Assembly: GCA_963422365.1 (NCBI GenBank)
Contig: OY729426.1
Location: 864,001-928,000 of the forward strand
Direction of reading: 5' to 3'
Length of the DNA stretch: 64,000 nt
From: Nitrospirales bacterium
GTDB taxonomy: Bacteria; Nitrospirota; Nitrospiria; Nitrospirales; UBA8639
Both the position numbers and the translations under genes were made by a program. This document shows, piece after piece, positions 1 to 64,000 of the stretch (positions within the stretch are counted from its first letter, which is position 1; the number at the start of each line of letters is the position of its first letter). Under the pieces are notes generated by a model. That model was not told the origin of the DNA, made no database searches, and saw nothing but the letters and a program-made list of their open reading frames with translations.

Positions 1-704
1 GCGATCATGTCGTTAAACGTGGAAGCTAAGCGACCTATTTCGTCTTTCGAGGTCGTCACAATACGCTGGGTGAGATCGCCTCCGGTAATCCGTTGAGCAG
101 CAAGGGTCATGGTATCGACGGGTCGCAAGGCTCGGCTGGCCAAAAACCAGCCGCCTAACATGCTCACTGCCACGGCCAACGGAGAGCCGATGAGCAAGAC
201 GAACACCAATCGAGCCAGCATTTCTTCCATGGGTCGCAGGGAAAGACCGACTCGCAAAATGTTCACGAGGGTCTCCCCGTGTCGAACGGGATACGAGAGG
301 AGTCGAATAGGGATTTCATTGTGGAACCTGACGGTTTCGAATATGGCGTGGCCTTGAAGGGTCGATTGGAGGGCGGCTTGACTGAGAGGAATATCCCGCG
401 TTTTGATATTGGCGGACTGGAGAGTGATCTGACCTTGTGGGCCGAAAATTTGGAAGAACTTGTCAATGAGGGCCAACTCAGGAAAAGCCTGCGTCAGGTC
501 GTCCAGTAACAGGAATGGGCCAAAGCGGTGTTCTTCGAGGGACAGGGTTGCGGCGATAGCCGCTTCCTCAAGCGAATGGTCGATGTGATCCTGCAACGCG
601 CGTGCCATGACGACGTAGAGCGCGCTTGCGAACAGGATCATGAGCAAGGCCAAGCCTCCACCATACCAGATAGTCAACCGGATGCGGATGGAGGTGTTAG
701 GCAT
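1..704 (-). CDS. Sensor histidine kinase (CusS/CzcS-like), 3' part runs out of the window
   Basis: Manual translation from ATG at 704 gives MPNTSIRIRLTIWYGGGLALLMILF...(second TM)GGWFLASRALRPVDTMTLAAQRITGGDLTQRI...DEIGRLASTFNDMI, i.e. two TM helices plus a HAMP domain. It overlaps the stop of the response regulator. Confidence 0.85.
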   Translation of the reverse strand, partial: MPNTSIRIRLTIWYGGGLALLMILFASALYVVMARALQDHIDHSLEEAAIAATLSLEEHRFGPFLLLDDLTQAFPELALIDKFFQIFGPQGQITLQSANIKTRDIPLSQAALQSTLQGHAIFETVRFHNEIPIRLLSYPVRHGETLVNILRVGLSLRPMEEMLARLVFVLLIGSPLAVAVSMLGGWFLASRALRPVDTMTLAAQRITGGDLTQRIVTTSKDEIGRLASTFNDMI

Positions 705-1374
705 CGGTCAACTTCAGGGTGTATCCACTGCCTCGGACGGTGTGGATGAGTCCGCGGTCATGGCCCCGATCGATTTTATTCCGGAGATAACTGATGTACA
801 CGTCGATGACATTCGTGAAGGTATCAAAATCAAGATCCCACACGTGCTCGGCAATCATCGGGCGCGTGAGGACGCGTCCCGTATTCCGCATCATGTATTC
901 CAGCAACGCATATTCCTTGGAGGTCAGGTCGATCCGTTGCCCACCGCGTGTCACTTCGTGGCTGATGGGGTTCAATATTAAATCGTCGATTTGCAAAAGA
1001 CCCGCCGTGTCCCCACTGGCTCGACGCAACAAGGCCCTTACCCTGGCGATCAATTCTTCAATGGCAAAGGGTTTGGTGAGATAGTCGTCCGCGCCGGTAT
1101 TCAGCCCGTTCACGCGTTGGTCCACTTTCGAACGAGCGGTCAAAATCAGAATCGGTGTGGTAACCTTGGCGTCTCGTACGGCTTTCAACACTTCAATGCC
1201 TGGAAGGCCGGGAAGCAGGAGATCAAGAATGATCAGATCATAGTCGACTTCCGAGGCTAGGTCTCGACCCTGAAGGCCATCGGAACACACGTCCACCGCA
1301 TAACTTTCTTCTTCCAATGCGCGGCGAATGAACGAGGCGACTTTGGGTTCGTCTTCGACAATCAGTATGCGCAC
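697..1374 (-). CDS. OmpR-family response regulator (CusR/CzcR-like)
   Basis: MRILIVEDE, DLIILDLLLP, GADDYLTKPF receiver motifs and C-terminal winged helix (LTSKEYALLEY...IHTVRGSGY). Confidence 0.93.
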   Translation of the reverse strand: MRILIVEDEPKVASFIRRALEEESYAVDVCSDGLQGRDLASEVDYDLIILDLLLPGLPGIEVLKAVRDAKVTTPILILTARSKVDQRVNGLNTGADDYLTKPFAIEELIARVRALLRRASGDTAGLLQIDDLILNPISHEVTRGGQRIDLTSKEYALLEYMMRNTGRVLTRPMIAEHVWDLDFDTFTNVIDVYISYLRNKIDRGHDRGLIHTVRGSGYTLKLTDA

Positions 1375-1500
1375 AGTGAAATGATTATATCATGGATGAA
1401 ACAGCATGGGGTGCTCAAGAGGGTAGGGGCATCCTGCCTGTAGCCGGCAGGGACCGGCCTCATGCCGTTTTCAACGGTCATCTGGATGTCTCTGAAATTT

Positions 1501-1528
1501 TGTGGCGGCGGCATCTCATGTCGCCTTC
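1501..1528 (+). repeat. REP-like palindromic repeat copy
   Basis: tgtggcggcggcatctcatgtcgccttc; related copies at 1672-1699, 2385-2412, 57895-57918 and (inverted) 57925-57951. Confidence 0.6.
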
Positions 1529-1671
1529 CGAAGATTGGGGAAATCAGGAATCGGTGGTGGAGTGTTGCGAAACGAGGAGCACCCAATCAGCCCATCCGAT
1601 TTTTCTCTCCCCTGGAGGGAGAGGACCAAGGTGAGGGCCCCGTTTTCAGTTGCCGGTTTACCTCTTGCATC

Positions 1672-1699
1672 TGTAGGGGCACGATCTCATGGCGCCTTC
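1672..1699 (+). repeat. REP-like palindromic repeat copy (GTAG-headed)
   Basis: tgtaggggcacgatctcatggcgccttc, same family as 1501-1528. Confidence 0.6.
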
Positions 1700-2082
1700 T
1701 GAGCTTTCAAGCGGAACCCATATTGCCGGCTTGTCAGCGCGACCATTTTTCCGGTCGTTGTGTCATAGTAGGCTGCTTGCCACGTGGGTTGTCCTTGGTC
1801 ATCAAGAGTGGTTGCGGCACAACGGACGACTTTATCGAGTGCTCTTTTTTCGGCAAGCCGGAGTGCGTACCATTGAGGCCCAACGTGGACCCACAGTAAA
1901 TTCGATATGCTAGGTGGATGAGTCGTACCGTGGATTCCCTTGTCAGCGGAATTCGCCAACTGGGTTTCCGCCGTTTTCGGGTCGCAAGCCGGAGACCCTG
2001 ACTGGAAGACCCAAAGGGCCACGAGAAGAAAGCTCACGGCAACGAGGCTGATGGGCAGAATTCGGTGAGACCCTTTGACCAC
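1687..2082 (-). CDS. Hypothetical exported or membrane-anchored protein
   Basis: 131-aa ORF with N-terminal hydrophobic segment (ILPISLVAVSFLLVALWVF); no family recognised. Confidence 0.6.
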   Translation of the reverse strand: MVKGSHRILPISLVAVSFLLVALWVFQSGSPACDPKTAETQLANSADKGIHGTTHPPSISNLLWVHVGPQWYALRLAEKRALDKVVRCAATTLDDQGQPTWQAAYYDTTTGKMVALTSRQYGFRLKAQKAP

Positions 2083-2384
2083 ATTCTAAGGTTAGAGAGA
2101 TATGTCCATGAAAACAAGGTGCTCGTTTTTGAAAGAGTGAGCTTTGTTCCTTTGCTATGCTCAGGGCGAGCATCTTCGGCTCACAGCACGACAAAGGGCG
2201 GTTCAGCCTGACAGTCATCCTCAACATCTGCTTTTTAGGTGTTCCTTGGTTTGAGCGCAGCGCCTGCCCTGAGCAACGTGAAGGGAAAAATCTCGTCTTT
2301 GCTGAATGAAAGGCCTCTTTTCAGGTAGGGGATCCGTTTTTGAGATCCTGCGCTCTTCTCATGCCGAGAAACAATCCTTGGATC

Positions 2385-2412
2385 TGTCGCGGCGCTGTCT
2401 CATGGCGTCTTC
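2385..2412 (+). repeat. REP-like palindromic repeat copy (degenerate)
   Basis: tgtcgcggcgctgtctcatggcgtcttc, same family as 1501-1528. Confidence 0.5.
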
Positions 2413-2534
2413 GGAGCAACATCAAACGGGTCAACCCAATGATCCAGTTCGGATGTCTGTTGCCGACAAGTGACTTGATAGCATAACTCTTTACACAATA
2501 GAATTTGTACTCAACCCTTGAAAAAGGAGAAGAG

Positions 2535-2809
2535 TAGGCTCGCATCAATGTCATGATTGAGGAAGAAATTTTACAAGAGGTCAATCACGCCGCAGCGGAA
2601 GAAAAGCTGAGTCGCAGTGCGTTACTTTGAGAAGGCGGCACGTTGGTACCTAGAGACACAGAGGTTGGAAAAAGAAGCCGTTGAACGCAAGCAACGGATG
2701 TAAAAAGCCGCTGTGAATATGGACGGACTGGCAAACAAAATTCGGCAAATGGGGTGGAGTCGGAACCATCCGCCGGGTTCGTGACCAGCGAACAGGAACG
2801 AAACGATGA
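2535..2809 (+). pseudogene. Ribbon-helix-helix (CopG-like) antitoxin pseudogene
   Basis: AGGAG RBS at 2525-2529, lost start codon, then ARINVMIEEEILQEVNHAAAEEKLSRSA/(frameshift)FEKAARWYLE...RKQRM* with an internal stop. Its end overlaps the next gene by ATGA. Confidence 0.65.
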
Positions 2810-3264
2810 TTGCCGCGTATCATGCCGGCTACGTCGTCGATGCCTCTGTCGGAGTGAAATGGGTTGTTCGGAAACGGGAAGCCGATCGTGAAGCCACCTT
2901 GTTTTTGAGACAACATTATATAAAAGAAGAACGCGATTGATGGTGCGGAACGATTTCTGTTGGAAGTGCCCAACGCCATCAAACCCAGCGGAAAGGTCAC
3001 GAAAAAAGTATTGGCCTGCTCACGACACTGGCCGACCTGGAGATGCAGGTGGAACGACATACTTACGCCGTGCTGCGGAAGGCCAATGCCGTTGCGTGGG
3101 CCTACAACCTCACGTGGTACGACGCCGTCTACGTGGCCCTGGCCCCGAGATTGTAGGATTCCCCTGTGTCAGGGGCAGATGAAGCACTGCTCCGAAAAAT
3201 GAAAGGTCACAGCATCGTGCTCAGGATCAAGGAATTGGCGTTTCAATACCATGTCTTATCTTAA
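2806..3264 (+). pseudogene. PIN-domain (VapC-like) toxin pseudogene
   Basis: Pieces in different frames: YVVDASVGVKW, FLLEVPNAI, NLTWYDAVYVALA, ADEALLRK. These are PIN-domain motifs broken by frameshifts. Confidence 0.75.
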
Positions 3265-5494
3265 GATGCCTTCAACGCAATCAAAACGCTACCTAGCGCA
3301 TGTTCGTCAAAAGGATGGCGTTTCTTTTGAGGAGCATGATCTGGAAAAACATTTGCGTGAAGTTGCCAGGGGTGCTGAAAAATTCTCCGAAAATTTTGGA
3401 AGCTCGGATTGGGGATTTCTTGCAGGGTTGTGGCATGACCTGGGGAAATATAGCGTGGAATTTCAGCGTTACATCAAGTCCGTGTCTGGTTACGACGCCG
3501 AAGCACATCTTGAAGGGCCAGTTGGTCGAGTTGACCACTCGACGGCTGGGGCACAGTACGCAGTAGACCAATTCGGGCTACATGGTCGGATATTAGCGTA
3601 TCTCATTGCCGGCCATCACACCGGACTGCCAGATTGGCACACAAGTGAAACCGCAGGCACGGCGTTAAAAGTACGCTTGGACGATAGCAGTCATTTGAAA
3701 CGTACCCTCAGCCAGGCAATTCCTCCCGAGATTCTTTCTCAACCGAAACCGACCAGCGCCCTGCTCGGCAAGGCTGGGGGCTTCGCCTTGTGGGTACGCA
3801 TGTTGTTTTCGTGTCTGGTGGATGCGGATTTTCTCGATACCGAAGCATTTATGGACATGGACAAGGCGGCGCAGCGGATCAATACTCCGACGCCCACGGA
3901 CTTGCTGCCGCGTTTCAATACCTACATGGAAGAGCAATTTTCACACGCTCCACCTACGCGCGTGAATCATATCAGAGCCAGAGTGCTCCAGCAGTGCCGG
4001 AATAAGGCCCATGAAGCGCCGGGGATGTTTTCGTTGACCGTTCCTACTGGCGGCGGCAAAACACTGTCAAGTCTTGCCTTTGCTCTGGAACATGCGGCTA
4101 TCCATGGAAAGCGGCGGATTATTTATGCCATTCCCTATGCCAGCATTATTGAGCAAACCGCAAACGTTTTCCGGGACATATTCCCCGATTCGGTGATCGA
4201 ACACCACAGCAACCTCGACCCCGATAAGGAAACAGCAAAAAGTCGTTTGGCAACAGAAAATTGGGATGCACCCGTGATCGTGACCACCAACGTCCAGTTC
4301 TTCGAGTCGCTATTTGCCGCCAAGACGAGTCGTTGCCGCAAATTGCACAACATCGTGGATAGTGTTGTTATATTGGATGAAGCCCAGCTATTGCCGCCCG
4401 AGTTTCTGCAACCGATTCTCGATGTGATGAATCTGCTGGTCCGTCACTACGGCGTGACCTTCGTATTATCGACGGCCACCCAACCGGCGCTGGGCACATT
4501 AAAAACTTTTCAGCAGACAATTCGTGGTCTTGACCATATGCGCGAAATCATTGACGACCCAGATACATTGTATCGTGACCTGGAGCGCATTGCCGTTTCC
4601 ATTCCGGACGACTTCCGGCAACCGCAGAATTGGGACGAAATCACGCGGCAAATCTTGCAGCATTCGTCTGTCCTCACGGTGGTCAACTCCCGCGCTGACG
4701 CGCGTGAACTGCACCAACATATGCCTGAGGGGACCATACACTTGTCGGCCCTTATGTGTGGAGAGCACCGCTCGCGTGTCATTATCGATATCAAACAGCG
4801 ATTGCGTGCTGGTGAAGCTGTACGCGTAGTGAGTACGCAGTTGGTAGAGGCAGGGGTTGATGTGGATTTTCCCGTGGTGTACCGCGCACTCGCGGGGCTG
4901 GATTCGATCGCGCAAGCCGCCGGCCGCTGTAACCGTGAGGGCAAGCTGGAACGCGGTGAAGTGATTGTGTTTGTCCCGCCTAAACCCGCACCGCCGGGTC
5001 CTCTGCGGCGTGCTGCGGAGACGACCGTCTCGTTGCTGTCAGGGTCTTCCGACCACACACTGATGCCGGACTTGTTCTCTCTCTACTTCAAGCATTTCTA
5101 TAGTAAGCAATCGCTCGACACACATGGCATCACCGACTTACTTACGCCCCAGGGAGGTAACGACGATCCGTTGAAAGTGCAGTTTCGTACCGCGGCCCAG
5201 CGTTTCCGGCTCATTGACGAGTCGGGCTATCGCAGCATCCTGGTACGGTATGGCGACAGTCCGGGATTGCTTGGCCGTTTGCAGAAAAAAGGGCCGGAGC
5301 GCTGGCTGATGCGTAAACTCCAGCGCTACACCGTATCCCTGCCGGAATATCAATTCCAAAAATTGCTGGCCAGCGGCGACGTATCTGAAATCTATTCCGG
5401 CATATTTGCGCAGACTGCGGACGTGCTGTATCACCTACAGCTTGGGATATTGTTGGACGACGTCAACCCCGATCCGAGCGATTTGATTAGTTAG
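3251..5494 (+). CDS. cas3: CRISPR-associated HD nuclease-helicase Cas3 (type I-C)
   Basis: LWHDLGK HD motif, GHHTGL, LVDADFLDT, Walker A PTGGGKT, DEAQ, SAT and QAAGRCNR. Confidence 0.97.
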   Translation: MSYLKMPSTQSKRYLAHVRQKDGVSFEEHDLEKHLREVARGAEKFSENFGSSDWGFLAGLWHDLGKYSVEFQRYIKSVSGYDAEAHLEGPVGRVDHSTAGAQYAVDQFGLHGRILAYLIAGHHTGLPDWHTSETAGTALKVRLDDSSHLKRTLSQAIPPEILSQPKPTSALLGKAGGFALWVRMLFSCLVDADFLDTEAFMDMDKAAQRINTPTPTDLLPRFNTYMEEQFSHAPPTRVNHIRARVLQQCRNKAHEAPGMFSLTVPTGGGKTLSSLAFALEHAAIHGKRRIIYAIPYASIIEQTANVFRDIFPDSVIEHHSNLDPDKETAKSRLATENWDAPVIVTTNVQFFESLFAAKTSRCRKLHNIVDSVVILDEAQLLPPEFLQPILDVMNLLVRHYGVTFVLSTATQPALGTLKTFQQTIRGLDHMREIIDDPDTLYRDLERIAVSIPDDFRQPQNWDEITRQILQHSSVLTVVNSRADARELHQHMPEGTIHLSALMCGEHRSRVIIDIKQRLRAGEAVRVVSTQLVEAGVDVDFPVVYRALAGLDSIAQAAGRCNREGKLERGEVIVFVPPKPAPPGPLRRAAETTVSLLSGSSDHTLMPDLFSLYFKHFYSKQSLDTHGITDLLTPQGGNDDPLKVQFRTAAQRFRLIDESGYRSILVRYGDSPGLLGRLQKKGPERWLMRKLQRYTVSLPEYQFQKLLASGDVSEIYSGIFAQTADVLYHLQLGILLDDVNPDPSDLIS

Positions 5495-5504
5495 GCTTGA
5501 AGAC

Positions 5505-5533
5505 TTGACATGAGCTAAGTGTGATTCTATATT
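5505..5533 (+). promoter_or_regulatory. Sigma70-type promoter of the cas5-cas8c-cas7 operon
   Basis: TTGACA (5505-5510), 17 nt, TATATT (5528-5533); predicted start near 5540. Confidence 0.8.
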
Positions 5534-5548
5534 AATTTTCATTGTCTT

Positions 5549-5626
5549 ATAGCACTATTTCAGTGAGGATTGAAACCATTGTCTTATAGCACCTGACCTC
5601 CACTCAGTCCTTGGATGAGTGGAGGT
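5549..5626 (+). ncRNA. Putative crRNA-like regulatory RNA (mini-repeat + 16-nt guide + hairpin)
   Basis: CACT-atttc-AGTG mini stem followed by AGGATTGAAAC (5566-5576, identical to the last 11 nt of the array repeat). Then cattgtcttatagcac (5577-5592, identical to 5540-5555) and an 11-bp perfect stem 5596-5606/5616-5626. Confidence 0.7.
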
Positions 5627-5642
5627 TAAGTCGGGAGGACCA

Positions 5643-6368
5643 ATGAAAACCTATTGTCTTGAAGTCAGGGGTGACTTCGCCTGCTTCACACGACCTGAAA
5701 TGAAAGTCGAGCGCGTCAGCTATGACGTGATGACACCCTCGGCGGCTCGGGCCATTTTTGAGGCGATTCTCTGGAAACCGGCGATATGCTGGCAGGTGAG
5801 CAGGATCGAGGTGCTCAGCCCCATCAAGTGGATCAATCTGAGACGTAATGAAGTCGGTGGTGTTGCTTCGACGCGCAATATCGAAAGCGCGATGAGGTCC
5901 GGCACGGGGCAACTGGGCATGTATATAGAGGACGAGCGTCAACAGCGTGCTGGGTTGTTGCTGCGCGACGTGAGATACCGTCTCCATGCGTCGTTTGAGT
6001 TGCGCGACCCCAGCGTGCATAAGACGAATTTTCCACATCTAAGCAAACGAACGGTGAATGCTGGCGAGACCGATATGGATAACGAGCCGAATCAGGCAGT
6101 GAAATTCATGACGATGTTCGAGCGCCGTGCAAGTAAAGGGCAGTGCGTGAATCAGCCATATCTGGGCTGCCGGGAGTTTGCGGCGGATTTTTGGCTCGTG
6201 GAGCCGGGAGATTCACCAGCGCAACCGATCTCCGAGACACGCGAGTTGGGCTATATGCTGTATGACCTGGACTATCGTAGCCCCGCCACTCCCCCCCCGC
6301 TCTTTTTTCGAGCCAGCTTGATGAACGGCGTGCTCAACGTTCCGACCTGGGAGGAGGTGCGAGGATGA
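5643..6368 (+). CDS. cas5c: Type I-C Cas5 (Cas5d), crRNA-processing Cascade subunit
   Basis: GDFACFTRPEMKVERVSYDVMTPSAARAIFEAILWKP and QPYLGCREF; GGAGG RBS at 5634-5638 favours ATG 5643. Confidence 0.95.
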   Translation: MKTYCLEVRGDFACFTRPEMKVERVSYDVMTPSAARAIFEAILWKPAICWQVSRIEVLSPIKWINLRRNEVGGVASTRNIESAMRSGTGQLGMYIEDERQQRAGLLLRDVRYRLHASFELRDPSVHKTNFPHLSKRTVNAGETDMDNEPNQAVKFMTMFERRASKGQCVNQPYLGCREFAADFWLVEPGDSPAQPISETRELGYMLYDLDYRSPATPPPLFFRASLMNGVLNVPTWEEVRG

Positions 6369-8101
6369 TTTTGCAAGCGCTCTACGATTACTACGAACGC
6401 AAAAGCGCTGACCCGGAAGCTGGTTTGGCTCAGCCGGGTTTTGAGTGGAAAGAGATTCCTTTCATCGTCGAAATCGACACGCACGGAAACCCGATACAGA
6501 TTGAAGACACGCGTGAGGGAGAAGGTAAGAGAAAACGGGCGAAGGCGTTTCGGGTTCCGCAAGGTGTGAAGAAAACTTCCGGTGTGGTCGCCAATCTGCT
6601 CTGGGATAATGCGGCCTACGTCTTGGGTGTAGCAAAGGGGAAACCGAAGCGAGTTGAAGAACAACGTCAAGCATTCATCGCTAAAATCGAGGCACTGCCA
6701 ACCCCGGCGCGGAATGACGCGGGCGTGCAAGCCGTGTTGCACTTCCTCCAACAGGCAAATACTGAATTGCTGTCACAATGGACTGAGTGGCAAGAGATTG
6801 TTGAGACGGTTCCGAACCTTACGTTCCGCTTACAGGGCGATATAGACCTTGTGTGCCAGCGGCAGGCAACGGTAGAAGCCATCAGGATGGAACAGGACAC
6901 AACGAGTACGAGCGGCCTGTGTCTTGTGACAGGCGAGACTGACGAAATCGAGCGTTTGCATACAGCAATCAAGGGCGTGTGGGGTGCGCAAACGTCGGGA
7001 GCCAACATCGTCTCATTCAATCTTGACGCCTTTAATTCCTACGGCAAAACACAGGGCGCAAACGCACCTGTCAGCAAACACGCCGCGTTTAGCTACACCA
7101 CCACCCTCAACCACCTGCTCCGCAAAGATTCGCCGCAACGTCTGCAAGTTGGAGGTGCCAGCGTCGTGTTCTGGGCGGATAGGCCAACGAATTGGGAAAC
7201 CCTGCCCGTCGATATTTTCGGGGAGCCGACCAAAGATGATCCCGACCGTAATGTCCGGGCCGTGAGGAGTCTCTACACGGCTCTCACGAATGGCGTATTT
7301 GAAACCGAAGAAGGCCAAGCAAGATTCTTCGCCCTCGGACTTGCTCCCAACGCAGCGCGGATTGCCGTCCGTTTCTGGCAGCACGGTACGGTGGCGGAAA
7401 TGGCCGGACGGATAAAGCAGCACTTTGACGATCTGACTATTGAACGCTCACCACGTGACCCGCCCTATCTTTCGTTGTTTCGTCTGCTGGTGTCTGTGGC
7501 GACACAAGGCAAGGCGGATAATATCCCGCCGAATCTCGGGGGTGAATTGATGCGCAGCCTTCTCGCTGGCCTTCCCTATCCACAGACCTTGCTTGCGGCT
7601 GCTGTGCGCCGTATTCGTGCCGAGCACGAAGTGACGTATGCTCGTGCTGCTTTGGTCAAAGCCTGCATCAATCGTGCGACACGGTATGCAACCACCAATA
7701 TTGAGGAGGAGCTAACAATGTCTCTGGATGAAGCCAATATAAACGTCGGCTATCGCTTGGGCCGATTGTTCGCAGTCCTGGAGAAAATCCAGGAAGAAGC
7801 GCATCCCGGCATCAATGCCACCATACGGGACCGGTTTTATGGAGCGGCGTCGAGTACGCCGGTCACGGTGTTTTCGACCTTGCTGAAGCTGAAAAACCAC
7901 CATCTCTCTAAATTAGAGAATCGTGGCCGGGCGGTGAATATGGAGAAGCGTATTGGCAATATCATGGAAGGGCTGAGTGATTTTCCTGCCCAATTACGGA
8001 TAGAAGACCAGGGGCGTTTTGCTATTGGCTACTACCACCAACGGCAAGATTTTTTCAAAACAACTGATTCAAACTCATCTGATGTAAAAGAAGGAGCATA
8101 A
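6365..8101 (+). CDS. cas8c: Type I-C large subunit Cas8c/Csd1
   Basis: [10 protein letters not shown] start, [43 protein letters not shown] and FAIGYYHQ. Confidence 0.95.
7718..8101 (+). CDS. cas11c: Internally translated small subunit Cas11c (in frame within cas8c)
   Basis: GAGGAGG at 7703-7709 precedes in-frame ATG 7718 ([22 protein letters not shown]), giving 127 aa. Confidence 0.75.
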
Positions 8102-8103
8102 CT

Positions 8104-8988
8104 ATGGGCATTGAGAATCGGTACGATTTTGTCCTGTTATTCGACGTGAAGGACGGCAACCCCAACGGTGATCCTGACGCGGGCAATCTCCCGCGCGTCG
8201 ATGCCGAGACCGGGCGCGGTCTGGTGACTGATGTGAGCTTGAAACGCAAGGTCCGCAACTACGTTGGGATAGTGAAAGCGGAACAGCCGCCGTTTGAAAT
8301 CTACGTCAAGGAAAAGGCGATCCTCAACAAACAGCACGAACGCGCGTATGAGGCTATCGGGTCCAGTGACGCACTGAAAGGTGACGACAAAAAGCGGAAA
8401 GGCGGTGACAAGGTAGGCGAGGCACGGGCCTGGATGTGCAAAAACTTCTACGATGTGCGGACTTTTGGCGCGGTCATGTCCACAGGTGTCAATTGCGGTC
8501 AAGTCCGTGGTCCCGTTCAACTCACGTTCGCACGTTCGGTTGATCCTATTGTTGCCCAGGAACATTCGATTACTCGGATGGCGGTGGCAACAGAAGCGGA
8601 AGCTACTAAACAAGAGGGGGATAATCGTACGATGGGCCGTAAGCATACCGTGCCGTATGGTCTGTACATGGCGCGCGGCTTTGTGTCGTCACACCTGGCA
8701 ACGCAAACCGGCTTCTCCGACGACGACCTCGCACTCTTGTGGGAAGCGCTCAGCAACATGTTTGAACATGATCGTTCAGCCGCCCGCGGAGAAATGGCGA
8801 CCCGAGGCTTATATGTGTTCAAACATGACTCGCAACTGGGCAACGCGCATGCGCATGACCTTTTTATGCGTATTCAACCCAAGTTGAAAGAAGACGTCAT
8901 CGTGCCGCGTGATTTTGACCATTATCGCGTTTCGGCCGATACCACGGATTTTCCCAAAGGCGTGGAGTTGATCCAAATAGTGACGTGA
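8104..8988 (+). CDS. cas7c: Type I-C backbone Cas7/Csd2
   Basis: [40 protein letters not shown] and [11 protein letters not shown]. Confidence 0.96.
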
Positions 8989-8992
8989 GCGT

Positions 8993-9661
8993 ATGGATTT
9001 CTCTGATAGTGCTCCGCTTTCTGGTAGAGTGAGTTTTGAAACGGAGGAGAGCAACCTTATCATGATCTCCGCCCTGGAACATTGGAGTTATTGTCCGCGG
9101 CAATGTGCGCTGATTCATGTCGAGCAAATATTTGATGAAAATCTGTACACGCTCCGTGGGCGAGCAGTTCACAAGCAGGTAGATGAGATTGAGTCAGTGG
9201 TTGAGCGTGGTGTCCGGGTCGAGCGCGCTTTGCCCCTTTGGAATCGAAGGCTTGGTTTGATAGGGAAAGCCGACGTTGTAGAATTTTACGGTGGGACGCC
9301 GTACCCTGTGGAATACAAGCACGGTTCTCGCCGCCAGCGTGAACACGATGACCTCCAACTCTGTGCGCAAGCGATGTGTTTAGAAGAAATGACAGGGCAA
9401 GCCGTGCCACGGGGCGTGATTTTTCACCACAAGTCTCGCCGCCGCAGGGAAGTTATCTTTACTCCAACCTTGAGACAGCAGGTCGAAGAGGCCATTGCAG
9501 CCATTCGGACGCTGTTGGCTGAAACAAGGCTCCCACCACCGGTCAATGATCAGCGATGTGAAAAGTGTTCGCTCAATGAATCATGTATGCCCCAGGTGAT
9601 TGAAGAGCGGAAGCATGAAAAACAGCTCCTTGCCGATCTGTTCCAGGTGGTAACCCCCTAG
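8993..9661 (+). CDS. cas4: CRISPR-associated Cas4
   Basis: ISALEHWSYCPRQ, GKADVVE, PVEYK, QLCAQAMCLEEM and C-terminal CxxCSxxxxC Fe-S ligands. Confidence 0.95.
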   Translation: MDFSDSAPLSGRVSFETEESNLIMISALEHWSYCPRQCALIHVEQIFDENLYTLRGRAVHKQVDEIESVVERGVRVERALPLWNRRLGLIGKADVVEFYGGTPYPVEYKHGSRRQREHDDLQLCAQAMCLEEMTGQAVPRGVIFHHKSRRRREVIFTPTLRQQVEEAIAAIRTLLAETRLPPPVNDQRCEKCSLNESCMPQVIEERKHEKQLLADLFQVVTP

Positions 9662-9670
9662 AGTAGGTTT

Positions 9671-10702
9671 ATGCACCAACTTCTTAATACCCTCTACATT
9701 ACCACGGAAGGCGCCTACATCCGCGCGGACCATGAAACATTGAAAGTGGAAGTGGAAAAAGAAACGAAGCTGCAAGTGCCGATTCACCATATTGGCAGTG
9801 TGGTGTGTTTCGGGGACGTGCTGATGAGTCCGGCGGCTATTCATCGGTGTGCGGGCGAAGGACGCTCCGTGGTCTGGCTTGATCGCAACGGTCGCTTTAA
9901 GGCGCGTGCGGAAGGCCCGGTCTCGGGAAACGTGTTGTTGCGTCGAGCCCAACATGCAGCCTCATTAAATCCAGTGGTCACGCTGAACATTGCGAGAAAT
10001 ATGGTGGCGGGAAAGGTCCAAAATGCTCGACAGGTTGTATTGCGTGGAGCAAGAGAAGCTACGCGAGAGGATTATGGTGTTGCGCTGCGAGACACGGCTA
10101 ACGCACTAGCCAGAACGGTTCAGCGCCTGCCTGCTTGTGAAGATCTAGACACCCTGAGAGGGCTTGAGGGTGAAGCGGCTCGTGTGTATTTCTCGACGTT
10201 TGACCGAATGGTCTCGGTTGATGAAGAAACCTTTAAGATGAATGGTCGAAGTCGCAGGCCGCCGGTAGATCCGTTGAATGCTATCTTATCCTTTCTCTAT
10301 GCCTTGTTGATGAATGACTGTGTGGCGGCGGCTGAGGGCGTAGGGCTTGATCCGCAGGTCGGCTTTCTGCATGCCATCCGGCCTGGGCGCGCTGCGTTTG
10401 CTTTGGACTTGATGGAAGAATTTCGCTGTATTTTAGCTGATCGGTTGGCGTTGACCTTGATCAACCGGCGGCAAATCACCGCACCAGATTTTCTGGAGCG
10501 GCCTGGTGGGGCTGTGCATTTACACGATGATAGTCGAAAGGCTGTCATCGTGGCGTATCAGAAACGCAAGCAAGAAGAAATCACGCATCCTATGCTGGAT
10601 CAAAAAATGCCGTTTGGGGTGGTTCCGCATGTGCAGGCACGGTTACTGGCTCGGGTGCTCAGGAAGGATATGGAGGCCTATATCCCATTTACCATCCGGT
10701 AG
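9671..10702 (+). CDS. cas1: Type I-C Cas1
   Basis: [46 protein letters not shown] and ALDLMEEFR. Confidence 0.97.
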
Positions 10703-10712
10703 GAATACTCCC

Positions 10713-11003
10713 ATGCACGTCTTAGTGACCTATGATGTCTCGACAGAGACGGCTGCAGGAAAAAGGCGGTTGCGGAAGATTGCCGAAGCGTGTCAGAACT
10801 TTGGGCAGCGCGTGCAAAAATCGGTGTTTGAATGTGCGGTCAACGAGATGCAATACGAGGAATTGACTCGGCGGTTAGTCAACATCATGGATGAAAAGGA
10901 GGATAGCCTACGGTTGTACCGGCTTGCACAGCCGAAGGAGCAATACGTGAAAGTTTTTGGAATTGACACAGCGGTGGATTTTGAGGGGCCTCTGGTGTGG
11001 TAA
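10713..11003 (+). CDS. cas2: Cas2
   Basis: [10 protein letters not shown]...[24 protein letters not shown]...[11 protein letters not shown] at 10713, 96 aa. Confidence 0.95.
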
Positions 11004-11182
11004 ACGCGAACCTGAAGCGCTTGCAAAATCCTAGGAGATTCGCGGGTAAGAGAACATGTTGATTTCATGAGGAGTTTGAGCATGTGGATCAATAAACAGG
11101 ATGTAAACGATGAGATGCGAAAAGGAGGTTCGCCGGATGAATGCGTTAACTGTCTGAAAGTTCGACAGATTTTTGTGATACA
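11004..11182 (+). promoter_or_regulatory. CRISPR leader
   Basis: Non-coding stretch between cas2 and the first repeat, with GCGAACC / GATTCGC / GGTTCGC motifs. Confidence 0.8.
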
Positions 11183-14100
11183 GTAGCGCCCACCTTTCGA
11201 GGTGGGCGAGGATTGAAACTCCGCACAAAAGGCGATGACGTCGGCATCATGTTCCGTAGCGCCCACCTTTCGAGGTGGGCGAGGATTGAAACGGGCAGAC
11301 ATTGTGGCCGTATTGACGGAATTCCGATTGTAGCGCCCACCTTTCGAGGTGGGCGAGGATTGAAACAAGAATTTTACAAATAACAAGAAAAACAAAAATG
11401 TAGCGCCCACCTTTCGAGGTGGGCGAGGATTGAAACTCCTCGCCCGTGCGCTATGCCTCTGGTGAGCAGCGTAGCGCCCACCTTTCGAGGTGGGCGAGGA
11501 TTGAAACGAAGAGCTCATCGCCGCCCGGCGGCACCGCCACAACGTAGCGCCCACCTTTCGAGGTGGGCGAGGATTGAAACAGCGTGGCCGCCACGCTACC
11601 AGACAAAACAAGTATCGTAGCGCCCACCTTTCGAGGTGGGCGAGGATTGAAACACGTCATCATTGAGCCGTGCCGTATTGATCGAGCGTAGCGCCCACCT
11701 TTCGAGGTGGGCGAGGATTGAAACTCGATCCCCGGCGCAATGCCGGCGAGGATCGACAGTAGCGCCCACCTTTCGAGGTGGGCGAGGATTGAAACTTTTT
11801 GGCGCCGAGCGAACGCGGCGGACAAAATAGTAGCGCCCACCTTTCGAGGTGGGCGAGGATTGAAACAGTCTGTCGCCCGCGCTCTGATGCGCGATGATGC
11901 GCGTAGCGCCCACCTTTCGAGGTGGGCGAGGATTGAAACTCAAAACGCAAGCAACGATAAGCCGGCGAACAACAGTAGCGCCCACCTTTCGAGGTGGGCG
12001 AGGATTGAAACATGTGCCCGAAGGAGAACGCGAATATGTCGCGTCAGTAGCGCCCACCTTTCGAGGTGGGCGAGGATTGAAACATCGCGCCGCACGAGTT
12101 GCTGTGCCGCGTGTACCGTAGCGCCCACCTTTCGAGGTGGGCGAGGATTGAAACATTTTTTCGCCGACGTCGGTGTTGCGCGAGGCCGAGGTAGCGCCCA
12201 CCTTTCGAGGTGGGCGAGGATTGAAACCAAAACCGTGCGGGACTTCACGGCGCGGGTGTTCCGTAGCGCCCACCTTTCGAGGTGGGCGAGGATTGAAACA
12301 CCGGTCACCTCCGGCAAAAATATCGAGATCTCCGGTAGCGCCCACCTTTCGAGGTGGGCGAGGATTGAAACTAGATCGCGGGCGTGGCGGCATCTCCGCC
12401 TCTTGCGTAGCGCCCACCTTTCGAGGTGGGCGAGGATTGAAACATCCACCAATCCCAAGAGCCGCATCTCATATGTGGTAGCGCCCACCTTTCGAGGTGG
12501 GCGAGGATTGAAACAGACTTGGCGGACGACCGTGCAATCCGGCGGCGCCGTAGCGCCCACCTTTCGAGGTGGGCGAGGATTGAAACGCGCTCTCCCTCTG
12601 GCACGTCGAGATCATCCATCGTAGCGCCCACCTTTCGAGGTGGGCGAGGATTGAAACGCCAATGCGAAAGCCCAGGCCTGGTGGCGCGTGCGGTAGCGCC
12701 CACCTTTCGAGGTGGGCGAGGATTGAAACAAAAAAATCGTGCACGATACATTTTTATCGATCTCGTAGCGCCCACCTTTCGAGGTGGGCGAGGATTGAAA
12801 CTATTTTTCCCAATTTGGGTGAGCGAAAAAATATTGTCGTAGCGCCCACCTTTCGAGGTGGGCGAGGATTGAAACTAAAAAGTGAATACCATTTAATCCT
12901 CTCGCCCGATCGTAGCGCCCACCTTTCGAGGTGGGCGAGGATTGAAACGAGAGCTCGCCGGTTTGCCCCACCGGCCGGCGGTCGTAGCGCCCACCTTTCG
13001 AGGTGGGCGAGGATTGAAACGACCAAGCATGGTACGATCAAAAACGCGCGGCCGCGTAGCGCCCACCTTTCGAGGTGGGCGAGGATTGAAACAGATTGTG
13101 ACTCAATCGTCGGATCCAATCCCTCAAAGTAGCGCCCACCTTTCGAGGTGGGCGAGGATTGAAACTGGTACGTCGAGATCATCCATCATGCGATTGATCG
13201 TAGCGCCCACCTTTCGAGGTGGGCGAGGATTGAAACAACAGGGCCGGGCGGGCGGAGGCCGCGAGGAACACCGTAGCGCCCACCTTTCGAGGTGGGCGAG
13301 GATTGAAACACTTTTGTCCCGACGGCCGCTGCGGCAATGCTATTGTAGCGCCCACCTTTCGAGGTGGGCGAGGATTGAAACCTTGATGGCCTCCGGCACC
13401 GCGGAGGCTGACACGAGTAGCGCCCACCTTTCGAGGTGGGCGAGGATTGAAACGTCTGGGGCAATCCGTGCTCTTCGGAGGGCTGTCCAGTAGCGCCCAC
13501 CTTTCGAGGTGGGCGAGGATTGAAACCTCGCAGCGCGCCTTTCCTGGTGTCCCACAGCGCCGTAGCGCCCACCTTTCGAGGTGGGCGAGGATTGAAACGG
13601 ATCCATTTAAATCCTCGCCGCACTGGCACAGTGTAGCGCCCACCTTTCGAGGTGGGCGAGGATTGAAACACGACCGCGCAAATCGAGATGATCACCGCAC
13701 TCAGGGTAGCGCCCACCTTTCGAGGTGGGCGAGGATTGAAACACACAAGCACTCGCCGGCAATACCGCGATCCTTATTGTAGCGCCCACCTTTCGAGGTG
13801 GGCGAGGATTGAAACGTTGCTTGGCCTCGATGCCGGCAAAGCCAAGGATAGTAGCGCCCACCTTTCGAGGTGGGCGAGGATTGAAACCAGAGCCCGGCGA
13901 GAGCCACCCAAATGTATCCTTGGTAGCGCCCACCTTTCGAGGTGGGCGAGGATTGAAACTTAAATGCGAAAGCCCAGGCCTGGTGGCGCGTGCGGTAGCG
14001 CCCACCTTTCGAGGTGGGCGAGGATTGAAACATCGTCTCTCGGGCGCTCACCGTATCATGCAGATGTAGCGCCCACCTTTCGAGGTGGGCGAGGATTGAA

Positions 14101-17100
14101 ACACGGTGTTTCGGGTGGTGGGGCGGAAAAAATAAAAAGTAGCGCCCACCTTTCGAGGTGGGCGAGGATTGAAACCCTAGAGAGATACCCTAATGGCAAA
14201 ACTACTTATAGTAGCGCCCACCTTTCGAGGTGGGCGAGGATTGAAACTGAATAGCGCCTGATCATAATCGCGGCTGGTCTCAAGTGTAGCGCCCACCTTT
14301 CGAGGTGGGCGAGGATTGAAACTACCACCAGCGTCGCCGCGCCGCATGGGTTGACAGTAGCGCCCACCTTTCGAGGTGGGCGAGGATTGAAACATACTCG
14401 CCGTGGCCGTTGACCTCGGCGACCAAAGTAGCGCCCACCTTTCGAGGTGGGCGAGGATTGAAACATTAACAACAACGATGGGTCCCCGAGCCGCACGCAG
14501 TAGCGCCCACCTTTCGAGGTGGGCGAGGATTGAAACCCCCGCTGGTGGCGGTGCGGAACAGCCCGAGGGTGGTAGCGCCCACCTTTCGAGGTGGGCGAGG
14601 ATTGAAACTATGTGGACCGCCGCTGGGACGGCACGCAGCTCTTGTAGCGCCCACCTTTCGAGGTGGGCGAGGATTGAAACGGCAAATCCGGACGCGATGT
14701 GATGGGCTCAGCCTCGTAGCGCCCACCTTTCGAGGTGGGCGAGGATTGAAACCAATCCGGCGGCGCCAATGTGTCGGCCTCGCGCGAGTAGCGCCCACCT
14801 TTCGAGGTGGGCGAGGATTGAAACGGGTGCAAGATGAGATTAATCGCAAGCGCCATGGGGTAGCGCCCACCTTTCGAGGTGGGCGAGGATTGAAACTCCC
14901 ACGCACCCTGATCGCGATACTCGATCACAGCATGTAGCGCCCACCTTTCGAGGTGGGCGAGGATTGAAACGAGCAATTGGCCCTCCTCGCCGCCGAGGCG
15001 GTGCCGCGTAGCGCCCACCTTTCGAGGTGGGCGAGGATTGAAACGCGTAATGCGCCGAGTGGGAGCGCTCGTGCACGATGTAGCGCCCACCTTTCGAGGT
15101 GGGCGAGGATTGAAACGTGGCATCCTGATACACATATGATTGCAGGATGAGCGTAGCGCCCACCTTTCGAGGTGGGCGAGGATTGAAACTGCACTAGCCG
15201 CCGGCGTGGCCGATCCGCCGATGGGTAGCGCCCACCTTTCGAGGTGGGCGAGGATTGAAACGTTTGCGCGTGGCGCTCACGCGCACGGCATTGATCGTAG
15301 CGCCCACCTTTCGAGGTGGGCGAGGATTGAAACATCTCGGTCGTGACCTCCTCGTAGCTGGCGAGCGGTAGCGCCCACCTTTCGAGGTGGGCGAGGATTG
15401 AAACCAGGAGCTCCGCGAGGCCAGCCCCGTGGATACGGGGGTAGCGCCCACCTTTCGAGGTGGGCGAGGATTGAAACACCGTCCGTGCCCGGCTCCCCGC
15501 GATTGGCGAGTAGTAGCGCCCACCTTTCGAGGTGGGCGAGGATTGAAACTCCTCCTTGCGTCCGTCATGAGAGGCTGAGGCACGCGTAGCGCCCACCTTT
15601 CGAGGTGGGCGAGGATTGAAACCGATCTCGGTGCGAGTAGATAAATTTATCCATGTCGTAGCGCCCACCTTTCGAGGTGGGCGAGGATTGAAACGCGCCC
15701 CAGTTGATGGTGATCGATTGCATGTTGGGCGTAGCGCCCACCTTTCGAGGTGGGCGAGGATTGAAACGCAATCGAGGCAATCGCCACAGCCGGCCTGATG
15801 ATGTAGCGCCCACCTTTCGAGGTGGGCGAGGATTGAAACATCGTTAGCATTGCAACCATTGTTTTTATGATTATCGTAGCGCCCACCTTTCGAGGTGGGC
15901 GAGGATTGAAACGCGGCATCGGCGCGCCGCCGAATCTCACCGATGCCGTAGCGCCCACCTTTCGAGGTGGGCGAGGATTGAAACTTGCAAAAAATCGAAA
16001 GCCACGAAAAGCTATGCTGTAGCGCCCACCTTTCGAGGTGGGCGAGGATTGAAACCGCGAGAGATGAGCCGGGCGGCCCGCACCAGGCGAAGTAGCGCCC
16101 ACCTTTCGAGGTGGGCGAGGATTGAAACGCGTCGATGCCAGGTTGGACGAGGCGTGGAAAGAGAGTAGCGCCCACCTTTCGAGGTGGGCGAGGATTGAAA
16201 CATGTGATCAAATTTAGCATCAATAATTTTTTGCGGTAGCGCCCACCTTTCGAGGTGGGCGAGGATTGAAACCGAGATCCCATTCCGCTGGCGGCAATAT
16301 TTGGCCTGTAGCGCCCACCTTTCGAGGTGGGCGAGGATTGAAACAGCGCAAACGCCGTTGCCCGCGTGGTGAAAATCGGATGTAGCGCCCACCTTTCGAG
16401 GTGGGCGAGGATTGAAACTCCGCGACGGGAGGCGCGGCGGCTTGCCTTAGCCGGTAGCGCCCACCTTTCGAGGTGGGCGAGGATTGAAACCAAGCTGGTC
16501 GCGCACGGAGGCAGGCGCTCAGCCATCGTAGCGCCCACCTTTCGAGGTGGGCGAGGATTGAAACGAGAAGATAGAGGCCACGCTGGGCGTGATCCCTGAG
16601 TAGCGCCCACCTTTCGAGGTGGGCGAGGATTGAAACAGGTCCATCAGCAGGCATCTGTGCACGGATGGCCGCGTAGCGCCCACCTTTCGAGGTGGGCGAG
16701 GATTGAAACAAAAATCCTGTTGCCGACCACGAGCCCCGCGAGCGCCGTAGCGCCCACCTTTCGAGGTGGGCGAGGATTGAAACCACTGTTGCCCGGCATT
16801 GGCGGCGATCGAGCTGTAGTAGCGCCTACCTTTCGAGGTGGGCGAGGATTGAAACACTACGCCGGACAGCACGAGCACCCTCACGCTCGAGGTAGCGCCC
16901 ACCTTTCGAGGTGGGCGAGGATTGAAACATGGCATTCATTCTCAGCAGTTCATTTGTTCCGGAGTAGCGCCCACCTTTCGAGGTGGGCGAGGATTGAAAC
17001 ATGGATACTCTTACCTATCATCATGAGCCAACTGGCGTAGCGCCCACCTTTCGAGGTGGGCGAGGATTGAAACGGTAGACTTCGGACGAGACCAATCGAT

Positions 17101-18373
17101 CTGATCAAGGTAGCGCCCACCTTTCGAGGTGGGCGAGGATTGAAACTTGAGCGGCAGATCCATCTCTATCGTAAGCCACAGTGTAGCGCCCACCTTTCGA
17201 GGTGGGCGAGGATTGAAACAACGGCCACGGCGAGTATGCCATGACCACTGTGAGCGTAGCGCCCACCTTTCGAGGTGGGCGAGGATTGAAACATACCTGG
17301 TGCCTGTGCCGCTTACGGTGATCGCCGGTAGCGCCCACCTTTCGAGGTGGGCGAGGATTGAAACCGAGCCATCCGCGCACTGGATCACCACGCGCTGGCG
17401 TAGCGCCCACCTTTCGAGGTGGGCGAGGATTGAAACTCGCCGCCGGTGCTGGCGGATCAGGAGGCGCCGGGTAGCGCCCACCTTTCGAGGTGGGCGAGGA
17501 TTGAAACTATACGTACACCAACCTATTCTCTTGGCGCAGGAAGTAGCGCCCACCTTTCGAGGTGGGCGAGGATTGAAACCGATTGATTCCGGTTTTTCTC
17601 CTTTCAGCGGATACGTAGCGCCCACCTTTCGAGGTGGGCGAGGATTGAAACAAAGCTGATCTCGCGGCCGGCCTCGCGCTGCGGCGTGTAGCGCCCACCT
17701 TTCGAGGTGGGCGAGGATTGAAACAAGCGCCGAGAGATCGACTCCTGGCTGCTCAGCCCGTAGCGCCCACCTTTCGAGGTGGGCGAGGATTGAAACCGCG
17801 ACCGCCGGCCGGTGGGACAAACCGGTGAGCGTAGCGCCCACCTTTCGAGGTGGGCGAGGATTGAAACCTCGGCCGCACAGCCAATGGCTGCATCCACAGC
17901 ATCGTAGCGCCCACCTTTCGAGGTGGGCGAGGATTGAAACAAAGCTGATCTCGCGGCCGGCCTCGCGCTGCGGCGTGTAGCGCCCACCTTTCGAGGTGGG
18001 CGAGGATTGAAACAAGCGCCGAGAGATCGACTCCTGGCTGCTCAGCCCGTAGCGCCCACCTTTCGAGGTGGGCGAGGATTGAAACCTCGGCCGCACAGCC
18101 AATGGCTGCATCCACAGCATCGTAGCGCCCACCTTTCGAGGTGGGCGAGGATTGAAACAGTTTCGGGGCCGAGGATTTCCTGGCGCGCGACCTCGTAGCG
18201 CCCACCTTTCGAGGTGGGCGAGGATTGAAACGCAAAGAGGGTCACACACAACATAAGATGTTGAGGTAGCGCCCACCTTTCGAGGTGGGCGAGGATTGAA
18301 ACCGCGACCGCCGGCCGGTGGGACAAACCGGTGAGCGTAGCGCCCACCTTTCGAGGTGGGCGAGGATTGAAAC
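11183..18373 (+). CRISPR. CRISPR array, 37-bp repeat GTAGCGCCCACCTTTCGAGGTGGGCGAGGATTGAAAC, about 100 repeats and 99 spacers of about 33-38 nt (manual count)
   Basis: Near-invariant repeat with a 9-bp stem and TTCG loop ending in ATTGAAAC. The leader lies next to cas2, so the array reads on the + strand. Confidence 0.99.
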
Positions 18374-18703
18374 CGGAGAAGACCGAAACTGCGACAAACA
18401 GCACGTTACGTGACCGGAGATTTACGGAGTGCCCCGCTTACTCCTCCTGATCGAACACAACTCCTCCAGATTGAGCCACCCGAACAAGCAAGCAGTTCGA
18501 AGAGAAGGTCGAGAACGCAATGAACGAGGCAAAACTCATCATCCGCATTATGGCTATTTGGCCGGTTTCCCTCTGGACCTCAGCTCGAACGCGGGATGGA
18601 TACCGACAGCCCTTCGTCGTCATAGGGGGACGGTGACAGCGAACATGCTCTTTGAACGCCGACTCGCGTTTTCACACGGTGCGTACGGACAACCCCCAGG
18701 AAG

Positions 18704-18988
18704 TTACGAGAGCAGCTTCATCAGCGTGACAACGGCGGTGACGATACCGACAGACATGGCCCAAAGGTGTTTGTAGAGGGATTCGAATTTATGGGTGATG
18801 CGCAGTTCGAGGGTCTGCAGATCGGCCTTCGTTGCGGTCTTTAGTTCTTGCAGATCGGCCTTCGTTGTGACGTTCCCACCGACTGCGTCGCCGACCGTAG
18901 CGATCACGGCTTCGGCCTGGGCATCGCCGAAGCCTGCATCCCGAAGCGCCTTGGCGGCCTTGAGCGTATCGAAAGCTAGCGAGGTCAT
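18704..18988 (-). CDS. DUF1640/CCDC90-like coiled-coil protein with C-terminal TM
   Basis: FDTLKAAKALRDAGF..AQAEA, repeated TKADLQ and a hydrophobic C-terminus. Confidence 0.75.
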   Translation of the reverse strand: MTSLAFDTLKAAKALRDAGFGDAQAEAVIATVGDAVGGNVTTKADLQELKTATKADLQTLELRITHKFESLYKHLWAMSVGIVTAVVTLMKLLS

Positions 18989-19095
18989 TGGTTTGATGAT
19001 GAGCGTCCCGCCAGCCTATGTCAAGGGAAAAGCGATAGCCGCCGCTAGCCCTTTGCTGTTCAATAATTTAATAGAAAGACAAGACGGCGTAACCG

Positions 19096-20735
19096 ATGTC
19101 AACTAATGTAACTCCCGAACCCACCATCTGTGTCATGGCTCTCCACGCCCTGGCGTACTGAGAGCGTCTTTTCTACCTGGAAGAGGTCGAAGAGATCCGC
19201 GTCGCCGATGTGGCTGTGTACGCGGGCCGCCGACTCTATGAAGAGTTGGCGGCTGACGAAGGCGAGCTTGTCAGCATGGTCCTGGAGAGCGAAACGCTCG
19301 GCATCCGTGGCAAAGCTGATTGCCTATGCCGACGCAATGGTCAGATCATTCCCTACGAGCACAAGTGCGGTCGTTCGGCCAAAGGCGACGATGGTTCGCA
19401 GGCATGGACGAGCGACAGGCTTCAGGTCTACGCGTATACGCTACTGTTAGAAGAGCACACCAGTACGCCGATCCATGAAGTCCGGATTCGTTGTCACGCC
19501 AATAATACCACGGTCCGTGTTCCTGTGGACGAAAAAGCACGTGCAGATGTCCGGGAGGCTGTTGCTTATGCCCGAGAACTCAGTCGGTCAGTTGAACGTT
19601 CACCTGTGGCTGAAAATGATCGGCTGTGTCTGCGCTGCTCCCTAGCCCCGGTCTGTCTGCCCGATGAAGAACGCCTGGCCAAAGACGATGATTGGGAACC
19701 CGTCCGGTTATTTCCACAAGATCGTGAACGCCAGACCATCCACGTCACCACACATGGAGTCCGGATTGGGAAGTCAGGAGAAACGCTGACCGTCACGGAT
19801 ACGACAGGCAGAAGCAGGTGTTTCCTGTTCGCGAGGTTGGCGAAATCATTATTCACGGCTACGTCCAAATCAGTGCACAGGCAATCCATCTCTGTGCCTC
19901 TCAGGAAGTTGGGGTGCATTGGTTTACCGGAGGGAGGCAATATGTGAGTGGGCTGGTTGCAAGTGCCGGTCCGGTGCAGCGGCGTATCCGTCAGTTCGAG
20001 GTATTGTGAGATCCTGGCTTGATATTTCGTTTGGCCAGGCAGTTAGTGATTGCCCGAGCGTCCAGCCAACTTGGGTTTTTGCTGCGGGCGTCGCGGGGCA
20101 AAGATCGCAAGGCTTTGGGCATTGAGGAGGCCGTGTGGGGGCTTCGGAACGCGCTTCGTGCTGCCAGTTATGCAGAAGGGATTGATTCCTTGCGCGGTCA
20201 CGAAGGGGACGCTGGACGGCACTATTTCTCAGGCTTCCCTGGGCTACTGCGAGACGACTTGGACGAAAAACTGTGTTTCAATGGAAGAAATCGTCGTCCA
20301 CCTCAGGATCGGATCAACGCGCTGCTGAGCTTTGGCTATGCGCTTTTGTACCGTGATGTGCTGCAGGCGATTATGGCTGTCGGGCTTGAACCGGCTTTCT
20401 GATTTTTCCATCGACCGCGCTTGGCTGCCCACCCCCTTTCCTTGGATTTAATGGAATTGTTTCGGGTCCCACTGTGGGACATGCCGTTGGTAGCTTCGGT
20501 CAATCGTCTGCAATGGGACATGGAAGCGGACTTTACGCCGGCGAGCAAGCAAATCTGGCCGAGTGACTCCGGTCGAAAAAAAGCCATTGAGGTGTATGAA
20601 CGACGAAAGGAAGACCACTGGAAACATCCGGTTACGGGTTATTCATTATCATACGTGCGATTGATCAAACTGGAGGCCCGTTTGCTGGAGAAGGAATGGG
20701 CTGGGGAGCCTGGATTGTTTGCGCACATGCGTCTG
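19096..20735 (+). pseudogene. Cas4-Cas1 fusion pseudogene (Myxan-type, I-B-like)
   Basis: VMALHALAY*ERLFYLEEVEE (stop 19159-19161), GKADC, PYEHK, CLRCSLAPVCLP. Frameshift near 19810, stops at 20007 and 20400. Cas1 motifs LRGHEGDAGRHYF, RNRRPPQDRINALLSFGY and LDLMELFR. Confidence 0.88.
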
Positions 20736-20879
20736 GTTGAGAGGTCGGGTCACCCGTGCGGGGCAGGGAACTATTTGTGTTTTTGCGAGCCTGCCCCCTG
20801 CTTTGCCCGAGAAACGGGAAATTTCCAGGAGGTGAGAGGGGGGCGTTCTTGGGGGATTTTGAGGGGCGGCGTGGGAGCA

Positions 20880-21632
20880 GAATGAGGAGAACCCCCGGGA
20901 GAGCACTGGCCGCGCCCTTACGCACGGGGGGGGGCGCCATGACCAGCAGGACGGCCTGGCCCGTCGGGGAGGTGACGGGGTCCAGCCCATACGGCACGAC
21001 ATAGGGCCGGGTGCCGTTGAAGTCGCGGCGTTCATGATAGATGCGGACTGGCTGAAGGCTGGCCTTGGTCGTCGAGCGTTGGCGCACGGAAGTATTATAG
21101 ACGTTCGTCGTCACTTTTGTCCACGGGTCGAAGAGCCACCCCTTGCGGTAGTACCCCACGGACCGACGCACCCAGAAATCCTGGATTGTCCCGAGGCAAT
21201 AGTAGGCGTGGGGCTGCGCGGTGTGCGTCACGTCCACCCACTGGGTCGTGTCATGCGGGGGGAGGCCACACGGCACCACATCGACGAGCGGGGCCAGTCT
21301 GGCGTCGGGGGCGAGCACCACTGTGCCGGCGGCATTCCAGACCTGCACCCCAGCCCCGCGGCTCGTGGCGGTCAGCCGGGGACGGCGGTGATGCCCCACT
21401 GCGGGGTGCCGGCAGATGTTTGCAAGGCGGGGCGGCGTGCCCGGCCGTTCAGTGTTTGGGCGACCCAGTGCCCGGCTGGGGGTTGAGCGAAGAGCAGGGG
21501 TGCGTGCAGACCCTGGACATCCACCCCGATCTCGCCTGTTCCGCTGCCCAGGACGTGGACCTGCAAGGGCACGAACGTGCCGTCCACGATGACGTGACCT
21601 TCCTGGTTGAGCCAGGCGAGGCCGTAGCTTAT
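20880..21632 (-). pseudogene. Phage tail-accessory protein, frameshifted
   Basis: SYGLAWLNQEGHVIVDG followed in another frame by AGVQVWNAAGTVV, resembling the repeated YGL..N..G motif of small genes that follow tail-tip genes. Confidence 0.45.
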
Positions 21633-21937
21633 TTCCCCCGAATGCCGAGCAGCGTGACGGTGCGGCTGGCAGCGGTCCACCAGACCCACTGCTTCCTGGG
21701 GTCATACGTGATGCGCGGCCAGGTGGGGCCGTAACTGAAGGAGTCGGGGAGAGTGAAGCCCACCGCGACTCCGCCGGAGAACGTCCAGAAGTCCCCGCGG
21801 GTGAGAGAGAAAAGCGGGACGCTGGCGTGCCCGCCCGCCGTTGTTGTCTCGATGACATAGAGGAGCCGCCCCCGGAGGAGGGCATTTGCGCCAAAGGCCT
21901 GGCCGTACGCGTCTGTGAAGGCGACCCCATAGCTCAT
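21629..21937 (-). CDS. Phage tail-accessory small protein
   Basis: GGAGG RBS and MSYGVAFTDAYG start; overlaps the next SYG-starting gene. Confidence 0.5.
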   Translation of the reverse strand: MSYGVAFTDAYGQAFGANALLRGRLLYVIETTTAGGHASVPLFSLTRGDFWTFSGGVAVGFTLPDSFSYGPTWPRITYDPRKQWVWWTAASRTVTLLGIRGK

Positions 21938-22244
21938 GTAAGTGCCTCCGGCTGGGGAGTGGCGGCGGGCCGTGGCCGGCGCCACTCCAGGCGCCCTGCC
22001 TGGGCAGGGGGTGTCCACGAAAGCGTCTGGGAGGCCTGGTCATACGTGAGGGGTGCGGGCACGACGGGCGCAGGGAGCGCGTCCGGGGCATGAGGCATTC
22101 GGCACCCCGTGGGGGCACGTGGCTGGCCATGCCGTGGCTGGGGCCGGCGGCCAATCCTCGATCACGTCGCCCCGTTCAGGGTCATACGCCACCACCACTG
22201 AGCCCGGCACGCCCGCCTCCAAGGAGGCCAGGACCGTCACTGTC

Positions 22245-22883
22245 TCATCCCCGGCAGGGGGCTGTTCCTCGGCAAGGGGCACGCTCTGCGCCTCTGGCAG
22301 GGGCGTGTCTCCTTCTCCCCTGTTCCCTACTCCCTTCATCCTTTTCCTTCCTCCTTCTTCCTTCATCCCTTCCCCTTCCTCGGGGAACCTCGGGGGATTT
22401 TTCCGGCGGCATCACCCCCCCCGACGGGACCGTCTGGAGGCTCGCCCACCACACCGATTCCTCCGGCCGCAGATACCACCACGATTGCGGAGGGCCCCAC
22501 CGCTTCTCTCGCACATTCGCTCTCAATTGCGCCAACGGGATGGCCTGCGTCAATCGCCGCGCCTCCGACAATTCCAGGGCGCTCAACTGGGGCAAGTGAC
22601 CGTACCGGTCGGTAACCCCCTCGAAGGTCATCCCGCACCCTGTGGCCACCTCGGGCCATCACTCACCTGGCGGCAACGTCCGGAGACGTCCCAACCGGGT
22701 GACTCCCAGGAGCCACCCCGCTGAGTACAGATACCCCGGCATCCCCGCCGTCGTATGGGCAGGTCGTGCCCTCCGGAGATCCACGGTTTTCCGGCCCCCG
22801 ACGATCATCTCTGCCCACGCCTGGTGCAAGGCCAGCAACATTCCCCGCTCTGATCGGCCTCTGCTCTCCACAGGCATCATCAT
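22245..22883 (-). pseudogene. ASCH-domain protein with in-frame stop
   Basis: LLALHQAWAEMIVGGRKTVDLRR...YLYS...PPGE*WPEV...IPLAQLR...PPQSWWYL. The two ORFs share a frame across TGA at 22659-22661. Confidence 0.65.
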
Positions 22884-23237
22884 TCCTCATCCTCGGCCCT
22901 GCTCCACCGTCCCTGGTCAGTCAGACCCGAGGAGGAGATTCTCGCCGTCCTTCCTCTTCGTCGGCCCACGGGACTGCATCAATCGTCTCTGGTCTCACCT
23001 AACACGAGAGCCGCGTGTCCTCCTCCGACCTAACAGCGACGCGCTCTGAGGGCAGCCGGCAGAGGCGTCGCCACTAGGAGGACCAGAACCACATGGCCAT
23101 CACCCTCCCCCTGGGTGTCCGCACATAACATTCTCTCTCAGAGTCAGCGATCATGAGTTCCTCCTTTCAGACCCACAAACGAAAACAGAGAGACCAGAGA
23201 GACGTGACAAAGAACCCAGCTGGCGAGGCCCCCCCTC

Positions 23238-23363
23238 TCAGCACGCACATCCCAACGCCCAATGTGCGCGATCCTGATCAATGCCCACCCCCGTGTCAAC
23301 TCCAGCGGCCAATAATCCCTCAGCGGCCACGCCCCCGCCACAAAACAGGGACAAGGCTCTCAT
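23238..23363 (-). pseudogene. N-terminal fragment of a C5 DNA methyltransferase
   Basis: MRALSLFCGGGVAAEGLLAAGVDTGVGID matches motif I (FxGxG) and the following helix, then truncates. Confidence 0.55.
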
Positions 23364-23509
23364 CCCCGCCATCTCCTGCCTTGATACGCGCGAGCCCCTG
23401 GGGTAGTCTCCTCGTGGCGCCGGAGTCATTTTCGCAATGACCTGATCCTTCGGGGCAGCGCGGGGTTGCTGCGGCCCGTACGGCGCCACCTATTCCCCTC
23501 CCACCCGCT

Positions 23510-24701
23510 TCAACGTCCGCCGTCCCTGCTCCACACCTGTTGCCGCCGAGCCCGCGCGTAGCTCACCAGATACGTTTCTGTCCCGTCCTGCGTGCGTTTA
23601 ATCACGGCGCGCCACCAGTGGCCCTGCTCTACAAGGAAGCTCACGAGCACCCCAGGGCGCTCGGCCGACTGAAACACCGTCCCGGCGTCGAGCATGCGCT
23701 GCACCCGTGCGTAGTCCTGGGGCGTCACGTCAGGATGCCGTTCGGCTTTGTTTGGCCGCGGTCCAGGCCGACAGGCGCACGGTGGGCGACATCGCGTCCA
23801 GGGCGGTCGCTACAGGATCGGGCAGCGGGCCATGGGCTGAGATCCCCGTGGGTCGGCTGCCGCAGGAACGCGGCGAACGCCGGGCTCGCCAGCCCCTGGG
23901 CCGTCACCGCGTGCGCGGTCGCGGGCGGCTGCGCATCCAGCTTCGAGACGAGGCGCGAGGCGGCGTCTTGCGCATGACGGGACCCGGCCGGGGCCAGGCC
24001 CAAGTGATACGCCCACCCGGGATCGATCCCCACGGGCACCTGCTGCACCTGCCCTGTGCGCGTGTTGCGCTATGGCGCGGTCACGACGCGGGGTGCTCTT
24101 GAGAGATCGTCCAGCCGCGCTGCGCCAGATCGGCGGCGGAGAGTGGCACCACGCGGCACCGGCATCGCCAGCCGTTGGGCGGATAGTGCGTGGTCCACCA
24201 GGGGTCGTCCACGGGCAGAATCAGCCCGTGCCAAGCGGCGTGGTCGGGTCGCACGCGGGCGTCTCCGGCGGTGATATAGCGCAGATAAGGCCACGCCGCC
24301 TGCACACGCTCGATGCGCGCCCACTGCCAGGCAGTGTAGGCGGTGCGGACGTTAGCGTTAAAGATCAGCCGGAGCCGTGAGGACAACCCCAGGAGCGCCA
24401 CGCGCGCCTCGCCCGTCTGCGGGTTCGTCACCACCCGGTGGCCCCACCAGCCCCATCGCCGCAAGAGCGGCTCCAGCCCATCCTGGAATTGCGCCAACGA
24501 TTGGCCCTCGGCCAGGGCGGTGTCGAGGGCCGTCCGAATCTCGGCGAGCAGGTCCACCTGCATGGCCGTCGCCACAGTGAACGCGTGGGCGTGCTCCTCC
24601 TGCCACACGTCGCGCCAGTCGAAGCCGACATGGTAACCCTTGCGTCGGAGGAAGGCGAGGTCCTCCTCTGTCGGCAGCGTGGTCAGGTCAGCGGTCGGCA
24701 T
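23510..24701 (-). pseudogene. Mu gpF-like head morphogenesis protein with C-terminal nuclease-like extension, frameshifted
   Basis: FDWRDVWQEEHAHAFTVA, RLRLIFNANVRTAY, DARVRPDH, HYPPNGWRCRC; continues across breaks as VPVGIDPGW and RHPDVTPQDY...WRAVIKRTQDGTETYLVSY. Confidence 0.8.
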
Positions 24702-24726
24702 AAGGCCACCCCTCACCCTGTCCTGC

Positions 24727-25215
24727 TCACGGGTGGAGAGGGGAAACAGCCGAAGGATCGGCCTCCGGGTGTGAGGCTTTGGGCACAGGCTGCTCCCGGC
24801 CGCGGCCGGGCCCTGTCAGGGCTCCGTCGGGGTCCCCCACGCCGGCGTCGCCCGCGGCGCGGGCCATGAAGTTCGCCTCGGCGAGGCGCGTCGTTACCGG
24901 GGCCAGCCCCTGGAGGAGCACGGCCTTGGTCAGGTCGGTGCGGGCCGCCGCTAGCGACTCCGCAGACCCCACGGCCTCGACCAGCGGCCGGACCAGGGGC
25001 GCGAGCATGGGATCCCACTCCGCCACGGCGGTGTGCCCCAGGGTGTGCAGCGCCCTCCCCGGCGTCGCGGGCGTGGGCATCCGGTGGAGACTGGGCGGCG
25101 AGCACCGCCGGGGGCCCGTGGCTGGTACGGCGGGCATGTCCTCCCAGTCGCCGCCGTAGACGGCGCAGATGTGGGCCAGAGTGAGACACCGGCCCGTGGT
25201 GCGGGCCACTCGACA
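24727..25215 (-). pseudogene. C-terminal fragment of a Mu gp29-like portal (DUF935-like)
   Basis: WDPMLAPLVRPLVEAVGSAESL...LAEANFMARAAG immediately upstream of MuF, matching the Mu gene order. Confidence 0.55.
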
Positions 25216-25754
25216 CGATCGACTCAGGGCGGAGCGGGCAGGGAGGAGGAGGGGAGCCGGTCAGGCTCCGACGAGCCGGCCGAAGCCGGCCAAGACGAGC
25301 ATCAGGCCAAGCACGAGGGAGATCGGCAGCAGGAGGCCGTAGCCCAGCACGACCGTGACCCAGTCACCGATGGTTGGCCCCCGATAGCGCATAGGGAGAG
25401 GCTACCAGATGGCAGGAGCACAGGACAAGGTCGCCGTCCGGATTGCGGCAGAGCTGGGGCAGACGCGTCAGTGCCTTGCGCAGATGGAACACGGGTTGAG
25501 TGACGTCGGCCCCCGGCCTGTTCTCGCTTCCACGGGGGGGGATGCCTAATAGATGAGGTTGATGACGGTGATGAAGACGGCGAGAAGGATGGCCAGCCCC
25601 ACGGGCAAGGCCATGGCCATGCCCGCAAACGAAAGCCAGTCCCTGCACGTCGTCAGCTGGAGGGCAATCAGCGTCGGCTCGCCGGCGAGCCGATCCTGGC
25701 ACTCGCATGCGGGGTGATGATGGAGTGTAGGTTTTATATGTAGAGTATGAAACC

Positions 25755-26557
25755 ATGTCGAGTCTAAATTTCAAGCTCGCGATCAGGATCGCCACGGAAT
25801 TGCGGAAACCCCAGGCCCAACTGAAGACCCTCCAAGGGGAGCTCCGCCCCCAGGGCGTAGATGCGTTATATCGCTATGAGTGGGTCACGCAGCGCATCGG
25901 CACCACAGGGCAGTGGAGCCGCTGGAACCTGCCCGCCTTGCAGGTTGCCTACGTCCAGGGCCCCCAGGGCGACCCGGGGCGCCCCCCCCTCTTGCCCGCG
26001 TGGCGATTGCTACCTGCACCGGCCGATCCTCGGCACGTACAACGGGATACGCTTCATCTACCAGACCACGGCCCGCAGCGGGCCCGGCGACCCGGCCAAG
26101 AGTCAGGCCGGCTGGTCTCGCTCCAGGCTCCCCGAGAACTGGGAGCAGGCCAAGCAGCATTGGATCGCCACGCGACGGGTGAGCGGGTCATGGCCCACGC
26201 CGGTTGAGTACCCGGCCTTTGTCTACTACGCGGCGATGGCAGCGCTGCCGAATGCGCAGGAGGCGGTGCTCTCCGACACGGTCACCCTCTACAATCCCGC
26301 CCTCACTTGGATTGAGACTCGGGCCGTGGACGGCAGGGGGGAGGCGACCGGTCGAGAAGCGCCTCGACGGCCAGCTCCTGATGCCGGGCAGCGTCACGGC
26401 CAACGCCATGAACGTGCAGACCCTCTCGGCCCTCTCCGCCACCGTGGGCACCTTCCGCTCCGCCGCCGCCGGCGAGCGCGTCGAAATCTCCGACAATCGC
26501 CTCTCCGTCTACGACGCCGCCGGACGCCTCCGCGTCCGCATCGGCGCCCTGTCGTGA
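25755..26557 (+). pseudogene. Phage tail gene remnant ending in a tail-tip (J-like) C-terminus
   Basis: Frameshifted pieces ending DGQLLMPGSVTA...LSALSATVG...RVEISDNRLSVYDAAGRLRVRIGALS*. Confidence 0.6.
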
Positions 26558-27248
26558 GGGCAGCCGGCCCACAGCCTGGCGCCGCTCGATGCCGCCGGCT
26601 CCCGCCGCAGCCGTATCGGCGCCCTCACCTTACCCTCCCCCCCTGCCCCGCCCATTCCCCACCACCGAGTGCCCCTCCAAACCCAAGAGAAATTTCTAGA
26701 CCCCTCGCAATTCTTTTCGTCCGGATCCACAATTATTTTCATACGGCTACAGCGGCATTTTCTGTTGCCTGGAAGAGGCGCCTGAGCCTGCCATCGGAGA
26801 GCGACGCCCTCTTGGAGAGCTGACGGCCTTCAGCTGAGGCCGCGCCGGGGGGGGGGCGACGACGAGGCGTCAGCGGCCTTGGCGGGGCAAGCCCGTGCGG
26901 TGTGTGGTGGTGAGGGGGCCGCCCCATCCGTTTGCGCCTAGCGGCTTGTGAGTGAAAGGGAGGCGTTACGTTCAGGGAGAACGAAGAGGGACGGTTGACG
27001 ACCGGGACCGTGATGGGACCGTGATGGGATAGGATGGTTCGACCTGAATGAAGTCACCGGAGGAGAGACCCCATCAGACCGAAGCTAGTCGCCATCAGAA
27101 CGAGCCAGCCCGTCATAGGGTGTGACGGAGAGGGTGGTGACTGAACGTGGACGGAGGGCCGTGATGAACCGACAACGACACTTTCACCCTGTGAAGAGAT
27201 TGAACCACGTCCCCATTCTTCGGGTTCTCACCGCACCCTTCGTTACTA

Positions 27249-27276
27249 CCCCCCCCCCCCCCCCCCCCCCCCCCCC
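27249..27276 (+). repeat. Homopolymeric C28 tract
   Basis: 28 consecutive C between ATG 27164 and the adhesin signal-peptide region. Confidence 0.95.
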
Positions 27277-27303
27277 GAAATTCCTGTTCGGCAGGCCAAC
27301 GCC

Positions 27304-30300
27304 GTGAAATCTCGTCAACCCCTGCGGCACCTCGCCGCTGCCCTCGGCCTGATCCTCTATATCATCTGTGTCCTGCCGGTCGCTGCACAGACTTCCGCCG
27401 GCGTCACGTTATCCAAAAGCAGTGTCACCGTTACCGAAGCCAGCGGCGCTGGGCGCACCGCCACCTACACCGTGGTACTGGACACCGAGCCGACAGCGAA
27501 CGTCACCATCACCATCACCAGTGGCGATACCAGTATTGCCACCGTCTCCCCGGCATTGCTGACCTTCACCACAGCCAACTGGAATACCCAACAGATCGTC
27601 ACCGTCACCGCCGGTCAGAATGAGGACATTGATCATGGTGTTTCTAAAAGTGTGTCGATTTATCATACTCCATCCGGCCGCGGCTACGGCGACAGGGATA
27701 CGGTTCTTTTATCTGTCAACGTGTTAGACGACGACATCGCCGGTATCACCGTCACCGAGACCGGTGGCAGCACCGCCACCACCGAAGCCGGTGGCGCCGA
27801 CACCATCAGCGTAGTGCTGGACACCGAGCCGACAGCGGACGTCACCATCGCCGTATCCAGCTCCGACACCACTGAAGGTACGGTTGACAAGAGCAGCTTA
27901 GTCTTCACCGCTTCCAACTGGAATACCCCACAGATCGTCACCGTCACCGGTCAGGATGACAACCTGGCCGATGGTGATCAATCCTATAACATCGTACTGG
28001 CCAAGGCCGTCAGTGGCGACGTTCATTACGGCGGCAGCCTCACAGTCTACAACGCCATTAACCCAGCGGACGTGACGGTGACCAACGCCGATGACGACGC
28101 CGGTGTCATGTTGTCCACGAGTGCGGTCACCGTCACCGAAGCCAGCGCCGGGCGCAGCACCACCTACACCGTAAAACTCAGCATCCAACCCTCGGGCAAC
28201 GTCACCGTCACCCCCACCAGCGGCGATACCAGCGTGGCCAGAGTCTCCCCGGCCTCCCTGACCTTTACCACTACCAACTGGAATACGGCACAGCCCATCA
28301 CCGTCACCGGCGTGGATGACAGCACCGATGGGGATAGAACCACCACCATCAGCCATACAGTAACTGGTGCCGACTACACCTCAGTCAGTGCCGCCATTGT
28401 CGTCGTCACCCTCACCGACGACGACAATGGCCCACCGACCGGCGCCGTGACCATCACCCGCACCGCTACCCAGGGACAGACGTTGACCGCGGACACCTCT
28501 GGCATCTCCGACCCGGACGGCCCGAGTAATTTAATGTTCGGTTATCAGTGGAAGCGCGATGGCGCTGCCATCAGCGGCGCCACCAGTGGCACCTACACCC
28601 TGACACAAGCCGACGTCGGGTCGGCCATCACCGTCACCGTGAGTTGGACCGATGCTGGCAACACTGCCGAATCCCTTACCTCTGCGGTGGCAGTTCTTCC
28701 CTCTGGGGTGACAGTGCCGGCGGCCCCTGCTGGTCTCACAGTGATTGTGCGCAGTGGCAAAATCAAGTTCCGCTGGGAGATTCCCAACAACCCCGACATC
28801 ACCGGCTATCAATACAAACAATGGACTGGCAATACCGAACCCAGTCTTGGCACCTGGGTAGACTTTTCAGGTGCAATGTCTGCGACTACACAGAACCGCT
28901 CGGTACGAGGTTTGACCGACGGCACCGAATACAACTTCCGCATTCTGGCGATAGCCGGCAGTGTGACGGGGACCCCGTCCGGCGTTATTACCGTGAACCC
29001 GTCGATCACTCCGGATGTGCCCGCCAGGCCTGCTGCCGTCACCGCGGTACCCGGCGACGGACAAGTAGCGTTAAGTTGGACTAATCCCAATAATGCTCTC
29101 ATTACCAAGTATCAGATCCGGCGGCAGGACGTGACGATTGCACCCGACGGGGGTAAAACCAGCGGGAACTGGAGTGATTGGAGTGACATCCCCGGCAGTG
29201 GCAAAGACACCACCGGCTATACAGTGACCGGTTTGACCAACGGCATGAAGTACAACTTCCGCATTCGGGCGGTAGCCGGTACCTCGTCCTATGGGAAGGC
29301 GTCCAGCGCCGCCGGTGCCAGGCTGGCGATACCGGCCGCGCTGGTCGCGGCGGCGCCGCCCAAACCCACCGGCCTTGCGAAGGTCATTGGCAACGGCCAA
29401 GTGACATTAACCTGGGACAATCCCAACAATCTTGCCATCACCGGGTATCAATATAAATACTGGAGTGGCACCCCCGAGAGCGGCCGCTGGAGCGAGGTGT
29501 CGGGCAGTGACAAAGACACCATCAGCCACGTGGTGACGGGGTTGACCAACGGCACCAAATACCACTTCCGCCTTCGGGCGCTGGTCGGGCGGGTTGCCGG
29601 AGTGAAGTCCCGTTCCACTAGTGCCACACCGGCGGTCCCGCCGGTGCAGGCCGCGCCGACTGCAATCAGTGCGCAGGCCGGGTACAGACAAGTCGAGTTG
29701 ATCTGGCGTGATCCGAGTCTGAGGGATCAGAAGGACACCACCATCACCAAATACCAGATCAAATACTGGAGCGGCCCGAGCGAGACGGGGGCCTGGCGGG
29801 ACATTTCCGCCACGATCAACACCAGACACGCCTACTACATCGTGACGGGGCTGACCAACAGCGTGCCGTACAATTTCCGGCTTCGTGGGTTGACGAACGG
29901 GTTTGTGGTGACCGAGTCCAACCGCGTGCAAGCGAGCCCGGTGGCGCCGCCGCCGAACACCCCCGCCCGCCCTCAGGCGGTGGCCGGCGACGGTGAAATA
30001 ACGTTAACCTGGGCCAATCCCAACAACCGCGACATCACCGGCTATCAGATTCGGCAATGGACGGGCGGTGGGGAGCGAGGCAGTTGGAGTGCTTGGAGCG
30101 ACATCCCGGGCAGCGACAAAGCCACCACCGGCTATACCGTGAGTGGGCTGACCAACGGGGTGAAATACAGCTTTCGCATTCGGGCGGTCGCGGGCAGGGT
30201 GACGGGGTCGCAGTCCCCCTACACCGCCGTCGTAATCCCCGGGGCCACGCCGGGCCAGCCCGCCCTCAGGGCCGTGGCGGGCGAGGGGGAAGTGACGTTA

Positions 30301-30432
30301 CGCTGGAGTGATCCGACCAATCCCACCCTCTGTACCGGCTATCAATATAAACAATGGACTGGCAATGCCGAGCCTGCCGATGGCTGGGTTGACTATCGGG
30401 CAGCGATGCCAACACCGTCCGTCACGTGGTGA
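27304..30432 (+). CDS. Giant surface adhesin, 5' part (signal peptide, Calx-beta-like repeats, fibronectin type III repeats)
   Basis: Signal-like LAAALGLILYIICVLPVAAQ; repeats TYTVVLDTEPTANVT...LTFTTANWNT.Q.VTVT...DDD; FN3 repeats GDGQVALSW...ITKYQ...YTVTGLTNG..YNFRIRAV. Confidence 0.85.
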   Translation: MKSRQPLRHLAAALGLILYIICVLPVAAQTSAGVTLSKSSVTVTEASGAGRTATYTVVLDTEPTANVTITITSGDTSIATVSPALLTFTTANWNTQQIVTVTAGQNEDIDHGVSKSVSIYHTPSGRGYGDRDTVLLSVNVLDDDIAGITVTETGGSTATTEAGGADTISVVLDTEPTADVTIAVSSSDTTEGTVDKSSLVFTASNWNTPQIVTVTGQDDNLADGDQSYNIVLAKAVSGDVHYGGSLTVYNAINPADVTVTNADDDAGVMLSTSAVTVTEASAGRSTTYTVKLSIQPSGNVTVTPTSGDTSVARVSPASLTFTTTNWNTAQPITVTGVDDSTDGDRTTTISHTVTGADYTSVSAAIVVVTLTDDDNGPPTGAVTITRTATQGQTLTADTSGISDPDGPSNLMFGYQWKRDGAAISGATSGTYTLTQADVGSAITVTVSWTDAGNTAESLTSAVAVLPSGVTVPAAPAGLTVIVRSGKIKFRWEIPNNPDITGYQYKQWTGNTEPSLGTWVDFSGAMSATTQNRSVRGLTDGTEYNFRILAIAGSVTGTPSGVITVNPSITPDVPARPAAVTAVPGDGQVALSWTNPNNALITKYQIRRQDVTIAPDGGKTSGNWSDWSDIPGSGKDTTGYTVTGLTNGMKYNFRIRAVAGTSSYGKASSAAGARLAIPAALVAAAPPKPTGLAKVIGNGQVTLTWDNPNNLAITGYQYKYWSGTPESGRWSEVSGSDKDTISHVVTGLTNGTKYHFRLRALVGRVAGVKSRSTSATPAVPPVQAAPTAISAQAGYRQVELIWRDPSLRDQKDTTITKYQIKYWSGPSETGAWRDISATINTRHAYYIVTGLTNSVPYNFRLRGLTNGFVVTESNRVQASPVAPPPNTPARPQAVAGDGEITLTWANPNNRDITGYQIRQWTGGGERGSWSAWSDIPGSDKATTGYTVSGLTNGVKYSFRIRAVAGRVTGSQSPYTAVVIPGATPGQPALRAVAGEGEVTLRWSDPTNPTLCTGYQYKQWTGNAEPADGWVDYRAAMPTPSVTW

Positions 30433-33400
30433 GTAGTCTGACCAATGGTCTAGCCTACACCTTCCGCGTTCGTGCGGTGGGCAACAACGGTATCGTGGGT
30501 CCCCCGTCGGATGTTGTCCGGGCCACGCCGAGGGCCGGCAGAGTGACGAGAGCGGCGGCGGCCGGGGGGCTCACCGTCATCGGGGCGGACCCGGGCACGC
30601 TCGACATCACGGGCGACCGCATCACCGCCACGGTGGGCGGCACGGGGGTGGGGCTGACGCTGCCGTCTGCACACGGCGTCACCCGGGTCACCTTCTCGAG
30701 GCCGCCGCGGGCAGCCGTCCCGGCACCGCAGGCTGGGGTGACCTTTGGAGCGGCAGCGGCCTACGTGAACGTGGAGCTAGACCCGCCGCTGCCCTCAGCC
30801 TCACCGGCCACGGTCTGTCTGCACCGGCCGGCCGGGCTGTCGGGCCATGCCGCGGTCTATCACCTGGCCGAGCAGGGCCGTGAGTGGGAAGCACTGGCCG
30901 GGGCCGGCCCCGAGCATCAGGCCCGGCGACCGGGGGACATCTGCAGCAGCCTGCGAAGTGGGTCGCCGGTTGTCGTCGGGACCCGAACCGTGGAGGGGGC
31001 CACCCACACCCGTGACGCCGACCCCCTGGGCGTCACGTTATCCGACACCCGTGTCACGGTCACCGAAGCCAGTGGTGCCGGGCGCACCGCCACCTACACC
31101 GTGGGGCTCACGGCCCAGCCGAGTAGCGCTGTCACCATCACCCCGACCAGCGGCGAGCCCGGCGTGGCCACCATCACCCCCTCATCCATCACCTTCACCC
31201 CCGCCACCTGGGACACGGCCCAGGCCGTCACCGTCACCGGGGTGGATGACCGCGTTGATGCGGATCGCCGGACGACCATTACCCATACCGTCACCGGGGG
31301 GGGCTATGACGCGGTACGTATCCCCGACGTGGCCGTCACGCTGACGGATGACGACACGGTAGCGGCCCGGCTCTTCGGCTTTGCCGGGGACACCCTGACC
31401 GTCACCGAGGCCGACGGCGCCATGCACCGCACCTACTACCAAATCGTCCTGCAAAGCCAGCCGACCGGCGCCGTCACCATCATTCCCACCAGCGGGAAGA
31501 CCGGCGTAGCCACCGTCACCCCTTCATCCATCACCTTCACCGCTGATACCTGGGCCGAGCCACAGAGCCTCGCGGTCACCGGCGTGGACGACCACGTTGA
31601 TGGGGGAGACCGACGCACCACCATCACCCATACCGTCTCTGGGGGCGGCTACGACGCGGTGCGCATTCCCGACGTGGCCGTCACGCTGACGGATGACGAC
31701 GTGGCCGGCATCACCGTCACCGAGACGGATGGCCACACCGTGACCACCGAAGGGGGGAGTCGCGACAGCGTCAGCGTGGTGTTAGACAGCCAGCCCACGG
31801 CCGAGGTCACCCTCACCGTCTCGAGTTCCGACGTGAGTGAAGGCACTGTTGACACGAGCCGCCTGGTCTTCACCCCCCACAACTGGGCCACCGCGCAGGT
31901 GATCACGGTCACCGGGGTGGATGACCGGTTGGATGATGGCGAGCAGTCGTACAAGATCGAACTGGGTATCGCAGCCAGTCGCGACAGCCACTACAATGGG
32001 CTCAAGCCTGATGATGTGGTGGTCACCTCGACGGGCGCGTTCTTCGTTGCACTCACCGGGGTTGTCCTGGGCACGACCAAGATAGAGGGCTACACCATCA
32101 CCACACAGGTAGACGGGGCGGGGGTGCAGTTGACGCTGCCGGCCGGGGTGACCTTTGGGGCCGAGCCGGCCTCCCTGGAGATCCGGCTGGACGCGCCGCT
32201 CGCCTCAGCGGCCACGGTCTGTCTGCAGCAGCCCGCCGGGCTGTCGGGGACGCTGTTTGTGTATCATCTTGCCGATAAGGCCCAGACGTGGGAGAAACTG
32301 TCGCCCGCAGCGGCGCCCCGCGGGTATGTCTGCGGCGAAACAGGCAGCTTTTCGGTGTTTGTCGTGGGGTCGCCCCTGCCGGGTTTCGGGGCAGCCTCGA
32401 TTGAGGAGTACAGCTGGACGGTTGGCGAGGCCGTTGACGTGCGGCTGCCGGCAGCCACGGGGGGAGACGGGCCGATCACCTACCGGCTGAGTCCGGCTCT
32501 CCCGGCGGGGCTCAGTTTTGAGGCAAAGGCGCGCACCATCACCGGCACGCCCACGGAGGCGGTGGCGAAGACGCGGTTCACCGACACGGCCACAGACACC
32601 GACGGCCAGACGGGGCAGTTGCACTTCAGGGTGACGGTGCAGGCTGCTGAGGTGAGGCACCGTTCCCGGGCGCTCACGGTGGCCCTCGCGGCGTTCGGGC
32701 GGACGGCCGCCACCGAGGCGGTAGACGTAATCGGGCGCCGGTTTGAGGCGGCGCCGGTCACGACGCCGGCGGTCACGGTGGGGGGCACGGCAGTCCCCGC
32801 CCTGGACGTCCGGTCCGTAGCGGGGGTGTTGGGCGGGGTGCTGGGCCTGACGGGAGCGAGCCGGGACTCGGCCGGCCGAGGCCGAGCGGCCGAGGGCCGG
32901 GTGGCCCCGAGCCGGTCCCCGCGGCTTGCGGCCACGGACGTGTTTGCGCGCAGCGAGTTTGCCGTGCCGTTGACCGGGACGAACGAGGGTGAATTGACAA
33001 CGGGCTGGACCTTCTGGGGCACGGGGGCAGCCAGCGGCTTTTCCAGTCAGCTCCTGGAGACCGACGGGGCGGTCTACACGGGCTACGTAGGACTGGACTA
33101 CCGGTTCGGGCAGAAGGGGCTAGCGGGCGTCGCGGTGTCGCACAGCGTGGGGGGCCTGGACTACGAGGTCGCGGGGGACTTTCTCCTGGTCAGCGGCGAG
33201 CGAGGGGGCATCCGGGGCGAGGTAGACCTAGCCATGACCAGCGTGCTGCCCTATGTCCACTACACGCCGTCTCCGGGGCTTGGGCTGTGGGGCCTCGCGG
33301 GCGCGGGCGTAGGGGAGCTGGAGGTGCAAGACGCCGCCGGGCGCGTGGAGACGGACGTTCAGTTGCTGCTGGCCGCGGTAGGCGGGCGGCAGGCGCTGAC

Positions 33401-34118
33401 CACGTGGCACGGGATCGAGGTGGCGGTAAAATCCGATGCGTTTGCCGTGCGGGTGAAAGCGGACGAAGCCGCGGGGCTGGCGGCGGTGACCGGGGTGGCG
33501 CACCGGGCGCGGGTGGCGCTGGCGATGAAGACGGACGTCGCCCTGTCACCAGAGTCGGCCCTGCAGCCCAGTGTGGAGCTGGGGGGGCGCTGGGACAACG
33601 GCGACGCCGAGACGGGGATGGGAGCAGAGCTCAGCGGCGGGGTCGAGTATCAGCAGAGGTGGTGGGGGGTGAGTCTCGCGGCTCGCGGCCGGTATCTGCT
33701 GGCGCATCAGGCAACGGACTTTGAGGCTTGGGGCGGCAGTCTCGCCGTGAAAGTAGGAGAGGGGCTGGGGGGGCAGGGGCTGTGGGTGGCGTTCGAGCCG
33801 ACGTGGGGCACCCCGGCCAGTGGCGTGGAGCAGTTGTGGGGCCGTGAGGCCGGGCCGGCCGGCAACGGGGCGCCCGCGGGCGGGGCCGTGGGCCGGCTGA
33901 CGGCGGACGTTGGCTATGGGCTGGCCCTGCGCCAGCCCGGGTGGCTGGTGACGCCCTACGGGGGCGTCGCCACCGGGCCGGCCACCAGCCGGTATCGGCT
34001 GGGCGGCCACCTCCAGGTCCACGAGGCCATGGCCCTCAGCCTCGAGGGGATACAGCAAACCACCCTTGACAGCGCCACTGAGCACGGCATCGTGTTCTCC
34101 TGGACGGTGGGCTTGTAG
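30426..34118 (+). CDS. Giant surface adhesin, 3' part (Calx-beta-like repeats, Ig-like He_PIG domain, autotransporter-type beta-barrel); same gene as 27304-30432 across a frameshift
   Basis: Begins mid-FN3 (SSLTNGLAYTFRVRAV); LPAATGGDGPITY.LSPALPAGLSF...TITGTP Ig domain; barrel strands WTFWGTG, GYVGLDYRF, VELGGRWDNGDAETGMGAEL. Confidence 0.85.
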   Translation: MVSSLTNGLAYTFRVRAVGNNGIVGPPSDVVRATPRAGRVTRAAAAGGLTVIGADPGTLDITGDRITATVGGTGVGLTLPSAHGVTRVTFSRPPRAAVPAPQAGVTFGAAAAYVNVELDPPLPSASPATVCLHRPAGLSGHAAVYHLAEQGREWEALAGAGPEHQARRPGDICSSLRSGSPVVVGTRTVEGATHTRDADPLGVTLSDTRVTVTEASGAGRTATYTVGLTAQPSSAVTITPTSGEPGVATITPSSITFTPATWDTAQAVTVTGVDDRVDADRRTTITHTVTGGGYDAVRIPDVAVTLTDDDTVAARLFGFAGDTLTVTEADGAMHRTYYQIVLQSQPTGAVTIIPTSGKTGVATVTPSSITFTADTWAEPQSLAVTGVDDHVDGGDRRTTITHTVSGGGYDAVRIPDVAVTLTDDDVAGITVTETDGHTVTTEGGSRDSVSVVLDSQPTAEVTLTVSSSDVSEGTVDTSRLVFTPHNWATAQVITVTGVDDRLDDGEQSYKIELGIAASRDSHYNGLKPDDVVVTSTGAFFVALTGVVLGTTKIEGYTITTQVDGAGVQLTLPAGVTFGAEPASLEIRLDAPLASAATVCLQQPAGLSGTLFVYHLADKAQTWEKLSPAAAPRGYVCGETGSFSVFVVGSPLPGFGAASIEEYSWTVGEAVDVRLPAATGGDGPITYRLSPALPAGLSFEAKARTITGTPTEAVAKTRFTDTATDTDGQTGQLHFRVTVQAAEVRHRSRALTVALAAFGRTAATEAVDVIGRRFEAAPVTTPAVTVGGTAVPALDVRSVAGVLGGVLGLTGASRDSAGRGRAAEGRVAPSRSPRLAATDVFARSEFAVPLTGTNEGELTTGWTFWGTGAASGFSSQLLETDGAVYTGYVGLDYRFGQKGLAGVAVSHSVGGLDYEVAGDFLLVSGERGGIRGEVDLAMTSVLPYVHYTPSPGLGLWGLAGAGVGELEVQDAAGRVETDVQLLLAAVGGRQALTTWHGIEVAVKSDAFAVRVKADEAAGLAAVTGVAHRARVALAMKTDVALSPESALQPSVELGGRWDNGDAETGMGAELSGGVEYQQRWWGVSLAARGRYLLAHQATDFEAWGGSLAVKVGEGLGGQGLWVAFEPTWGTPASGVEQLWGREAGPAGNGAPAGGAVGRLTADVGYGLALRQPGWLVTPYGGVATGPATSRYRLGGHLQVHEAMALSLEGIQQTTLDSATEHGIVFSWTVGL

Positions 34119-34290
34119 GGAGGAAGGGGCCTCGGCCATCCCCCCCCCACTGCAAGAGGTCGGCAGACAGCGAGCAGGGCGCCCCGGCTTTTCAGGCAGG
34201 GCTGGATCTGACACAGGGGGGGGAATGCGCCACTTTGAGTTTGCCGGGAAGCAAGAGAAACGAATGGCGCATGGGGCTGCATATATTGTT

Positions 34291-35037
34291 TTATCGAAGG
34301 AAAAAATTTTTTCCTGCGTTCACCAGAGCCCGGAAAAGACGTTTTTGGACCGGATCCAGATCGTAGAGGAATTCCGGATGCCATTGGACACCTAATAAAA
34401 ATGAACGATCCGGAGCTTCAATGGCTTCAATGACGCCATCAGGGGCGACAGCGGTCTGAAGAAGTTTCGGAGCCACCTTCTTGATGGATTGATGGTGGGA
34501 GCTATTCACCTCAACGCGAGATTTTCTGGCAATGCGGCGTAAAAGGCAATGTGGGGCAATATCCACGGAATGCGCCGTTTTTGTCGCCGAACAGGCTGGC
34601 AGATGTTCAATAGAGGTGTTGAGTTGTGACGGAATGTCTTGATACAGCGTGCCGCCCAGGGCGACGTTGATTGATTGCATGCCGCCGCAAATGCCTAACG
34701 TGGGAACATCGGCCTGGTAAGCCACTTTGGCGGCTCCTAGTTCGAAAGTCGCCCGTTCGTGACTCATGCGTGTAAACTTGTGTTGTTGTGGTTCCCCGTA
34801 TAATTCGGGCGCCAGGTCGGACCCGCTGCCTGTGATGAGGAGAGCATGCACGTGGGCCACCATCTGGCGCCATGCGGCCCTGTTCGACAACAGAGGCAAG
34901 AGAACAGGAATTCCCCCGGCATCTTCAATCGCCCTCATATATCTGGCGCGAAGAAAATAGGTCGGCTCTTTGCCGCCCATGTCCTTGCGATCCCCGGCAT
35001 TAAAGTCAGGCGTGACGCCAATAATCGGTTTTTTCAT
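34291..35037 (-). CDS. Gamma-glutamyl-gamma-aminobutyrate hydrolase family (peptidase C26) glutamine amidotransferase
   Basis: KPIIGVT, LGICGGMQ, VNSSHHQ and GVQWHPE. Confidence 0.9.
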   Translation of the reverse strand: MKKPIIGVTPDFNAGDRKDMGGKEPTYFLRARYMRAIEDAGGIPVLLPLLSNRAAWRQMVAHVHALLITGSGSDLAPELYGEPQQHKFTRMSHERATFELGAAKVAYQADVPTLGICGGMQSINVALGGTLYQDIPSQLNTSIEHLPACSATKTAHSVDIAPHCLLRRIARKSRVEVNSSHHQSIKKVAPKLLQTAVAPDGVIEAIEAPDRSFLLGVQWHPEFLYDLDPVQKRLFRALVNAGKNFFLR

Positions 35038-35072
35038 GAGGGTCGGTATCCCCTTCGGCTTGCTTTCTCGGA

Positions 35073-35564
35073 CTATTCCACCACGGGCGGAACGTCCAAG
35101 TTGGCGAACAAGTTTTCTTTGAGAACATGACCGTTCTGCCGTATGGCATTCTCCAGTTCCTGAGAAAGTATATCCTGAGATAACAGGATCGTTTCCCGGC
35201 GAAGGCCTTCATCGATTGCGATCTGCAATTTCGTCTGGCATAGATATTGGAGAAACAGATCTTGGCCTCGTTGAAAATACTCGTCATATTCCTCTTTCGG
35301 GAGATGGCGAAGGATTTTCCGTAACCAGGACTCTAATTGAAGGATCTGTTTGAAACGTGAGACATGGGGTTGAGCAATCTCAACCACGAGTTGCATGCCT
35401 CCTTTCCAACTCCGCTTTTTGACGTTAAACACACAATAGAAAATATCGGGTTGGGTTTCATGAACGTCAGGCCCGAAAAATAACGTGGTTCGATACGGTG
35501 GAATTTTTGGAGAGGACAGGGTAGACATCGATGGCGATGTTACCATGTGTTGAATCCAATACAA
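35073..35564 (-). CDS. Hypothetical protein
   Basis: 163-aa ORF co-oriented with the C26 gene; start uncertain. Confidence 0.6.
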   Translation of the reverse strand: MYWIQHMVTSPSMSTLSSPKIPPYRTTLFFGPDVHETQPDIFYCVFNVKKRSWKGGMQLVVEIAQPHVSRFKQILQLESWLRKILRHLPKEEYDEYFQRGQDLFLQYLCQTKLQIAIDEGLRRETILLSQDILSQELENAIRQNGHVLKENLFANLDVPPVVE

Positions 35565-35624
35565 AGGACTGCCCTTTGACTCTGCGTGGAGATGGCTTGG
35601 AGACTTTTCTGCTTTTTGAGCGGG

Positions 35625-35653
35625 TTGACACGGCCCATCGTGGTCTTTACAGT
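35625..35653 (+). promoter_or_regulatory. Sigma70-type promoter upstream of the tatA-like gene
   Basis: TTGACA-17 nt-TACAGT. Confidence 0.55.
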
Positions 35654-35697
35654 ACTCTCAAGAAGTTATTGGTCTTCTATCCTTTGAAGGATTTGTT

Positions 35698-36519
35698 ATG
35701 TTTGGGACCCTCGGATTTTCAGAACTGATCATTATTCTGGTCATTGTTCTGATCATTTTTGGAGCAGGGCGGCTTCCTCAAATTGGAGAGGGAGTCGGGA
35801 AAGCCCTGAAGGGTTTTAAAAAGGAAGTCCATGATAGTCCTCCTCCTACGGAAGAGCCAAGCCTCCAGGTTGCCTTACCCGATCCTGCACTTGATCCTGC
35901 GGCTCAGCCCGTAACTGCTCTAGGAGCACAAGCGGCAGACTCTGCGCCTCAGCCCGTGACTCAGCAACCCCTTCAGCCTGGTCCCGAAAGAACCCCTGGG
36001 ACGTTAGCGGCACAGGTGTATGGTGGATTTGGTCCTGAAACGGTTCATCCTGCTTCTCACCCTGCTGCAGACACAGGATCGGCAGGACCCTCTCCCTATC
36101 AAGAGCAGTTTGAACCGGTAACCATGGAGCAGCGTGCCGCGAGTTCAGTGCCTCAACCGTTGGCACAGTATCCACCTCTTCCTCCTTCGGCTATGCCTGC
36201 TCAAGCAGGAAAACGGCCGGCGGCTATTGTGAATAAAAAGGCTGTCGCTCGTGTTCAGGCGCAACGAGCTGAGATGCAGGCCAAGGCCGCCAAACCTGCA
36301 GCTGCCGCGGGAAGTGACGACCTGCAATCTTTGGGAGAAGGATTGGGTGGCGCCCTCCGAACCTTTCGTGAAGCCACGGCGGATGTGCGGAATTCTCTTG
36401 ATCCAGAGATGCGGACGATTCAAGCCGAGCTTGAATCGGCGCAAAAAGAAGTTGAACAGTCCATTGAAGTGGTGAAACAACCGCCGTTACCCAAAGCTCC
36501 CCCCCTCCCACAACCGTAA
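35698..36519 (+). CDS. tatA: TatA/E-family twin-arginine translocase subunit with long C-terminal extension
   Basis: [38 protein letters not shown]. Confidence 0.85.
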
Positions 36520-36555
36520 CAGGCGTAACAGGATATTGAAAAAACATGTCCTGAG

Positions 36556-37461
36556 TTGTCCTTCGGTCCTTCTTCGCCTTCGGCTCAGAAGGACACAGGC
36601 TGTTCCGATGCCGCCGTAGATCATGGCCAATGTTGTCTTGCCTTGATGCCCACATTGGTTTTCAATAAGCTGCTACGTGTCAGTGGAACGCTCTGCGTGT
36701 TCGTAAAAACCCCCTCTCTGGCCCTCCTTCTCTTTGGCGTCTCGTTGGCCTTGAGTTGTCAGGGAGAAACCCCCGTTGGGGACCCACAAAGGGTCACCAC
36801 TCGTCTCGTGACCCTTCTTCAAGACCCTTCCCACGATGTTCGACGAACGGCTGCGCTTTCTCTTGGCAAAATTGGGCATTCCACTGCAACGATGGCCTTA
36901 GTTCAGGCTTTATCCGACCCCGACCATAAAGTTCGTGAATATAGTGCTTGGGCCTTGGGACAGATAGGGGAAGACGTGAACGACAAGGCAGCCCTTCGCC
37001 TTGCAGAATCCCTAGGTGATACGCACCATTCTGTAAAAAAATCAGCCGCACAGGCGTTGGGAAAAATCGGCCCTCGTCAACCAGTCATTGGAATACTCAC
37101 ACAAGCTTTGTCAGTCGGAGAGAGACACAGCCGGCGTGCTGCCGCTGAAGCGCTCACACAGCTTGAAGCCCAAAGTATCTATCGGGCTTTGCGGGAAGCC
37201 CTGGCTGACCCGGACCCGGCCGTGCGACAGGGTGCCATCGCTGCGTTAGGTGAGTTGGCTGATCGTCGAGCCCTCTTTGATTTTCGGCAACGACTCTTGT
37301 TTGATCCTGACAGAGGCGTACGAACCGAGGCTGCCTATCGACTGGGAAAATTGGGAGATCCCCAAGAGTTACCAGCCCTTGACTGGGCAGCACAGAACGA
37401 TGCGTCCCCCATTGTTCGTTTGTGGGCCAACTGGGCAACGGCCAATATTACTGATGAGTAA
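36556..37461 (+). CDS. HEAT/PBS-lyase repeat protein, possibly a lipoprotein (start uncertain)
   Basis: Repeated L.D....VR..AA..LG.IG; LALSC lipobox-like motif. Confidence 0.8.
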   Translation: MSFGPSSPSAQKDTGCSDAAVDHGQCCLALMPTLVFNKLLRVSGTLCVFVKTPSLALLLFGVSLALSCQGETPVGDPQRVTTRLVTLLQDPSHDVRRTAALSLGKIGHSTATMALVQALSDPDHKVREYSAWALGQIGEDVNDKAALRLAESLGDTHHSVKKSAAQALGKIGPRQPVIGILTQALSVGERHSRRAAAEALTQLEAQSIYRALREALADPDPAVRQGAIAALGELADRRALFDFRQRLLFDPDRGVRTEAAYRLGKLGDPQELPALDWAAQNDASPIVRLWANWATANITDE

Positions 37462-37504
37462 GCCTCGCGGGATGAGGCCTGCCGGAATCTCCTGTGATGG
37501 CTGG

Positions 37505-39502
37505 CTATTCGACTTTCGTGTCCACAAGGAGTCCAATGGCTCGGCGAATATGAGCGTGGGCACCCAGCAGAACCACGATGTCCCCGGCTTCGATGACGGT
37601 TTTGTCTGAGGGGTTGGATTGCGTGACTCCGTCACGCATGAAGGCAATCACGGATGCTCCGGTTCTTGGCCGAATAGCCAACTCATGAAGTGATTGACCC
37701 AGAGCGGGTGAACCTTCATCGATGCGGCAGGTTTCCATTTCCACGTCCTCGAGCGTTCCGGACCGAAGATGGTGGGCGAGTTCGGGAAGTTCCCCCCGGC
37801 GGAGAAGCGCATAGCCTTCTTGCCGGATTTGTTCAGCCTTCCGAAGAATGACGTGTTGAGGAGTTTGAAACGATTGGAGGACAAGGGTTGAAATTTCAAT
37901 CGACGTTTCAAATTCTTCAGGAATAATTTCATTGGCTCCGAGTTGCTGCAATTCTTCGAGCTCTTTGAGATATCGGGTCCGAACAATGACGTGAATCGAC
38001 GGGTTCAAGCTTTTGGCAAGTTGGACGATACGCCGTGCTCCAAAAGGGTCAGAAATGGCGACCACAAGGACCTTGGCATTTTCAATTTGGACCTGATGCA
38101 AGACCGTTGGATTGGTGGCATCGCCATATTGAATGGGGACACCCGTCCCCATTGCTAATTGAACCACCTCCCCCCGTATATCCAAGACGACATAGGGAAT
38201 CTCGAACTCTCGAAGGACTCGTGAAAGATTTCGGCCATTCAAGCCGTATCCGACAATGATGACGTGATCCCTGAGTTTGAATTGGGCCGTTTCCGCGCGT
38301 AGCGATACACGCCCGGGCAACCATTGGTGCAACCGTTGCATGGCTTCCGTCCGTCGCGCGATTTTGGGGGACCATTGGATCAAAAATGGTGCGATGATCA
38401 TGGTCAGGACCGAGACGGCGAGAAAGATATTATAGGTTTCACGGTACAGGATACCCGCCTTGAGGCCTTCTTCAGCCAAGATGAAGGCAAATTCGCCTAC
38501 TTGAGCCAAGGCGACACCAGCTAGGATCGCTGAACGAAGCGGAGCGCCGACTGCTAAAACCGCAGCGGCTCCCGTCACAAATTTTCCAATGACCACTGCA
38601 CCGACCATGGTCATGATGAGAAGCGGGTGTTCCAAGATCACCCGCGTATCCATGAGCATGCCGATCGAGACAAAAAATAAGCTGTTAAAACTGTCCCGAA
38701 ACGGGAGAACCTCGGCAAGTGCCTGGTGACTGTATTCCGATTCGGAGATGATGAGTCCGGCGATAAAAGCGCCGAGGGCGATGGATAACCCAAATAGTGA
38801 GGTCAACCACGCCGTACCCATGCAGAGGACCACGATGGTCAGGAGAAATAATTCTCGACTTTTCGTCCGAACGATATGCTCAAGGAGTTTGGGTACGAAG
38901 ACTCTAGCGGCGAGCACAATAAGGAAAACCAGAGCAAGAGATTGTCCGAGGGCGAGCAGAATGCGACCAATGCCTTCTGATCCTTGGTTCCCCAAAAATG
39001 GCGTCATGAGCATCATGGGCACGATGGCCAAGTCTTGAAATATTAAAATGCCGATCGTGGATCGTCCGTGGAGGGTATCGCTTTCGCCTCGTTCAGCCAG
39101 CGCTTTCAGGACGATGGCCGTGCTGCTCAGGGTGACCAAGAATCCCCAAAAGATGGCGGAGTTCGTGTCGATTTCCAAGAGTACCCCGCCAACGACGAAA
39201 AAGAGCAGGACACCAAAAATCTGGGCCGGTCCTCCCACAAAAAACAAGATTTTCGAGGACTTCACGTTCGTTAAAGAAAATTCCAGGCCGATCGTAAAAA
39301 GCAGAAGCATCACCCCAATCTCCGCAAGCACGTGCACTTGTTCTCGATCAGAAATGAGGTTGAGCCCATAGGGACCAACGAGAGCCCCCACGACGAGGAA
39401 CCCCGCAATCGAGGGAAGGTGGAGTTTTTGAAACAGGAACACCACCACGATGGACACGGAAAAAATAATAATGACGTCCCTGAGTGCGCTGATTTCATCC
39501 AT
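37505..39502 (-). CDS. Kef-type cation:proton antiporter (CPA2) with TrkA-N and TrkA-C domains
   Basis: AEIGVMLLLFTIGLEFS, LSSTAIVLK, ILIFQD, AQVGEFAF and HVIIVGYGLNG. Confidence 0.92.
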   Translation of the reverse strand: MDEISALRDVIIIFSVSIVVVFLFQKLHLPSIAGFLVVGALVGPYGLNLISDREQVHVLAEIGVMLLLFTIGLEFSLTNVKSSKILFFVGGPAQIFGVLLFFVVGGVLLEIDTNSAIFWGFLVTLSSTAIVLKALAERGESDTLHGRSTIGILIFQDLAIVPMMLMTPFLGNQGSEGIGRILLALGQSLALVFLIVLAARVFVPKLLEHIVRTKSRELFLLTIVVLCMGTAWLTSLFGLSIALGAFIAGLIISESEYSHQALAEVLPFRDSFNSLFFVSIGMLMDTRVILEHPLLIMTMVGAVVIGKFVTGAAAVLAVGAPLRSAILAGVALAQVGEFAFILAEEGLKAGILYRETYNIFLAVSVLTMIIAPFLIQWSPKIARRTEAMQRLHQWLPGRVSLRAETAQFKLRDHVIIVGYGLNGRNLSRVLREFEIPYVVLDIRGEVVQLAMGTGVPIQYGDATNPTVLHQVQIENAKVLVVAISDPFGARRIVQLAKSLNPSIHVIVRTRYLKELEELQQLGANEIIPEEFETSIEISTLVLQSFQTPQHVILRKAEQIRQEGYALLRRGELPELAHHLRSGTLEDVEMETCRIDEGSPALGQSLHELAIRPRTGASVIAFMRDGVTQSNPSDKTVIEAGDIVVLLGAHAHIRRAIGLLVDTKVE

Positions 39503-39704
39503 AATGATTGCTCTGGAAAACAGAAGAATCGAACGAAATGGTGATCCTCTCGCTCACTCAATCCCGTGACGACAGTCAGAGAAAGTTGGAGGGCGGTTTC
39601 CCCCTCGGCTGTTCAGTGAACGCCTCACACCTCCCCTGACAGGAGATCTGGAAGCCGCTTCTCGGTTCGTCGAACGACAGCCGGTTACACTTGGAACTGC
39701 GGGC

Positions 39705-40328
39705 TTAAGAACACAAGTCTTGAAAGAGCCAGGGGGCTTCTTGTTTTCTTCTTGCTTCGTAGCCGGCAATATCCTTTTCGCGTTGAAGGGTCAATCCAAT
39801 AGCGTCCAACCCTTGCAGAAGGCACTGTTTTCGAAAAGGATCAATGGAAAATTGAAACGTGGATTTCTGCGGCGTGGATATCGTTTGAGCAGCTAAGTCG
39901 ATCGTCAGTTGAACCTGATCATCCGCGTAGACCTGATCGAAGAGCTGCTGAATGTCTTGGGCTTCCAGGGCAATCGGCAGGATGCTGTTTTGAAAGCAAT
40001 TATTATAAAAAATCTCGGCAAAGCTCGGAGCAAGAATGGAGCGAATCCCATAATCCAACAGCGCCCAGGGCGCATGTTCCCTGGAAGAACCACATCCGAA
40101 ATTGTCACGAGTGAGCAGAATGGTGGCATGGGCATACTGCGGTTGATTCATAAAAAAATCCGGGTCCGGCAAGCCATCGGGGAGATGGCGCCAATCTGCA
40201 AAGAGCCCTTCTTTCAATCCCGTTCGATGAATCGTCTTTAAATATTGCTTGGGAATGATCTGGTCGGTATCGACGTTGACGCGATCCAGAGGAGCGACTT
40301 GTCCGGTATGGGTGGTAAAGGGGTTCAT
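39705..40328 (-). CDS. leuD: 3-isopropylmalate dehydratase small subunit
   Basis: NVDTDQIIPKQYL and NFGCGSSREHAPWAL. Confidence 0.97.
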   Translation of the reverse strand: MNPFTTHTGQVAPLDRVNVDTDQIIPKQYLKTIHRTGLKEGLFADWRHLPDGLPDPDFFMNQPQYAHATILLTRDNFGCGSSREHAPWALLDYGIRSILAPSFAEIFYNNCFQNSILPIALEAQDIQQLFDQVYADDQVQLTIDLAAQTISTPQKSTFQFSIDPFRKQCLLQGLDAIGLTLQREKDIAGYEARRKQEAPWLFQDLCS

Positions 40329-40343
40329 GGCAACGCTCTTGAA

Positions 40344-41750
40344 TCAGGCCCAATGACGAATATCGACGAAGTGTCCGGTGAGGGCTGCTGCCGCGGCCAT
40401 CGCCGGCGAGACCAGGTGTGTTCGTCCCCCCTTTCCTTGACGGCCTTCGAAGTTTCGGTTGCTCGTCGAAGCGCAACGCTCACCAGGTTGGAGCATGTCG
40501 GCATTCATGGCCAGGCACATGCTGCAGCCAGACTCCCGCCATTCGGCACCGGCTGCTCGAAAAATTGTATCCAATCCTTCCTCTTCCGCTTGTTTTTTGA
40601 CCAGACCTGAACCGGGCACGATCATTGCTTTCACACTAGGTGCCACTTTTTTCCCTTTAAAGTAGGAGGCCGCCAAGCGTAAATCTTCAATCCGTGAATT
40701 CGTGCACGATCCGATAAACACCCGATCAATGTTGATATCCACGATAGGGGTTCCGGGTATGAGGGCCATGTAGTCGAGCGCTCGTGCCGTGGCATCCTGC
40801 GTTTCGACGTCGGAACAAGACCGAGGGTCTGGCACCGCGCCATCCACACCAGTTACCATTCCTGGATTCGTGCCCCACGTGACTTGAGGGGCAATGTCTT
40901 CCCCATGCAACGTGACGATTCGATCATAGGTGGCTCCAGGATCCGTGCGGAGCCTTTCCCAATGGTGGACGGCCTGGGGCCAGAGGTGTGCAGGGGGAGC
41001 CATGGGACGGTCCTTGATATAGGAGAGGGTGGTCTCGTCGGGGGCAAGCATGCCGGCGCGTGCTCCGCCTTCAATTGACATATTGCAGAGGGTCATTCGG
41101 CTTTCCATCGACAAGGAACGAACTGCCTCGCCCGTGTATTCCACGACGTATCCATTTCCTCCCGAGGTGCCGATGTGTCCAATGATGGCCAGGATCATAT
41201 CTTTTGCCGAACAGTGGGGAGAGAGTTGGCCGTCGACTCGGATTTCCATGGTTTGCGGTCGTTTTTGGATCAAACATTGGGTGGCCAGGACGTGTTCGAC
41301 TTCACTGGTCCCAATGCCAAAAGCCAACGCCCCGAATGCGCCGTGGGTGGAGGTATGAGAATCCCCGCAGACAATCGTCATTCCAGGCAAGGTGAGCCCT
41401 TGCTCCGGACCAATGACATGCACGATCCCCTGACGAATGTCATGCATGGAGAACATCGGAATGCCAAAGTCAGCGCAATGGTGTTCGAGCGTTTGAATTT
41501 GAATGCGACTCAAGGGGTCTGCAATGTCCACCCTTCGGTCGGTCGTTGGCACATTATGGTCGGGCACCGCGAGTGTCGCCTCTGGACGACGAGGATGACG
41601 TCCGGCGAGTTTGAGCCCTTCAAAGGCTTGAGGCGAGGTCACTTCATGGACTAAGTGGCGGTCGATATACAACAGGGTCGTGCCATTCGAGTCCTCATAC
41701 ACCACGTGAGGGTCCCATATTTTGTCAAAAAGAGTTTGTGTTGCCATCAA
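40344..41750 (-). CDS. leuC: 3-isopropylmalate dehydratase large subunit
   Basis: [40 protein letters not shown] and [12 protein letters not shown]. Confidence 0.97.
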
Positions 41751-42219
41751 ACAGCCCCCTATTCAGGGGTGTCAGTATGGCGCATCGGGGGCGCAGCGTG
41801 CAACCCACAGCTCGGATTTTTCCACCCAGTCTACGCCACTCGCGACGACCGGGTGCAAGAAGTCAGGACTAGCCTGACAAGCACTCCTTTCCTCAGCAAG
41901 CATCAGGGGGAATTTTGAGGGCAGGCGAGAGTTTTGCTATACTTTATGAGTCATTTCGTTTAAAGTTTTCCTTGTAAGGGGTTACCGGAACGTGAACAAT
42001 GTGCTGACTGTTTCGCCTCTCCCGTCTAACGTCAGCCTCTCGGAAAAGCAGAATTCCCTTTGTCACCGGATGTGAGTTGTTGTCTTTCTTCTTGGACAAC
42101 CTGCTAGTGGAGAGCGAATCCATGGGGAGGCTGTCATCGAATGAAGTGAAGAACGATGCAAAGGGCCATCGGTTCCACTCCTACCGGAGAACAACTGTCC
42201 ACCCTTCAGTTAGGACTGA

Positions 42220-43290
<1,071 letters not shown>

Positions 43291-43304
43291 AGGAACAACT
43301 TCTT

Positions 43305-44207
43305 ATGAGTGGCCGGTTTCGGCCTGGGGTGTTTTGGGGTTCTGGCGTGAGGCAGATCAGCGTGGTCGTCTTCGCGCTTGCCTTTGTCGTGTTCGCTCTC
43401 CTCCCTCGGCAAGCTCAATTTCTCCTTCACAAGATAGGCCAGCCTTTTGCCGACATCGTCGCCATTCCCATTGAAGGGATGGCGATGATTGATCGGGGTA
43501 TACGTGAGTGGTGGATGCAGTATCTTGCCCTCCAAGGCGTCTCAGAACAAAACCGTGAGCTTCGGAAAAAGGTTCAGCAACTCAAAGGTGAATTGAATCA
43601 ATTACGAGAACAGGCGCTAGCTGCAGAACGGTTAGCCGGTTTATTGGAATTTCAAAAGCAAGAATCGATCCAGATGGTGGTGGCAAGGGTTATTGGCCGA
43701 ACTCTGTCGAATTGGTATCAAGGCGTGATTCTGAATAAAGGTGAAGATGACGGCATTCGAGTCGAAATGGGTGTCATCACGCCGACCGGGGTGGTGGGGC
43801 AAATCGTTAGAACCGCAGGGTCCACGAGTATTGCCTTGTTGATGATCGACCCGAACGTTGCCGTCACGGGAGTAGTCCAACGAACGCGGGATGAAGGGAT
43901 TGTTCAGGGAACATCGCAAGGTCTTGTGCGCATGAAATATATCCCTCCGCTTTCCTCAGTCAAAAAAGGCGATGCCGTGATCACGTCAGGGCTGACGGGA
44001 GGATTTCCTCGAGGTGTGTTGATTGGGGAAGTGTCACGTGTTGAAGAAAGTGAAGACGGGTTGTTTCAAACCGCCGAAATCGTCCCCGCGGTGCAGTCTC
44101 GACAATTGGACGAAGTGTTGATCGTCCTTTCTCCTCGATCACCAGACGCCATGATTTCCCTTGATCCAGCTTTGGTTGCCCTAAGGCACCAGAATCCAAC
44201 TCCATGA
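43305..44207 (+). CDS. mreC: Rod shape-determining protein MreC
   Basis: TM, coiled coil, ARVIGR, LNKGEDDG and TSGLTGGFPRG. Confidence 0.93.
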   Translation: MSGRFRPGVFWGSGVRQISVVVFALAFVVFALLPRQAQFLLHKIGQPFADIVAIPIEGMAMIDRGIREWWMQYLALQGVSEQNRELRKKVQQLKGELNQLREQALAAERLAGLLEFQKQESIQMVVARVIGRTLSNWYQGVILNKGEDDGIRVEMGVITPTGVVGQIVRTAGSTSIALLMIDPNVAVTGVVQRTRDEGIVQGTSQGLVRMKYIPPLSSVKKGDAVITSGLTGGFPRGVLIGEVSRVEESEDGLFQTAEIVPAVQSRQLDEVLIVLSPRSPDAMISLDPALVALRHQNPTP

Positions 44208-44692
44208 AGATCAGTGCTTATACGGTGTGTGTTCTGTTCCTTTTTCCCTTGCAGGCCACCTTGTTATCTTCTTTGAGTCCCCTTGGACTCCGGCCGGATC
44301 TCTGTCTCGTCACCGCCTGTTTAGTGGGATTTTGGACGGGACGGGTTCAAGGATTGATTGTTGGGTTCTGCCTAGGGTTTGTACAAGATTTATTTTCTGC
44401 CAGTATGCTTTGGCTGAATACGTTCACAAAAGCCGGGGTGGGAGTCTTAGCCGGCGTCTTTGCGCAAAATTTATCCAATAGGGCATCCTATGCCGCCTTT
44501 TTGCCGATCATGGCGTGTTCCCTTCTTGCGGCAATCGTGTTTTTGCTGTCGTCACGTATGGGAATGGGCCTAGGAGAGGTGCTCTATGGGTTTTCCGCTA
44601 TCTTACTTCCTCAAGCCATCTTGGATGGACTTGTGGCCATCGTGGCCAATTGCGTCATTGTGAGGTGGATGGTCGAAGCTCAAAGTGCGTGA
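44204..44692 (+). CDS. mreD: Rod shape-determining protein MreD
   Basis: Hydrophobic protein with RPDL and GFVQD motifs between mreC and mrdA. Confidence 0.85.
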   Translation: MKISAYTVCVLFLFPLQATLLSSLSPLGLRPDLCLVTACLVGFWTGRVQGLIVGFCLGFVQDLFSASMLWLNTFTKAGVGVLAGVFAQNLSNRASYAAFLPIMACSLLAAIVFLLSSRMGMGLGEVLYGFSAILLPQAILDGLVAIVANCVIVRWMVEAQSA

Positions 44693-44728
44693 AGGATGTC
44701 TTGGGCTTCATCATGGTGATCGCTGTCG

Positions 44729-46621
44729 GTGAAGGACGCAATGCTTGATCCTGGTCTCCAATCAACTGAATTACCGGAAATCCAACGACGATTACTTTTT
44801 ATCAAAATAGGGGTGTTGATTGTCGTGGGGCTGTTGGTCGTGCGGTTATGGCAACTTCAAGTTCGTGATGGGGCTCACTATCGAAATCTCTCTCATGATA
44901 ATCGCACCCGATCTGTCTTGTTACATCCGGTTCGCGGACTCATTTATGACCGGAATGGGATCGTGCTGGCGAATAGTGTCCCGAGTTTCAACTTGTATGT
45001 CCAACTGAACGATGTGCCAAACCGTGAAGCCCTGATTGGAACACTCATCGAGTTCTTGTCGTTGGACGAGCGTGAGCTGAACAAAAAAATTCAGGCCAAG
45101 GGAAGGAGCACGCTCGTCTGCCTTCAGGAAGACCTCAGTCTCAAAGAAGCGGCCATTGTCGAATCGCATCGGTTAGATCTGCCCGGTGTGGTGATTCGTC
45201 CAGAATTTCAGCGAAACAATCCTCAAGGACCTTATGCCGCCCATGTACTTGGCTATGTTGGGGTCGTCTCAGAGGAGCAACTCGCACGGGAAGCGTTTCA
45301 AGGACTTTCACTAGGCAGCATCATAGGCCAGTATGGCGTGGAACGGATCTATGATAAGTCGTTGCGAGGCCGGGCAGGGAGAAAGCTCATCGAAGTCGAT
45401 GCCTTGGGTCATGAGAAGCGCATGATTTCCGTGGACAAACCTCAAGCGGGCAACGATGTGCATCTCACGATTGACTTTCGTTTGCAAAAATTGGCGGAAG
45501 ATTTGTTGGGAGAAGAAGCCGGCGCGATTGCTGCCTTAAATCCTCAAACGGGAGAAATGCTGGCCTTGGCGAGTCGCCCAGGTTTTGATCCCAATGCCTT
45601 ATCCCGTGGGTTACGTTCCAATGAATGGAACAAAATTCTTCAGGATACACGCTATCCTCTGATGAATCGAGCGATTCAAGGGCAGTATCCACCAGGTTCC
45701 ACGTTTAAAATCATTCTCGCGACAGCTGCCCTTGAGACCAATGCGATTGACCTCACCGAGACGCTTCATTGTGGTGGAGGGTTTCAATTGGGGAAACGAA
45801 CCTTTCGGGATTGGAAAGCGGATGGTCATGGCGCGGTCAATTTACATAAGGCGATGGCCAACTCGTGCGATGTGTACTTTTATCGCTTAGGCTATCGCAT
45901 GGGGATGGAGACGATTGCGGCCTATGCGACACAATTTGGGTTAGGAGCGCGAACGGGGATTGACCTCCCTTCCGAAGAGACAGGGATCCTCCCGTCCCCG
46001 GAATGGAAACGGCAAACACGGGGGGAACCCTGGTACCCGGGTGAAACCGTTTCCGCGTCGATCGGGCAAGGCTATGTCACGGTCACACCGCTTCAAATGG
46101 CGAAAGTGATTGCCACGATTGGCAATAATGGGATTCCGTCTCAACCGTATTTAGTTCGTGGAGTACGGCGGCGAGAGAGCGAATGGATTGAGCAGTGGAC
46201 TCCGACGCAAGACCCCCCCTTGACGCTCCAACCGCATCAACTGCAAGGTATCCAAACGGCTCTTGCCGCGGTGGTTACCGAAGGGACGGCACAACAGGCT
46301 CGATCTTCGATGGTCAGGATTGCGGGGAAAACAGGGACGGCGCAGGTGGTCTCATTACGCCCAGACTCTAAAGAAGACATTCCCAAGAAATTTCGAGACC
46401 ATGCCTGGTTTGTCGCCTATGCGCCCTTAGAAAATCCCCGCATTGCCGTGGCGGTGTTGCTTGAGCATATGGGCCACGGTGGGTCTGCGGCAGCCCCCCT
46501 GGCAAAAGAACTGATTGAGGCCTATGTGTCATATGGGGTTGATGGGGAGAACAAGATACAGGCTTCTCGTGCGTTGCCTTCCCACAAGATACCGAAAAAG
46601 AGGAAGCGGTTGCATGGGTGA
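44729..46621 (+). CDS. mrdA: Penicillin-binding protein 2
   Basis: RGLIYDRNG, YPPGSTFK (SxxK), SCD and KTGT. Confidence 0.95.
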   Translation: MKDAMLDPGLQSTELPEIQRRLLFIKIGVLIVVGLLVVRLWQLQVRDGAHYRNLSHDNRTRSVLLHPVRGLIYDRNGIVLANSVPSFNLYVQLNDVPNREALIGTLIEFLSLDERELNKKIQAKGRSTLVCLQEDLSLKEAAIVESHRLDLPGVVIRPEFQRNNPQGPYAAHVLGYVGVVSEEQLAREAFQGLSLGSIIGQYGVERIYDKSLRGRAGRKLIEVDALGHEKRMISVDKPQAGNDVHLTIDFRLQKLAEDLLGEEAGAIAALNPQTGEMLALASRPGFDPNALSRGLRSNEWNKILQDTRYPLMNRAIQGQYPPGSTFKIILATAALETNAIDLTETLHCGGGFQLGKRTFRDWKADGHGAVNLHKAMANSCDVYFYRLGYRMGMETIAAYATQFGLGARTGIDLPSEETGILPSPEWKRQTRGEPWYPGETVSASIGQGYVTVTPLQMAKVIATIGNNGIPSQPYLVRGVRRRESEWIEQWTPTQDPPLTLQPHQLQGIQTALAAVVTEGTAQQARSSMVRIAGKTGTAQVVSLRPDSKEDIPKKFRDHAWFVAYAPLENPRIAVAVLLEHMGHGGSAAAPLAKELIEAYVSYGVDGENKIQASRALPSHKIPKKRKRLHG

Positions 46622-47735
46622 ACCGTGGAGCCGCAGTCGAGGGTTAGACGGGTTTGATTGGTGTTTTTGCGGTATCATCCTCGCACTGGCATCCATTGGG
46701 ATCTTGACCATTTATAGCGTGACGGCAGAGGGTGCAGTGGGTCGGTTTCCTGTTTATGTGAAACAGGTGATATGGGTCGGTGTGGGAAGTTTGGCCTTTC
46801 TGGTGGTGTCGAGCATTGATTACCATCAATTAGCTCGATGGTCGTATCTGCTGTACGCATTGGCGTTGCTTCTCCTCGTGGTCGTTCTCTTCAGCGGGAA
46901 GAGCAGTCGCGGTGCCCAACGATGGATGTCCTTGGGGCCCATAGCGTTTCAGCCTTCAGAATTTGCGAAAATTCCGATTCTCTTAGTCTTGGCCGTCTAT
47001 TATTCCACCCAAACTCGGCGGGGTTGGTGGTATCGGGTTATCGTGCCGGCATTGATCACCTTGCCGGGGTTTTTCTTGATTCTGAAGCAACCGGATTTGG
47101 GGAGCAGTCTCAGCGTTCTGTCGATTTATGTCATCTTGCTTTTTGCTGTAGGCGTCAAGTCTAAAACTTGGGGGTTGGTACTCTTGTCGGCGTTGATGCT
47201 TTTCCCCTTTGCCTGGAGTGAATTATGGGGGTTTCTTCATGACTATCAAAAGGAACGGATCTTAAGTTTTGTGGATCCTGAATATGATCCAGCCGGAAAA
47301 GGCTACCAAGGGCTGCAATCTCGCATTGCCGTGGGCTCAGGGGAATTAATAGGAAAAGGGTTCCATGGTGGGACGCAAACGCAATTTAAATTTCTTCCGG
47401 AAGGCCACACCGATTTTATCTTTGCGGTCTTGGCCGAGGAATGGGGATTTTGGGGTGGCGTGTTTTTCATCAGCCTCTTTCTCGCGCTGTTGTTATTGGG
47501 GCTGGAGATTGCGGCGAAGGCCAAAGATATGCTGGGCGCCCTGTTGGCCGTTGGGCTTGTGGGCATGTTGGCATTTAATATGGTTGTCAATGTAGGTATG
47601 ACCATTGGTCTGACACCCATCGTCGGCATTCCTTTGCCATTACTCAGTTATGGGGGGAGTGCGACTATTATGACGATGGCAGCGTTGGGACTGCTGTTCA
47701 GTGTGAGGAGAAAAGGGCTGACGTTAGTGGCGTGA
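46614..47735 (+). CDS. rodA: Rod shape-determining protein RodA
   Basis: FQPSEFAK, QPDLG, LPEGHTDFIF and PLLSYGGS; ATG 46614 overlaps the mrdA stop. Confidence 0.95.
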   Translation: MGEPWSRSRGLDGFDWCFCGIILALASIGILTIYSVTAEGAVGRFPVYVKQVIWVGVGSLAFLVVSSIDYHQLARWSYLLYALALLLLVVVLFSGKSSRGAQRWMSLGPIAFQPSEFAKIPILLVLAVYYSTQTRRGWWYRVIVPALITLPGFFLILKQPDLGSSLSVLSIYVILLFAVGVKSKTWGLVLLSALMLFPFAWSELWGFLHDYQKERILSFVDPEYDPAGKGYQGLQSRIAVGSGELIGKGFHGGTQTQFKFLPEGHTDFIFAVLAEEWGFWGGVFFISLFLALLLLGLEIAAKAKDMLGALLAVGLVGMLAFNMVVNVGMTIGLTPIVGIPLPLLSYGGSATIMTMAALGLLFSVRRKGLTLVA

Positions 47736-47906
47736 GTCGTCGTTCACACGGGTTCGCTCCCTGCCCTGTACCAGCATTGACAGTTTGACGCAACGTATAA
47801 TCCATGTCACGTTTTTCGGTAGATGACCCTGGGCGCGGCGGGCTATGGAGAGAGATTCCCCACTGAGTCGCACGCGTCTTGGTTGAGGAAATAAAGGAGT
47901 GTCTGT

Positions 47907-49436
47907 ATGGGTATTGAGATTGCCATCAATAGCAACTCTCAAGAAACGCGCGTGGCGGTTCTGGAGAATAAGGTTGTCACAGAATTATACGTGGATCGAG
48001 CAAAGAAAAAGGATTTTGTGGGCAACGTGTATAAAGGCAAAGTCGTGAAAGTGCTACCCGGTATGCAAGCCGCGTTTGTTGATATTGGGCTGGGGCGTGC
48101 CGCGTTTATGCATGTGTCGGATCTGTCGGTGGGCACCGAACCCGGCGATATCTTGGTCGACAGTGACGAAGATGAGAAGGGACCAGAATTCCCGCGTCCT
48201 CGACGGCAAACGGTCCTGCCCATTCAAGAATTGTTAGAAGAAGACCAAGAACTCATCGTGCAAATTTCCAAAGGCCCGATTGGTACCAAAGGCCCGCGAG
48301 TCACCTCTTATTGTTCCTTGCCAGGACGGTTTTTGGTGTTCATGCCGAACGTCGATCATATTGGGATCTCACGACGTATTGCCGAGGACGATGAGCGCAG
48401 TCGTCTCAAAGACATCATGAAACGCATTCGTGAGCCGGGCTATGGATACATTGTGCGGACGGTGAGCGAGGGGGTGAGCGAGGAAGATCTCAAATCGGAT
48501 GTCGGGTTTTTAACCGCGATGTGGCAAGATATTTTAAAGAAGCAAGATTCCTATCCTGCTCCTGCCGCCTTGCATACTGATTTGGACCTGACGCTTCGGG
48601 TGGTGCGAGATTTATTTACCAAAAACGTCAGGAGGCTGTTTATCGATTCGAAAGAAGCATGTGAAACGGTCAAAGAGTTTGTTCGGCGGTATCTTCCTGG
48701 CCAAACCTCTCGAATTTTTCATTACGATAAGGACGAGAGTTTGTTTGATCATTTAGGGATTGAGATGGAAATCTCTCGAGCCTTGAGTCGAAAAGTATGG
48801 CTCAAGTCTGGCGGCCATATCGTTATTGATTATGCGGAAGCCATGACGGTGGTAGACGTCAACACGGGGCGTTACGTTGGAAAGCGTGATCAAGAAGAGA
48901 CGATCTTGAAAAACAACTTGGAAGCGGCTCGCGAGATTGCCTACCAGATTAAACTTCGCGGAATAGGGGGAATTATTATTATTGATTTTATTGATATGGA
49001 ACGAGGACGGAATCGCGACAAAGTCTATCAAGTCCTCGTGGACGCGATGGCCAGTGATAAAGCGAGAACGCGTATTTCTCGTATCAGCGATCTAGGGTTG
49101 GTCGAAATTTCTCGGGAACGCGTTCGGGAAGACTTACTCCGGACGCTCTCAGATATTTGTTCTGATTGTGATGGCCGTGGCTATACAAGATCCGCTCTCA
49201 CGGTGGTGTACGATATTTTTCGGGATATCCGGCGGATCGGACGAGCAGCCGGACAGCAAACCGTAGTGGTCGGGGCTCATCCTCATATCGTGGATATGCT
49301 GCAAGATACGGAGCCTGAAACTCTTGAGCGACTCCAACGGGAATTTCATTACCAGATTGTTGTGAATGCTGATCCCCTGCTCTCTCTTGAACAGTATGAT
49401 ATTGTGGTGTTAGGAGAAGGTGCGGGGGTGGTCTAG
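47907..49436 (+). CDS. rng: Ribonuclease G (Rne/Rng family)
   Basis: GNVYKGKV..VLPGMQAAFVDIG, DVNTG and GGIIIIDFIDM. Confidence 0.93.
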   Translation: MGIEIAINSNSQETRVAVLENKVVTELYVDRAKKKDFVGNVYKGKVVKVLPGMQAAFVDIGLGRAAFMHVSDLSVGTEPGDILVDSDEDEKGPEFPRPRRQTVLPIQELLEEDQELIVQISKGPIGTKGPRVTSYCSLPGRFLVFMPNVDHIGISRRIAEDDERSRLKDIMKRIREPGYGYIVRTVSEGVSEEDLKSDVGFLTAMWQDILKKQDSYPAPAALHTDLDLTLRVVRDLFTKNVRRLFIDSKEACETVKEFVRRYLPGQTSRIFHYDKDESLFDHLGIEMEISRALSRKVWLKSGGHIVIDYAEAMTVVDVNTGRYVGKRDQEETILKNNLEAAREIAYQIKLRGIGGIIIIDFIDMERGRNRDKVYQVLVDAMASDKARTRISRISDLGLVEISRERVREDLLRTLSDICSDCDGRGYTRSALTVVYDIFRDIRRIGRAAGQQTVVVGAHPHIVDMLQDTEPETLERLQREFHYQIVVNADPLLSLEQYDIVVLGEGAGVV

Positions 49437-49534
49437 CCGGCTGGGGTACATCCCAACTCCGTCGCGTGTGCCGGTCTTCGAGAACCTCGCTCAGGCGAAG
49501 GGTTGGCTAGCCCTGTGTTCAAGACCGATGAACA

Positions 49535-50662
49535 ATGGAATCGCTAGAAGCGTGGCTGATCTTACGGTCAGTTAAAGGATTAAGTGACGGGACCATCTGT
49601 GCCCTCATTCGGTATTTTGGCGGGCCGAAGGAAGTTCTGTCGGCTTCCGCGGGTGAGTTACGACAAGTGGCAGGGCTTCGCTCGTCTGTGGTGACCTCCT
49701 TACGAAAGGAACCTGATCCAAGCGTTGTTGCGCACGTTCGCAAAGAAATGCGGCTGATCGAAAAGGGAGAGAGTTCGATTGTCACGATTTTGGATGTGAC
49801 CTATCCCAGTCGGCTGGCGATGATCCCTGATCCACCGCCTCTGTTGTATGTTCGCGGCACCCTTCCCTCGTGTGACGATCATGCGGTCGCGATTGTGGGG
49901 TCGAGAAAAGCGACGCCATCGGGGATTCTCATGACACAGGAGCTCAGTCACAGTTTAGCCGCTATGGGGTTTACGATTGTGAGTGGACTGGCGAGGGGAA
50001 TTGACGCGGCCGCCCATCGAGGCGCGCTGACGGCCAAGGCCAAGACGGTTGCCGTAGTCGGGTGTGGAGTGGATCGAACCTATCCGCCCGAACATCAACA
50101 ATTACGGAATGAGATTGAAGTCAATGGCGCCGTGGTGTCGGAATTGCCGCTTGGATCCCCGCCGCTGCCGTATCATTTCCCTCGCCGAAATCGGATTATC
50201 AGCGGATTGTCGTTAGGCGTGATCGTCTCGGAAGCCAGTCAGAAAAGTGGGGCGCTTCTCACGGCACGATTTGCGCTCGAGCAGAACCGTGAGGTCTTTG
50301 CCATCCCGGGTGCCGTCAACAATGGGAAACATCAAGGGGCTCATGGACTCATTAAACAAGGGGCCAAACTTGTTGAAGAGGCGCGCGACATCGTTGAAGA
50401 ATTGCTCCCCCAACTTGACGGATCCTTTCGCGATCAAGTAAAGAATGCCGGTTTTCAGGAGACGGCCTCTCCGGTCTTCACCACCAAGGAGCAGCAGGTG
50501 CTGGCTTTTTTTCATGATGATCCGGTATCGATCGATGAGGTGTTGACGCAAGCGCCTTTTGCTCTTGCCGAGGTCATGAGTCTCTTGTTAAGCCTGGAAT
50601 TACGAGGGCACATTCAACAGGTGCCCGGTTCCTGTTATATCAGGAGGTCAGGTCAGGGATAG
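49535..50662 (+). CDS. dprA: DNA-processing protein DprA
   Basis: AIVGSRKA, IVSGLARGIDAAAH, FPRRNRIISGLS and SGALLTA. Confidence 0.96.
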   Translation: MESLEAWLILRSVKGLSDGTICALIRYFGGPKEVLSASAGELRQVAGLRSSVVTSLRKEPDPSVVAHVRKEMRLIEKGESSIVTILDVTYPSRLAMIPDPPPLLYVRGTLPSCDDHAVAIVGSRKATPSGILMTQELSHSLAAMGFTIVSGLARGIDAAAHRGALTAKAKTVAVVGCGVDRTYPPEHQQLRNEIEVNGAVVSELPLGSPPLPYHFPRRNRIISGLSLGVIVSEASQKSGALLTARFALEQNREVFAIPGAVNNGKHQGAHGLIKQGAKLVEEARDIVEELLPQLDGSFRDQVKNAGFQETASPVFTTKEQQVLAFFHDDPVSIDEVLTQAPFALAEVMSLLLSLELRGHIQQVPGSCYIRRSGQG

Positions 50663-50869
50663 CAGGCTCGTCGCGGAACGGCGTCGTACAGCGGTCAAGA
50701 ATTCCGGAAACGTGTTGGTCTGACCACCACCACCACCCGAGAGATCGTGAACACAGGGTGACGGCGTTGGACCAGGATGAAACCGATCTCGATCATGTAA
50801 GTGTGTGAAGATGAGGATGTTATACGGCTACACAGGGCTACAGGATTTGACTGAAGACTGGGTATTTTT

Positions 50870-53542
50870 TTGACGATGCCTTCCCATACATCCACTGACG
50901 CGACGCCCAAGAAGAAGACGGCTCGCCCGCGCCTCGCCGAAGGAGCGGGCAAGATCTTGGTCATCACCGAGAAGCCCTCAGTGGCCCGTGACATCACCAA
51001 AGCGCTCGGTGGGTTTCAGAACAAGAAAAACTTCTTCGAGGGGCCGCGCCACATCGTGACTTCGGCGGTCGGTCACATGCTCGAACTGGTCGCGCCAGCA
51101 GGTGTTGAAGTCGAGCGTGGCAAGTGGTCGCTCGCCAACCTCCCTGTCATCCCCGATCAATTCGACCTGAAACCGATCCAGAAGAATGAATCGCAACTCA
51201 ACCTGATCAAGAAACTCTACGCGCGTAAGGATATTGACAGAGTCATCAACGCCTGCGACGCCGGGCGAGAAGGTGAGTTGATCTTCCATTACCTGATTCG
51301 CCATTTCAAGGGCTCAAAGCCGGTGCAGCGCCTGTGGTTGCAATCCATGACCCCGCAGGCGATCCGCGACGGCTTTGAGAGGCTTCGCGACGGCGATAAA
51401 TTGTTGCCATTACAGCGTGCCGCCGTGTGTCGCTCGGAGTCAGACTGGCTCATCGGGATCAACGCCACCAGGGCCATGACTGCGCTGAATTCGAGCGGCG
51501 GCGGCTTTTCACTGACCACGGTCGGTCGGGTGCAAACCCCTACGCTCGCGCTTCTTGTAGACCGTGAGAAAGAGATCAAGCGCTTCGAGCCGCGTGATTA
51601 TTGGGAGGTCAAGGCTGCCTTCGCGATCGCCTCCGGCCGGTACGAAGGGTCCTGGGTTGATCCGCAGCTGCAAGCTCAGGCGAAGCGGGGTGCCACACAA
51701 GGTGCGGCAAAGGATCAGCATGGCACTGTGAAGCCGGAGCGTATCTGGGACAAGGCCCGGGCCGAGGCCCTCGTCGCGAAATGTGCGAATCGGGAGGGCC
51801 GTGTTTCCGAAACCACGAAGCCATCGAGCCAGCAGGCACCGATGCTGTTTGACCTGACCTCGCTCCAGCGTGAAGCGAACCGGCGTTTTGGTTTCTCGGC
51901 AAAATCCACGCTCAGCATCGCGCAGGCGCTGTATGAGCGGCACAAGGTCCTGACCTACCCCCGCACCGATTCGCGGACGTTACCCGAGGATTACCCGGAT
52001 ACGGTCAGAGAGATCATACAGTCACTGGTCGCAGCTAACACCGGCACCATGCCGGACATCGAGGGCGACAGACCGATCAGCCACTGGGCCGAACAGGCAC
52101 TCCAAAAACATTACATCAATGGCAAAAACAAGCGCATCTTCAACAACGCTCAGGTATCCGATCACTTTGCTATCATTCCAACAGGGGAGGGGCCAAGCAA
52201 ACTGAAAGAACAGGAACGTCGCATCTATGAATTGGTCACTCGTTCTTTCATCGCAGCGTTCTACCCCGCGGCCCGCTTTGAAAGCACGTTGCGCCGCACC
52301 GTCGTCGAAGACCAGACCTTTGAGACCCGTGGCCGGGTGCTGATCGAGAGCGGCTGGTTGCAGGTGATGGGGCGCAAGGAAAGCAACGAGACGTTACCGC
52401 CGCTCGCGGGCGCCGCCAAGGACGGCTCCGAAAAGGCCAAGACGGTCGAAATCGAAATGGAGGGCAAGCAAACCAAGTCGCCACCGCGCTACAACGAGGC
52501 GACCCTGTTGTCTGCGATGGAAGGCGCGGGCAAACTGATGGAGGACCATGAGTTGCGCGAAGCGATGCAGGGTCGTGGTCTCGGCACGCCCGCGACGCGC
52601 GCTTCGATCATTGAGGAATTGATCCGCAACCGCTACATCCTGCGCGATGCCCGTGAATTGATCCCGACGGCCAAGGCCACGACGTTGCTCAGGTTGTTGC
52701 GCGCCCTCAAGATTGACGAATTGACCACGGCCGAATTGACCGGCGACTGGGAAAAGAAACTGAAGCAGATCGAAATCGACCAGTTCTCCTCCGATGAGTT
52801 TATGCGTCACATTCGCAGGATGACCTTGGATATTGTCGGTGCCGCGCGGCATTGTGACGTTGACCGGATTGACGATGAATACGCCATGCTCGAGGTGGCG
52901 TGTCCCAAGTGCGGCAAGGGCAAGGTGCGAGAGAACTATCGCAAGTTTGTTTGCGAGGCGTGTGATTTCTCGATTTGGAAATCCATCGCCGGGCGGGAGT
53001 TGTCATCCAATGAGGTGACCATCCTGTTGCGTGACCGGCGCCTTGGCCCGTTGAACGGTTTCCGCAGCCGCCTCGGTCGAGAATTTACCGCGGAGTTGAT
53101 CGTCAGGGACGATTTCACCGTGGCCTTTGATTTTGGCGAGACCACCGAGGATGATGATGTTGATCCGCAGAATTGCGACCAACTCGGTCCCTGTCCCAAG
53201 TGTGGCGCGCAGGTGATTGATACGCCGAAACGATACGTCTGTAGCAACGGGCTGAGGGATGAATCGCCCTGCGATTTCAAAATTGGTCGGCAGATCCTGA
53301 ATCGCCCCATCGATGCCGGTGAAGTGCGGCAACTATTGTGTACGGGCAAGACCGATCTCCTGCAGGGCTTCGTGTCGAAGAAGAACAAACGCAGGTTCGC
53401 GGCCCATCTCACGATCGACCTGTCCGATGGCTCCGGTAAATTCGGGTTTGAGTTCGCGCTGCGCAAGAACGAAGTGGATGGCGGCGGCAAGAACAAGGGT
53501 TTCAGTCACAAGAAAGCCACTCGGCAACGCCTCCGCGTCTGA
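50870..53542 (+). CDS. topB: Type IA DNA topoisomerase III with C-terminal zinc-ribbon repeats
   Basis: ITEKPSVARD, NACDAGREGELIF, GRVQTPTL, LTYPRTDS, GLGTPATRA and CPKCG repeats. Confidence 0.88.
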   Translation: MTMPSHTSTDATPKKKTARPRLAEGAGKILVITEKPSVARDITKALGGFQNKKNFFEGPRHIVTSAVGHMLELVAPAGVEVERGKWSLANLPVIPDQFDLKPIQKNESQLNLIKKLYARKDIDRVINACDAGREGELIFHYLIRHFKGSKPVQRLWLQSMTPQAIRDGFERLRDGDKLLPLQRAAVCRSESDWLIGINATRAMTALNSSGGGFSLTTVGRVQTPTLALLVDREKEIKRFEPRDYWEVKAAFAIASGRYEGSWVDPQLQAQAKRGATQGAAKDQHGTVKPERIWDKARAEALVAKCANREGRVSETTKPSSQQAPMLFDLTSLQREANRRFGFSAKSTLSIAQALYERHKVLTYPRTDSRTLPEDYPDTVREIIQSLVAANTGTMPDIEGDRPISHWAEQALQKHYINGKNKRIFNNAQVSDHFAIIPTGEGPSKLKEQERRIYELVTRSFIAAFYPAARFESTLRRTVVEDQTFETRGRVLIESGWLQVMGRKESNETLPPLAGAAKDGSEKAKTVEIEMEGKQTKSPPRYNEATLLSAMEGAGKLMEDHELREAMQGRGLGTPATRASIIEELIRNRYILRDARELIPTAKATTLLRLLRALKIDELTTAELTGDWEKKLKQIEIDQFSSDEFMRHIRRMTLDIVGAARHCDVDRIDDEYAMLEVACPKCGKGKVRENYRKFVCEACDFSIWKSIAGRELSSNEVTILLRDRRLGPLNGFRSRLGREFTAELIVRDDFTVAFDFGETTEDDDVDPQNCDQLGPCPKCGAQVIDTPKRYVCSNGLRDESPCDFKIGRQILNRPIDAGEVRQLLCTGKTDLLQGFVSKKNKRRFAAHLTIDLSDGSGKFGFEFALRKNEVDGGGKNKGFSHKKATRQRLRV

Positions 53543-53661
53543 CAAAAAGATGGATCCAGGGCCGCTCAGTCGCAAAGTTGGTGTGCCTCATGGGGGGCTT
53601 TGTCGCTTCTCGGTCGTTGTTTCGACCATCTCAGTGATCAGGATGGCTCCTGATCCACTCG

Positions 53662-54921
53662 TTACGAGCCGACAGCGGGTTTCATACGGTTTGACTGTTC
53701 GAAAGATTTAAACGGTTCACCTTTCTTCAGAATCACGTCTTCGGTAATCACCACTTCCTTGATCTCGGGTTGAGAAGGGATTTCGTACATAATATCAAGC
53801 ATCACCTCTTCAAGGATTGCGCGAAGACCTCGTGCTCCGGTTTTTTGAGCATAGGCTTTTCTGGCAATGCCACTGAGCGCCCCGTCAGTAAATTTCAGTT
53901 TCACGTTGTCCAAGGACAACAACTTTTGATACTGCTTGGTCAAGGCATTTTTGGGCTCGGTCAAAATCCGCACCAACACTTTTTCATCTAACTCTTCAAG
54001 CGTGGTCACAACCGGTAATCGCCCAATGAATTCTGGAATCAACCCATATTGGAGCAAATCTTCCGGTTGGGTATAGGTCAACAGGGAAGGCACGTGTTTC
54101 TGACGTGATGCGGGCAGGTCAGATTTGAAGCCCATGCGTTTTTGATTGAGGCGTCGTTCGATAATGGATTCAAGTCCGACAAAGGCTCCCCCACAAATGA
54201 CCAAGATATTTTTGGTATCGACTTGGATAAATTCCTGATGTGGGTGTTTCCGGCCACCTTGCGGCGGCACATTGGCCACGGTGCCTTCTATTAATTTGAG
54301 AAGCGCTTGTTGCACACCCTCCCCGGACACGTCGCGGGTAATGGAGGGACTGTCAGCCTTCCGCGTGATTTTGTCGATCTCATCAATATAAATGATACCG
54401 CGTTCTGCGCGTTCCACTTCATAGTCCGCGGCTTGCAGTAGTTTTAAGATGATATTCTCGACGTCTTCCCCGACATACCCCGCCTCGGTTAAGGTTGTGG
54501 CATCGGCCAATGTAAACGGCACATCGAGATAATCAGCGAGGGTTTGAGCCAATAAGGTTTTCCCCGTTCCCGTTGGCCCAATCATCAGAACGTTGCCCTT
54601 TTGGAGCTTAATATCTCCGGTTTCATTGGCAGCGATGCGTTTATAGTGATTGTGAACGGCAACCGAGAGAATTTTTTTTGCGCGGGGTTGGTCGATGATG
54701 TATTGATCGAGGTGGCGATTAATTTCGGCAGGTTTTCGAAGTTTTGAGGATATTTCTTCTTTGACCTCTTGCCACTCTTCGGCCATGATTTCATTACACA
54801 GGCCCACGCATTCGTCACAAATGTACACGGTGGGACCCGCGATCAGTTTACGCACTTGATCGCGGCTTTTCCCGCAGAACGAACACCGAAGATTCACGTC
54901 TGATTTGACCTGCTTGGCCAT
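53662..54921 (-). CDS. clpX: ATP-dependent Clp protease ATP-binding subunit ClpX
   Basis: CSFCGK zinc finger, GPTGTGKT and [14 protein letters not shown]. Confidence 0.97.
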
Positions 54922-54951
54922 GAAGGCACCGTTTGGTGAGGCGTTCAGTAA

Positions 54952-55563
54952 CTAGGCGCCATTTGAACCGGTTTTCTCCGTTTCTAACGTTCGAACAATG
55001 ACTTCATCAATGAGGCCATAGTCTTTGGCTTCGGTTCCTGACATGAAATAGTCTCGCTCGGTATCTTGGCTGATCTTCTCTAACGACTGCCCCGTATGGT
55101 GCGAAAGGATCTGGTTAAGTCGCTCTCGAATTTTCAGAATCTCACGTGCGTGAATATCGATCTCTGTCGCCTGTCCTTGAAACCCTCCCATCGGTTGATG
55201 AATCATCACCCGGGCGTTGGGAAGTGCATAGCGTTTGCCTTTGGTGCCGGAGGCTAGGAGCAGGGCGCCCATGCTTGCCGCTTGCCCTAAACAAATAGTC
55301 GTAATCGGTGGTTTCACATATTGTATGGTGTCGTAAATACCGAGGCCTGCGGTCACGCTTCCACCTGGGGAATTAATATAGAGGTTGATGTCTTTTTCCG
55401 GATCTTCTGCCTCTAAGAACAGTAATTGAGCAATAATGAGGTTGGAGAATACGTCATCAACCGGTGCGCCTAGAAAGATAATGCGATCTTTCAAGAGGCG
55501 GGAGTAGATATCATATGCTCGTTCGCCCCGGTTCGTACTCTCAATAACCATTGGAATTAACAT
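54952..55563 (-). CDS. clpP: ATP-dependent Clp protease proteolytic subunit
   Basis: [28 protein letters not shown] and MIHQP. Confidence 0.97.
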
Positions 55564-55605
55564 ACGGTTTTACCCTTTCTGTTCAAAACCGGTTTTCGGA
55601 GAGCC

Positions 55606-56931
55606 TTACCCTTGAATCACCGCATATTGGTAGACCAATTGAAGAGCTTTTTCGGCCCGGATGCGATCCTCAAATTCTTGACGTGAACTTTGCCCCCCCG
55701 ATTCCACCATCTTTTGAATCTCTTCCAGCGGGACTTGAAGGCCCTGGGCGAGTTTGGTGAATTCTTCCTGAATGTCCTGGTCACTCACAGAGAGCCCTTC
55801 CTTGTGCGCAATGGCTTCTAACACTAATCCAAGCTTGACGCGTTTTTGCGCCCCCGGAGCGACCTCTTTATGGATTCGTTTCGCCTCCTCTTCCATTTGG
55901 ATTTGATCATTCACCGAGAACTTCCCGCCCTTTTTCCGTTGTTCTTCCATGAGGCGTTGTCGAACCATCGTGCGAATTTCCCGTTCGATCAGGACTTCGG
56001 GGAGGTCAAAGTGATGCATGGCCAAAAGGCGCTCAAGAATTTGATCCTTATAGCCGCCTTCCACGTCCCGTTTGAGTACCGATTCCAATTCGGATCGAAT
56101 CGTCTCTTTGAGAGCCTCGAGGGTGTCATAGGCTCCGCAATCTTTGGCAAATTCATCATCTAAAGTCGGGAGAATTTTTTGCTTCACCCCAAGGATTAAG
56201 ACGTGAAATGTGACGCATTTGCCAGCCAGGCGGGCATCCGGATGCGTGAAGGGATATTCTTGGCGAACCTTCGCCTGGTCCCCTTCTTTTTTCCCCACGA
56301 GCGCCTCGTCAATGGTGAGACCCAGCACGGGTTCCTGAGACCCTACTCTGAGGAGAAGGCCTTCTTTTTTCGAACCTTCCACGGACTCACCATCGACAAA
56401 GCCTTCAATCGTCACGACCGCATACAGGCCTTCATCTAGGGGAGTGCCGGAGGGGGCGGCATCCAGCCGAGACTGTTGTTCTCGAAGTCGTTCCAGGTTT
56501 GCATTCACATCCTGATCGGTAATGGTCCGGGAATCGGGCTTCAAGGAAATCGGATTGGGTGGACGATAATCACGTAATTCAATAGACGGCTTAATTTCAA
56601 CGGTGGCGGTGAAGGTGAGCGAGGTGTTACGTGTGGCTTTCAATCGCTCCAAAGGAGGAATTTCAACCAGAACGGGTGACACGCCGGCTTCGTGAATCGC
56701 CTTCTGGTAGTAGGTTGGCACTAAGTGCTGAAGGACATCCTGCTCGATGGCCTTCGCGTAGCGTTTTTCCAACATGGCGATCGGCGCTTTGCCGGGTCGG
56801 AAGCCTGGGATGCGAGTTTGGCGTTTCAGATCGGTATACGCCCGGTCAAATTCTTGGTTGACGATGTCTTCCGGGACTTCGATTTTAATCGCACGTTTCA
56901 CCGGCCCTAATTCTGTGACTTCCAATTTCAT
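55606..56931 (-). CDS. tig: Trigger factor
   Basis: IPGFRPGKAP signature, LDDEFAK and position upstream of clpPX. Confidence 0.95.
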   Translation of the reverse strand: MKLEVTELGPVKRAIKIEVPEDIVNQEFDRAYTDLKRQTRIPGFRPGKAPIAMLEKRYAKAIEQDVLQHLVPTYYQKAIHEAGVSPVLVEIPPLERLKATRNTSLTFTATVEIKPSIELRDYRPPNPISLKPDSRTITDQDVNANLERLREQQSRLDAAPSGTPLDEGLYAVVTIEGFVDGESVEGSKKEGLLLRVGSQEPVLGLTIDEALVGKKEGDQAKVRQEYPFTHPDARLAGKCVTFHVLILGVKQKILPTLDDEFAKDCGAYDTLEALKETIRSELESVLKRDVEGGYKDQILERLLAMHHFDLPEVLIEREIRTMVRQRLMEEQRKKGGKFSVNDQIQMEEEAKRIHKEVAPGAQKRVKLGLVLEAIAHKEGLSVSDQDIQEEFTKLAQGLQVPLEEIQKMVESGGQSSRQEFEDRIRAEKALQLVYQYAVIQG

Positions 56932-57032
56932 GATATTCCTTTATCGAAGATCTCCAAAAGGCTGCCAGGCAGTCTGTTCAGGATGACGCTCACACAAACC
57001 TCATCCTGAACGAAGTCGATAGGATCGTGGGT

Positions 57033-57115
57033 TGGTGCGAGAGGGGGGACTCGAACCCCCACGGTCTCCCACGAGATCCTAAGTCTCGCGCGTCTGCCTG
57101 TTCCGCCACTCTCGC
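57033..57115 (-). tRNA. tRNA-Leu(TAG)
   Basis: GCGAGAG acceptor stem, anticodon arm CGAGA-CTTAGGA-TCTCG, GTTCGAGTC T-loop and CCA end. Confidence 0.95.
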
Positions 57116-57286
57116 TTAAATGAATCGATTCCTTTTCTGAGGATCACTCGAAACGGTACGGCTGGTTATGGAGCCCAAATGAAACAGGCTTTGGGGTTCA
57201 GTAAACGCGACGCTGTTTTTTCTATTTACCCATACGGTGCGTAGAGTGTCAACACAGGTTCTTGCCAGGATTCAATGGAGTAGGCT

Positions 57287-57544
57287 ATGGTACTCATTAT
57301 GGGTCTCAAAAAATTGTACAGCAATATTTACGAGCAATTCATCCACACACGAGACACGCACAAAGGGTTTCATTTTCAAGAGGAGACACTCAAAAGCGTG
57401 TCGCCCAAAGCTGTTTCGTTTAAGGATCGCATTCAATGGTGGACCCTTGACCGGCCTCAACGGTTAAAGATGATCGAACAGGAACGGGACCGGCAACAAC
57501 AAGACATTCTTGCCCTCAAGCGCCAGACGAAATCGTCAACGTAA
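57287..57544 (+). CDS. Hypothetical protein
   Basis: 85-aa ORF with a GGAG RBS-like sequence upstream; no family recognised. Confidence 0.45.
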   Translation: MVLIMGLKKLYSNIYEQFIHTRDTHKGFHFQEETLKSVSPKAVSFKDRIQWWTLDRPQRLKMIEQERDRQQQDILALKRQTKSST

Positions 57545-57894
57545 TCGCCTTCTTCATTCCTTGTGGCTACGACGATGCATGTCAGAGCTCGTTCAAGCGG
57601 CTATCGTCAAGCTTTTACTCGCGATGTGGCAGGTAGCTCTTTGGGGATGTGCTCACCATTGGTTTTATTCATTGGTTTTATTGTATGGATGCCCGTACAC
57701 ATTCTCGAATTGGGCGTGTAAGCCAATCCCTAAGGACCAGTGATTATCTCGGCGGTCCTTCTGCTGTGGTTTCGCGGCCATCTCTCTAAGGCTTTGACAG
57801 GGTCGTCTCGATGATAACGACTATTTGAACGACTACGTCAGGCATAAGGGATCTTAAGGGACCGCCGTCAGTACACGGGGTTGAAGAATGTATG

Positions 57895-57951
57895 TGTAGG
57901 GCCGCATCTCATGCGGCCAAGAAGAGGGCGCCATGAGATGTCGCCGCTCCA
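57895..57951. repeat. Inverted pair of REP-like repeats
   Basis: tgtagggccgcatctcatgcggcc followed by an inverted copy agggcgccatgagatgtcgccgctcca. Confidence 0.6.
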
Positions 57952-58111
57952 ATCGAAGGAGAAGAAGTCTTCATGAGGCATGTCCCTGTCCTTTCTCTAA
58001 TTCCCCTCCTTTGTCAAGAGGGGTGAAGGGGAGGTAGAGGCTTATACCTTGCCTTGTTGCTCCGCAGGGCGCATGTTAAAATGACACGTTTTTACCCTAG
58101 CCCCTGCATGC

Positions 58112-58201
<90 letters not shown>

Positions 58202-58276
58202 TGTCATGAGAATCAGTACGCCGGTGAGTGGAAACACGTCGATTCTCCGTTTGGGGATCATCACTGACAACGGAAA

Positions 58277-58377
58277 GGGGCTGGGCCCTGTGCAACGGAA
58301 TCTTGTAAACCCCGCCAGGTCCGGAAGGAAGCAACGGTAAGCAGGCGAGTCTGTGTGCTGCAGGATCACCTGGCCCC
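58277..58377 (+). ncRNA. ffs: Signal recognition particle RNA (small bacterial SRP)
   Basis: Conserved core GCCAGGTCCGGAAGGAAGCAACGG, closing GGGGCT/GGCCCC stem, tRNA-Ser-ffs-dnaX synteny. Confidence 0.92.
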
Positions 58378-58463
58378 GGTTTTACGATCGCCATCCGTGA
58401 AGAGTAGCCATATGACTGTGAAGCCAATGGGTGAGGGATGAGGCACGTGACGCACGACGAGTG

Positions 58464-60302
58464 ATGGAATACCAAGTTTCCGCCAGAAAATTTCGTCCGG
58501 GCACGTTTGAAGAGTTGATCGGGCAGCCGCATGTGGTCCAAATGCTGCGAAACGCCATCCTTCGGCAACAGGTGGCCCATGCCTATCTCTTTTCCGGAAT
58601 GCGCGGAGTGGGGAAGACCACGGCCGCGCGTATTTTGGCCAAAGCGCTGAATTGCGAAAAAGGCCCCACCCCAGAACCCTGCGGACAGTGCGAGAGTTGT
58701 TTGGAAATTACGCGTGGCAACTCGGTTGATGTCATTGAGATCGATGGGGCCTCAAATACCGGGGTCGATGATGTCCGGGAGCTTCGTGAAAACGTCAAAT
58801 TTTCGCCCTTCCGAGGCACCTATCGGATCTCTATCATCGATGAAGTGCACATGCTCTCCAATTCGGCGTTTAACGCGCTGTTGAAAACGTTGGAAGAACC
58901 TCCTCAGCATGCGGTGTTTATCTTTGCGACGACTGAAGTCCATAAAATTCCCCCTACCATCACTTCTCGATGTCAACATTTCAACTTTCGGCGGATTCCC
59001 CGGCGAGAGATCATTGCTCGTCTCCAGGAAGTCGTGAACCATATCGATGTCACGATCGGCGAACGAAGCTTGGGAGCGATGGCCAGAGCGAGTGAGGGCA
59101 GTATGCGTGATGCCCTCAGTTTATTGGATCAAGCCGTGGCGTTCGGTGGCAAAACGATTACCGAGCATGATGTGGAAGATATGCTCGGGGCCGTTCCTGA
59201 CGAACTGGTGGGTCGAGTGGTGGATACCGTCGTGGCCCAGGACGCCGCCGCGGCCGTCGCACTTGTCGGAGAGGTGGTGGCTCATGGGTACGACCTTCGG
59301 GTCTATTGTGGGGCGGTGGTGGAGCGCATGCGCCATCTGATGATTGCGGCAGTGGTGCCTGGGTTCGAGCAAGCACAAGGCTTGATGGATTTGCCTGATG
59401 AACATGTGAAACAATTGTTGGCGGAAGCCAACTCGTTTTCGGTGGAGCAGTTACAAGAGTTATTTCATCTTTTTGCCCAAGCCGAAGATCGCCTTCGGTC
59501 AACGGCGCATCCCCGTTTTGTTTTTGAAGTGGCAGCCGTTCGCGCGGCGCGGTTGCTTCAACACAGTGTGCAGGTTCCGCAAGTAGCCGAAACGCTAAAG
59601 GATCCTCGACCACACAGTTCAAGAACGCCGGGTGAAAAGAGCGGGCCAATGTCCGGGTCATCACCGTTACGATCACCGGACCATCGCATCAGAACGTCTG
59701 GACCGCCTTCGGCTACCATGCCGAGTCAGGGGCGGGGTCAACCTCCTCCTGTGCAAAGAGAAACCCACCCGCCGAAACATGTGAGGAGTGCTCCTCCCAC
59801 CGGACAGCCTGCGGTCAAGACGGAACAGAGCCTCAGAGTCTCTGCCCCGCCACAGGGAAAGCCGTCTCCGGCGACGTCGCCCGCCATTCGGCAAGAAGAC
59901 TGGCAGCGGGTCGTCGAATCCGTGGTTTGCAATTTCCCCAACATTGGAACTTTTTTGGAAATGGGGATGTTGGTAACAATCGAAGGCAACCAAGTCATCG
60001 TGGGGTTTCCCAAAACCGCATCGGTGGCCTGTTCAAGAATCCAGAAAGAAGAGAATCGTGCATTGATCGCAAAGGTCTGTCAGGAAGTCGCCGGGGCGAC
60101 GATTCACCTTCGCGTGGTCGAGTTGACCGAAAAACCAGGCGACAGGCTCACCATCAAGCAGATGCGAGCGAAACAGCACGAGCAAGATGGCGAGGCCTTA
60201 CTGGAACAGGCACGAGCGAATCCCATGGTGAAACACGCTATGGAATTGTTTGGTGGAGAAGTGGTGAAGGCGAGCCGCGTGACGGGAAAGAAGGAGGCCT
60301 AA
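58464..60302 (+). CDS. dnaX: DNA polymerase III subunit gamma/tau
   Basis: YQVSARKFRP, GMRGVGKTT, EIDGASN, DEVHML and SRCQ. Confidence 0.96.
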   Translation: MEYQVSARKFRPGTFEELIGQPHVVQMLRNAILRQQVAHAYLFSGMRGVGKTTAARILAKALNCEKGPTPEPCGQCESCLEITRGNSVDVIEIDGASNTGVDDVRELRENVKFSPFRGTYRISIIDEVHMLSNSAFNALLKTLEEPPQHAVFIFATTEVHKIPPTITSRCQHFNFRRIPRREIIARLQEVVNHIDVTIGERSLGAMARASEGSMRDALSLLDQAVAFGGKTITEHDVEDMLGAVPDELVGRVVDTVVAQDAAAAVALVGEVVAHGYDLRVYCGAVVERMRHLMIAAVVPGFEQAQGLMDLPDEHVKQLLAEANSFSVEQLQELFHLFAQAEDRLRSTAHPRFVFEVAAVRAARLLQHSVQVPQVAETLKDPRPHSSRTPGEKSGPMSGSSPLRSPDHRIRTSGPPSATMPSQGRGQPPPVQRETHPPKHVRSAPPTGQPAVKTEQSLRVSAPPQGKPSPATSPAIRQEDWQRVVESVVCNFPNIGTFLEMGMLVTIEGNQVIVGFPKTASVACSRIQKEENRALIAKVCQEVAGATIHLRVVELTEKPGDRLTIKQMRAKQHEQDGEALLEQARANPMVKHAMELFGGEVVKASRVTGKKEA

Positions 60303-60304
60303 GC

Positions 60305-60628
60305 ATGTCCAAGAATCCTTTTGGCAATATGGGGAATTTGTTGAAACAAGCCCAAGCCATGCAGGAGAAATTAGGAAAAATTCAGGAAGAAGCGGCCGCG
60401 AAAACCGTCCAAGCGTCGGCTGGGGGCGGGATGGTCACGGTCACGGCCAATGGGGGTATGCAAATCACCAACGTGGCGATTGATCCCGAAGTCTTGAAGT
60501 CAGAGGATCCCGACATGTTGCGAGACCTCCTTGTGGCTGCAACCAATGAAGCCTTACGCAAAGCCAAAGCATTTATGGCTGAAGAAGTGAAGGGGGTGAC
60601 TGGGGGGCTCGGCATCCCTGGATTGTAA
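60305..60628 (+). CDS. ybaB: YbaB/EbfC nucleoid-associated protein
   Basis: KQAQAMQ, AGGGMVTVTANG and DLLVAATNEAL. Confidence 0.93.
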   Translation: MSKNPFGNMGNLLKQAQAMQEKLGKIQEEAAAKTVQASAGGGMVTVTANGGMQITNVAIDPEVLKSEDPDMLRDLLVAATNEALRKAKAFMAEEVKGVTGGLGIPGL

Positions 60629-60702
60629 CGGGACGTGCACCCACAGCAGTGTTGACCGAGACGTGAGCCTTCTTCCAAGTTTGAACGCGTGCAGAACAAA
60701 TC

Positions 60703-61311
60703 ATGAGTGTGCCACAGCAGCAACCGGGATTATTGGCCAAGCTGGTGAAGGAATTTGTGCGGTTGCCCGGCATTGGGCAAAAGACCGCGCAACGACTCGC
60801 CTTTCATCTGATGAAGGTGAACAAAGAAGACGCCCTGCGCCTAGCCGATGCGATTCGAAATGTCAAAGAATTTGTGACGTTTTGCGTGCAATGTCGCAAT
60901 ATTGCGGAAAGCGAGTTGTGCGACATTTGCCAAGATTCGAAACGGGATCGAACGAAAATTCTGGTCGTGGAAGAACCGAGTACCTTACATGCCGTTGATC
61001 AAAGTCGCGGGTACAAAGGCTTGTATCACGTCTTGATGGGCTCGCTTTCACCGCTGGACGGTGTGGGCCCGTCTGACATTCGCGCGAAGGAGTTGGCACT
61101 GCGCGTCCGAGACGGTGGAGTCAAGGAGGTCATCGTGGCGACGAATCCCACCATCGAAGGCGAGGCAACGGCGATTTATCTCACGAACCTCTTGAAGCCC
61201 TACGGGGTGAAGGTCTCACGAATTGCGTATGGCATTCCTGTTGGCATGGATATCGAATATGCCGACGACGTGACGCTGACCAAATCCATTGAAGGGCGTC
61301 GTGAACTGTAG
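60703..61311 (+). CDS. recR: Recombination mediator RecR
   Basis: LPGIGQKTAQRLA, C4 zinc finger, YHVLMG and ATNPTIEGEATA. Confidence 0.96.
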   Translation: MSVPQQQPGLLAKLVKEFVRLPGIGQKTAQRLAFHLMKVNKEDALRLADAIRNVKEFVTFCVQCRNIAESELCDICQDSKRDRTKILVVEEPSTLHAVDQSRGYKGLYHVLMGSLSPLDGVGPSDIRAKELALRVRDGGVKEVIVATNPTIEGEATAIYLTNLLKPYGVKVSRIAYGIPVGMDIEYADDVTLTKSIEGRREL

Positions 61312-61345
61312 CAGACGTTTTCAAGCGTCTGGCGGCTAACAACGG

Positions 61346-62113
61346 ATGAAACTCTTTCTCAGATTACTTGTTCTTATTGGAGTTTTCGGGGTCATTGCCA
61401 TCCTGATTGTTGGCCTGTCTTTAAATGCCCTGGTCAAAATCGGCGTGGAGACCATGGGGCCTAAGGTCGTGGGCGTACCGGTGACCCTGGAGGACGTGGA
61501 TCTGTCGCTGCTGTCAGGCGGCACGGCCATGCGAGCCAGTTTGACCCAACTCCGCATCAAGAACCCTGAAGGCTATGAAACGGCCTATGCCTTTTCCTTT
61601 CCGAACATTCAAATAGAAGTCGATCGGAGCTCGGTGTTGACTGAGACCATTCGTATCGAAGAGGTGCTGATCGTGGGGCCAGCCATTACCTTCGAAGGGT
61701 CACTCGCGAGCAGTAACCTCAGCGACATTCTGGACAACGTCAAACGCAACACGCGACCGAGGTCGGATGACGAGGCGAAAGAAAAAGAGGGAAAGGATGA
61801 GGAAGAATCGGCACGAGACGTTCACATTAAAAAAGTGAGCGTGAAAGACGCGAAAATCACCTTAAGCCTCTTCGGGGGCTCAAGCGAAGCCATTCACGTG
61901 ACATTGCCAGATTTTGCATTGCGTGATATCGGCGACCCCTCCGGAGGCACCACGCTGCAAAAAGCGTTAGCCGAGGTTTTCGATGCGATGTACGGGGCTA
62001 TTATCAAGGCCGTCACGAAATCGGGACAGTTCATTCCCAAGGGCTTCGAACAACTCGGCACATCCGTCGGGAAGATGGGGAAGGAGTTGTTGAAGGGATT
62101 GTTTGGTCAGTAA
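61346..62113 (+). CDS. AsmA-like membrane-anchored protein
   Basis: N-terminal TM, then GVPVTLEDVDLSLLSG and IKNPEGY, typical of AsmA-N-like proteins. Confidence 0.6.
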   Translation: MKLFLRLLVLIGVFGVIAILIVGLSLNALVKIGVETMGPKVVGVPVTLEDVDLSLLSGGTAMRASLTQLRIKNPEGYETAYAFSFPNIQIEVDRSSVLTETIRIEEVLIVGPAITFEGSLASSNLSDILDNVKRNTRPRSDDEAKEKEGKDEEESARDVHIKKVSVKDAKITLSLFGGSSEAIHVTLPDFALRDIGDPSGGTTLQKALAEVFDAMYGAIIKAVTKSGQFIPKGFEQLGTSVGKMGKELLKGLFGQ

Positions 62114-62313
62114 TCGTCTCGACCCATAACCGTGTCACAACCAGTTGTTTTTGAATTTCCTGGCAAAGTCGATGTCTTCCTCGACGAATCAAGCCTCGTC
62201 GTCACGAACAAACCAATACGCAACAATCTCTATCCTACTTAGAAAGCGTCTGCTACTCTACGAGTATGACAACTTGGCATTAAGAATCAACTGGAATGGA
62301 AAGGATGTAAAAG

Positions 62314-62763
62314 TTGCACATAGACTTAAGCAGGTACATAGACCCAAGTAAGTATATGGTTGCTGCACGGGTGCGTGAGGAATGGGTAGCGGAACTCCAA
62401 AGGAAGGGCATCTCTTTGCATGGGCACGGCACGCGGTATCAAACAGCGAGCGGGCAGTCCGTGATAGTAAAATTCAGTAACGAACGCCCTGAGGACACTT
62501 GGCCTTGGTGGCTAGGTCTTCCTGACGAGCTTCCGAATGTCACGGTGTTTTTATGCAAATCTGAGGCAGGCGAGCTCTACGATATTGTGCTGCCTGGCTC
62601 AGATTTGCATAAAGTATGGGATGTCTTCTCAAGAAGCAAGAACCCTGTCCAAGTGGAATTCCATGTCAAAAAGGATGCTGCTGACCGATTCTTACTGGGT
62701 GTTCCTGATGACAGTCCGCTGGATATTATGGGTTACATAGGCAACTATGCTCCACTTCGATAA
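62314..62763 (+). CDS. Hypothetical protein, possibly a 5'-truncated remnant
   Basis: 149-aa ORF of lower GC, TTG start; no family recognised. Confidence 0.45.
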   Translation: MHIDLSRYIDPSKYMVAARVREEWVAELQRKGISLHGHGTRYQTASGQSVIVKFSNERPEDTWPWWLGLPDELPNVTVFLCKSEAGELYDIVLPGSDLHKVWDVFSRSKNPVQVEFHVKKDAADRFLLGVPDDSPLDIMGYIGNYAPLR

Positions 62764-62860
62764 TACGGCCTAACCCTCGCGCCTATTGTGTACTCCAGCA
62801 TCCGATTCGATCCTCCAGAGCGGCAGGCGATCGTGGGCGTTGCCTGCATGAGTCAGCTTT

Positions 62861-62918
62861 TGTACATTTTCTTGTGCATGTTCTGTGGTTTTGATATACT
62901 TGTTCAATAATCTGTACA
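62861..62918. promoter_or_regulatory. YefM-YoeB operator-like palindromes
   Basis: TGTACA 62861 / TGTGCA 62873 and TGTTCA 62901 / TGTACA 62913, each pair spaced 12 bp. Confidence 0.6.
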
Positions 62919-62937
62919 ATTTAACATGGGGTTTCAT

Positions 62938-63192
62938 ATGCGTATTGTCTCATTTACCGAAGCAAGGAATGGTCTGAAATCAGTTCTTGATGGTGTGGTG
63001 AATGATGCTAACTGTGCCGTCATCACCCGTCGAGATGCAAAAGATGCTGTTGTGATGTCAATGGATTATTACAACAGCTTAATGGAAACCGTCCATTTAC
63101 TAAAATCACCAGCCAATGCTGCTCATTTGGCTCAATCAATCAAGCAATGTAAGACAGGGCAGGTCACTGAACGAGACATGATTGATGAGTAG
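62938..63192 (+). CDS. yefM: YefM/Phd antitoxin
   Basis: MRIVSFTEARNGLKSVLD...VITRR...AVVMS...METVHLLKSPANA. Confidence 0.93.
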   Translation: MRIVSFTEARNGLKSVLDGVVNDANCAVITRRDAKDAVVMSMDYYNSLMETVHLLKSPANAAHLAQSIKQCKTGQVTERDMIDE

Positions 63193-63445
63193 GACGTTAG
63201 CGTGGACCGACATGGCTTGGGATGATTATCTGTATTGGCAGCAACAAGATAAAAAAACACTCCAACGAATCAATCAATTGATAGCAGGGACAAAGCGTTC
63301 GCCGTTTGAAGGCATTGGTAAACCAGAGGCCTTGCAAGAGAATCTATCGGGGTGTTGGTCAAGACGTATAGATGAGTCTCATCGTTTGGTTTATGCTGTA
63401 GACGAGATCCGCATCACCGTCATTTCTTGTCGCTATCATTATTAA
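63185..63445 (+). CDS. yoeB: Txe/YoeB mRNA interferase toxin
   Basis: AWDDYLYWQ, PFEGIGKPE, WSRRIDESHRLVY and CRYHY. Confidence 0.95.
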   Translation: MSRTLAWTDMAWDDYLYWQQQDKKTLQRINQLIAGTKRSPFEGIGKPEALQENLSGCWSRRIDESHRLVYAVDEIRITVISCRYHY

Positions 63446-63638
63446 GCCTGACAACTGGCATTGAGTTAGATGACAAAAAGCTATCACCTTGATAGCGAAA
63501 AACGGAGTGAATTTTCGCTACGCTTCATTGCCCGCCGGTGAGCTTGCTCATTATGCATACAGGCTGATCGTCAAAGATGATGATAGAAGCGGCAGGCTCA
63601 GATTCAGATTCAAGTCAGTCAAGAAAAGGGATAAAACA

Positions 63639-63760
63639 ATGCCCAACGTAAAAGTACATCGACTGGCAAGATGATGACATGTGGTTCGGATTCTTTGAAG
63701 AATACCTCGACTGCTGGACGCAAGGCGAAACGAGAGAAGAAGAAAACCTAATGGACATTA
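63639..63760 (+). pseudogene. HicB-like antitoxin remnant
   Basis: After a frameshift reads WQDDDMWFGFFEEYLDCWTQGETREE, with the HicB-type TQGET motif. Confidence 0.55.
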
Positions 63761-63778
63761 GAAGCAACCTCATCATAT

Positions 63779-63850
63779 GTCATTCTGAGGAGCGTGCGAC
63801 GAAGAATCTCAATCCTTGCCCTAGATTTTTCGCCTACGGCTCAGAATGAC
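63779..63850. repeat. Palindromic miniature repeat element
   Basis: Outer IR gtcattctgag/ctcagaatgac and inner IR cgaagaatct/agatttttcg. Confidence 0.65.
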
Positions 63851-64000
63851 GTCAAGGAAAGGCGTGCAGAAAAAGGCCCTCATCCATTTATGAGATCGCC
63901 TATCGTTATTGTGAAAACTGAATGCCCGTCTCCTGTACCTCTCGGTACGGGAGCAACCACACGAGTGACTCATCATGAAGGTCGCCGACTTGGATGCGGT

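What the first reader, a model, noticed from the sequence alone, without database searches (positions are those of the whole stretch)
5505..5645. Self-contained crRNA-like autoregulatory cassette in the 5' leader of the Cascade operon
Seen: a consensus promoter (TTGACA-N17-TATATT) whose predicted +1..+16 region, cattgtcttatagcac (5540-5555), recurs exactly at 5577-5592. The second copy directly follows AGGATTGAAAC, the last 11 nt of the array repeat, and that handle directly follows a mini stem CACT-atttc-AGTG, as it follows the stem in the real repeat. After the guide comes an 11-bp perfect hairpin (5596-5626), then the cas5 RBS. The promoter copy is preceded by TTT (TTC if shifted one base), whereas the guide copy is preceded by repeat-derived AAC. 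Established: type I-C Cas5d cuts at the stem base leaving an 11-nt 5' handle, the I-C consensus PAM is 5'-TTC, short guides let Cascade bind without Cas3 cleavage, and crRNA-like repressors (CreA/CreR, scaRNA) exist in other systems. Inference: Cas5 processes its own mRNA leader into a short guide that sends Cascade back onto its own transcription start. Target, mini-repeat and guide would all sit within about 55 bp of one transcript, and the circuit would de-repress when anti-CRISPRs or excess crRNA titrate Cascade.
Basis: partly seen in the sequence, partly recalled or inferred. Interest (0 to 1): 0.92.

Follow-up and report, generated by a model that had tools for sequence, protein, structure and literature searches.

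The report
Self-silencing CRISPR guide in Cascade leader
A 150-base stretch in front of a bacterial CRISPR gene cluster most likely makes a short guide RNA that sends the CRISPR complex back to block its own start site; this is an unusually compact version of a self-throttling circuit already known from other CRISPR systems.

Summary
Between cas3 and cas5c of an intact type I-C locus lie a near-consensus promoter, a 16-nt target behind TTT, a degenerate repeat ending in the array's 11-nt handle, an identical 16-nt guide and an 11-bp hairpin. Two homologues turned up (L022, L023). In both, guide and target differ only at positions 6 and/or 12, which Cascade does not pair; positions 7 and 10 change in both copies together; L023 has the canonical TTC PAM. 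This supports a crRNA-like autorepressor (CreR/crlRNA) of the cas5-8-7-4-1-2 operon (about 0.72); no step is shown experimentally. What differs is geometry: sense strand, no cargo between target and repeat, target at the predicted start site and overlapping the pseudo-repeat (3 of 152 cas5c loci). Caveats: only three, related examples; the window's repeat stem is weak; 16 of 19 close relatives lack the cassette; no RNA data.

The parts
3251..5494 (+). cas3 (HD + helicase), upstream of the cassette
   Evidence: TIGR01587 and TIGR01596 over cut-off
5505..5510 (+). -35 hexamer TTGACA
   Evidence: identical in L022 and L023
5528..5533 (+). -10 hexamer TATATT (predicted; TACATT in L023, unclear in L022)
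5537..5539 (+). PAM TTT (TTT in L022, TTC in L023)
   Evidence: TTT/TTY accepted by other I-C Cascades
5540..5555 (+). DNA target (protospacer) over the predicted start site; its distal half is the 5' part of pseudo-repeat 1
5549..5576 (+). pseudo-repeat 1: shortened repeat, stem CACT/AGTG (or CATTG/CAGTG) ending at 5565, then handle
5566..5576 (+). 11-nt 5' handle AGGATTGAAAC; predicted Cas5c cut at 5565/5566
   Evidence: GTGAGGATTGAAAC 14 of 14 identical in all three cassettes
5577..5592 (+). guide (spacer-like), 16 of 16 match to target
5596..5626 (+). 3' hairpin, 11 bp + 9-nt loop (5607-5615, nt 42-50 from the handle start)
   Evidence: arms shared with L023, a different weaker stem at the same place in L022
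5633..5638 (+). ribosome-binding site GGGAGG of cas5c
   Evidence: sequence
5643..6368 (+). cas5c, first gene of the cas5c-cas8c-cas7-cas4-cas1-cas2 run (to 11003)
   Evidence: TIGR01876, 01863, 02589, 00372, 03640, 01573 over cut-off
11183..18373 (+). CRISPR array, 100 repeats of 37 nt, 99 spacers

Best explanation
A CreR-type autorepressor of the type I-C Cascade operon, written into the operon's own 5' leader. (1) RNA polymerase starts near 5540 (inferred from consensus). (2) Cas5c recognises the short stem and single-stranded handle of pseudo-repeat 1 and cuts at 5565/5566 (inferred from known Cas5c chemistry). (3) A crRNA-like RNA of about 48-50 nt (handle, guide, 5' arm of the hairpin) is loaded into Cascade (inferred by analogy with I-C crlRNAs); the cas5c ribosome-binding site lies 3' of the hairpin and survives either cut. 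(4) Cascade reads the TTT/TTC PAM just behind the -10 box, pairs 14-16 nt with the template strand over the start site and blocks initiation; the partial R-loop should not license Cas3. (5) More crRNA or anti-CRISPR proteins draw Cascade away and relieve repression. Shown here: the anatomy, its conservation in three loci, and a substitution pattern typical of Cascade pairing. Steps 1-5 are inferred.
For: Three homologous cassettes (window; L022, same genus; L023, Ca. Entotheonella) keep TTGACA, a TTY PAM, the 14-nt repeat end and the guide-target match, while the 17 nt after the -35 box are only 5-9 of 17 alike and cas5c third positions 60-68 of 100. Within the first 14 guide positions all 3 guide-target mismatches are at 6 or 12 (L022: 12; L023: 6, 12), and the changes at 7 (C/C vs T/T) and 10 (A/A vs G/G) occur in both copies; post hoc chance that the two unmirrored columns are exactly 6 and 12 is 1/91. 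The promoter site is the only PAM-flanked match of 11 or more positions for this guide in the genome. A stem ends at the cut site in window and L022. The 3' loop falls at nt 41-50, where I-C crlRNAs end in bioRxiv 2024.12.27.630466. TTT is recognised by X. albilineans and L. pneumophila I-C, TTY by N. lactamica I-C. Cas3 is recruited to the full R-loop.
Against: No RNA or biochemical data. Only three related examples; the statistic is post hoc, and L022 was picked by a score that ignores positions 6 and 12. 16 of the 19 loci in the same Cas5 clade lack the cassette (gap 9-17 bp), including the window's sister L016 (100/97 support), so it is dispensable. The window's productive stem is weak (-2.3 kcal/mol) and for starts at 5540-5541 a fold that hides the handle is preferred (-4.3; productive pair probability 0.14-0.18, but 0.93 for a start at 5537). 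In L023 the best stem ends 2 nt short of the cut site. The -10 box is poor in L022. Half of the match is repeat-derived, and perfect identity in the window could reflect recent copying. PAM inference from overlapping spacers was inconclusive (TTC 2 of 7). The Cas8c PAM loop aligns with a gap (TSG against SGS).
Confidence: 0.72

Rival explanations
1. Cargo-lost toxin/defence control unit: the guide's main job was to repress a small gene placed behind it (CreTA/CrePA or CRISIS logic); window and L023 lost the gene and any cas repression is what remains.
For: L022 has the same cassette followed by a 67-codon Cys-rich ORF before cas5c; the ORF has two full-length relatives at 76% identity, so it is probably a real gene. 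Several antisense repeat units in related loci also sit with a short ORF before cas5c.
Against: No Pfam match and no evidence of toxicity for the ORF. Two of three cassettes have no cargo and still keep the pairing pattern, in different phyla. In CRISIS the cargo lies between target and repeat, not behind the repeat. Mechanistically this rival still represses cas5c.
Confidence: 0.13
2. Non-functional relic: a local 37-nt tandem duplication at a decayed repeat next to a promoter, kept alike by copying, with no regulation (or once functional and now decaying in the window's genome).
For: 37-nt period; distal half of the match is repeat against repeat; weakest stem of the three is the window's; most relatives lack it; the two newest array spacers are self-derived, as seen when CreA repression is lost in H. 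hispanica.
Against: Copying does not explain mismatches confined to 6/12, a kept TTY PAM, or 14 of 14 handle conservation amid diverged flanks. Stems of 3-6 bp are usual among the 12 antisense repeat units found.
Confidence: 0.09
3. RNA-level control only: Cas5c cuts its own mRNA leader, and the duplicated segment is an RNA switch (one strand pairing with either copy), with no DNA targeting.
For: In L023 the strand ATCAATGG pairs with the target copy or, in the full leader, with the guide copy; in the window a competing hairpin hides the handle.
Against: The switch is not conserved (L022 folds the productive stem with probability 0.99); PAM and the 6/12 pattern are DNA-targeting signatures.
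Confidence: 0.06

Closest known systems
Type I-C solitary repeat unit crlRNAs of CRISIS/Nezha/Gabija loci (bioRxiv 10.1101/2024.12.27.630466)
   Same: Repeat unit directly before cas5c; hairpin + 11-nt handle; about 16-nt match with free positions 6 and 12; 3' hairpin whose loop falls at nt 48-50; PAM-flanked target at a promoter between cas3 and cas5c.
   Different: There the target precedes inserted defence genes and lies 37-46 bp upstream of their start site, PAM TTC or TTA. Here no gene lies between target and repeat, the target is 6-8 nt downstream of the predicted -10 box, overlaps the pseudo-repeat, and the PAM is TTT or TTC.
CreR Cas-regulating RNAs (bioRxiv 10.1101/2023.03.10.532045) and regulatory mini-arrays (PMC10120712)
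   Same: Degenerate mini-CRISPR, 5' handle conserved, partial match plus PAM at the cas effector promoter, no toxin needed; I-C elements listed as predictions (Fig. S7, image not seen).
   Different: Tested cases are I-B, I-E, V-A (and I-F1). Mini-arrays examined in PMC10120712 are transcribed opposite to cas3, as are 12 of the 16 plausible units in my survey. Here guide and target are 37-42 nt apart on the sense strand, in one predicted transcript with cas5c.
CreTA / CrePA (bioRxiv 10.1101/2024.01.05.574328, passages)
   Same: crRNA-like guide repressing a promoter inside a type I cas locus; L022 variant carries a small ORF under the same promoter.
   Different: No toxin gene in the window or L023; the L022 ORF is uncharacterised and lies downstream of the guide.

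Membership tests
CreR / type I-C crlRNA | Degenerate repeat keeping the array's 5'-handle sequence | tested here: met
   11 of 11 to the array repeat; 14 of 14 among three cassettes
CreR / type I-C crlRNA | Hairpin directly 5' of the handle | tested here: inconclusive
   4-5 bp stem ends at 5565 but is weak and has a competing fold; clear in L022; 2 nt short in L023
CreR / type I-C crlRNA | Partial, PAM-proximal guide-target match with free 6th/12th positions | tested here: met
   16/16; L022 mismatch at 12; L023 at 6 and 12
CreR / type I-C crlRNA | Subtype-correct PAM at the target, not at the guide copy | tested here: met
   TTT, TTT, TTC against AAC; TTT/TTY accepted in other I-C systems; own PAM preference not established
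CreR / type I-C crlRNA | Target in or next to the effector-operon promoter | tested here: met
   6 nt behind a predicted -10 box, 103 nt before the cas5c ATG; promoter itself only predicted
CreR / type I-C crlRNA | Cascade-dependent mature RNA and repression with compensatory rescue | not testable with these tools
   no RNA holder listed
CRISIS | Non-cas defence genes between target and repeat unit | tested here: not met
   target and guide are 37 nt apart; 148-bp gap has no room for a gene
CRISIS | Target 37-46 bp upstream of the start site | tested here: not met
   target lies downstream of the predicted -10 box; no other promoter-like site called between 5540 and 5643; start site not mapped
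CreTA / CrePA | Toxin gene under the repressed promoter | tested here: not met
   none in the window's gap; L022 has an uncharacterised 67-aa ORF

The most novel reading that the evidence does not exclude
A minimal one-piece feedback device: a spacer or duplication taken from the leader-repeat junction makes the same bases serve as start-site DNA target and as the 5' part of the repeat that Cas5c cuts, so every Cascade mRNA that is processed releases its own repressor guide, and competing folds of the leader set the gain. This would show how such regulators arise in one step and that start-site occlusion from inside the operon's own leader is a natural I-C control mode.
Probability: 0.35. Interest if true: 0.65.

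Novelty: new variant of a known kind. Interest (0 to 1): 0.45.

Why it matters
It would be a directly testable case of cargo-free type I-C Cascade autorepression, which I found predicted but not tested in the papers read. It shows the smallest layout for such a circuit (about 120 bp from -35 box to hairpin) and hints at an origin by one local event. It is a ready design for self-limiting I-C expression. The principle itself (crRNA-like guides repressing cas promoters and sensing crRNA load or anti-CRISPRs) is established, which caps the surprise.

Tried and rejected
Metagenome pattern scan for handle + hairpin arm: 15 hits, 0 cassettes (14 array spacers, 1 lone match with no cas gene found). 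Viral scans: exact handle+guide 0 hits; degenerate pattern 2 hits, both without target or repeat; Cas5c relatives 0: no viral mimic found. BLASTN of the leader: 1 of 17 genomes around G062 (G062 itself), 1 of 301 in the own class (self only; 34 of the 37 other genus members were drawn, and I did not see whether G034 was among them); plasmids none. Pattern search in 88 genomes around G850: 1 hit, no repeat context. RNA evidence: no RNA holder listed; only contigs could be laid, the RNA-guess run covered 4 of 30 bins and not the cassette: no evidence either way. PAM from overlapping spacers: 7 overlaps among 809 spacers, inconclusive; self-matching spacers have non-TTY flanks. Terminator reading of the 3' hairpin: not called, no T run. 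Shifted TTC PAM: rejected, L023 has TTC in register. Mismatch tally in the 13 other units (19 of 31 at 6 or 12) is partly circular because the detector ignores 6/12 and forces 1-5, so it is not used as support. Three survey hits (L083, L085, L086) were dropped as AT-rich matches inside cas3. No structure or complex prediction was run.

Full report
Locus. The window holds a complete type I-C system: cas3 3251-5494, then cas5c 5643-6368, cas8c, cas7, cas4, cas1, cas2 (to 11003), each over its NCBIfam cut-off, and an array of 100 repeats of 37 nt at 11183-18373. Genomes of the same genus carry records titled Nitrospirales bacterium and Nitrospira sp.. Cas5c and Cas8c match solved I-C Cascade chains (8g9t, E 7e-59 and 6e-142; that these are the Neisseria lactamica complex is recalled).

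Observation. The 16-mer occurs only twice in the 2.5-Mb genome, and the 12-mer GAGGATTGAAAC only here and in the array. None of 2000 shuffles of the gap gave a repeat over 13 nt. One addition: positions 10-16 of both copies resemble the 5' end of this repeat family. The cassette is therefore 9 nt + shortened repeat (5549-5576), then the same 9 nt + a second, more decayed repeat-like hairpin: a degenerate mini-array whose target overlaps its first repeat.

Homologues. A scan of genome contigs with Cas5c gave 80 loci (best 80 of 99). Two carry the same cassette: L023 (Ca. Entotheonella, gap 168 bp) and L022 (same genus as the window, gap 401 bp). Target/guide pairs: window TTT CATTGTCTTATAGCAC / CATTGTCTTATAGCAC; L022 TTT CATTGATTTATAGCAC / CATTGATTTATTGCAC; L023 TTC CATTGATTTGTAGCTA / CATTGTTTTGTTGCGC. 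In the first 14 positions all three mismatches are at 6 or 12, positions that do not pair in Cascade according to bioRxiv 2024.12.27.630466. Positions 7 and 10 change in guide and target together. The repeat end is 14 of 14 identical and TTGACA is invariant, whereas the 17 nt behind it are 5-9 of 17 alike and cas5c third positions 60-68 of 100. The post hoc chance for the 6/12 pattern is 1/91, on three related loci.

RNA structure. The 3' hairpin is strong in window and L023 (-23.6, -24.6 kcal/mol) and replaced by a weak 6-bp stem in L022 (-3.8); the loops fall at nt 41-50 from the handle, matching the 48-50-nt crlRNAs that end in the loop of a 3' hairpin in the CRISIS paper. A stem ends exactly at the cut site in L022 (probability 0.99) and, with the handle held single-stranded, in the window (-2.3). 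The window, however, prefers a fold that hides the handle when the RNA starts at 5540-5541 (productive 0.14-0.18; 0.93 from 5537), and L023's stem ends 2 nt short. Cas5d recognises the stem base and the 3' overhang and leaves an 11-nt tag (PMC5965381), so processing is plausible but may be inefficient here. This is the weakest link.

PAM and targets. TTT is recognised by the X. albilineans and L. pneumophila I-C systems (bioRxiv 2021.10.18.464778) and N. lactamica specifies TTY (bioRxiv 2023.08.05.552134). I could not establish this Cascade's own PAM (TTC 2 of 7 spacer overlaps; Cas8c loop TSG aligned with a gap). With 6 and 12 free, the promoter site is the only TTN-flanked match of 11 or more positions in the genome.

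How common is the layout? Pooling loci gave 152 non-redundant cas5c loci with at least 300 nt upstream (of 156). The detector found 19 hits and none in coding controls: 3 compact sense cassettes (this family), 12 antisense units with TTC targets 46-322 nt from the guide, 1 sense unit with an opposite-strand target, and 3 dropped as AT-rich matches inside cas3. So repeat-unit regulators before cas5c are fairly common in I-C (16 of 152), and the sense, start-site layout is rare (3 of 152) and confined to one Cas5c clade. One antisense unit (L164) is also compact, with its target overlapping the repeat's 5' flank. In the Cas5c tree (31 of 32 rows, L039 dropped for a short translation) the three carriers lie in a 19-row clade (100/99) whose other 16 members have gaps of 9-17 bp; the window's sister L016 (100/97) lacks the cassette. 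Repeated loss or recombination of the leader are both possible; the backbone is unresolved.

Mechanism. Most likely (0.72): Cas5c cuts the leader, the guide loads into Cascade, and Cascade occupies the start site through a 14-16-nt R-loop, too short for the full R-loop to which Cas3 is recruited. crRNA excess and anti-CRISPRs would relieve it, as shown for CreR (bioRxiv 2023.03.10.532045). All steps are inferred. Rivals: a control unit for a small cargo gene, lost here (0.13; L022 has a 67-codon ORF with two 76% relatives); a relic (0.09); RNA-only control (0.06). Origin, speculative: a tandem duplication, or a spacer acquired at the PAM from the leader-repeat junction, would each give this 37-nt period.

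Relation to what is known. It works like CreR and has the RNA anatomy of the I-C crlRNAs. It meets the sequence criteria for CreR and fails those for CRISIS (no cargo, target not 37-46 bp upstream of the start) and CreTA (no toxin in the window). Liu et al. state that creA-like elements exist in I-C with targets adjoining effector promoters, many without toxin. Literature searches returned no paper whose read parts describe a guide overlapping its own target in the cas5c leader, but I could not see the figures or supplements of the bioRxiv papers, and subscription journals are not covered. Read: 2024.12.27.630466 parts 1-2 of 6 plus passages; 2023.03.10.532045 parts 1-4 of 6 plus passages; PMC10120712 passages and section 22; passages only of 2024.10.29.618823, 2024.01.05.574328, 2021.10.18.464778, PMC8482600, PMC5965381, 2023.08.05.552134. 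Two earlier notes of this scan describe I-C repeat-unit autoregulators in other genomes; a look-up by this sequence found none.

Verdict. Real feature, probably functional, a new architectural variant of a known regulatory kind. Interest 0.45.

Noticed in passing
window 11220-11255 and 11293-11329: The two leader-proximal spacers match the own chromosome perfectly (C1:633852-633887, in an ORF that looks like argininosuccinate synthase by recall; C1:691110-691146), with 5' flanks AGG and AAT, not a TTY PAM. Tolerated self-spacers; could hint at loose control of cas1-2-4.
   Followed up: partly
L022 8757-8960: 67-codon Cys-rich ORF between the cassette and cas5c; no Pfam match; two full-length relatives at 76% identity with six invariant cysteines. 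Candidate CRISPR-regulated cargo.
   Followed up: partly
L035, L043, L049, L050, L061, L067 (cas3-cas5c gaps of 327-1030 bp): Antisense solitary repeat units with TTC-flanked targets; in several, a short hydrophobic-looking ORF ends just before cas5c: possible CreTA-like modules in I-C loci of betaproteobacteria.
   Followed up: partly
L062, L079, L091, L164, L169, L185, L207: Further repeat units with TTC targets upstream of cas5c in other lineages; L164 has a compact 46-nt guide-target distance.
   Followed up: no
window 5406-5494 (reads laid): In three DNA runs a 265-nt contig with 12 differences matches the cas3 end and continues into letters resembling the stretch before the -35 box of L022/L023: a possible fourth cassette; only 30 letters visible, not in the loci held.
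   Followed up: partly
G000 C1:768946-772900 (outside the window): A second repeat-rich stretch behind a Cas4/Cas1-like ORF; it shares 28 nt with window spacer 51, so probably a second CRISPR array of another type.
   Followed up: no
window 17614-18373: Duplicated blocks of spacers near the distal end of the array (e.g. 17614-17805 with 17903-18094, 99%).
   Followed up: no
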